64,000 nt of DNA from Leucoraja ocellata (lineage: Eukaryota): contig JAWMAR010000384.1 of assembly GCA_036785375.1 (NCBI GenBank), forward strand, positions 124,001 through 188,000, in the 5' to 3' direction. This document shows positions 1-64,000 of the stretch, one piece after another. A model generated the notes under the pieces. That model was not told the origin of the DNA. It made no database searches and was given only the letters and a program-made list of their open reading frames with translations. The position numbers and the translations under genes are program-made. How positions within the stretch are numbered: the stretch's first letter is position 1; every line of letters begins with the position of its first letter.

Positions 1-772
1 ACTATTATCTAAATGGTGGCCGATTGGGAAAGGGGGAGATGCAGCGAGACCTGGGTGTCATGGTACACCAGTCATTGAAGGTAGGCATGCAGGTGCAGCA
101 GGCAGTAAAGAAAGCGAATGGTATGTTAGCTTTCATTGCAAAAGGATTTGAGTATAGGAGCAGGGAGGTTCTACTGCAGTTGTACAGGGTCTTGGTGAGA
201 CCACACCTGGAGTATTACGTACAGTTTTGGTCTCCAAATCTGAGGAAGGACATTATTGCCATAGAGGGAGTGCAGAGACGGTTCACCAGACTGATTCCTG
301 GGATGTCAGGACTGTCTTATGAAGAAAGACTGGATAGACTTGGTTTATACTCTCTAGAATTTAGAAGATTGAGAGGGGATCTTATAGAAACTTACAAAAT
401 TCTTAAGGGGTTGGACAGGCTAGATGCAGGAAGATTGTTCCCGATGTTAGGGAAGTCCAGGACAAGGGGTCACAGCTTAAGGATAAGGGGGAAATCCTTT
501 AAAACCGAGATGAGAAGAACTTTTTTCACACAGAGAGTGGTGAATCTCTGGAACTCTCTGCCACAGAGGGTAGTTGAGGCCAGTTCATTGGCTATATTTA
601 AGAGGGAGTTAGATGTGGCCCTTGTGGCTAAGGGGATCAGGGGGTATGGAGAGAAGGCAGGTACGGGATACTGAGTTGGATGATCAGCCATGATCATATT
701 GAATGGCGGTGCAGGCTCGACGGGCCGAATGGCCTACTCCTGCACCTAATTTCTATGTTTCTATGTTTCTAT
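1..772 (+). mobile_element. CR1-type LINE 3' fragment (C-terminal ORF2 plus 3' UTR with (TTCTATGT)n-type tail)
   Basis: ORF 24-674 has CR1 ORF2 C-terminal motifs (RPHLEY..QFWSP, RLRGDLIE.YKI, TRGHSL, FFTQRVVNLWNSLP); short tandem tail at ~750-772. Confidence 0.9.
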
Positions 773-802
773 CTACTTCCTCAAAAAACAAGAGGTTTGG
801 CA

Positions 803-1167
803 CATTCTTAAGGGGTTGGACAGGCTAGATGCAGGAGGATTGTTCCTGATGTTGGGGAAGTCCTGAACAAGGGGTCACAGTTTAATGATAAGGGGGAAAT
901 CTATCAGGACCGAGATGAGGAAAACATTTTTTACACAGAGTGGTGAATCTCTGGAATTCTATGCCACAGAAGGTAGTTGAGGCTAGTTCATTGGCTATAT
1001 TTAAGAGGGAGTTAGATGTGGCCCTTGTGGCTAAAGGGGTCAGGGGGTATGGAGAGAAGGCAGGTACAGGATACTGAGTTGGATAATCAGCCGTGATCAT
1101 ATTGAATGGCGGTGCTGGCTCGAAGGGCCGAATGGCCTACTCCTGCACCTATTTTCTATGTTTCTAT
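803..1167 (+). mobile_element. second CR1 3' fragment, same family, in tandem
   Basis: near-copy of ~399-770 including the 3' UTR and tail. Confidence 0.85.
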
Positions 1168-4100
1168 ATCTCCAAATACTTTCCAGCTTCTACCAAGACC
1201 CAATCAATTTCCTTCTGTTAACTCACTGTTCTGCCTGGTGGAAGTTGTCCTCAACAACCACTTTGATTCCTCTCACTTTCTCCAAGTTAAAGGTGCAGCC
1301 ATGCAAACTGGCATGGGCCCCAGCTATACCTGACTTTTTGTTGGTCATGTGGAACAGACGGAGGAATTGGGAGCAGGACAGTCTTTGCAAGGGGCAGGGT
1401 GGGAAGGACGTACCATGATAACCACCTCATCGAACTGTTGCTGCCTTGAGTAGACTAAGATGCCTTTGGACCCTACTGTCATTATGTATAAACATTATCA
1501 TTGTACCCAAAATGCAGAACTCTGCAATTTTCAGAATTAACATCTATCATTACACGGCCTACCTTACCATATCAATGTTCTGTAAATGAAGACTATTCAT
1601 GCGATCAACAACAGTTTCATGATTTGTGTCAACTGTGCACTTACTGATTATATCCTACATTTACATTCAAATTAGTAATGTATATAATTAACATCAAGGG
1701 CCTGAGCACCAATTACTTCACACATACTGGTCACAGGCTCCAATGCAAAAAGCAATCCTTGACCATTACCTTCCATACCCTATCAGCAACCATATTTTGC
1801 ATCCCATTTACCAATAAATTGAGTAATGGGACTGCTGCAAATGATCAGAGTTCAAGCATTGGTACTCAAAGCACGTGCTGAACCAAATTTGTTAAATTCA
1901 CACTATTGAAACATACACCAGTTCCTAACAACGAGCCTACAGTTATTCTGCTTCTATATTGCATGAATAATAATGAGATTTATTCCTTGCATTGATCTCA
2001 AATCTCTTTCAATCATTCCCCTACCGTTACCCCATGCGTGCTCGTTCGCCATTTTGCCCACTTCTATTTCCTATTTTTTTCAGTCTTTAACTAAGTGTAG
2101 GAAGGTGGGAATCTGACCAGACAGTCAACAGAACTATCGAATTGGGAAATAATAAAATCAAGGGTGTAGAAAGGAACTGCAGATGCTGGTATATATTAAA
2201 GATGAGAGGGTCTCGACCTGAAACTCACCAATCCTTTTTCTCCAGAGATGCTGCCTGACTTGCTGAATTACACCAGCACTTTGTGTCTATCTTCATTAAT
2301 AAAGTCAATACTGAGAGAATTGGTATCCGATGGTTTGAGAAAAGAGCTGGAAGTGGCAACTTTATAATTGCAGAATTAAATGGGATTGGAAGCATTTCTC
2401 TGGGTTGATTACAAAAATGTACTATAGCGTGAGAAAAACATCTATCTATATATAAGTGATGGTTGATGACCATCAATTATGTTTGCAAAATTCACACATT
2501 TTAGCTATGGTGTAAACTAGTCCCGCGGGTTGTCAGGCAGTATTGTATTCTGTGGTGAGAATATTTGCAGTCAGAGGATGGTGTAAAACAGTTTAGCGAT
2601 TATGACCTTTATCTGGTTTTGCTATTGCAAAGACCCCTTTGATGTAACACCTGCGCAAAATAAAACAAACCAGCTGCGTGAACTATTGCAAAATCTCACC
2701 AAACTTGTTAAATTCGCACCTTTGAAACATACACACCAGTTGCTTAACAATGAGCCAAAAGCTATTCTGCTTCTATATTTAATTTAAATTTAATTTTATT
2801 TAATTATTTATGATGAACAGAATAAAAGAATAAAAAGCAAGTGTGAAACAACATACAAAAAACAAAAGAATATTTATAAAGTGTCATAAACAATATCTAT
2901 AAATAAATGAAATCGTATGTGTCCGAAAAGGAGCAGGAAGAAGCCAAAGCTTCCCACCCCTTATTCAACTGCTTGTAATTATCTTATACAAATTTAGCAA
3001 CTATATGTACACCAGCAGCTATGTACACCAAATTCTTTACATTTATACACTAATCAAACATTTACAAAGCCATACAAAAAAGAAAAAGAAAAGAAAAAAC
3101 CCTCATATACTATACAGTATCTTAGTCATATATACAACCCATCGCCCTATAATCACCCTTCCCAATATAATCAGTATAACAAATATCCCACTCACAATCA
3201 CCTATCCTTATCCCAAGATCCTTTTAAACAAGTGTTTTTGTACATCTTTTTAAACTAAATTATGCTTGTGCTAAGTTTTATCTCCTGTTCCAGACCATTC
3301 CACAAATTCACACCACAGATTGCTATGCATATACTTTGTTGTTCTGACATTGCATGAATAATAATGAGATTTATTCCTTGCATTGATCTCACGTCTCTTT
3401 CAATCATCCCCTCCACCGTTCGGCATTTTACCCACTTAATAAATTCTATTTTCTATTTTTTTCAGTCTTTTTCTGATCAATAATAATTTACTTGCCAACC
3501 TGGACACATACATTGGTTGAAATGTCTGGCCCAACAGCCGCTCAGAGGATAGTCGGATCAGAGGGGTCGCTGGCTAATCGCTCTCGGTCGCCGTAGGTAC
3601 AACTTGTTCCCTTTTGTGTCACCGGTAGCTTCTATCTCAAATCCTCCGCCTTGACGTCAGCAGTTTTTATATTAATTTGTCTGATAAAATCACTGGGAAT
3701 GATTTAACACAACCAATGAATATATAAACCTCAAATTTGCTCCAGGCAGTGTTGGAAGATGCAAAAGAAAGACTGGGGAGAATTGAGGGGTGGGAGGCTA
3801 GTCAAGTCAAGAGAGTTTATTGTCATGTGTACCAGATAGGGCAATGAAATTCATGCTTGCTGCCCCACAACTGAATATTGTAGGCATAAATACAGATCAG
3901 ATCAGTGTATCCATATAGCATAGAATACATATATACACACACATAAATAAACAGATAAAGTGCAATAGGCTGTTCAGAGTTTGTTTGAAGTTGTGTTTAA
4001 TAGTCTGATAGCTGTGGGAAGAAGCTGTTCCTGAACCTGGATGTTGCAGATTTCAGGCTCCTGTACCTTCTACCTGTTGTGGCGGTAAGCGTAAGTGGGT

Positions 4101-4473
4101 ACCGTGAAGCACAGTGACCTAAATTTTCAGGCAAAAAAAAAGATAGAAAGTAAGGTAATTACAAGAGGGAACTGAAGGTGGAAAAACAGCGGAAGTGCTT
4201 AGCAGACATTTGCCGTGGAGATTTTAAGATCCAAAATATCGGGAATTGTCGCGTTTTCTCGCTGAATTTCATCAAAATTAAGGCATTATTAACTTACTTT
4301 TGATGAAATTCAGCGAGCAAACGTGTTAATTCCCGATATTTTGGATCTTAAAATCTCCACGGCAAATGTCAGCTGTTCACTTCCGCTGCTTTCTACCTTC
4401 AGTTCCCTCTTGTAATTACCTTACTTTCTATTTTTTTTTTTGCCTGAAAATTTAGGTCGCTGTGCTTCACGGT
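4101..4473. repeat. long imperfect palindrome (foldback/MITE-like), arms ~180 bp
   Basis: 4101-~4282 is the reverse complement of ~4291-4473 (accgtgaagcacag...ctgtgcttcacggt). Confidence 0.85.
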
Positions 4474-7097
4474 CACCCCGACTAGCACAGAAAATTTCAG
4501 CTCAAAAATCGGCCGTTTTCCATGTTTTTAACGGGTGGGAAAGTGCGTGTTTCCCCATTCACTTACATGTACCGATCTGACATATGTCCTCCAGTTAAAA
4601 TTTTCGGTCACGTGAGGGGGGGATCTACGCTCATTTGACCTTTGGTGAAATCACCCTATTCACACGATCCCAGATCAGGAGCGGAGCCAATTCCGCCGTG
4701 CATCAGGAAAACGATTGATTTATTCAGCGTCAGAGACAAGTGGCGCTAATAACCGTGCAGCGAGAAACCATTCGTAGGCGTTGCGCGGTAGACTGTGTGG
4801 GCAGCTGTGTGGCCTGTAACGGAGGATGATGCATCCAGACGCTGCTGTCTGCACGCCAACAACACAGAGGCTGAATATGCATCATCACTTAAATCATTCC
4901 TTGAATGTTCCTTTCTGCAGGCGTGCCAGCGTGAGAGTGTGGTGTTAATGTGAAAGTATCGGAGGGCATCAGCGTCTGAAAAGCTAGGAGTGGTGTAGAC
5001 GCGAATAATGTTCAAACTGGCGGTGAACCTGCAGCAGTTTCACGGCGAAGGAGGTGTCGCGGCTCGTTGGGCTTCATCTCTCTCAGTAGGTGCCGGCGCA
5101 TTTCTGCCTCGGGTTGTTGGTCCTTAAGGCTAAAACTGTAACGTTGGTGGATGTGTGGGCCAGTCATCAGGAGAGGATGGCAATGGCACGCGTCCTTTCA
5201 TTTTGCCTTTTAAGGCGGGGAGTAGACCAAAGATCCCATAGCGGAGGATCCTATCGCAATAGGATCTTTGGAATAGACTGCATTTCCAGACCAGTCTTCA
5301 GAAGGACTCGCTATGCTCCTGCTGCATTAACTCAGCGGGTCAAGCAGCATCAAGGAGATAAAGGATGGGTGATATTTCGGGTCTGGACCCCCCCCCCCCC
5401 CCTACTCTTCATCCCTCGGCTGCTCTTCCAGTGAAAACTAACTTGCATCTCTCTCTTCCCCAGTTCTGGCGAAGGATCGCAAGCCCGGAAGATTTTTCTT
5501 TCTACAGACTACGACCCCCCCCCCCCCCCCCCCGCATGAGATTATGTTTTTGTTTCAGATTTGCAGCATCTGCAGGTTTTGTTTTGTTTTTAATAAATTC
5601 TCTCTCAGTTGGGAGCGTAACTATAGCGTCAGCTCAGAGCTTACTATCCGAAGGGCAAGGTGATGTTTAATTTACACTAATGTTGTTGCTCATTGATTCG
5701 GGCCAAGTTAACGTGAACTGAGAACTGGTCATGCAAACCTGATCAGTGGTTTCCCGGACCAGTGTGAGCCACTTTACCGATTTAATTAAAAATAACAGAA
5801 AATACTGGACATGTTCAAGTCAATCACAATATTTGCAATGAGACACAAAACAGGAACACTAAAGCTTTTGATCTTTTATCAGAACTGAAAGGCAGATTTA
5901 AAAGAATTACAGATCAAAATAACGGCGACGGGAAACAGCGAAGGTTTGGCAGAGGATGTCCTGAATAACATGACGGCGCACACAGCAAGGTAACTTACAG
6001 CGAGGTTCAATTTCTAAACCCGCAGGTTCCAACTAATCCGCTACCCGCCTTCAGCTATTTCTAACTGCAGATTTCGGCATCCATACTATTTTGCTTCGGT
6101 GGTGAAAGTTTTGTCGGAGACAGTGACCAACAGTCACAGTGACTGCGATTTACAGTTACTGGATGCAGGTTGTCACAACGAGCCTAGATTTTTCCTTTAA
6201 GCTGCGGCTGAGAATAAACGACAGGTACTTGCTCTCCATCGCAACTCTGTGTTTGGGGGCTGGCTTTGCAAAATTTCAGAATTGAATATTGTACCTGGAA
6301 ATATAGGAAATATAGATAGCAGATTAATTGTCCTTATTTTACCGTATATGATATTTAGAGAGCAGAATGTTTACATTTATGATGTTAGTAATTACTCTAC
6401 ACATTGCAGTAAATCCACTTGACTTTAACCTGTAATGTCGCGGTAAGCAGGTTTTCAAACAATGTTAACTTTATGTCAATGTTAGCTTTAAAATAGGTCT
6501 GGCCTTTTCTCATTAATTATAGATTATATTTCACAACGCCATATTTCAGTTCATCGAGAAGATGGGGGCTCACTGAGTAAACCCATCCCACCGCTAATTT
6601 CTCAGTGGCATTTTCTTCCCACATTCCAATCAACGTCTCTCCCTCCCAGATTCTACCACTCACCTGCAAACTGGGGGTAATCTATAGCGGCACTGGAATC
6701 TTTGGGATCTGGGTGGGAGCACCTGGGGGAATCCCTTTGCCTTCTTGGGGAGAATTGGGAAAAGTCCTCACATGCAGCGTGGACAGCAGTGTTGCTCAGG
6801 AGTTAGACACAAAAAGCTGGAGTAACTCAGCGGGACAGACAGCATCTCTGGAGAGAAGGAATGGGTGACATTTCGCGTCGAGACCCTTCTGCAGTTGCAC
6901 CGGAGTTGCTGGAGCCGCGAGGCAGCAACTCTCTTGGAACCATTGGGGTTGGACTAGGACTTCCCTTGGGACAATTATCTTTAATTGTTTGTTTTCCAGT
7001 ACAGCCCGTGTCGTTGGATGTCTGCCCGAATACATTGTCATGTAGTTTGAAATGCACTTTTTTTGTTTTGTTTTTACAGCATACCTGCTCTGTTGAA

Positions 7098-7208
7098 TTA
7101 TTGGTGGCCTTTACCATCGCAATAAACGACCTGTGAATCTGCAATCTGACGGATTTCCGCGTATGTTGTAGAAGACGTATTCGTATATACACCAGGTCCT
7201 GAAATATC
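7098..7208 (-). CDS. putative terminal cytoplasmic exon of the NKp30/CD28-like receptor (DISGPGVYTNTSSTTYAEIRQIADSQVVYCDGKGHQ*)
   Basis: pyrimidine-rich acceptor ctctcttgtttcccaaag, phase 0 matching the 8331 donor, 36 codons with three Tyr motifs, TAA at 7100-7098. Confidence 0.55.
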   Translation of the reverse strand, partial: DISGPGVYTNTSSTTYAEIRQIADSQVVYCDGKGHQ

Positions 7209-7451
7209 CTTTGGGAAACAAGAGAGTTAACTTCACGAAACTCAATAACTACATAGAAACATAGAACATACTCAACAACGTACCTCGGTGACTGCCAATC
7301 ACCACCCCCCCTCCCCCCCCCCCCCGCCACTTATAATCATTTATTCAAATCGTTTGCTATGTCGCTCTTCCAGGGAGATGCTAAATGCAGTTTGTTGTCT
7401 CTGTACTGTACACTGACAATGACAATTAAAATTGAATCTGAATCTGAATCT

Positions 7452-7748
7452 GAAACATAGAAAATAGGTGCAGGAGTAGGTCATTCGGCCCTTCGAGCCT
7501 GCACCACCATTCAATATGATCATGGCTGATCATCCAACTCAGTATCCTGTACCTGCCTTCTCTCCATATCCCCTGATCCCGTTAGCCACAAGGGCCACAT
7601 CTAACTCCCTCTTAAATACAGGCAATGAACTACCTTCTGTGGCACAGAATTCCAGAGATTCACCACTCTCTGTGTGAAAAATGTTTTTCTCATCTCGGTC
7701 CTAAAAGATTTCCCCCTTATCCTCAAACCGTGACCCCTTGTTCTGGAG
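7452..7748 (-). mobile_element. CR1 3' fragment
   Basis: reverse complement of the CR1 3' end seen at 460-770 (ORF 7601-7819: TRGHGLRIRGKSFRTEMRKTFFTQRVVNLWN). Confidence 0.85.
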
Positions 7749-8330
7749 GACCAAGATAAATGTTGAATCAAGATAAATTGTCCACAATCTATGAGAGAAA
7801 AGTTACAACGTACCTTCATACTTTGCTTTGTTTAAATATAATATCATGTTATCAAATGGAACAATTATTTTCAATCCGCATGTAAATTTCTGCCATTTTA
7901 TCGCTGCTTTCCCCTAAATACCTTAATTACCAGAATATCAATTACTCTTTTCTCTTTGCACAAACCAAGGTCGAATAGATTCTAACACCTCGTTGGATCC
8001 TCAACATTTATTTTTTCCAATGCTAATGTCGCTAATATGGCTTGCCCAGTCTAGTTGCTTGTCTGATTTTTCAATGGCCTTTTCTCTAATCAGATATGAT
8101 CGCTGACCATGGAACTTCGCAAGGCGCAGCGATAAGCAGTGGATGCTTTGAATTTGACTTGAACATGACACTACTTTGAATCAAAGTGTCATGTTCCTAA
8201 AAATTATGGAGAACAACTAAAACAGTGGGGGAAAAAACAACGATTAAACACCTTTTGGAAAGTACATGTCATTTGTTTGCACTAATAACATATGGTGCGT
8301 AAAGGGACGTAAATTGTGCAGTTACACTAC

Positions 8331-8380
8331 CTCCAGTACTGTTCCAGGGGTCGAATCACTGTGCACCATTAACCGTTTTT
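8331..8380 (-). CDS. putative juxtamembrane cytoplasmic exon of the receptor ((Q)KRLMVHSDSTPGTVLE)
   Basis: acceptor ttttgtaattatag, phase-1 start matching the TM exon, open frame; donor gag|gtagtg is weak and read-through gives ...LEVV* at 8322. Confidence 0.55.
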
Positions 8381-8559
8381 CTATAATTACAAAATAACCA
8401 AGCATTATTTCAAGTGACATGTTATCATTGTGTCAAGGCTGTAAATATAATCACAAGGAACTACAGGTGCTGTTTTACACAAACTGCTGGACTAATTCAG
8501 TGGGACAAGCAGCATCTCTGGAGAACACTATGAACATAGAATTATCCAAGGTAATAACC

Positions 8560-8975
8560 CATTCAAGATTTAAGAGAGTTTATTGTCATGTGTCCCAGAT
8601 AGGACAATGAAATTCTTGCTTTGCTTCAGCACAACAGAATATAGAAGGCGTGAATACAGAACAGATCAGTGTGTCCATATACCATTGTATAAATATATAC
8701 ATACATGAATAAATAAAACAGCTAAACTGCAAATAAACAGATAATGGGATATTAATGTTCAGAGTTTTGTTTGAGTTGAGTTCAATAGCCTGATAGCTGT
8801 GGGTAGGAGCTGTTTCTGAATCTGGACGTTGCAGTCTTCAGACTCCAGTACCTTCTACCCGATGGTAGCGAGGAGATGAGTGTGTGGCCAGGATGACGTG
8901 GGTCCTTGATGATGCTGCCAGCCTTTTTGCGGCAGCGACTGCGATAGATCCCCTCGATGGTAGGGAGGTCAGAGC
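8560..8975 (-). mobile_element. Rex1/Babar-type LINE 3' fragment
   Basis: ORF 8782-9000 (RCRKKAGSIIKDPRHPGHTLISSLPSGRRY.SLKT.TSRFRNS) is a typical Rex-Babar C-terminus; a related 3' UTR piece lies at ~3805-4075. Confidence 0.7.
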
Positions 8976-9459
8976 TGCCTCCTCCCTTCTCTTCCCACAC
9001 CTCTACTGTACCCCACCTGGTCCCACATCTATTTTTCTCCTCCCCTCCCCCTCGTTGTACATTATTTCCTCTGTCTTTACAATTCGCAACTCTTCAATCT
9101 GTTCTACTCACACTTTCTATTCTAATCCCCGGCATTTGTTCCTACCAGGTATCAAGCCGTGCCTCCACTGATTACCTGCAATGCTTTGTCCCGTCTCCCC
9201 TCTCTTCCTGCTTCCCCCTCTCCTACAGTCAGTCTGAAGAAGGGCCCCAACCCAAAACGTCACCTATCCATGTTCTTCAGAGATGCTGCTTTGATCCACT
9301 GAGTTACTCCATCACGTTGTGTCCTTTTAGCACAAACATCTGATTATTTTATATAGATTGCAAATATTGCAGAGGAGGGGACGACTTGATTATTGGAGTG
9401 AAGACACTAAGTCCTGCGATATGAATATATAAAGGAATGATTATAACAGTTTGTTTTAC

Positions 9460-9852
9460 CATATAACCATATAACCATATAACAATTACAGCACGGAAAG
9501 TCCGTGCCGAACAACATTTTCCCCCTTAGTCCCACCTGCCTGCACTCATACCATAACCCTCCATTCCCTTCTCATCCATATGCCTATCCAATTTATTTTT
9601 AAATGATACCAATGAACCTGCCTCCACCACTTCCACTGGAAGTTCATTCCACACCGCTACCATTCTCTGAGTAAAGAAGTTCTCCCTCATATTACCCCTA
9701 AACTTCTGTCCCTTAATTCTGAAGTCATGTCCTCTTGTTTGAATCTTCCCTATTCTCAAAGGGAAAAGCTTGTCCACATCAACTCTGTCTATCCCTCTCA
9801 TCATTTTAAAGACCTCTATCAAGTCCCCCCTTAACCTTCTGCGCCCCAGAGA
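9460..9852 (-). mobile_element. CR1 3' fragment (different subfamily)
   Basis: ORF 9526-9822 (IEVFKMMRGIDRVD..TRGH..FFTQR..AVWNELP); short tandem tail ccatataa at ~9460-9483. Confidence 0.85.
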
Positions 9853-9970
9853 ATAAAGGATTTATAAAACAAAAGGTTTTAGGATTAGTAAAATGTGGAA
9901 CTGAGAGTAAACTGAGATTTTCTGAGAACTTATTTTTGTTTTTGCTACTTTGAAATCTTTGCAACAGGAA

Positions 9971-10183
9971 TGCCCCTGTCCCACTTAGAAAACCTGAACG
10001 GAAACCTCTGGAGATTTTGCGCCCCACCCAAGGTTTCCGTGCGGTTCCCGGAGGTTTTTGCCAGTCTCCCTATTTGCTTCCACTACCTGCAACCTCCGGC
10101 AACCACCTGCAACCTCCGGCAACCATCTGCAACCTCCAGTGTCCAGAGGTTTTCGTTCAGGTTTCCTAAGTGGAACAGGGGCA
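9971..10183. mobile_element. MITE, PIF/Harbinger-like (copy A)
   Basis: terminal inverted repeats tgcccctgtcccacttag...ctaagtggaacaggggca; internal caacctccggcaacca repeats. Confidence 0.8.
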
Positions 10184-10432
10184 TGATACACACTTTCACG
10201 CATTTTAGTTGCCATATTTGAGCACATTGTTGTACACATACGATGGGCCAAATTGGGTACTCATTGCTGTACACTTCTATGATTCATTTCCCTGTTTGAA
10301 ATTGATGGCCAACACTGTCAATTTTACCTTAATAATTTGTTGATGAATATTATATATTCAGAGTATATTCGTTATTTACAGCGGAAAATTGACGTAAGCC
10401 TCTTAAGTTCGCGGTGAAAGCTTAATACTCAC

Positions 10433-10546
10433 GTTTTACCTTCCAACAGCTTACCGCTATGAAAATAATGACAAATATCAGGCAAATCAGCCGATAAAGC
10501 CACGAATGTAGTTCTTTCCAGTAAACGGGAAGTTCTTTCCGGTAAA
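10433..10546 (-). CDS. stalk + transmembrane exon of the NKp30-like receptor ((V)YRKELPVYWKELHSWLYRLICLIFVIIFIAVSCWKVK)
   Basis: acceptor cacttctttcaaag, consensus donor |gtgagt, 114 nt, phase 1-1 in frame with the V exon; hydrophobic stretch with an N-proximal Arg followed by basic residues. Confidence 0.8.
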
Positions 10547-11150
10547 CTTTGAAAGAAGTGTACAAATATTAGGGTTAATATTTATAGGAAACTATAATTG
10601 GCACGTTTTACTGAAAAGTAAAGGAGTAATATGTATCATTGTGCGCTCCCGGAGAGTTGACCCACTACACCTGCATCGTTTTGAGATACTTTACAATATT
10701 ATATATGTAATCAAACTTAAAATGCCGAGGTTTAGTATTTTCTCGTTATATTCGGCCGTTTCGCTTCTCGGCGGAAGTGCTTTCCATTTAAATTCCACAA
10801 GTTGATATATTTTTTAAAGACAGCGGAAAGATGAGTTTCTTGATGTAGAAAATTGATCAACTGATATCGCAAAACACGTTTGGCCGTCAGTGTTTAAAAC
10901 TGGGAGTTCCCGCCGATGTAAAATTGGCTGCCGAAGTCTCGGAGTCTTCACGTGGAACTAGAAGTTGACAATATTTTACAATGCACCAGTTATGGAATTC
11001 AGGTAAATTGTGAATCAAAACGTGTAGAATTTAGCCAAAGTTGCTTCCTGACCTGCTGAGCATTTCCAACATATTTCAGATTTTCTGCATCTGCAATATT
11101 TTGTACAAAATTATCATAGGGCAAGATCACCCGATTTGTGTAATTACTAA

Positions 11151-11338
11151 TGCCCCTGTCCCACCTAGGAAACCTGAACGGAACGGTTCCCGGAGGTTTT
11201 TGTCAGTCTCCCTACCTGCTTCCACTACCTGCAACCTCCGGCAACCACCTGCAACCTCCGGGAACCGCACGGAAACCTTGCGTGGGGCACAAAGTCTCCA
11301 GAGGTTTCCGTTCAGGATTCCTAAGTGGGACAGGGGCA
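11151..11338. mobile_element. MITE, PIF/Harbinger-like (copy B)
   Basis: same TIRs as copy A, flanked by a 3-bp TAA duplication (11148-11150 and 11339-11341). Confidence 0.8.
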
Positions 11339-22685: not shown

Positions 22686-23682
22686 GCTGTAGTCCCATCC
22701 ACCTCTGGTAACATATCACTACCCACCTTGTTTATTATGAATATTTCTACCTTTGGAAAAAAATAAAGACTGCTTCTACCACATTTTCAGAAACGTAATT
22801 GATGAGGCTTTCTCCATTCTGGGAGATGTGTTTTGTTTCTTCACTTTTTGAAGTAGGCATTTATTTTTGTGTAACCGGTGACGTTTAGTTTTAGATTACC
22901 CCAGCCGAATTGTCCTCACCCTTCACATGCTGTTAAGACTCCGCATAATCACCTGTGCTTCAATTAAAGCAACTCTCATGCTTCAAACTGTCGAGCACTC
23001 GCTCGTTGCAGATATGGGTCTATTAGTAACCATTTTCTGAATTGCTTCAAAGGCATTTACATTTCAATACTCTGCTCGATACTGCGATGAAGTACAACTG
23101 AAACACTAAGACCCTTTCTCTTTTGTATTCGGTTTTTCTGGCGTTAGATGCTAACACTGTTACCTTTCCTAGGCAGTTGTTGTACCTCTTTCTAGCCTGT
23201 GGCGAATCCTCACCAACAATTCGAAATAATTCTGCATCTCAAAACACTGAAAATTGTCAAAATGTAAATATGAAGGGCCTCGACCGGAAACGTTAACCAT
23301 ACCTTCTCTCCAGAGATGCTGCCTGTCCCTCTGAGTTACCCCAACTTTTTGTGTCTATATTGTAAAGAACATTCTTTTGTATCACTTACCCGGCCAAAAT
23401 TGACATTTCACATGTTCCCACATCCCGCATTTACCAGGCCTTTGCCCATTCACTGGAACTATCCACATCCACGGTGGACTTGTTTTGTTCTTCATGTCAT
23501 TAACAAATTCAACAGCCAACATTTTTTTTTTAGCATTTTTGGAAATTGTGGTTCCAGCGTTGATCTATGAGGCACATCAGTTTTTGCATCATTCCCACAC
23601 GAATTTTGCCTATTTATGCGTGTTCTATGTTTCAAACGAATCGCCCAATGTTCTTTTCTTAACCATAAATACCAAGGTTCGT

Positions 23683-24735
23683 AGAAAATAGGTGCAGGAG
23701 TAGGCTATTCGGCCCTTCGAGCAGCACCGCCATTCAGCATGATCATGGCTGATCATCCAAAATCGGTATCCCGTTCCTGCTTTCTCCCCATATCCATTGG
23801 GTCCATCAACCCTAAAAGCTATATCTAACTCTCTGTTGAATACAACCAGTGATTTGGCCTCCACTGCCTTCTGTGGCAGAAAATTCCACAGATTCACAAC
23901 TCTCTGCGTAACAAAAGTGTTTCCGCATCTCTGTCCTAAATGGCCTACCATTTTTTAAAACTAGGACGCCTGGTTCTGGATTCCCCATCATCGGGAACAT
24001 TTTACATGCATCTAGTGTATCCAATCCCTTAAGAATGTTATATGTTTCTATAAGAACCCCTCTCATCCAAAATGCCAGTGCATATAAGCCCACTCGATCA
24101 TATGTCAGTTCCACCATCCCGGGAATTAATCTGGTGAACCGACGTTGCACTCCCTCAATAGCAAGAATGTCCTTCCTCAAATGTAGAGAACAAAACTGCA
24201 CATAATACTCCAGGTGTGGTCTCACTAGGGCCCTGTACCACTGCCGTCGGACCACCTTGTCCCTATACTCAAATCCTCTCGCAATGAAGGCCAACGTGCC
24301 ATTCGATTTTCTTCACTGCCGACTGCACCTGCAAGCTTTCTTTCCGTGACTGGTGTTCAAGGCCACACAGTTCTCGTTTCACCTCCCCTTTCCCAAATTT
24401 GACACCATTCAGATAATAATCTGCCTTCCTGTTTTTGCCACCAAAGTGGATAACCTCACATTTATCCACGTTATACAGCATCTGCCATGCATCTGCCCAT
24501 TTACTCATCCTATCCAAGTCACCCTGCTGCCTCATAGCATCCTCCATGCAGCTCACACTGTCACCCAGCTTTGTGTGATCAGCAAACTTGGAGATGTTGC
24601 ATTTAATTCCTTCATCTTAATCGTTAATATATATAGTTAATAACTGAGGTCCCAACACTGAGCCTTGCGGCACTAGTCACTGCCTGCCATTCTGAAAAGG
24701 ACCCGTTAATTCCTACTCTTTGCTTCCTGTCTGCC
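23683..24735 (-). mobile_element. decayed CR1 RT/3' fragment, unit 1
   Basis: ORFs 23625-23951, 23812-24294 and 24269-24556 carry CR1 motifs with frameshifts. Confidence 0.85.
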
Positions 24736-27159
24736 ATATAGTTCACCATCCATGTCAATACCATACCTCCAATATTACCACATTATTTACCAGATCAACC
24801 TTAGATTCCTCACCTTATCAAATATCTGCTCGAAATTATATCTGCCTGGCATGGTACTTCTTCAAAGCCATTCGGTAAATTGGTGGAACGTCCTTCATAA
24901 ATTCATAAATTGTAGGACCAGAATTAGGCCTTTCAGCTCTAATTCTACCCGGCCATTCTATCACGCTTGATTTATCTCCACCTCTCAGCCCCTCTCAGCC
25001 CCATTCTCCTGACTTATCCCCATAATCCTTAACACTCTTACTAATCACCAACCAATCAATCTGCACCTTAAAAATATCCATTGAGTTGGCGTCCACAGCG
25101 TTCTGAAGCAATGGATTCCACAGATTCACCACCCTCTGACTAAAGGAATTCCTCCTCATCACCTTTTGTAAATGTACGTCCTTTTATTCTGAGGCTATAA
25201 CCTTTGGTCCTTGACTCCCCCGCTCGTCGAAACATCCACTCCACATCCACTCTATCCAGGAGGGGAGGGGGCGCTCTCCCAAAGTCTACTATCAATTCCA
25301 CCGTCTTAAGAACATTGAGCTCCAGATTGTTACGAAGGCACCAGGACGCCAGCTGTGTTACTTCCTGTCTGTAGGCAGATTCCTCCCCAACCTGGATCAG
25401 TCCAATCAGGGTTGTGTCGCCCTGGGATCCCTGGGATCATCCTCGTAAATCTCCTCTGGACCCTCTCCAACGCCAGCTCACCCTTCCTCAGATTGGAGCC
25501 CGACACCGTTCACAACACTCCAAATGCGGTCTGACCAGTGCCTGATAAAGGCCCAGCATTACATCCCTGGTTTTGTATTTTGTTTTTGTGTTCTGGCCCT
25601 CTCGAAAGAAATGCAAGCATTGCATTCGCCTTCCCGACTACAGACTTGTAAATTAACTTTTGGGGAATCCTGCACCAGCACTCCCAAACCCCTTTGCACC
25701 TTACGTTTCTGAATGTTCTCTCTTTCTCAACAACATTTTGACTTTTGCGAGATGACCTTATTGATTATTTTGTCAATACCCTTTATATATTTTAGTAACA
25801 GCTTGCAATATTTCTGTCTCTCTTCCTTTCTGAATATAAATGATCACCAAGGAACGTCCATGGTAGTTTTGAAATAAAAACTCAAAGCAATGAATTCAGC
25901 GCTGCAATGAGATGAATTAAGATTCTAGAATGAAATACAATACATCTTAACACCCTGTCAGCCCGTGGCTCTATCAACTTCCTAATGATTGCAACGTTTG
26001 TGAGTTTGTTCCTTGCTTCCACTTCCATGTCTGCAGCCGTTTCTGGGATGTTGTCCGTGTTCTGTAGCAGTGCAGACCGAGGACATTTTTCAGTTTACAT
26101 TTTCTGTCATCTCCATATTCCCCTTTACTTTTACCCCAGATCACCTACTTCACTGTCCAGTCTGTAGGTTGTAATAAAAATGACAGCAATTCTTACTATC
26201 ATGCATTAACACTTCCAGCTGACGTCCAACAATACTTTAATATACTCATTGAACGCTTCGTCATTTTTTTTATAATTCTCTGTTCAATTTTCTGATTTCC
26301 ATTCAACATTGCTCATAGAATTGTTTTGTGCTCTTAGTTTAATGCTGTCTTTAACATGTTTAGATAATCGTGGATTTTTTATTTCTTGTGGCACGTGTGT
26401 AGTTTCTGTCTTTTGAATGATTACGTTGAAAGCTTCCGTCTACATCTGGAATTTCCGATATTTTAATTGAATTTGCTGGTGGATTTCAAGTTCAAGTTCA
26501 CATTTAGTGCCACATACACGCTGCAGTTATGGTACAGTGACATTTGAGTTACCGTGCAGCCCATTCAAGTAAAAATAACACAATACATTCAGCTGGCTCC
26601 GTTCCATGGCATGCATTTACCCCTATACAGCATTCCCTCACCCTCACATTTCTACTTTAATTAATGATGTATTGTTCTTCCCATGAACTTCAATTCGACC
26701 GTCTGAAGGGTCGTTCTCTCGCATTGCGATGAAGACATATTAACAGATTCTCCTGTGCCGTTTAATTTCACCATTAAAGTGGACACTTTAAATCCAATGA
26801 AGGGGCTAATGGTGCAATGGTGCCTTGCGATATTACACGACTGCGAATTATTTGTAGGAAAAGGACAAAGGTGTTATTTTATAATTATTTGGGAGCTTAA
26901 GGTGATTAGTGCAAAGTCTGTACAGTGCCACCATTCAACACAGCTGACACCGTTTACTCAGTAAATAAGAGCCTGCTCTCACACAACAGTTCCCGTCTGA
27001 GTCTCAGAGCTTCTCTCCCCCTCCCCCCGCCGCCGTTGACTTCACCGTTGTCTGCTATTCTCCTCCCACTTAAAACAACATGAATATTTATTTCTCCCAA
27101 AGGGCTGGAGTTGCAGAAATATCATTTTACCCCGAGCCAATAATTCAGTGAATCGGTGT

Positions 27160-27196
27160 CACGTGGATAAAGATTTGCATGAATAATTAATAAATA
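27160..27196 (+). promoter_or_regulatory. IgL promoter copy 1: E-box CACGTG, octamer ATTTGCAT (27173-27180), AT-rich TATA-like tract
   Basis: octamer in light-chain orientation ~100 bp upstream of the leader ATG. Confidence 0.85.
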
Positions 27197-27279
27197 GTGA
27201 CTGAAGACTTTAAAAGAGAAACTTGGAAAGGGCTCAAAACCGCGCTTGTGCAGCAAAATATTCCTGTATCACCTTCAAC

Positions 27280-30200
27280 ATGGCTGAATGGGTTTGGGTT
27301 CTCGCCTTGGTGACCTGTTTCCACTGTGAGTAGAGCGCAGAATGATTAATGCTGTATCGTTTTACATTCTGCTGTGTTTTTTTTCTAATGGTTCTGTATA
27401 TTTATCTGTTATTTCTATCAGCTATAAACGCGGAGACTACCTTGACTCAGAGCCCGTCTATATCAAAATCGCCGGGAACAACCGTGAAAATCACCTGTAC
27501 ACTGTCAGGGGGCAGCATCGGTAGCTTCTACACGAGCTGGTACTGGCAGAAGCCGAGCAGCAGCCCTGTCTTGGTGTGGTATGAAACCTCCAGAGGCACC
27601 GGAATTCCAGACCGATTCACGGGATCCGTGGTCTCATCCACGAACCAAATGCATTTAACCATCACCAACGTGCAATCGGAGGACGCGGCCGATTATTACT
27701 GTGCTGTGTGGGACAAGAGTAACGGCAAATTCACCTTCGGGAGAGGAACCAAACTGAATCTAAGCAGTAAGTAAAGTATTCACGGTGTGAAACAATAAAT
27801 CGTTGAACTTGGGTTTTGCTTTCCATCATAAATCCTCGGTAGAAAGATCGTATTAAACCAAAGTAGACAGGACGGGCCAGCCAGCTTCTCCGGTAGAATT
27901 ATAGATGGGCAATGGTTTGTGTCGGAACCTTTGCGAAAGGTTCCCGAACGGAAATATCATCTTTCTTTGTGGACCAGAGATGCTGTCTGATCCGCTGGAT
28001 TACTTCAGCACTTTGTGTTGTACTCAAGATGCCAACATTCGCGGTTCCTTGTTTCTCCTACGTGAATTTGTTTTTTTTTAAAATAATCCTTTACCTCCAT
28101 CCCTACAACACTCCGGGAAATCTGCGCTCATCTATCCGTGGCGTCTTGATCATCGTGGAATTTAACGCCTTCACAGACTGACAGCTGTGCTTCAAATGCG
28201 AAGTTGTTAAATTCTGTAATGATCTGAAAGTCTATTTCCCACTTTCTTCCCTGATGTTCATGAAACCTGCTCCTATAACAGGAATACTGATTCTCTGATT
28301 TGAAGTATCCTCAAGTGGCGGGTTCCATATGAGACGGCTGCTATTGGTCACTTTGCTTCAATATAAGCGGAATGCAAACCAAAACTGTTGCCGTTACTTG
28401 AACAAATGTTCGGGAAATTATGAGATTTCATTAATTTACAGTATATTGTGGACACGGAGAATACCAACTCTGACAGTGGGCCAAATAGAATCATTGGAAA
28501 CATCCAAAGGAAAGTTAATAAACATTTGGCAAGGGATGTCGGTGAAATTAAATGGGATATTTTTGGAATTGCAAATACCCATTAGGGCAAATTGCGCGAA
28601 GTTGATTTCTGATCGTTTTAATGATACCATGAGGGTGAAGTGGCGTTTAGACAGGTTTACATGCGCTCCCTACAACAGCGCTAAAACTAATTGTCAGGGA
28701 AAAGGTTAAAAACAATATTTAAACGCTTCGCACGGCAGCATTTCAATTCCCTTTACGCGAAAGCGTGGAGGATTGTTGCAAGTCTGATTCAGCTCCGAAA
28801 TTAGAAACAAGAGCAGAACCGGATTCTGGTTCATTCCTCGTTCAGCGAGCCATTGCCACCTTAGCTGATCACAATTGTGTGGATATGCCGTCAGACTCTT
28901 TGTACCCTTGACTCTTGTAGATCCTGCAAGGGATTTTGATGCTGGTTCTCCGATTGCCATCGAGTGTATGATATAGCAGAAAACGGAGACTGTTCATTAT
29001 GCTGTTAAACATGATCCCTCTGAGTGTTGATTTTTTTTAAGGGCAGGCGGTTGGTAGACCGACATGTCAAAAAAGCTTCAAAGAGCGAGACATCATTTTG
29101 CCATTTTCGGTTAAATTAATGCAGAAATGGGCACACGTGTATACGAGGTTATTGCTGAATTGCCTTGAATCGTACGATTGGAAGGAAATAGTACAGCGTC
29201 TTTAAATTCAGCATTAGCTTGAAATGTTGTATGAAGTCCGAATATGTTGGATGTTAAACCCAGAGCTGTCTGGACATGTGTCAGAAGGAATTTGAATCTG
29301 ACCAAAACATTTCTTTAGTTTTATCTTTCATTTTTCTGTCCGCCACCATCATTGAATCATGGACTGTCTGGACGATGTGGAAGATTCACTAATAAGTAAC
29401 ATTCTAAAGACTGTTCCGGGATAGAATTGGGATTACTATTTAAACAAGCATTAATTTGGAAATGCTGCTCATTCTGCCAGGATGAGTTGTATTTACATTT
29501 TTTCTGCCCGTTTCCATGATCTGTAGAAAATCGTATGTTATATGTTTTATCAAACCTCGGATATACCCCCATAAAAATTAACTTATCATGATTCTGCTGT
29601 ATAAAATGAGGTTTATAAATGAACGGTAATTGTAAAGCCAGTGCAGTACACGGCCATAGAGCCACGGAGTTATGCAGCGGTGGAACAGTCCTTCAGTCCA
29701 CCTATTTCATGCCGACCGGGTTGCCCTACTTGAGCTGGTCCCATTTGCGCGTGTCAGGCCCATATCTCTTTGAACCTTTCTTATCCAAGTATTAATTCAA
29801 ATGTTTATTTAAATGGTCTTATTGTACCTGCCTCATCAACTTCTCTGGGGAACTCATTCCATGGAGTCAACGCATTATGTGAACAAATGTTGCCCTGAAC
29901 CTAAACCCACTAATTCTTCATTCTCCTACTACGGGGAAAAGACTCCATGCGCTAACCCTATGTATTCCCCTCGCGATTTTGTAACCGCCATGCGATCACC
30001 CTAAGGTCTTCTACACTCCAAGGACTAACGTCCTCGCATATCCAATCTATCCAACGAGTCGGCATATATCTTGCCTGGAGTCATTCCAGCTGAATCGATT
30101 CTGACTTTTCAATCAACTGATAAATAATTCATTTGTATTTATTTCAATTCTTTATTTCCAGGTCCGCGCTCCCCCACCGTTTCCATTCTGGCGCCATCAA

Positions 30201-30484
30201 TGGGTGAAGTCACCGCAGAAAGTACCGCCACCCTGGTGTGTTTGGTGAGCGGGTTCAACCCGGGCGCTGTGGACATTAAGTGGACCGTGGACGGCAGTGT
30301 GAGAAGTGACGGCGCTGCGACCAGCCGGGTCCAGCAGGAGAAGGACAACTCGTTCAGTGCGAGCAGTTACCTGACTCTGCCAGCCGCCTACTGGAACTCA
30401 CACGATCTTTACTCCTGTGTGGTTAAACACGAAACCCAGGCAACCCCGATTAAGGCAGACATCGCCAGATCCAGTTGCCTCTAA
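27280..30484 (+). CDS. IGL: immunoglobulin light chain, lambda/type II, germline-joined, copy 1; exons 27280-27325 (L), 27422-27766 (VJ), 30162-30484 (C)
   Basis: leader MAEWVWVLALVTCFH; GT-AG phase-1 introns; V with TCTLSGG..WYWQKP..NQMHLTITNVQSEDAADYYC; fused J FGRGTKL; C1 domain ATLVCLVSGFNPG..YSCVVKHE..SSCL*; AATAAA 30664-30669. Confidence 0.95.
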
Positions 30485-31524
30485 TTCAAAGGATCAAATT
30501 CCCGATTTGCTCCATTTCTTTGTAAATTAATCCAATATTCAGATATGGAATGTTCGCTTTAACAGGGTATTTGTTCAAACGCAGCACGTGTGCATTTTGT
30601 TGCCGTGAATGCGCTGTTGGTATTTTACGATGAACTGAAAAACGATAATGTAACATTTAATGCAATAAAACAGATTAATCTACTTACAATGCATCGTTGT
30701 CATTTTCTGTGCAAATGTCCTTGCCTTCAATAGAATAAAAACAATAATGTCCGATGATGCCAGTGTGTAGAAACTGGCGTTTTGTGAAACGTTGTTATAT
30801 TTCAAATAAAGTGCGTGTTCATGATTGATCGTAGATCCATGTGTTAGGACAGTTGAAGGGACCGCTTGAACATACCCCCCTCACCCGCCCCCCCCCCCCC
30901 CCCCCCCCCCCAGATAGAAGATATTAGGTGCAAACCAGTGTCTCCTATTTTGGATATCCCAAAAATACGGAAGCGCAGTCTTGGCATTACGCTAATATGC
31001 TTGAAGTACCCAAATGTGTCCAATCGTTCCGCACTAAATATCACAATATATCAGTGTTTATACCAGGAAAAACGCGATGACAAGTGTGGTTTGACGGATT
31101 AGTTAACCGCGGCATTACCGTGGTCTTTAATCAGCTCAACATTAATCACCAGAAGTGGTCATATATTTAAACAGTATAACGAGAGGAATAAATTTCAGGC
31201 TCGTAGGGGTGAGCCCAGTTGGCAGAGGAATGCGGGGGCTGGTGGGCAGGAGAACTCATCTCTGTACCGTAAAATAAAGTTGTCTGGCTGCTCACAATAA
31301 CACAAGATGTAGCTTCGAGTAAATGTTCATCCAGCATGAAGTGGCGCTGCATTCGACGATGTTCTGTGGTCCCTGCAGTTATCTTGCTCTTAGATGCTGA
31401 ATCAATCCAAAAATATTGACATAATCTGCAGCACCTTTGGTATATTTACAGTTCTTGTCATTTATGGGGAGGCAAATGTAAACTGCTTGATGTGAAAATG
31501 CTGGTATTGCCCAAGATGCAATTC

Positions 31525-32872
31525 GGTGCATTAAAACAATATATCAGGAGCCTACAGCTAGGATTAAGGTAAATGGAAACATATCAAAACGGATCCAGTT
31601 AGAGAGGGGCACAAGGCAAGGATGCTGTCTTTCTCTTACTCTCTTCGTTTTGTATATTGAACCCTTAGCACAAGCAATAAGGCAGAGAGAAGACCTGTAG
31701 GGGGTCAAAATGGGGGGAAAGAACATATAATTGGTCTTTTCGCTGATGATATCATTATTTTTCTTGAACGGCCAGATATATGTCTCCCAAATGTAATGAA
31801 CCTATTTGAAACAAATGGATACTACTCAGGGTATAAACTGAATATAACAAAAACACAAATTATTTCATTCAATTATTCTCCATCCCAACAAATCAGAGAT
31901 GCATATAATCTGGAATGGAATTCTAAAACGATGCAGTATCTTGGTGTAACTATAACCAAAACACTTTCCAACTCGTTTGAAACTAATTATAACAAAATTG
32001 AAGAAAACATCAAAAATGATGTTGAAAGGTGGTCGACCCTTCCTCTAGACTTCAGTGCCAGAATACAAACGGTAAAAATGAATATCCTACCTAAACTACT
32101 ATATTTATTCCAATCTCTCCCAATTAATGTCCCCCGAGATAAATCCATAGCCTGGGATAAAATGATCTCTAGATTCATTTGAAATAGCAAAAAAACAAGA
32201 ATAAAACTAACAACACTTCAACTGCCGAAAAGCAAGGGTGGAATGGCTTTACCAAATCTGAGGAAATACATTTATGTAGCTCAACTCAGACCTCTGTTGG
32301 TGTAGACCTGATTATGAATCTCGATGGAAAGAAATTGAAAGGTAGATACAGGGTTACCAGATCCAGATTTTGGTGGGAGACTAATATCTGAGAGGGGCTT
32401 TGAGACACGCTATGGACCACATAGTAGCATTTACGTTAGAAATATGTAATGTTATAGTGGAAAAATACAAATTAAAAAGAGGGGTTCACGCATTGAAGTG
32501 GTTCGCATATGACTCAAAGTTTAACCAGGGGTGTATGATTCAAAATTCAAAGAATGGGCACAAAAAGGCATAATGGCAATGTATACAGTTTCAGAAAATG
32601 GCGAGTTTATGAGCTTCCAAGATTTAAAGTCAAAGTCTGGTCTCGAAAACAATGATTTTTTTAGATACTTGCAATTAAGAGACTACTTTACAAAAGAGGT
32701 AAGGCCAGAACTAGATGAAACTTCAAATAATGTGATCAAGGTGATTGTGGATGCATACAAACAGAAGGGGTCTCGGGTCAACTCTGCTTTCTACCAAGCT
32801 CTGATGGGAAGCGGGGGAGAATCAACGCTCTACATAAAAACAAATTAGGAAGCAGAATTAAAGATTCAGATA

Positions 32873-32912
<40 letters not shown>

Positions 32913-32915
32913 TAT

Positions 32916-32947
<32 letters not shown>

Positions 32948-34200
32948 GAAGAAGAAGAATAATAAGTTGATTTATATAGCACATTTATAGTCACTTTTCA
33001 TTGACCCCAAAGTGCTTTACATAATTTAAAAATCAGTTCCATACAAAGCATAAAGATGGGTTAACAAAATAATAAAATGCATAAACAGGACACAACATGT
33101 AACATAACCATCCACCACAGCATTCATCACTGTGGTGGAAGGCACAAAAAATTTTGGCCGTCCTCCTCCATTTCCCCCCCCGTGGACAAGACCAGAGTCC
33201 AGAGTCCAGTCCAGGATCGGTCTTTCCTCACCGGAGACCGCGGCTTCAAGATTGTGTAGGCCGCAGGCCGGCGGTTGAGATTTAAAGTCCCCGCCGCAGC
33301 CAGAAGCACCGTAGACTGCAGGGCCGGCGGTCGAAGCTCCCCTCCAGGGGTGATGGTAAGTCCATGCCGGGCCCGCGGTAGAAGTTATCCGCGGGCCGGC
33401 AATGGCGGCTTCTTCTTCACCCATAAGAAGAATGGTATCAAATGTGTGAAACACAATGTCCTTCCACAAGCACACTAGTATGGAAAGAGTTTTTCTGGAA
33501 GAATCTATCTCGCTTTTTTTATAAGCAGCAAACTCGCTGTCCAACAACACTGTTGGAGGCTGTGTCGGAATACGGAGGCAGACCACTCGCATATTTTCTG
33601 GAACTGTGTAAAGATAAGGCCATACTGGGAAATTATTAATGCAGCTGTAAAAAATATCTTGGGTTATAAAATCCCAAATACCTGCCATGTGATTTATCTG
33701 GGGCGTATTAAAGATATTGTAAAAATAAAAGATACATATTTGATTAAAGTTTTGCTTGCAGCAAGTAAGAAGGCCATTACCAGGCAGTGGCTTAATGAAA
33801 AAGTCCAAAACAGGAACAGTGGTTAGAAATTGTGCGAGACATCTTTAATATGGAGAAATTGACATATTCCTTGAGAGTCAAGGAAAATTCATTTGAGAAG
33901 ATCTGGGAATAATGGACCATTTATTTGAGCCATGACACCAATTAGATAAATGCGGAGCTAGATATGGGAATATCGCGTTATATAGAACTAGATGGTATGT
34001 TTGTATGATTATTGAATTATCTCCAGATAACTAATCAATGTAATGTTTTTGCTTTTTTAAGTTGGTAAAGTGAACCACACGGTCTTATTCCATTTTTTTT
34101 TTTATTTACTTCTTTTATTTCCCCTATCTACTTATTTTTTTATTTTGATTGTTGTTTTTCTTACTTTGTTTTATTTATGGTGATGGTGTTGCACGGTTTT
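31525..34200 (+). mobile_element. decayed L1/Tx1-clade ORF2 fragment, unit 1, with a nested minus-strand (ATT)n-tailed insertion at ~32870-33420
   Basis: RGTRQGC.LS, FADD (ttcgctgatgat), [35 protein letters not shown]...ADHSHIFWNC. Confidence 0.85.
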
Positions 34201-36469
34201 GTATATATCTCTTAAAAAACAAAGAAAATAAGTTGACCATTTGACCGCGTGGGCAGAAGATACTGATGCAGTCTCCGATTATAACGGTAGATGGCGCTGC
34301 CGTACCTTACATCTGTGATGAAGCTCAACACGGCCAATTCTGAAATGGGTCAAACGCAATATTGTGTCTGAGGTCACGTACAGGCCAGACCAGCAATAAT
34401 TGGATTATTTTCCCCTTGAAGGATATATTTGGGATCCATTTGTTCAAACATGAAGACAGTTGCAAACATGATTTTGTACATTTGAGTGGGTTTTGGTCCC
34501 AGGATTTTAGCCCCAGGTTTTCCATCTATCCAATTTGCCACGGTGTTGAGTGTCAATGAAAGTCATAAAGATTTAAACAACGACGCATGACATAAATAAC
34601 TGAACATTGTTCTCTTAAAAGAAACAAACAGAAAATCCAATTACAACTCATTTTAAACCGAGAACTCTTGTTTGCAGAAACATCGCAGACACGTGGACTG
34701 TGACAGAAAATACACAGGAATAAATGATACATAAATTATACAAGTACATCAGAAAGAAAGAAACAAGATTGCGGCCAAAAACATAATAATAATAAAACAT
34801 GTCGATTGTGTACAAGTTTTGGGGCATAGTGTCCCGTTATGGAGGCAGAATTAGGGGTATGTTGGTCCTTCCAAAAGCTGGATAGTTGTAGGCAAGTAAC
34901 TGTTGAACCGGGTGATGTATTTTCTGTAGTAGATCTGTAAAGGTTTGTTGGAGTATTTGGAGACAAAAAGTATTTCTTTAAAATTCTTGGAAAGTAGAGG
35001 CATTGACGCTCCTTCACGGATGCAGTTGTTTGCTGGACCCGGGACACGTCATCCACAATGTTAATGCTTAGAATTTAAAGCTGATAACTCTCTCCACCAC
35101 TGCTCCATCAAATACTAACTGGCCTGAGGTCCCCGGACTTCCTCTTTCTGAAGTCAGCGACCAGTTCCGTCTTGTTGATTTGGAGCGAAAGGTTGTTGTT
35201 CTGACACCACTCAACCAAGTGTTCCGTCTCTCTTCTCTATGTTGACGCAGCACCATCAGTGATTCATCCAAACAGAATGGTGTTGGGGGTGGATCAATAG
35301 ATGACTTTGGAGCTGTGGGTGTAAAGGAAGTAGAGCAGGGTGTAAAGCCGCAGCCTTGAAATGCACTGTGTTGCTGGTCAATGGGGAGGAGATGATGTTC
35401 CCCATCCGCACTCGGTCACTTGAAGCTAATTCACCAAACAGTAAAATGGTGACTAATCTGATTGTAACCACTGATCTGCAGTCCCATCCACCTCTGGTAA
35501 CATATCACTACCCACCTTGTTTATTATGAATATTTCTACCTTTGGAAAAAAATAAAGACTGCTTCTACCACATTTTCAGAAACGTAATTGATGAGGCTTT
35601 CTCCATTCTGAGAGATGTGTTTTGTTTCTTCACTTTTTGAAGTAGGCATTTATTTTTGTGTAACCGGTGACGTTTAGTTTTAGATTACCCCAGCCGAATT
35701 GTCCTCACCCTTCACATGCTGTTAAGACCCCGCATAATCACCTGTGCTTCAATTAAAGCAACTCTCATGCTTCAAACTGTCGAGCACTCACTCGTTGCAG
35801 ATATGGGTATATTAGTAACCATTTTCTGAATTGCTTCAAAGGCATTTACATTTCAATACTCTGCTCGATACTGCGATGAAGTACAACTGAAACACTAAGA
35901 CCCTTTCTCTTTTGTATTCGGTTTTTCTGGCGTTAGATGCTAACACTGTTACCTTTCCTAGGCAGTTGTTGTACCTCTTTCTAGCCTGTGGCGAATCCTC
36001 ACCAACAATTCGAAATAATTCTGCATCTCAAAACACTGAAAATTGTCAAAATGTAAATATGAAGGGCCTCGACCCGAAACGTTAACCATACCTTCTCTCC
36101 AGAGATGCTGCCTGTCCCTCTGAGTTACCCCAACGTTTTGTGTCTATATTGTAAAGAACATTCTTTTGTATCACTTACCCGGCCAAAATTGACATTTCAC
36201 ATGTTCCCACATCCCGCATTTACCAGGCCTTTGCCCATTCACTGGAACTATCCACATCCACGGTGGCCTTGTTTGGTTCTTCATGTCATTAACAAATTCA
36301 ACAGCCAACATTTTTTTTTAGCATTTTTGGAAATTGTGGCTGCAGCAGTGATCTATGAGGCACATCAGTTTTTGCATCTTTCCAACCCGAATTTTGCCTA
36401 TTTATGCGTGTTCTATGTTTCAAACGAATCGCCCAATGTTCTTTTCTTAACCATAAATACCAAGGTTCG

Positions 36470-37480
36470 TAGAAAATAGGTGCAGGAGTAGGCTATTCGG
36501 CCCTTCGAGCAGCACCGCCATTCAACATGATCATGGCTGATCATCCAAAATCGGTATCCCGTTCCTGCTTTCTCCCCATATCCATTGGTTCCATCAACCC
36601 TAAAAGCTATATCTAACTCTCTGTTGAATACAACCAGTGATTTGGCCTCCACTGCCTTCTGTGGCAGAAAATTCCACAGATTCACAACTATCTGCGTAAA
36701 AAAACTCTTTCCGCATCTCTGTCCTAAATGGCCTACCATTTTTAAAAACTAGGACGCCTGGTTCTGGATTCCTCATCATCGGGAACATTTTACATGCATC
36801 TAGTGTATCAAATCCCTTAAGAATGTTATATGTTTCTATAAGAACCCCTCTCATCCAAAATTCCAGTGCATATAAGCCCACTCGATCATATGTCAGTTCC
36901 ACCATCTCGGGAATTAATCTGGCGAACCTACGTTGCACTCCCTCAATAGCAAGAATGTCCTTCCTCAAATTTAGAGAACAAAACTGCACACAATACTCCA
37001 GGTGTGGTCTCACTAGGGCCCTGTACCACTGCCGTCGGACCACCTTGTTCTTATACTCAAATCCTCTCGCTATGAAGGCCAACGTGCCATTCGATTTTCT
37101 TCACTGCCGACTGCACCTGCAAGCTTTCTTTCAGTGACTGATGTTCAAGGCCACCCAGTTCTGGTTTCACCTCCGCCTTCCTGTTTTTGCCACCAAAGTG
37201 GATAACCTCACATTTATCTACGTTATACTACATCTGCCATGCACCTGCCCACTCACCTATCCTATCCAAGTCACCCTGCAGCCTCAGAGCACCCTCCATG
37301 CAGCTCACACTGTCACCCAGCTTTGTGTGATCAGCAAACTTGGAGATGTTGCATTTAATTCCTTCATCTTAATCGTTAATATATATTGTTAATAACTGAG
37401 GTCCCAACACTGAGCCTTGCGGCACTAGTCACTGCCTGTCATTCTGAAAGGACCCGTTAATTCCTTTGCTTCCTGTCTGC
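36470..37480 (-). mobile_element. decayed CR1 fragment, unit 2
   Basis: paralog of 23683-24735. Confidence 0.85.
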
Positions 37481-39900
37481 CATATAGTTCACCATCCATG
37501 TCAATACCCTACCTCCAATATTACCACGTCATTTACCAGATCAACCTTAGATTCCTCACCTTATCAAATCTGCTCGAAATTATATCTGCCTGGCATGGTA
37601 CTTCTTCAAAGCCATTCGGTAAATTTCGGAAACGTCCTTCATAAATTCATAAATTGTAGGACCAGAATTAGGCCTTTCAGCTCACTAATTCTACCCGGCC
37701 ATTTTATCACGCTTGATTTATCTCTCCCTCTCAGCCCCTCTCAGCCCCATTCTCCTGACTTATCCCCATAACCCTTAACACTCTTACTAATCACCAACCA
37801 ATCAATCTGCACCTTAAATATATCCATTGAGTTGGCTTCCACAGCGTTCTGAAGCAATTGATTCCACAGATTCACCACCCTCTGACTAAAGGAATTCCTC
37901 CTCATCACCTTTTGTAAATGTACGTCCTTTTATTCTGAGGCTATAACCTTTGGTCCTTGACTCCTCCGCTCGTCGAAACATCCACTCCACATCCACTCTA
38001 TCCAGGAGGGGAGGGGGCGCTCTCCCAAAGTCTACTATCAATTCCACCGTCTTAAGAACATTGAGCTCAGATTGTTACGAAGGCACCAGGACGCCAGCTG
38101 TGACTTCCTGTCTGTAGGCAGATTCCTCCCCAACCTGGATCAGTCCAATCAGGGTTGTGTCGCCCCTGGGATCCCTGGGATCACCCTCGTAAACCTCCTC
38201 TGGACCCTCTCCAACGCCAGCTCACCCTTCCTCAGATTGGAGCCCGACACCGTTCACAACACTCCAAATGCGGTCTGACCAGTGCCTGATAAAGGCCCAG
38301 CAATACATCCCTGGTTTTGTATTTTGTTTTTGTGTTTCTGGCCCTCTCGAAAGAAATGCTAGCATTGCATTCGCCTTCCGACTACAGACTTGTAAATTAA
38401 CTTTTGGGAATCCTGCACCAGCACTCCCAAACCCCTTTGCACCTCTCGTTTCTGAATGTTCTCTTTCTCAACAACATTTTGACTTTTGCGGGATGAACTT
38501 ATTGGTCATTTTGTCAATACCCTTTATATATTTTAGTAACAGCTTGTAATATTTCTGTCTCTCTTCCTTTCTGAATGAAAATGATCACCAATGAACGTCC
38601 ATGGTAGTTTTGAAATAAAAACTCAAAGCAATGAATTTAGCGCTGCAATGGGATGAATTAAGATTCTAGAATGAAATACAATACATCTTAACACCCTGTC
38701 AGCCCGTGGCTCTATCAACTTCCTAATGATTGCAACGTTTGTGAGTTTGTTCCTTGCTTCCACTTCCATGTATGCGGCCGTTTCTGGGATGTTGTCCGTG
38801 TTCTGTAGTAGTGCAGACCGAGGACATTTTTCAGTTTACATTTTCTGTCATCTGCATATTCCCCTTTACTTTTACCCTAGATCCCCTACTTCACTGTCCA
38901 GTCTGTAGGTTGTAATACAAATGACAGCAATTCTTACTATCATGCATTAACACTTCTAGCTGACGTCCAACAATACTTTAATATACTCATTGAACGCTTC
39001 GTCATATTTTTTTACAATTCGCTGTTCAATTTTCTGATTTCCATTCAACATTGCTCATAGAATTGTTTTGTGCTCTTAGTTTAATGCTGCCTTTAACATA
39101 TTTAGATAATCGTGGATGTTTTATTTCTTGTGGCACGTGTGTAGTTTCTGTCTTTTGAATGATTACATTGAAAGCTTCCGTGTACATCTGGAATTTCCGA
39201 TATTTTAATTGAATTTGCTGGTGGATTTCAAGTTCAAGTTCACATTTAGTGTCACATACACGCACCAATTATGGTACAGTGATATTTGAGTTACCGTGCA
39301 GCCCATTCAAGTAAAATAATACAATACATTCAGCTGGCTCCGTTCCGTGGCATGCATTTACCCCGATACAGCATTCCCTCACCCTCACATTTCTACTTTA
39401 ATTAATGATGTATTGTTCTTCCCATGAACTTCAATTCGACCGTCTGAAGGGTCGTTCTCTCGCATTGCGATGAAGACATATTAACAGACTCTCCTGTGCC
39501 GTTTAATTTCACCATTAAAGTGGACACTTTAAATCCAATGAAGGGGCTAATGGTGCAATGGTGCCTTGCGATATTACACGACTGCGAATTATTTGTAGGA
39601 AAAGGACAAATGTGTTATTTTATAATTATTTGGGAGCTTAAGGTGATTAGTGCAAAGTCTGTACAGTGCCACCATTCAACACAGCTGACACCGTTTACTC
39701 AGTAAATAAGAGCCTTCTCTCACACAACAGTTCCCGTCTGAGTCTCAGAGCTTCTCTCCCCCTCCCCCCGCCGCCGTTGAGTTCACCGTTGTCTGCTATT
39801 CTCCTCCCACTTAAAACAACATGAATATTTCTTTCTCCCAAAGGGCTGGAGCTGCAGAAATAATTTTTTACCCCGAGCCAATAATTCAGTGAATCGGTGT

Positions 39901-39937
39901 CACGTGGATAAAGATTTGCATGAATAATTAATAAATA
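39901..39937 (+). promoter_or_regulatory. IgL promoter copy 2 (CACGTG; octamer 39914-39921)
   Basis: same module as copy 1. Confidence 0.85.
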
Positions 39938-40020
39938 GTGTCTGAAGACTTTAAAAGAGAAACTTGGAAAGGGCTCAAAACCGCGCTTGTGCAGCAAGAT
40001 ATTCCCTTATAACCTTCAAC

Positions 40021-43000
40021 ATGGCTGTATGTGTTTGGGTTCTCGCCTTGGTGACCTGTTTCCACTGTGAGTAGAGCGCAGAATGATTAATGCTGTATCG
40101 TTTTACATTCTGCTGTGTTTTTTTTTCTAATGGTTCTGTATATTTATCTGTTATTTCTATCAGCTATAAACGCGGAGACTACCTTGACTCAGAGCCCGGC
40201 TATATCACAATCGCCGGGAACAACCGTGAAAATCACCTGTACACTGTCAGGGGGCAGCATCGGTAGCTTCTACACGGGCTGGTACTGGCAGAAGCCGGAC
40301 AGCAGCCCTGTCTTGGTGTGGTATGGAACCACCAGAGGCACCGGAATTCCAGACCGATTCACGGGATCCGTGGTCTCATCCACGAACCAAATGCATTTAA
40401 CCATCACCAACGTGCAATCGGAGGACGCGGCCGATTATTACTGTGCTGTGTGTGACCCCAGTACATACATATCCACCTTCGGGAGAGGAACCAAACTGAA
40501 TCTAAGCAGTAAGTAAAGTATTCACGGTGTGAAACAACAAATCGTTGAACTTGGGTTTTGCTTTCCATCATAAATCCTCGGTAGAAAGATCTTATTAAAC
40601 CAAAGTAGACAGGAGGGGTCAGCCAGCTTCTCCGGTAGAAGTATAGATGGGCAATGGTTTGTGTCGGAACCTTTGCGAAAGGTTCCCGAACGGAAATATC
40701 ATCCTTCTTTGTGGACCAGAGATGCTGTCTAATCCGCTGGATTACTTCAGCACTTTGTGTTGTACTCAAGATGCCAACATTCGCGGTTCCCTGTTTCTCC
40801 TACGTGAACTTGTTTTTTTTTAAATAATCCTTTACCTCCATCCCTACAACACTCCGGGAAATCTGCGCTCATCTATCCGTGGCTTCTTGATCATCGTGGA
40901 ATTTAACGCCTTCACAGACTGACAGCTGTGCTTCAAATGCGAAGTTGTTAAATTCTGTAATGATCTGAAAGTCTATTTCCCACTTTCTTCCCTGATGTTC
41001 ATGAAACCTGCTCCTATAACAGGAATACTGATTCTCTGATTTGAAGTATCCTCAAGTGGCGGGTTCCATATGAGACTGCTGCTATTGGTCACTTTGCTTC
41101 AATATAAGCGGAATGCAAACCAAAACTGTTGCCGTTACTTGAACAAATGTTCGGGAAATTATGAGATTTCATTAACTTACAGTATATTGTGGACACGGAT
41201 AATACCAACTCTGGAGAGTGGGCCAAATAGAATCATTGGAAACATCCAAAGGAAAGTTAATAAACATTTGACAAGGGATGTCGGTGAATTTAAATGGGAT
41301 ATTTTGGAATTGCAAATACCCATTAGGGCAAATTGCGCGAAGTTGATTTCTGGTCGTTTTAATGATACCATGAGGGTGAAGTGGAGTTTAGACAGGTTTA
41401 CACGCGCTCCCTACAACAGCACTAAAACCAATTGTCAGGGAAAAGGTTAAAAACAATATTTAAACGCTTCGCACGGCAGCATTTCAATTCCCTTTGCGCG
41501 AAAGCGTGGAGGATTGTTGCAAGTCTGATTCAGCTCCGAAATTAGAAACAAGAGCAGAACGGATTCTGGTTCATTTCTCGTTCAGCGAGCCATTGCCACC
41601 TTAGCTGATCACAATTGTGTGGATATGCCGTCAGACTCTTTGTACCCTTGACTCTTGTAGATCCTGCAAGGGATTTTGATGCTTGTTCTCCGATTGCCAT
41701 CGAGCGTATGATATAGCAGAAAACGCAGACTGTTCATTATGCTGTTAAACATGATCCCTCTGAGTGTTGATTTTTTTTACGGGCAGGCGGTTGGTAGACC
41801 GACATGTCAAAAAAGCTTCAAAGAGCGAGACATCATTTTGCCATTTTCGGATAAATTAATGCAGAAATGGGCACACGTGTATGCGAGGTTATTGCTGAAT
41901 TGACCTTGAATCGTACGATTGGAAGGAAATAGTACAGCGTCTTTAAATTCAGCATTAGCTTGAAATGTTTTTTAAAGTCCGAATATGTTGGATGTTAAAC
42001 CCAGAGCTGTCTGGACATGTGTCAGAAGGAATTTTGAATCTGACCAAAACAGTTCTTTAGTTTTATCTTTCATTTTTCTGCCCGCCACCATCATTGAATC
42101 ATGGACTTTCTGGACGATGTGGAAGATTCACTAATAAGTAACATTCTAAAGACTGTTCCGGGATAGAATTGGGATTACTATTTAAACAAGCATTAATTTG
42201 GAAATGCTGCTCATTCTGCCAGGATGAGTTGTATTTACATTTTTTCTGCCCGTTTCCATGATCTGTAGAAAATCGTATGTTATATGTTTTACCAAACCTC
42301 GGATATACCCCATAACAATTAACTTATCATGATTCTGCTGTATAAAATGAGGTTTATAAATGAACAGGAACTGTAAAGCCAGTGCAGTACACGGCCATAG
42401 AGCCACGGAGTTATGCAGCGGTGGAACAGTCCTTCAGTCCACCTATTTCATGCCGACCGGGTTGCCTTACTTGAGCTGGTCCCATTTGCGCGTGTCAGGC
42501 CCATATCTCTTTGAACCTTTCTTATCCAAGTATCAATTCAAATGTTTATTTAAATGTTGTTATTGTATCTGCCTCATCAACTTCTCTGGGGAACTCATTC
42601 CATGGAGTCAACGCATTATGTGAACAAATGTTGCCCTGAACCTAAACCCACTAATTCTTCATTCCCCTACTACGGGGAAAAGACTCCGTGTGCTAACCTT
42701 ATGTATTCCCTCGCGATTTTGTTCACCGCCATGCGATCACCCTAAGGTCTTCTACACTCCAAGGACTAACTGATAAATAATTCATTTGTATTTATTTCAA
42801 TTCTTTATTTCCAGGTCCGCGCTCCCCCACCGTTTCCATTCTGGCGCCATCAATGGGTGAAGTCACCGCAGAAAGTACCGCCACCCTGGTGTGTTTGGTG
42901 AGCGGGTTCAACCCGGGCGCTGTGGACATTAAGTGGACCGTGGACGGCAGTGCGAGAAGTGACGGCGCTGCGACCAGCCGGGTCCAGCAGGAGAAGGACA

Positions 43001-43137
43001 ACTCGTTCAGTGCGAGCAGTTACCTGACTCTGCCAGCCGCCTACTGGAACTCACACGATCTTTACTCCTGTGTGGTTAAACACGAAACCCAGGCAACCCC
43101 GATTAAGGCCAACATCGCCAGATCCAGTTGCCTCTAA
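40021..43137 (+). CDS. IGL: immunoglobulin light chain, lambda/type II, germline-joined, copy 2; exons 40021-40066, 40164-40508, 42815-43137
   Basis: intact frame and splice sites; CDR3 AVCDPSTYIST; AATAAA 43316-43321. Confidence 0.95.
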
Positions 43138-45349
43138 TTCAAAGGATCAAATTCCCGATTTGCTCCATTTCTTTGTAAATTAATCCAATATTCAGATATG
43201 GAATGTTCGCTTTAACAGGGTATTTGTTCAAACGCAGCACGTGTGCATTTTGTTGCCGCGAATGCGCTGTTGGTATTTACGATTAACTGACAAACAATAA
43301 TGTAACATTTAATGCAATAAAACAGATTATTCTACTTACGATGCATCGTTGTAATTTTCTGTGCAAATGTCCTTGCCTTCAATAGAATAAAAACAATAAT
43401 GTCCGATGATGCCAGTGTGTAGAAACTGGCATTTTGTGAAACTTTGTTATATTTCAAATAAACTGCGGTTTCATGATTGATCGTAGATCCATGTGTTAGG
43501 ACAGTTGAAGGGACCGCTTGCACATACCCCCCCCCCCCCCCCCCCCCCCCCCCTGATTGAAGAAATTAGGTGCAAACCAGTGTCTCCTATTTTGGATATC
43601 CCGAAAATACGGAAGCGCAGTCTTGGCATTACGCTAATATGCTTGAAGTACCCAAACGTGTCCAATCGTTCCGCACGAAATATCACAATATATCAGTGTT
43701 TATACCAGGAAAAACGCGATGACAAGTGTGGGTTGACGGATTAGTTAACCGCGGCATTACCGTGGTCTTTAATCAGCTCAACATTAATCACCAGAAGTGG
43801 TCATATATTTAAACAGTATAACGAGAGGAATACATTTCAGGCTCGTAGGGGTGTGCGCTGGGGGGGGGGGGGGGGGGGGGGGGGTAGATGGGGTGATTCG
43901 CAACAACAATTAACCGGAGTAATTGTTACTTCGCGACTCCCAGAAATGGGATAAACAGCTTTCGGGACATGGCAACTGCTTGGATGTTCTTCTCTGGGAA
44001 TAAAAAAACATGTTTAACAGGGGGAATAAATTGTGAAAATCTGGGGGAAATCTGCTTCCGATGTGGGTGTCCTATCTGGAGAGATTCTCCACAACGATGT
44101 CAATTTCCAGTAGTACAATAACAGGTTGGGGACGTGTGCTGTCTATTTTTATCCCATCCCTTCCTCCACGGTTATCATTCACTCCCTTTCCCCCTTATTT
44201 TGCGGCTGATTTCATTTTTTGTTCCTTTTCACCCACAGCCTTTGCCAATTAACCCCCCGCCCCCATCTGCTAATCAACCCCCTCTCACATGTATCCACCG
44301 ATCTATCACTTGGCCAGCTGTATCGCACCTCATATCTATTTTACACATTTACCTCCTCTGTTCCAGGGGCACGACCTGAAATGATGCCTCGCAATTCTAA
44401 TCAGCTGTTGCCTGACCCGGCGAGTCATGTGGAGTCCAATGGCGAAGTCTTGTTTTGCTGGATTTGTCCGGTATTATGACCACGTCTCTGATCGAATTTA
44501 CCTCTTCAATCAACTTCTTGTCAGACTTTTCCATGATCTACATTGATATTCTACACCCAGTTGCAAGTCGAAGATACCCATGCTTTGTCCCCATTTTCCT
44601 ACCCCCGCGAGGCTTCCTTTACTTTTGATGGGCGACGGGTATTTTGGAAACACTGGTCAGCGTTTAGTGTTTCATCAACGCAGTATTCCTCAACCTCCAT
44701 ACGAGCTTGGATATTTGGCCCAGTAAGCTCCACGGCGCCACGTGGTTTATTTACAAGAGGTAGTTCAAACAGGTACTATAACAACATTTAATAAACATTT
44801 GGACAGGTACATTGATAGGAAAGGTTTAGAGGGATACGGGCCACCGCGGGCAGGTGGGACTTGTTGGGCCGAAGGGCATTTCCCTACTGAATAACTCCTA
44901 GTGATACTTTTTTTAAATGAAAATAGGTGCAGGAGTAGGCCATTCGGCCCTTCGAGCCTGCACCGCCTTTCAATATGATCATGGCTGATACATGCTTACA
45001 GCGGATCTGCAGAAATGATCGGGACCTGTACAAAAAGAAGCCCAGTTGGCAGAGGAATGCGGGGGCTGGTGGGCAGGAGAACTCATCTCTGTACCGTAAA
45101 ATAAAGTTGTCTGGCTGCTCACAATAACACAAGATGTAGCTTCGAGTAAATGTTCATCCAGCATGAAGTGGCGCTGCATTCGACGATGTTATGTGGTCCC
45201 TGCAGTTATCTTGCTCTTAGATGCTGAATCAATCCAAAAATATTGACATAATCTGCAGCACCTTCGGTATATTTACAGGTCTTGTCATTTATGGGGAGGC
45301 AAATGTAAACTGCTTGATGTGAAAATGCTGGTATTGCCCAAGATGCAAT

Positions 45350-46579
45350 TCGGTGCATTAAAACAATATATCAGGAGCCTACAGCTAGGATTGAGGTAAA
45401 TGGAAACATATCAAAACGGATCCAGTTAGAGAGGGGCACAAGGCAAGGATGCTGTCTTTCTCCTACTCTCTTCGTTTTGTATATTGAACCCTTAGCACAA
45501 GCAATAAAGCAGAGAGAAGACCTGCAGGGGGTCAAAATAGGGGGGGGAAAGAACATATAATTGGTCTTTTCGCTGATGATAAAAACACAAATTATTTCAT
45601 TCAATTATTCTCCATCCCAACAAATCAGAGATGCATATAATCTGGAATGGAATTCTAAAACGATGCAGTATCTTGGTGTAACTATAACCAAAACGCTTTC
45701 CAACTCGTTTGAAACTAATTATAACAAAATTGAAGAAAACATCAAAAATGATGTTGAAAGGTTTTCGACCCTTCCTCTAGACTTCAGTGCCAGAATACAA
45801 ACGGTAAAAATGAATATCCTACCTAAACTACTATATTTATTCCAATCTCTCCCAATTAATGTCCCCCGAGATAAATCCATAGCCTGGGATAAAATGATCT
45901 CTAGATTCATTTGGAATAGCAAAAAAACAAGAATAAAAAAGCAAGGGTGGAATGGCATTACCAAATCTGAGGAAATACTTTTATGTAGCTCAACTCAGAC
46001 CTCTGTTGGTGTCGACCTGATTATGAATGTCGATGGAAAGAAATTGAAAGGGAGATACAGGGTTACCAGATCCAGATTTTGGTGGGAGACTAATATCTGA
46101 GAGGGGCTTTGAGACACGCTATGGACCACATAGTAGCATTTACGTTAGAAATATGTAATGTTATAGTGGGAAAATACAAATTAAAAAGAGGGGTTCACGC
46201 ATTGAAGTGGTTCGCATATGACTCAAAGTTTAACCAGGGGTGTATGATTCAAAATTCAAAGAATGGGCACAAAAAGGCATAATGGCAATGTATAGTTTCA
46301 GAAAATGGCGAGTTTATGAGCTTCCAAGATTTAAAGTCAAAGTCTGGTCTCGAAAACAAAGATTTTTTTAGATACTTGCAATTAAGAGACTACTTTACAA
46401 AAGAGATAAGGCCAGAACTAGATGAAACTTCAAATAATGTGATCAAGGTGATTGTGGATGCATACAAACAGAAGGGGTCTCGGGTCAACTCTGCTTTCTA
46501 CCAAGCTCTGATGGGAAGCGGGGGAGAATCAACGCTCTACATAAAAACAAAATAGGAAGCAGAATTAAAGATTCAGATA

Positions 46580-46622
<43 letters not shown>

Positions 46623-47447
46623 TATTATTATTATAATAATAAGTTTATTTATATAGCACATTTATAGTCAATTTTCATTGACCCCAAAGTGCTTTACATA
46701 ATTTAAAAATCAGTTCCATACAAAGCATAAAGATGGGTTAACAAAATAATAAAATGCATAAACAGGACACAACATGTAACATAAACAACCACCACAGCAT
46801 TCATCACTGTGGTTGAAGGCACAAAAAATTTTGGCCGTCCTCCTCCATTCCCCCCCCCCCCCCCCCCCCGTGGACAAGACCAGAGTCCAGAATCCAGTCC
46901 GGGATCGGTCTTTCCTCACCGGAGACCGCGGCTTCAAGATTGTGTAGGCCGCAGGCCGGCGGTTGAGATTTAAAGTCCCCGCCGCAGCCAGAAGCCCCGT
47001 AGACTGCAGGGCCGGCGGTCGAAGCTCCCATCCAGGAGTGATGGTAAGTCCATGCCGGGCCCGCGGTAGAAGTTATCCGCGGGCCGGCAATGGCGGCTTC
47101 TTCTTCCCCCATAAGAAGAATGGTATCAAATGTGTGAAACACAATGTCCTTCCACAAGCACACTAGTATGGAAAGTGTTTTGCTGGAAGAATCTATCTCG
47201 CTTTTTTTTATAAGCAGCAAACTCGCTGTCCAACAACACTGTTGGAGGCTGTGTGGGAGTACGGAGGCAGACCACTCGCATATTTTCTGGAACTGTGTAA
47301 AGATAAGGCCATACTGGGAAAATGTTAATGCAGCTGTAAAAAATATCTTGGGTTATAAAATCCCAAATACCTGCCATGTGATGTATCTGGGGCGTATTTA
47401 AGATATTGTAAAAATAAAAGATACATATTTGATTAAAGTTTTGCTTG
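45350..47447 (+). mobile_element. decayed L1/Tx1-clade fragment, unit 2 (extra internal deletions)
   Basis: paralog of 31525-34200. Confidence 0.8.
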
Positions 47448-49620
47448 TTTTATTTATGGTGATGGTGTTGCACGGTTTTGTATATATCTCTTAAAAAACA
47501 AAGAAAATAAGTTGACCATTTGACCGCGTGGGCAGAAGATACTGATGCAGTCTCCGATTTTAACGGTAGATGGCGCTGCCGTACCTTACATCTGTGATGA
47601 AGCTCAACACGGCCAATTCTGAAATGGGTCAAACGCAATATTGTGTCTGAGGTCACGTACAGGCCAGACCAGCAATAATTGGATTATTTTCCCCTTGAAG
47701 GATATATTTGGGATCCAGTTGTTTTGTAATAATCAATCATACAAACTGATGTTTCTTCTGAAATATTCCAGACACTTAACAGAATTTAGATTCCACACCT
47801 TCCCTGTTGAAATATATCTGGATATGTGGTCAAGGCCTTTGCGTGATGTGATTTCGGTTTGAAACCGTTGCTTATCTTCACTTCCTTCACCTTTGCAGGG
47901 AGCGAATAGGAGGAATCTTTCACTGCATAAAAATATTCTTCTTACACAGTTTTCCGATTCAGCCGCGGTTTAACCAAAGCTTGAGAGGTAACCTCTCCGC
48001 TTACTCGATACTTCGTTCTTTGAAACCCCACATATATCGCAGGTTTTTGCTCACTACTCTGTCATATGCTGAGATAATAGAGCAGCTGGGCTTGTACACT
48101 CTGAAGGATGAGAGGATATCTCATTGAAACATATACGATTGTTAAGAGTTTGGACACGCGAGAGGCAAAAAACATGTTCCCGATGTTGGAGGAGTCCAGA
48201 ACCAGGGACCACAGTTTAAGAATAAGGAGTAAGCCATTTAGAACGGAGACGAGGAAATACTTTTTCTCATATAGAGTGGCGAGTGTGGAATTCTCTGCCT
48301 CAGAGGGCAGTGGAGGCAGGTTCTCTGGATGCTTTCAACTGAGAGCTAGATAGGGCTCTTAAAAATAGCGGAGTCAGGGGATATGGGGAGAAGGCAGGAA
48401 TGGGGTATTGATTGGGGATGATCAGCCATTGAATGGCGGTGTTGGCGCGAAGGGCCGAATGGCCTCCTCCTGCATTTATTGTCTGTAGTCTATTGTCTAC
48501 TCTCGCGATATATCTTTCTACCTTGGTAGATGTGTGCTCATGAACACCAAGTCCCTCGGTTCCTGCGAACTTTGAACCCACATTGCCCCCCTTTCCCCCT
48601 CCCCTCCACACACGAGGCAAACTATACAAGCTCATACTTCTCTGTGATAGATTTCATCCATCATTTACCTACTCATTCTCCTGTCATATTGAAGTTTGAA
48701 GTGCTCGCTGAATACTCTCTCTCTCTCCTGCGTGTAAGCCGCTATTACATCATGATTGTTGATGTGAATATATTGCTATTGGTACAGAACACAACTAGTT
48801 ATGGGGATAGAGGAGAATTAAATCATTGGCCAAAATGCTCGTGCATACTGAATGTGAATAATGGGAATGTTACCTCCGGGAGAGACTTTAATATTTATTA
48901 TGGACAAACATGAAGACAGTTACAAACAGGATTTTGTACATTTGAGTGGGTTTTGGTTCCAGGATTTTAGCCCAGGTTTTCCATCTATCCAATTTGCCAA
49001 GGTGTTGAGTGTCAATGAAAGTCATAAAGATTTAAACAACGACGCATGACATAAATAACTGAACATTGTTCTCTTAAAAGAAACAAACAGAAAATGCAAT
49101 TACAACTCATTTTAAACCGAGAACTCTTGTTTGCAGAAACATCGCATACACGTGGACTGTGACAGAAAATACACAGGAATAAATGATATATAAATTATAC
49201 ATGTACATCAGAAAGAAAGAAACAAGATTGCGAACAAAAACATAATAATAAAAAAACACGTCGATAGTGTACAAGTTTTGGGGCATTGTGTCCCGTATGG
49301 AGGCAGGATTAGGGGTATGTTGGTCCTTCCAAAATCTGGATAATTGTAGGTAAGTAGCTGTTCTTAAACCGGGTGGTGTACTTTCTGTAGTAGATCTGTA
49401 AACGTTTGTTGGTGTATTTGGAGACAAAGTATTTTTTTGAATTCTTTGAAAGTAGAGGCATTGGCGCTCATTCGCCGATGCATTTGTTTGCTGGGCCCGG
49501 CGTTAATGCCTAGAATTAGTTATAATCAGTTATAACCCTCTCCACAACTACTCCATTAAAACAAACTGGCCTGGGGTCCCCGGACTTCCTCTTTCTGAAG
49601 TCAGCGACCAGTTCCGTCTT

Positions 49621-49746
49621 TAAGAGGGAACTGCAGATGCTGGAGAATCGAAGGATACACAGAAAAGCTGGAGAAACTCAGCGGGTGCAGCAGCATCTAT
49701 GGAGCGAAGGAAATAGGCAACGTTTCGGGCCGAAACCCTTCTTCAG
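49621..49746 (-). mobile_element. young short-element insertion with 15-bp target-site duplication
   Basis: gaccagttccgtctt at 49606-49620 and 49746-49760; empty site in the paralogous units. Confidence 0.85.
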
Positions 49747-51099
49747 ACCAGTTCCGTCTTGTTGCTTTGGAGCGAAAGGTTGTTGTTCTGACACCACTCA
49801 ACCAAGTGTTCCGTCTCCCTTCTCTATGTTGACGCAGCACCAGCAATGATTCATCCAAATAGAATGGTGTTGGGGATGGATCAATAGATGACTTTGGAGC
49901 TGTGCTTCATTCCATGTGTGTACAGGAAGTAGAACAGGATGTAAAGCGCGCAGCCTTGAGATGAACTGTGTTGCTGGTCAATGGGGAAGAGATGATGTTC
50001 CCCATCCGCACTCGGTCACTTGAAGCTAATTCACCAAACAGTAAAATGGTGACTAAACTGATTGTAACCTCTGATCTGCAGTCCCAGCCACCCCTGGTAA
50101 CATATCACTACCCCACCTTGTTTATTATGAATATTTCTACCTTTGGAAAAAAATAAAGACTGCTTCTACCACATTTTCAGAAACGTAATTGATGAGGCTT
50201 TCTCCATTCTGAGAGATGTGTTTTGTTTCTTCACTTTTTGAAGTAGGCATTGATTTTTGTGTAACCGGTGACGTTTAGTTTTAGATTACCCCAGACGAAT
50301 TGTCCTCCCCCTTCACATGCTGTTAAGACCCCGCATAATCACCTGTGCTTCAATTAAAGCACCTCTCATGCTTCTAACCGTCGACCACTCGCTCGTTGCA
50401 GATATGGATCTATTAGTAATCATTTTCTGAATTGCTTCAAATGCATTTACATTTCAATACTCTGCTCGATTCTGCGATGAAGTTTAACTGAAGCACTATC
50501 AACCTCTCTCTTTTACATTAGTTTTTTTTCTGACGTTAGATGCTAACGCTGTTACCTTTCATAGGTAGTTGTTGTACCTCATTCTAGCTTGTTGCGTATC
50601 CTCACCAGGGAACCGAAATAATTCTGCATCTCAAAACACTGCAAAAAGTCATACTGTAAATAAGAAGGGTCTCGACCCGAAACGTCACCAATTCCTTCTC
50701 TCCAGAGACGCTGCCCGTCCCGCTGAGTTACTCCAGCATTTTGTGTCTATATTGTAAAGAACATTATTTTATATCAGTTACCCTCCCAAAATTGACATTC
50801 CACATGTTCCCACATCCCGCATTTGCCAGGCCTTTGCCCATTCACGGGAACTATCCACATGCACGGCGGCCTTGGTTGGTGCTTCATGTCATTAGCAAAT
50901 TCAACAGCCATACATTTTGTAGCTTTTTTGACTGTGTGTAAACATTTTTGGGAATTGTGGCTCCAGCAGTGATCTATGAGGCACATCAGTTTTTGCATCT
51001 TTCCAACCAGAAATTAGCCTGTTTATGCGTTTTCTATGTTTCCAACTAATCGCCCAATGTTCTGTTCTTCTGATTTCCATAAACACCAGCACTCACAGT

Positions 51100-52135
51100 A
51101 AAAAGGAGCAGGAGTAGGCCATTCGGCCCTTCGAGCTGCACCTCCATTCAATATGATCATGGCTGATAGTCCAAAATCAGTACCCCGTTCCTGCTTTCTC
51201 CCCTATCCCTTGATCCCGTCAGCCCTAAAAGCTATATCTAACTCTCTCTTGAACATATCCAGTGAATGGCCTCCACTGCCTCCACTTGTATGGCAGAGAC
51301 TACCACAGTCACAACTCTCTGGGTAAAAACGTGTTTCCGCATTTCAGTAAGGCCCTACCCCTTCTTTTTAAACTGCAACCCCTGGTTCTTGACTCCCCCA
51401 ACATCGGGCATATATTCCCTGCATCTAGCGTATCCAACCTCTTAAGAATTTTATATGTTTCTATAAGAACCCTTCAAATCCTTCAAAATTCCAGTGCATA
51501 TAAGCCCTGTCAATCTTTTATCGGTTCCACCATCCCGGGAATTAATCTCGTGAATTTACGTTGCACTCTTTCAATAGCAGGAGTTCTTCATATTAGGAGA
51601 CCAAAAGTGCACACAATACTCCAGGTGTGCTCTCACCAGGGCCCTGTACAACTGCAGTATGTCCTCCATGCTCCTGCACTCAAATCCTCTCGCTATGAAG
51701 GCCAACGTGTCATTTGCTTTCTGCACTGTCGACTGTACCTGCATGATTTATTTATGTGACTGATGTTCAAGGACACCCAGGTCTCGTTGCACCACCCCCC
51801 CCCCTCCCCTTTCCCTAATCTGACACCATTCGATTATAATCTGCCTTCTTGTTTTTGCCCCCAAAGTGGATAACCGCACATTTATGCACATAATACTGCA
51901 TAATCTTGTCCAGGTCACCCTGCAGACTCCTAGCATCCTCCTCGCAGCTCACACTGCCACTCAGCTTTGTGTGCCCCGCAAACATGGAGATGTTACATTT
52001 AATTCCTTCATCATCGTCAATATATCTTGTAAATAACCGAGGTCCCATCACGGAGCCTTGTGGCACGCCACTAGTCACTGCCAGCCATTGTGAAAAGGAC
52101 CCGATAATTCCTATTCTTTGCTTCCTGTCTGCCAT
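51100..52135 (-). mobile_element. decayed CR1 fragment, unit 3 (diverged from units 1 and 2)
   Basis: ORF 51815-52135 VTSGVPQGSVMGP..FAGHTKL. Confidence 0.85.
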
Positions 52136-53500
52136 ACAAGTTCTCCATCCATATCAATACCCTACCCCAATGTTACCACATTATTTACCATATCATCGTT
52201 CGATTCATCACCTTATCAAATGCCTCCTCGAAATTATATCTGCCTGGCATTGTACTTCTTCAAAGCCTTTGGTTAAATTGGTGAAACATCGTTCATGAAT
52301 TCATAAATTGTAGGAGAATTAGGCCATTTGGCCCATCAATTCTACCTCGCAATCCTATCACGCTTGGTTTATCTTTTCTTCTCAACCCCATTCTCCTGAC
52401 TTCTTCTCATAACCCTTAACACTGTTACTAATTAACAACCACTCAATCTCCACCTTAAAAATATCAATCGACTTGGCTCCCACAGCCTCCTGCGGCAACG
52501 AATTCCACAGATTCACCACCCTCTGTCTAAAGGAATTCCTCCCCGTCCTTTCTAAATACACGTGCTTTTATCCTGTTTTTGTATTTTATGCTTTGATCCT
52601 GTTTTTGTATTTTGTTTTTGTGTTCTGGCCCTCTCCAAAGAAATGCTTTCCTTACTACCGACTTGTAAATTAACTTCACCACCCTGCACCAGCACTCCCA
52701 AGCCCCTCTGCTCTCATTTCTAAATTATCTCTCTTTCTCAACAACATTTTGACTTTTGCGAGATAACCTGGATCATTTTGTCAGTGCCCTTTATATCGAT
52801 TGGGTAACAGCTTGCAATATTTCTCCAGGACAGATGTGCAACCAACTGGCCTGCGGTGGACGACTTTCTGTCTCCCCTTCTGGATAAAAATGAATACCAA
52901 GGAACGTCCATGGTAGTTTTGAAATAAAAAAACTCAAAGCAATGAATTCAGCGCTGCAACGGAATGAATTAAGACTCCAGAATGCAATACAATAGATCTT
53001 AACGCCCTGTCAGCCCGTGTCTCTATCGACTTCCTAATGATTGCAACTTTTGTGAGTTTGTTTCTTGCTTCCGTGTCTGCAGCCGTTTCTGGGATGTTAA
53101 GTCCATGTTCTGTGGAGCAGACCGATGAAAAATTACCATTTAATTTATCTGTCATCTCCATGTCCCCCTTTAATTATACGGCTGCGAATTATTTGTAGGA
53201 AAAGGACAAATGTATTATTTTATAACTATTTGGAAGCTTAAGGTGATTAGTGCAAAGTCTCTACAGTGCCACCATTCAACACAGCTGACCTCTTTTACTC
53301 AGTAAATAAGAGCCTGCTCTCACACAACAGTTCCCGTGTGAGTCTCAGAGCTTCTCTCCCCCTCCCCCCGCCGCCGTTGAGTTCACCGTTGTCTGCTATT
53401 CTCCTCCCACTTAAAACAACATGAATATTTCTTTCTCCCAAAGGGCTGGAGCTGCAGAAATATCATTTTACCCCGATCCAATAATTCAGTGAATCGGTGT

Positions 53501-53537
53501 CACGTGGATAAAGATTTGCATGAATAATTAATAATTA
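53501..53537 (+). promoter_or_regulatory. IgL promoter copy 3 (CACGTG; octamer 53514-53521)
   Basis: same module as copy 1. Confidence 0.85.
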
Positions 53538-53620
53538 GTGACTGAAGACTTTAAAAGAGAAACTTGGAAAGGGCTCAAAACCGCGCTTGTGCAGCAAAAT
53601 ATTCCCTTATAACCTTCAAC

Positions 53621-56600
53621 ATGGCTGTATGGGTTTGGGTTCTCGCCTTGGTGACCTGTTTCCACTGTGAGTAGAGCGCAGATTGATTAATGCTGTATCG
53701 TTTTACATTCTGCTGTGTTTTTTTCTAATGGTTCTGTATATTTATCTGTTATTTCTATCAGCTATAAACGCGGAGAATACCTTGACTCAGAGCCCGGCTA
53801 TATCACAATCGCCGGGAACAACCGTGAAAATCACCTGTACACTGTCAGGGGGCAGCATCAGTGGCTGGCACTCGAGCTGGTACTGGCAGAAGCCGGACAG
53901 CAGCCCTGTCTTCGTGTGGTATCAAACCTCCACCAGAGGCACCGGAATTCCAGACCGATTCACGGGATCCGTGGACTCATCCACGAACCAAATGCATTTA
54001 ACCATCACCAACGTGCAATCGGAGGACGCGGCCGATTATTACTGTGCTGTGTGGGATGGCAGTACATACACCTTTGGGAGAGGAACCAAACTGAATCTGA
54101 GCAGTAAGTAAAGTATTCACGGTGTGAAACAACGAATGGTTGAACTTGGGTTTTGCTTTCCATCACAAATCCTCGGTAGAAATATCCTATTAGACCTAAG
54201 TAGAACACAACGGGCCAGCCAGCATCTCCGGTAGACGTATAGATGGGCAATGTTTCGTGTCGGAATCTTTGCGAGAATTTCCCGAACGGAAATATCATCT
54301 TTCTTTGTGGACCAGAGATGCTCTCTGATCCGCTGGATTACTTCAGCACTTTGTGTTGTACTCAAGATGCCAACATTCGCGGTTCCTTGTTTCTCCTACG
54401 TGAAGTTGTGTTTTTTTAATAATCCTTTACCTCCATCCCTACAACACTGAGAAATCTGCGCTCATCTATCCGTGGCTTCTTGATCATCGTGGAATTTAAT
54501 GCCTTCGCAGACTGGCAGCTGTGCTTCAAAGTTGTTAAATTCTGGAATGACCTGAAAGTCTATTTCCCACTTTCTTCCCTGATGTTCACGAAACCTGCTC
54601 CTTTAACAGGAATACTGATTCTCTGATTTGAAGTATCCTCAAGTGGCGGGTTCCATGTGAGACTGCTGCTATTGGTCACTTTGCTTCAATATAAGCGGAA
54701 TGCAAACCAAAACTGTTGCCGTTACTTGAACAAATGTTTGGGAAATTATGTGATAACTTACAGTATATTGTGGACACGGATAATACCAACTCTGATAGTG
54801 GACCAAATAGAATCATTGGAAGCATCCAAAGGAAAGTTAATAAACATTTGGCAAGGGATGTCGGTGAATTTAAATGGGATATTTTTGGAATTGCAAATAC
54901 CCATTAGGGCAAATTGCGCGAAGTTGATTTCTGATCGTTTTAATGATACCATGAGGGTGAAGTGGCGTTTAGACAGGTTTACACGCGCTCCCTACAACAG
55001 CGCTAAAACTAATTGTCAGGGAAAAGGTTAAAAACAATATTTAAACGATTCGCACGGCAGCATTTCAATTCCCTTTACGCGAAAGCGTGGAGGATTGTTG
55101 CAAGTCTGATTCAGCTCCGAAATTAGAAACAAGAGCAGAACCGGATTCTGGTTCATTCCTCGTTCAGCGAGCCATTGCCACCTTAGCTGATCACATTTGT
55201 GTGGATATGCCGTCAGACTCTTTGTACCCTTGACTCTTGTAGATCCTGCAAGGGATTTTGATGCTGGTTCTCCGATTGCCATCGAGAGTATGATATAGCA
55301 GAAAACGCAGACTGCTCATTATGCTGTTAAACATGATCCCTCTGAGTGTTGATTTTTTTTACGGGCAGGCAGTTGGTAGACCGACATGTCAAAAAAGCTT
55401 CAAAGAGCGAGACATCATTTTGCCATTTTCGGATAAATTAATGCAGAAATGGGCACACGTGTATACGAGGTTACTGCTGAATTGCCTTGAATCGTACGAT
55501 TGGAAGGAAATAGTACAGCGTCTTTAAATTCAGCATTAGCTTGAAATGTTTTTTAAAGTCCGAATATGTTGGATGTTAAACCCAGAGCTGTCTGGACATG
55601 TGTCAGAAGGAATTTGAATCTGACCAAAACATTTCTTTAGTTTTACCTTTCATTTTTCTGCCCGCCACCATCATTGAATCATGAACTTTCTGGACGATGT
55701 GGAAGATTCACTAATAAGTAACATTCTAAAGACTGTTCCGGGATAGAATTGGGATTACTATTTAAACAAGCATTAATTTGGAAATGCTGCTCATTCTGCC
55801 AGGATTAGTTGTATTTACATTTTTTCTGCCCGTTTCCATGATCTGTAGAAAATCGTATGTTATATGTTTTACCAAACCTCGGATATACCCCCATAAAAAT
55901 TAACTTATCATGATCCTGCTGTATAAAATGAGGTTTATAAATGAACGGTACTTGTAAAGCCAGTGCAGTACACGGCCATAGAGCCACTGAGTTATGCAGC
56001 GGCGGAACAGTCCTTCAGTCCAGCTATTTCATGCCGACCGGGTTGCCCTACTTGAGCTGGTCCCATTTGCGCGTGTCAGGCCCATATCTCTTTGAACATT
56101 TCTTATCCAAGTATTAATTCAAATGTTTATTTAAATGGTGTTATTGTACCTGCCTCATCAACTTCTTTGGGGAACTCATTCCATGGAGTCAACGCGTTAT
56201 GTGAACACATGTTGCCCTGAACCTAAACCCACTAATTCTTCATTCTCCTACTACGGGGAAAAGACTCCCTGTGCTAACCCTATGTATTCCCCTCGCGATT
56301 TTGTAACCGCCATGCGATCACCCTAAGGTCTTCTACACTCCAAGGACTAACGTCCTCGCATATCCAATCTATCCAACGAGTCGGCATATATCTTGCCTGG
56401 AGTCATTCCAGCTGAATCGATTCTGACTTTTCAATCAACTGATAAATAATTCATTTGTATTTATTTCAATTCTTTATTTCCAGGTCCTCGCTCCCCCACC
56501 GTTTCCATTCTGGCGCCATCAATGGGTGAAGTCACCGCAGAAAGTACCGCCACCCTGGTGTGTTTGGTGAGCGGGTTCAACCCGGGCGCTGTGGACATTA

Positions 56601-56806
56601 AGTGGACCGTGGACGGCAGTGCGAGAAGTGACGGCGCTGCGACCAGCCGGTTCCAGCAGGAGAAGGACAACTCGTTCAGTGCGAGCAGTTACCTGACTCT
56701 GCCAGCCGCCTACTGGAACTCACACGATCTTTACTCCTGTGTGGTTAAACACGAAACCCAGGCAACCCCGATTAAGGCAGACATCACCAGATCCAGTTGC
56801 CTCTAA
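53621..56806 (+). CDS. IGL: immunoglobulin light chain, lambda/type II, germline-joined, copy 3; exons 53621-53666, 53762-54103, 56484-56806
   Basis: intact frame and splice sites; CDR1 GGSISGWHSS, CDR3 AVWDGSTYT; AATAAA 56986-56991. Confidence 0.95.
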
Positions 56807-57834
56807 TTCAAAGGATCAAATTCCCGATTTGCTCCATTTCTTTGTAAATTAATCCAATATTCAGATATGGAATGTTCGCTTTAACAGGGTATTTGTTCAA
56901 ACGCAGCACGTGTGCATTTTGTTGCCGTGAATGCGCTGTTGGTATTTTACGATGAACTGAAAAACGATAATGTAACATTTAATGCAATAAAACAGATTAA
57001 TCTACTTACAATGCATCGTTGTCATTTTCTCTGCAAATGTCCTTGCCTTCAATAGAATAAAAACAATAATGTCCGATGATGCCAGTGTGTAGAAACTGGC
57101 GTTTTGTGAAACGTTGTTATATTTCAAATAAAGTGCGTGTTCATGATTGATCGTAGATCCATGTGTTAGGGTGTTAGGACAGTTGAAGGGACCGCTTGCA
57201 CATACCCCCCCCCCCCCCCCCCAGATAGAAGATATTAGGTGCAAACCAGTGTCTCCTATTTTGGATATCCCAAAAATACGGAAGCGCAGTCTTGGCATTA
57301 CGCTAATATGCTTGAAGTACCCAAATGTGTCCAATCGTTCCGCACTAAATATCACAATATATCAGTGTTTATACCAGGAAAAACGCGATGACAAGTGTGG
57401 GTTGACGGATTAGTTAACCGCGGCATTACCGTGGTCTTTAATCAGCTCAACATTAATCACCAGAAGTGGTCATATATTTAAACAGTATAACGAGAGGAAT
57501 AAATTTCAGGCTCGTAGGGGTGAGCCCAGTTGGCAGAGGAATGCGGGGGCTGGTGGGCAGGAGAACTCATCTCTGTACCGTAAAATAAAGTTGTCTGGCT
57601 GCTCACAATAACACAAGATGTAGCTTCGAGTAAATGTTCATCCTGCATGAAGTGGCGCTGCATTCGACGATGTTCTGTGGTCCCTGCAGTTATCTTGCTC
57701 TTAGATGCTGAATCAATCCAAAAATATTGACATAATCTGCAGCACCTTTGGTATATTTACAGTTCTTGTCATTTATGGGGAGGCAAATGTAAACTGCTTG
57801 ATGTGAAAATGCTGGTATTGCCCAAGATGCAATT

Positions 57835-59183
57835 CGGTGCATTAAAACAATATATCAGGAGCCTACAGCTAGGATTGAGGTAAATGGAAACATATCAAAA
57901 CGGATCCAGTTAGAGAGGGGCACAAGGCAAGGATGCTGTCTTTCTCTTACTCTCTTCGTTTTGTATATTGAACCCTTAGCACAAGCAATAAGGCAGAGAG
58001 AAGACCTGCAGGGGGTCAAAATGGGGGGAAAGAACATATAATTGGTCTTTTCGCTGATGATATCATTATTTTTCTTGAACGACCAGATATATGTCTCCCA
58101 AATGTAATGAACCTATTTGAAACAAATGGATACTACTCAGGGTATAAACTGAATATAACAAAAACACAAATTATTTCATTCAATTATTCTCCATCCCAAC
58201 AAATCAGAGATGCATATAATCTGAAATGGAATTCTAAAACGATGCAGTATCTTGGTGTAACTATAACCAAAACACTTTCCAACTCGTTTGAAACTAATTA
58301 TAACAAAATTGAAGAAAACATCAAAAATGATGTTGAAAGGTGGTCGACCCTTCCTCTAGACTTCAGTGCCAGAATACAAACGGTAAAAATGAATATCCTA
58401 CCTAAACTACTATATTTATTCCAATCTCTCCCAATTAATGTCCCCCGAGATAAATCCATAGCCTGGGATAAAATGATCTCTAGATTCATTTGAAATAGCA
58501 AAAAAACAAGAATAAAACTAACAACACTTCAACTGCCGAAAAGCAAGGGTGGAATGGCTTTACCAAATCTGAGGAAATACATTTATGTAGCTCAACTCAG
58601 ACCTCTGTTGGTGTAGACCTGATTATGAATCTCGATGGAAAGAAATTGAAAGGTAGATACAGGGTTACCAGATCCAGATTTTGGTGGGAGACTAATATCT
58701 GAGAGGGGCTTTGAGACACGCTATGGACCACATAGTAGCATTTACGTTAGAAATATGTAATGTTATAGTGGAAAAATACAAATTAAAAAGAGGGGTTCAC
58801 GCATTGAAGTGGTTCGCATATGACTCAAAGTTTAACCAGGGGTGTATGATTCAAAATTCAAAGAATGGGCACAAAAAGGCATAATGGCAATGTATACAGT
58901 TTCAGAAAATGGCGAGTTTATGAGCTTCCAAGATTTAAAGTCAAAGTCTGGTCTCGAAAACAAAGATTTTTTTAGATACTTGCAATTAAGAGACTACTTT
59001 ACAAAAGAGATAAGGCCAGAACTAGATGAAACTTCAAATAATGTGATCAAGGTGATTGTCGATGCATACAAACAGAAGGGGTCTCGGGTCAACTCTGCTT
59101 TCTACCAAGCTCTGATGGGAAGCGGGGGAGAATCAACGCTCTACATAAAAACAAAATAGGAAGCAGAATTAAAGATTCAGATA

Positions 59184-59261
<78 letters not shown>

Positions 59262-60480
59262 GTTTATTTATATAGCACATTTATAGTCAATTTTCATTGA
59301 CCCCAAAGTGCTTTACATAATTTAAAAATCAGTTCCATACAAAGCATAAAGATGGGTTAACAAAATAATAAAATGCATAAACAGGACACAACATGTAACA
59401 TAAACATCCACCACAGCATTCATCACTGTGGTGGAAGGCACAAAAAATTTTGGCCGTCCTCTTCCATTTCCCCCCCCCCCCCCGTGGACAAGACCAGAGT
59501 CCAGAGTCCATTCCAGGATCGGTCTTTCCTCACCGGAGACCGCGGCTTCAAGGTTGTGTAGGCCGCAGGCCGGCGGTTGAGATTTAAAGTCCCCGCCGCA
59601 GCCAGAAGCACCGTAGACTGCAGGGCCAGCGGTCGAAGCTCCCCTCCAGGGGTGATGGTAAGTCCATGCCGGGCCCGCGGTAGAAGTTATCCGTGGGCCG
59701 GCAATGGCGGCTTCTTCTTCCCCCATAAGAAGAATGGTATCAAATGTGTGAAACACAATGTCCTTCCACAAGCACACTAGTATGGAAAGAGTTTTGCTGG
59801 AAGAATCTATCTCGCTTTTTTTTATAAGCAGCAAACTCGCTGTCCAACAACACTGTTGGAGGCTGTGTGGGAGTACGGAGGCAGACCACTCGCATATTTT
59901 CTGGAACTGTGTAAAGATAAGGCCATACTGGGAAAATGTTAATGCAGCTGTAAAAAATATCTTGGGTTATAAAATCCCAAATACCTGCCATGTGATGTAT
60001 CTGGGGCGTATTAAAGATATTGTAAAAATAAAAGATACATATTTGATTAAAGTTTTGCTTGCAGCAAGTAAGAAGACCATTACCAGGCAGTGGCTTAATG
60101 AAAAAGTCCAAAACAGGAACAGTGGTTAGAAATTGTGCGAGACATCTTTAATATGGAGAAATTGACATATTCCTTGAGAGTCAAGGAAAATTCATTTGAG
60201 AAGATCTGGGAATAATGGACCATTTATTTGAGCCATGACACCAATTAGATAAATGCCGAGCTAGATATGGGAAGATTGCGTTATATAGAACTAGATGGTA
60301 TGTTTGTATGAATATTGAATTATCTCCAGATAACTAATCAATGTAATGTTTTTGTTCTTTTTAAGTTGGTAAAGAGAACCATACGGTCTTATTCCAATTT
60401 TTTTTAAATTTACTTCTTTTTTATCCCCTATCTACTTATTTTTTTATTTGGATTGGTGTTTTACTTACTTTGTTTTATTT
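57835..60480 (+). mobile_element. decayed L1/Tx1-clade fragment, unit 3
   Basis: paralog of 31525-34200. Confidence 0.85.
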
Positions 60481-63400
60481 ATGGTGATGGTGTTGCACGG
60501 TTTTGTATATATCTCTTAAAAAACAAAGAAAATAAGTTGACCATTTGACCGCGTGGGCAGAAGATACTGATGCAGTCTCCGATTATAACGGTAGATGGCG
60601 CTGCCGTACCTTACATCTGTGATGAAGCTCAACACGGCCAATTCTGAAATGGGTCAAACGCAATATTGTGTCTGAGGTCACGTACAGGCCAGACCAGCAA
60701 TAATTGGATTATTTTCCCCTTGAAGGATATATTTGGGATCCAGTTGTATTGTAATAATCAATCATACAAACTGATGTTTCTTCTGAAATATTCCAGACAC
60801 TTAACATAATTTAGATTCCACACCTCCCCTGTTGAAATATGTCTGGATATGTGGTCAAGGCCTTTGCGTGATGTGATATCGGGTTGAAACCGTTGCTTAT
60901 CTTCACTTCCTTCACCTTTGCAGGGAGCGAATAGGAGGAATCTTTCACTGCATAAAAATATTCTCCTTTCATTCCGATTCAGCCACGGTTTAACCAAAGC
61001 TTGAGAGGTAACCTCTCTGCTTACTCGATACTTCGTTCTTTGAAACCTCACATATATCACAGGTTTTTGCTCACTACTCTGTCATATGCTGAGAATAGAG
61101 CAGCTGGGCTTGTGCACTCTGAAGGATGAGAGGATATCTCATTGAAACATATACGATTGTTAAGGGTTCGGACACGCTAGAGGCAAAAAACACATTGAAC
61201 CCACATTGCCTCCCCCTCCCCCTCCCCTCCACGCACGAGGCAAACTATACAAGCTCATACTTCTCTGTGATAGATTTCATCCATCATTTACCTACTCATT
61301 CTCCTGTCATATTGAAGTTTGAAGTGCTCGCTGAATACTCTCTCCCTCTCCCGCGTGTAAGCCGCTATTCCATCATGATTGTTGATGTGAATATATTGCT
61401 GGGGATAGAGGAGAATTAAATCATTGGCCAAAATGCTCGTGCATACTGAATGTGAATAATGGGAATGTTACCTCCGGGAGAGACTTTAATATTAATTTTG
61501 GACAAACATGAAGACAGTTGCAAACAGGATTTTGTACATTTGAGTGGGTTTTGGTCCCAGGATTTTAGCCCCAGGTTTTCCATCTATCCAATTTGCCAAG
61601 GTGTTGAGTGTCAATGGAAGTCATAAAGACTTAAACAACGACGCATGACATAAATAACTTAACATTGTTCTCTTAAAAGAAACAAACAGAAAATCCAATT
61701 ACAACTCATTTTAAACCGAGAACTCTTGTTTGCAGAAACATCGCATACACGTGGACTGTGACAGAAAATACACAGGAATAACTGATACATACATAATACA
61801 TGTACATAAGAAAGAAAGAAACAAGATTGCGATCAAAAACATAATAAAAAAAAAACACGTCGATAGTGTACAAGTTTTGGGGCATAGTGTCCCGTTATGG
61901 AGGCAGGATTAGGGGTATGTAGGTCCTTCCAAAATCTGGATAGTTGTAGGTAAGTAGCTGTTCTTAAACCGGGTGGTGTACATTCTGTAGTAGATCTGTA
62001 AACGTTTGTTGGAGTATTTGGAGACAAAGTATTTTTTTGAATTCTTTGAAAGTAGAGGCATTTGCGCTCATTCGCGGATGCATTTGTTTGCTGGGCCCGG
62101 TGTTAATGCCTAGAATTTAAAGCTTATATCCCTCTCCACAACTGCTCCACTAAAACAAACTGGCCTGGGGTCCCCGGACTTCCTCTTTTTGAAGTCAGCG
62201 ACCAGTTCCGTCTTGTTGCTTTGGAGCGAAAGGTTGTTGTTCTGACACCACTCAACCAAGTGTTCCGTCTCTCTTCTCTATGTTGACGCAGCACCATCAG
62301 TGATTCATCCAAACAGAATGGTGTTGGGGGTGGATCAATAGATGACATTGGAGCTGTGCTTCATTCCATGTGTGTACAGGAAGTAGAACAGGGTGTAAAG
62401 CCGCAGCCTTGAAATGCACTGTGTTGTTGGTCAATGGGGAGGAGATGATGTTCCCCATCCGCACTCGGTCACTTGAAGCTAAGTCACCAAACAGTAAAAT
62501 GGTGACTAAACTGATTGTAACCACTGATCTGCAGTCCCAGCCACCCCTGGTAACATATCACTACCCCACCTTGTTTATTATGAATATTTCTACCTTTGGA
62601 AAAAAATAAAGACTGCTTCTACCACATTTTCAGAAACGTAATTGATGAGGCTTTCTCCATTCTGAGAGATGTGTTTTGTTTCTTCACTTTTTGAAGTAGG
62701 CATTTATTTTTGTTTAACCGGTGACGTTTAGTTTTAGATTACCCCAGCCGAATTGTCCTCACCCTTCACATGCTGTTAAGACCCCGCATAATCACCTGTG
62801 CTTCAATTAAAGCTCCTCTCATGCTTCAAACTGTCGAGCACTCGCTCGTTGCAGATATGGGTCTATTAGTAACCATTTTCTGAATTGCTTCAAAGGCATT
62901 TACATTTCAATACTCTGCTCGATTCTGCGATGAAGAATAACTGAAACACTAAGACCCTTTCTCTTTTGTATTCGGTTTTTCTGGCGTTAGATGCTAACAC
63001 TGTTACCTTTCCTAGGCAGTTGTTGTACCTCTTTCTAGCCTGTGGCGAATCCTCACCAACAATTCGAAATAATTCTGCATCTCAAAACACTGAAAATTGT
63101 CAAAATGTAAATATGAAGGGCCTCGACCGGAAACGTTAACCATACCTTCTCTCCAGAGATGCTGCCTGTCGCTCTGTTACCCCAACTTTTTGTGTCTATA
63201 TTGTAAAGAACATTCTTTTGTATCAATTACCCGGCCAAAATTGACATTTCACATGTTCCCACATCCCGCATTTACCAGGCCTTTGCCCATTCACTGCAAC
63301 TATCCACATCCACGGTGGACTTGTTTTGTTCTTCATGTCATTAACAAATTCAACAGCCAACATTTTTTTTTTAGCATTTTTGGAAATTGTGGTTCCAGCG

Positions 63401-63521
63401 TTGATCTATGAGGCACATCAGTTTTTGCATCTTTCCAACCCGAATTTTGCCTATTTATGCGTGTTCTATGTTTCAAACTAATCGCCCAATGTTCTTTTCT
63501 TAACCATAAATACCAAGACTC

Positions 63522-64000
63522 GTAGAAAATAGGTGCAAGAGTAGGCTATTCGGCCCTTCGAGCAGCACCGCCATTCAACATGATCATGGCTGATCATCCA
63601 AAATCGGTATCCCGATCCTGCTTTCTCCCCATATCCCTTGGTTCCATCAGCCTTAAAAGCTATATCTAACTCTCTGTTGAATACAACCAGTGATTTGGCC
63701 TCCATTGCCTTCTGTGGCAGAGAATTCCACAGATTCACAACTCTCTGCGTAACAAAAGTGTTTCCGCATCTCTGTCCTAAATGGCCTACCATTTTTTAAA
63801 ACTAGGACGCCTGGTTCTGGATTCCCCATCATCGGGAACATTTTACATGCATCTAGTGTATCCAATCCCTTAAGAATGTTACATGTTTCTATAAGAACCC
63901 CTCTCATCCAAAATGCCAGTGCATATAAGCCCACTCGATCATATGTCAGTTCCACCATCCCGGGAATTAATCTGGTGAACCGACGTTGCACTCCCTCAAT
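63522..64000 (-). mobile_element. decayed CR1 fragment, unit 4 (cut by window end)
   Basis: paralog of 23683-24160. Confidence 0.85.

What the first reader, a model, noticed from the sequence alone, without database searches (positions are those of the whole stretch)
7098..10546. Charged TM arginine plus a tyrosine-motif tail: possible dual-signalling receptor
Seen: the TM region WLYRLICLIFVIIFIAVSCW has an Arg near its outer end. The tail has VYTN (YxN), TTYAEI (fits the ITSM consensus TxYxxI/V) and VVYCDG (ITIM-like but lacks the +3 hydrophobic residue). Known: mammalian NKp30 pairs with CD3zeta/FcRgamma through a similarly placed TM Arg and has no ITSM. YxN recruits Grb2, as in CD28 YMNM; ITSMs recruit SAP or SHP-2, as in SLAM and PD-1. 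Inference: one chain combines adaptor-coupled activation with intrinsic switch motifs.
Basis: partly seen in the sequence, partly recalled or inferred. Interest (0 to 1): 0.75.

Follow-up and report, generated by a model that had tools for sequence, protein, structure and literature searches.

The report
Young truncated copy of inhibitory receptor
A skate immune-receptor gene was recently duplicated, and this copy gained a membrane arginine and lost most of its inhibitory tail; it is likely a weakened copy of an old shark-and-ray inhibitory receptor rather than a conserved dual-signalling one.

Summary
The motifs are there as described, but the model was incomplete. The gene has a fifth exon (6294-6184) carrying two more tyrosine motifs. 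The window gene (copy A) is one of a tandem pair. Against its twin (copy B) it has Pro-to-Arg in the TM, a 3-nt TM deletion and an 8-nt deletion in exon 4. That deletion turns VVYSDF into VVYCDG plus a stop and puts exon 5 out of frame. The Arg occurs in 0 of 9 shark, ray and chimaera orthologues, and a related skate's DNA has Pro, as copy B does. YxN and TTYAEI occur in 0 of 7 orthologues at those sites. So this is not a conserved NKp30-like dual receptor. The family is a multi-ITIM single-V receptor lying between RPLP0/paxillin and the Ig light-chain array. It is probably (about 0.6) the cartilaginous-fish CD28HL3 that a 2024 survey failed to find. Copy A is most likely an attenuated duplicate. 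A newborn activating partner (Arg gained, ITIMs lost) stays possible at about 0.25. No usable RNA evidence was obtained.

The parts
12488..12905 (-). Exon 1: ATG, leader and joined V-J type Ig V domain (CDR3 YYCELMILNPPS..GNG); phase-1 donor
   Evidence: (V-set E 7e-16); leader aligns without gaps to Pristis and shark models
10433..10546 (-). Exon 2: stalk with a short internal repeat, and TM helix
10491..10493 (-). Arg158 codon CGG; Pro CCG in copy B and in a related skate; Leu or Gln in other chondrichthyans
8331..8380 (-). Exon 3: membrane-proximal tail; read-through past the donor stops at 8324-8322
7085..7208 (-). Exon 4: VYTN, TTYAEI, then an 8-nt deletion near 7123/7122 giving VVYCDG and a stop at 7100-7098, 13 nt before the donor
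6184..6294 (-).

Best explanation
The window gene is a recent tandem duplicate that gained a TM Arg and lost its distal tyrosine motifs by an 8-nt deletion; it likely acts as a weakened or decoy version of an inhibitory receptor, with the Arg likely incidental. Shown: five-exon structure, tandem pair on both haplotypes, the A-versus-B differences, Pro as the state in a related skate, and ITIM-type tails without Arg in orthologues. Inferred: the ancestral receptor binds a B7-like or other surface ligand through its V domain, is phosphorylated on up to four tail tyrosines and recruits SHP-1/SHP-2. Copy B would still do so. Copy A would bind a similar ligand but keep only VYTN and TTYAEI, so it would signal weakly and compete with B. 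Skipping exon 4 would restore an ITIM-bearing form. The family is probably (about 0.6) the cartilaginous-fish orthologue of CD28HL3.
For: Arg in 0 of 9 orthologous species: Leu in 7 (two loosely aligned), Gln in 2. Related skate DNA (X18) has Pro and the extra Leu of copy B, so the Arg is one base change (CCG to CGG) younger than the duplication. A and B are about 95-97% identical over long blocks, introns included. Orthologue tails: YAT[LV] in 7 of 7 with exon 4, a YS/YA motif opening exon 5 in 7 of 8, a terminal Tyr motif in 8 of 8. A versus B: 17 non-synonymous to 3 synonymous codons, 9 to 1 in exon 1; not above neutral (p 0.2) but above an assumed omega of 0.3 (p 0.005 and 0.0004), with 0.74 non-synonymous sites assumed. 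Carcharodon and Cetorhinus each have a second, short-tailed gene model without a TM Arg (P0003, P0156), so tail loss in duplicates can occur without charge gain. TTYAEI has Thr at pY-1, and SAP switching is said to need a hydrophobic residue there (PMC12151841, passage).
Against: Copy A carries both hallmark changes of activating partners, a basic TM residue and ITIM loss, on both haplotypes; chicken CHIR activating genes arose this way from an inhibitory ancestor (PMC1458963, passages). Sixteen uncharged residues follow the Arg, a geometry I recall from FcRgamma-coupled receptors. Both adaptor types have TM exons here. The 9:1 excess in exon 1 also fits diversifying selection. The short shark models may be annotation read-throughs. 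Copy B's own last motif is degenerate (VVYSQP, Pro at +3), so B's inhibitory strength is itself inferred.
Confidence: 0.5

Rival explanations
1. Newborn activating (or dual) partner. Arg158 would pair with the Asp of FcRgamma or CD3zeta. Loss of the distal ITIMs would remove the brake, and VYTN (Grb2) and TTYAEI (SHP-2 or SAP) would tune the signal. A and B would form an activating/inhibitory pair.
For: Arg gain and ITIM loss are both specific to A and on both haplotypes. Arg lies at the outer end, followed by 16 uncharged residues. Adaptor TM exons with Asp are present. Nine amino-acid changes against one silent change in exon 1. Precedent: CHIR, KIR2DL4, NKp44-1.
Against: One-base change, absent from copy B, from a related skate and from 9 of 9 orthologues. 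The best 17- and 19-residue hydrophobic windows start at the Arg, so it may lie at the interface. The other haplotype's copy A has a 1-nt insertion in the leader. N/S excess is not significant against neutrality.
Confidence: 0.25
2. Copy A is a decaying duplicate that makes little or no stable protein; the Arg and both deletions would be neutral damage.
For: A frameshifting deletion, a polar change in the TM and a shortened hydrophobic stretch, all in one young copy; a further frameshift in the allelic copy; no sign of purifying selection between copies.
Against: The window allele is open from ATG to stop with all splice sites intact. The stop is 13 nt before the last junction, which should escape nonsense-mediated decay (recalled 50-nt rule). 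The allelic frameshift is a homopolymer-length change and may be an assembly error.
Confidence: 0.2
3. It is a skate NKp30/NCR3 gene with a conserved adaptor-binding Arg.
For: Single joined V-J domain with GxG and a TM Arg, as in NKp30 (PMC6514059, passages).
Against: The Arg is not conserved. Flanks are paxillin, RPLP0 and IgL, with no MHC marker among the genes identified. Other V exons that I read as NCR3-like (L010, L012, L013, L018; 31-33% identical) lie on C2394, C3751 and C4569.
Confidence: 0.05

Closest known systems
CD28HL3 of bichir, sturgeon, gar, cyprinids and catfishes (Quiniou et al. 2024, PMC11599192)
   Same: V-TM-tail layout; CDR3 of the same length as bichir's with Pro at the same position and GxG; first tail motif YA.L (sharks YATL; sterlet VCYASL, cyprinid IVYAAL) and last motif YS.[VLI] (sharks VVYSQV, MIYSQL; bichir IVYSLI, catfish VLYSDI); a secreted-PLA2 gene on the same contig.
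   Different: Polar residue (N, D, S, T) instead of I/A/V/L before the CDR3 Pro; up to four or five tail tyrosines instead of two; the PLA2 gene is 2 Mb away; copy A has a TM Arg and a cut tail. Reported as not detected in Chondrichthyes.
CD28H/TMIGD2 and CD28X
   Same: VYTNT fits the CD28H consensus Y-[EGVTA]-N-[VIMT]; the CDR3 spacing fits CD28X's YxCx6PPPx4/5GxG except for the third Pro.
   Different: No EIP motif and no YEDM. The CD28H V exon is another gene here (L017 on C1120; CDR3 identical to the published little-skate CD28H). YxN is in 0 of 7 orthologues at that site.
PD-1
   Same: Single V domain with ITIM/ITSM-type tail; the Callorhinchus orthologue is auto-named PD-1-like; a PD-1 family cluster shares the most features in the Atlas (198 of 256, score 0.93).
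   Different: PD-1 has no CDR3 prolines, has the (I/V)(D/E)YG(E/V)L and EYATI motifs, and is linked to muc4/tnk2/tfrc; shark PD-1 is a separately described gene.
NKp30/NCR3, KIR2DL4, NKp44-1, chicken CHIR activating and bifunctional genes
   Same: Basic TM residue with or without tail tyrosine motifs; CHIR activating genes arose from inhibitory ones by Arg gain and ITIM loss.
   Different: There the charge is fixed in a lineage and adaptor binding is shown; here it is a single young change in one copy, untested.

Membership tests
CD28 family / CD28HL3 | Single IgV, TM, cytoplasmic tail with tyrosine motifs | tested here: met
CD28HL3 | CDR3 motif YxCxxxxx[IAVL]P | tested here: not met
   Pro position, length and GxG match bichir, but the residue before Pro is N (D, S, T in orthologues)
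CD28HL3 | Tail [IV]xYxxL ... VTYxxV (ITIM/ITSM pair) | tested here: inconclusive
   Met loosely in shark and ray orthologues (YATL ... YSQV/L); degenerate in skate copy B; lost in copy A
CD28HL3 | Synteny with prkab1, pla2g1b, tmem233 (also CIT, CCDC60, MSI1, PATZ1) | tested here: inconclusive
   1 of 5 marker families searched lies on C384 (PLA2, 2.0 Mb away). AMPKBI only on C267, CCDC60 on C132, CD225 and CNH none on C384/C531; contigs cannot be ordered. SIRT4, PXN, RPLP0 and GCN1, human neighbours of PLA2G1B (recalled), flank the locus.
CD28HL3 | Groups with bony-fish CD28HL3 in a tree | not testable with these tools
   No bony-fish CD28HL3 protein came back; the tree is unresolved at depth
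CD28H | EIP motif in CDR3; fsd1/stap2 synteny | tested here: not met
   CDR3 is ILNPPS; CD28H is L017 on C1120
PD-1 | No CDR3 prolines; YGEL/EYATI motifs; muc4/tnk2/tfrc linkage | tested here: not met
   and flank genes
NKp30/NCR3 | Conserved TM Arg | tested here: not met
   0 of 9 orthologues; Pro in copy B and in a related skate
NKp30/NCR3 | MHC linkage | tested here: not met
   Identified flank genes are of the human 12q24/22q11 type; about 1.1 Mb of C384 was not read
Adaptor-coupled activating receptors | Association with FcRgamma/CD3zeta through the TM Arg | not testable with these tools
   Adaptor TM exons exist; binding needs co-IP

The most novel reading that the evidence does not exclude
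This is the missing cartilaginous-fish CD28HL3 checkpoint gene caught giving birth to an activating partner: after a recent tandem duplication one copy gained an adaptor-binding TM Arg and shed its ITIMs, making a paired activating/inhibitory system inside the CD28 family.
Probability: 0.17. Interest if true: 0.62.

Novelty: new member of a known kind. Interest (0 to 1): 0.36.

Why it matters
If the orthology holds, CD28HL3 was present in the ancestor of all jawed vertebrates, which fills the one gap in the chondrichthyan CD28-family repertoire left by PMC11599192, and gives sharks a second candidate ITIM checkpoint beside PD-1. If copy A's Arg works, the A/B pair is an unusually clean natural test of how activating partners arise from inhibitory receptors, since three small mutations separate the two signalling ends.

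Tried and rejected
RNA: no RNA holder listed. Four RNA-guess contig runs laid on 6300-13900 were swamped by repeats and showed no exon joint among the rows printed. On the TM exon, X1 laid 0 contigs and raw-read run X23 laid 0 reads, which is no test. Expression and splicing are therefore untested. The first protein search (V exon, 76-244 aa) found nothing; most orthologues are longer. PDB sequence search gave only antibody V domains. The structure search gave TCR, antibody, MPZ, CD28 and CD8 V domains within 2 Z units (best Z 16.6, rmsd 1.9, 109 aligned; CD28 4r0l_B Z 15.2), so it does not separate families; NKp30 and PD-1 were not among the 50 rows shown. The V-domain tree had 2 of 21 branches supported and long-branch joins. 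A strict exon finder failed. Earlier scan findings: none. No complex prediction was run, as a TM salt bridge is outside what it judges well. Rejected: NKp30, CD28H, PD-1, CD28/CTLA4 cluster genes (CDR3 and motifs differ), an assembly error for the Arg (X15, both haplotypes), and exon 4 as the last exon.

Full report
Observation. All four motifs are at the stated places on the minus strand. Exons 12905-12488, 10546-10433, 8380-8331 and 7208-7098 join through canonical sites into a 230-residue protein: leader, V-set domain (Pfam E 7e-16; model pLDDT 88), stalk, TM and a 56-residue tail. The genome is a cartilaginous fish, probably a skate: another V exon here (L017) has the CDR3 printed for little-skate CD28H.

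A tandem pair. The V exon finds four near-identical copies among 18 matches. C384 (the window's contig) and C531 are collinear at 98-99% over more than 100 kb, so I read them as two haplotypes. Each holds copy A (the window gene) and copy B about 25 kb downstream. Both A alleles have the Arg and an 8-nt deletion in exon 4. Both B alleles lack the deletion and read VVYSDF. C531's B has Pro for Arg and one more Leu; the TM exon of C384's B falls in an assembly gap. C531's A has a 1-nt insertion in the leader and C384's B a 1-nt deletion in V; both are homopolymer-length changes and may be errors. A and C531's B are about 95-97% identical over long blocks, with 17 non-synonymous and 3 synonymous codon differences.

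A fifth exon. Orthologue tails led to an exon at 6294-6184 in all four copies, encoding (V/A)QYSIL and VVYSQP. Copy B splices into a 275-residue protein with five tail tyrosines. In copy A the deletion shifts the frame and stops 13 nt before the exon 4 donor; skipping exon 4 would put exon 5 back in frame. One Cetorhinus model lacks that exon (P0043).

Conservation. An HMMER scan of 1.84 billion representatives and a profile search returned orthologues at about 43-67% V identity from Pristis, Hemitrygon, Heptranchias, Heterodontus, Carcharodon, Cetorhinus, Chiloscyllium, Stegostoma and Callorhinchus, named uncharacterized or PD-1-like. I aligned one model per species and left out five isoform or paralogue models (P0003, P0005, P0036, P0154, P0156). 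None of the 9 has Arg at the site. Their tails carry YAT[LV] (7 of 7 with exon 4), [VI]VYS (5 of 7), a motif opening exon 5 (7 of 8) and a terminal Tyr motif (8 of 8). Skate VYTN aligns with YATL, and TTYAEI with a Tyr-free stretch, so neither is conserved (0 of 7), though TTYAEI may replace the lost YATL (inference) and the Carcharodon YATV motif is itself an ITSM. DNA contigs of run X15 match the window's TM exon with the Arg; X18, another species, has Pro and the extra Leu. Pro is thus the likely state before the duplication and the Arg a single later change. A crude hydrophobicity scan with recalled scale values puts the Arg at position 1-3 of the helix.

Identity. Flanks read LZTR1, SIRT4, CTU1, PXN, RPLP0, B, A, Ig light-chain clusters (C exons from 154 to 936 kb on C384), about 1.1 Mb unread, then GCN1, a secreted PLA2, a Rab, RSPH14 and a G-alpha. 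Families are from Pfam; the gene names are my recognition, and RSPH14 had no Pfam hit. PMC11599192 places CD28HL3 with prkab1b, pla2g1b and tmem233 and did not find it in Chondrichthyes. Its tail motifs match the first and last shark motifs and the bichir CDR3 has the same length and Pro position (by eye). Against this: the residue before the Pro breaks the published motif, only 1 of 5 marker families searched is on this contig, and no tree could test it. I put orthology at about 0.6. CD28H, PD-1 and NCR3 fail defining features.

Mechanism. The family most likely inhibits through SHP-1/SHP-2 recruited to tandem ITIM-type motifs (inference from motifs). Copy A has lost three of five sites. Most likely it is an attenuated or decoy copy with an incidental Arg (0.5). 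It may be a newborn activating or dual partner (0.25): adaptor TM exons with Asp exist, 16 uncharged residues follow the Arg, and CHIR genes took this route. It may be decaying (0.2). The N/S excess does not separate drift from diversifying selection.

Literature seen. PMC11599192: main text parts 1-5 of 6, supplements 2, 4 and 7 as text (the synteny figure's gene order is not recoverable), supplement 3 parts 1 and 10 of 12 plus a search. Passages only: PMC12151841, PMC6514059, PMC1458963, PMC12227049, PMC9614664 (91, nothing relevant), PMC12272517 (81, one reference). The shark NCR3 paper (Kinlein 2021) was not read and could bear on naming. Not found in print: CD28HL3 occurs in 1 paper; four orthologue identifiers and the zebrafish gene name occur in 0; searches listed nothing on this locus by title or abstract start. 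The library is open-access only.

Verdict. Real gene, incomplete first model, headline not conserved. New member of a known kind; interest 0.36.

Noticed in passing
window 27346-27771, 40091-40513, 53671-54108 (V-J) and 30128-30481, 42781-43134, 56450-56803 (C), + strand: Three Ig light-chain miniclusters with germline-joined V-J and differing CDR3s; lambda-type by my recall. They begin an array reaching 936 kb on C384.
   Followed up: partly
G000:C531:474501-870000 and G000:C384:2040001-2235410: Genes that are on human 12q24 (SIRT4, PXN, RPLP0, GCN1, PLA2G1B) and 22q11 (LZTR1, IgL, RAB36, RSPH14, GNAZ) are interleaved in one block around the light-chain array; human positions recalled.
   Followed up: partly
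window 12905-12830, - strand: Leader and V appear to share one exon, unusual for CD28-family genes as I recall them. In the elasmobranch orthologues the residue after C-[TPA] mostly has a G-starting codon (V, G, E, D), which could hide a CAG acceptor; the skate copies read CACTG there. Orthologue DNA was not seen.
   Followed up: no
G000:C531:848665-849112 and G000:C384:110634-111111: The leader of C531 copy A matches that of C384 copy B and vice versa, suggesting gene conversion or unequal crossover; each haplotype as assembled has only one intact copy.
   Followed up: partly
window 10546-10505, - strand: The stalk holds a short tandem repeat (VYRKELP / VYWKELH); about 15 nt of it are missing in the related skate of run X18.
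   Followed up: partly
P0003 (Carcharodon LOC121286047), P0156 (Cetorhinus LOC144687998): Both sharks have a second gene model whose tail ends after exon 3, without a TM charge: an independent duplication, or annotation read-through.
   Followed up: no
G000:C531:478821-550254 versus 601923-674500: A direct duplication of about 70 kb at 98% identity around an assembly gap, likely a scaffolding artefact.
   Followed up: no
L006 (G000:C175), L011 (G000:C3523): Other joined V-J single-domain exons: one with EIPPP, one with a KPQ CDR3; neither was assigned to a family.
   Followed up: no
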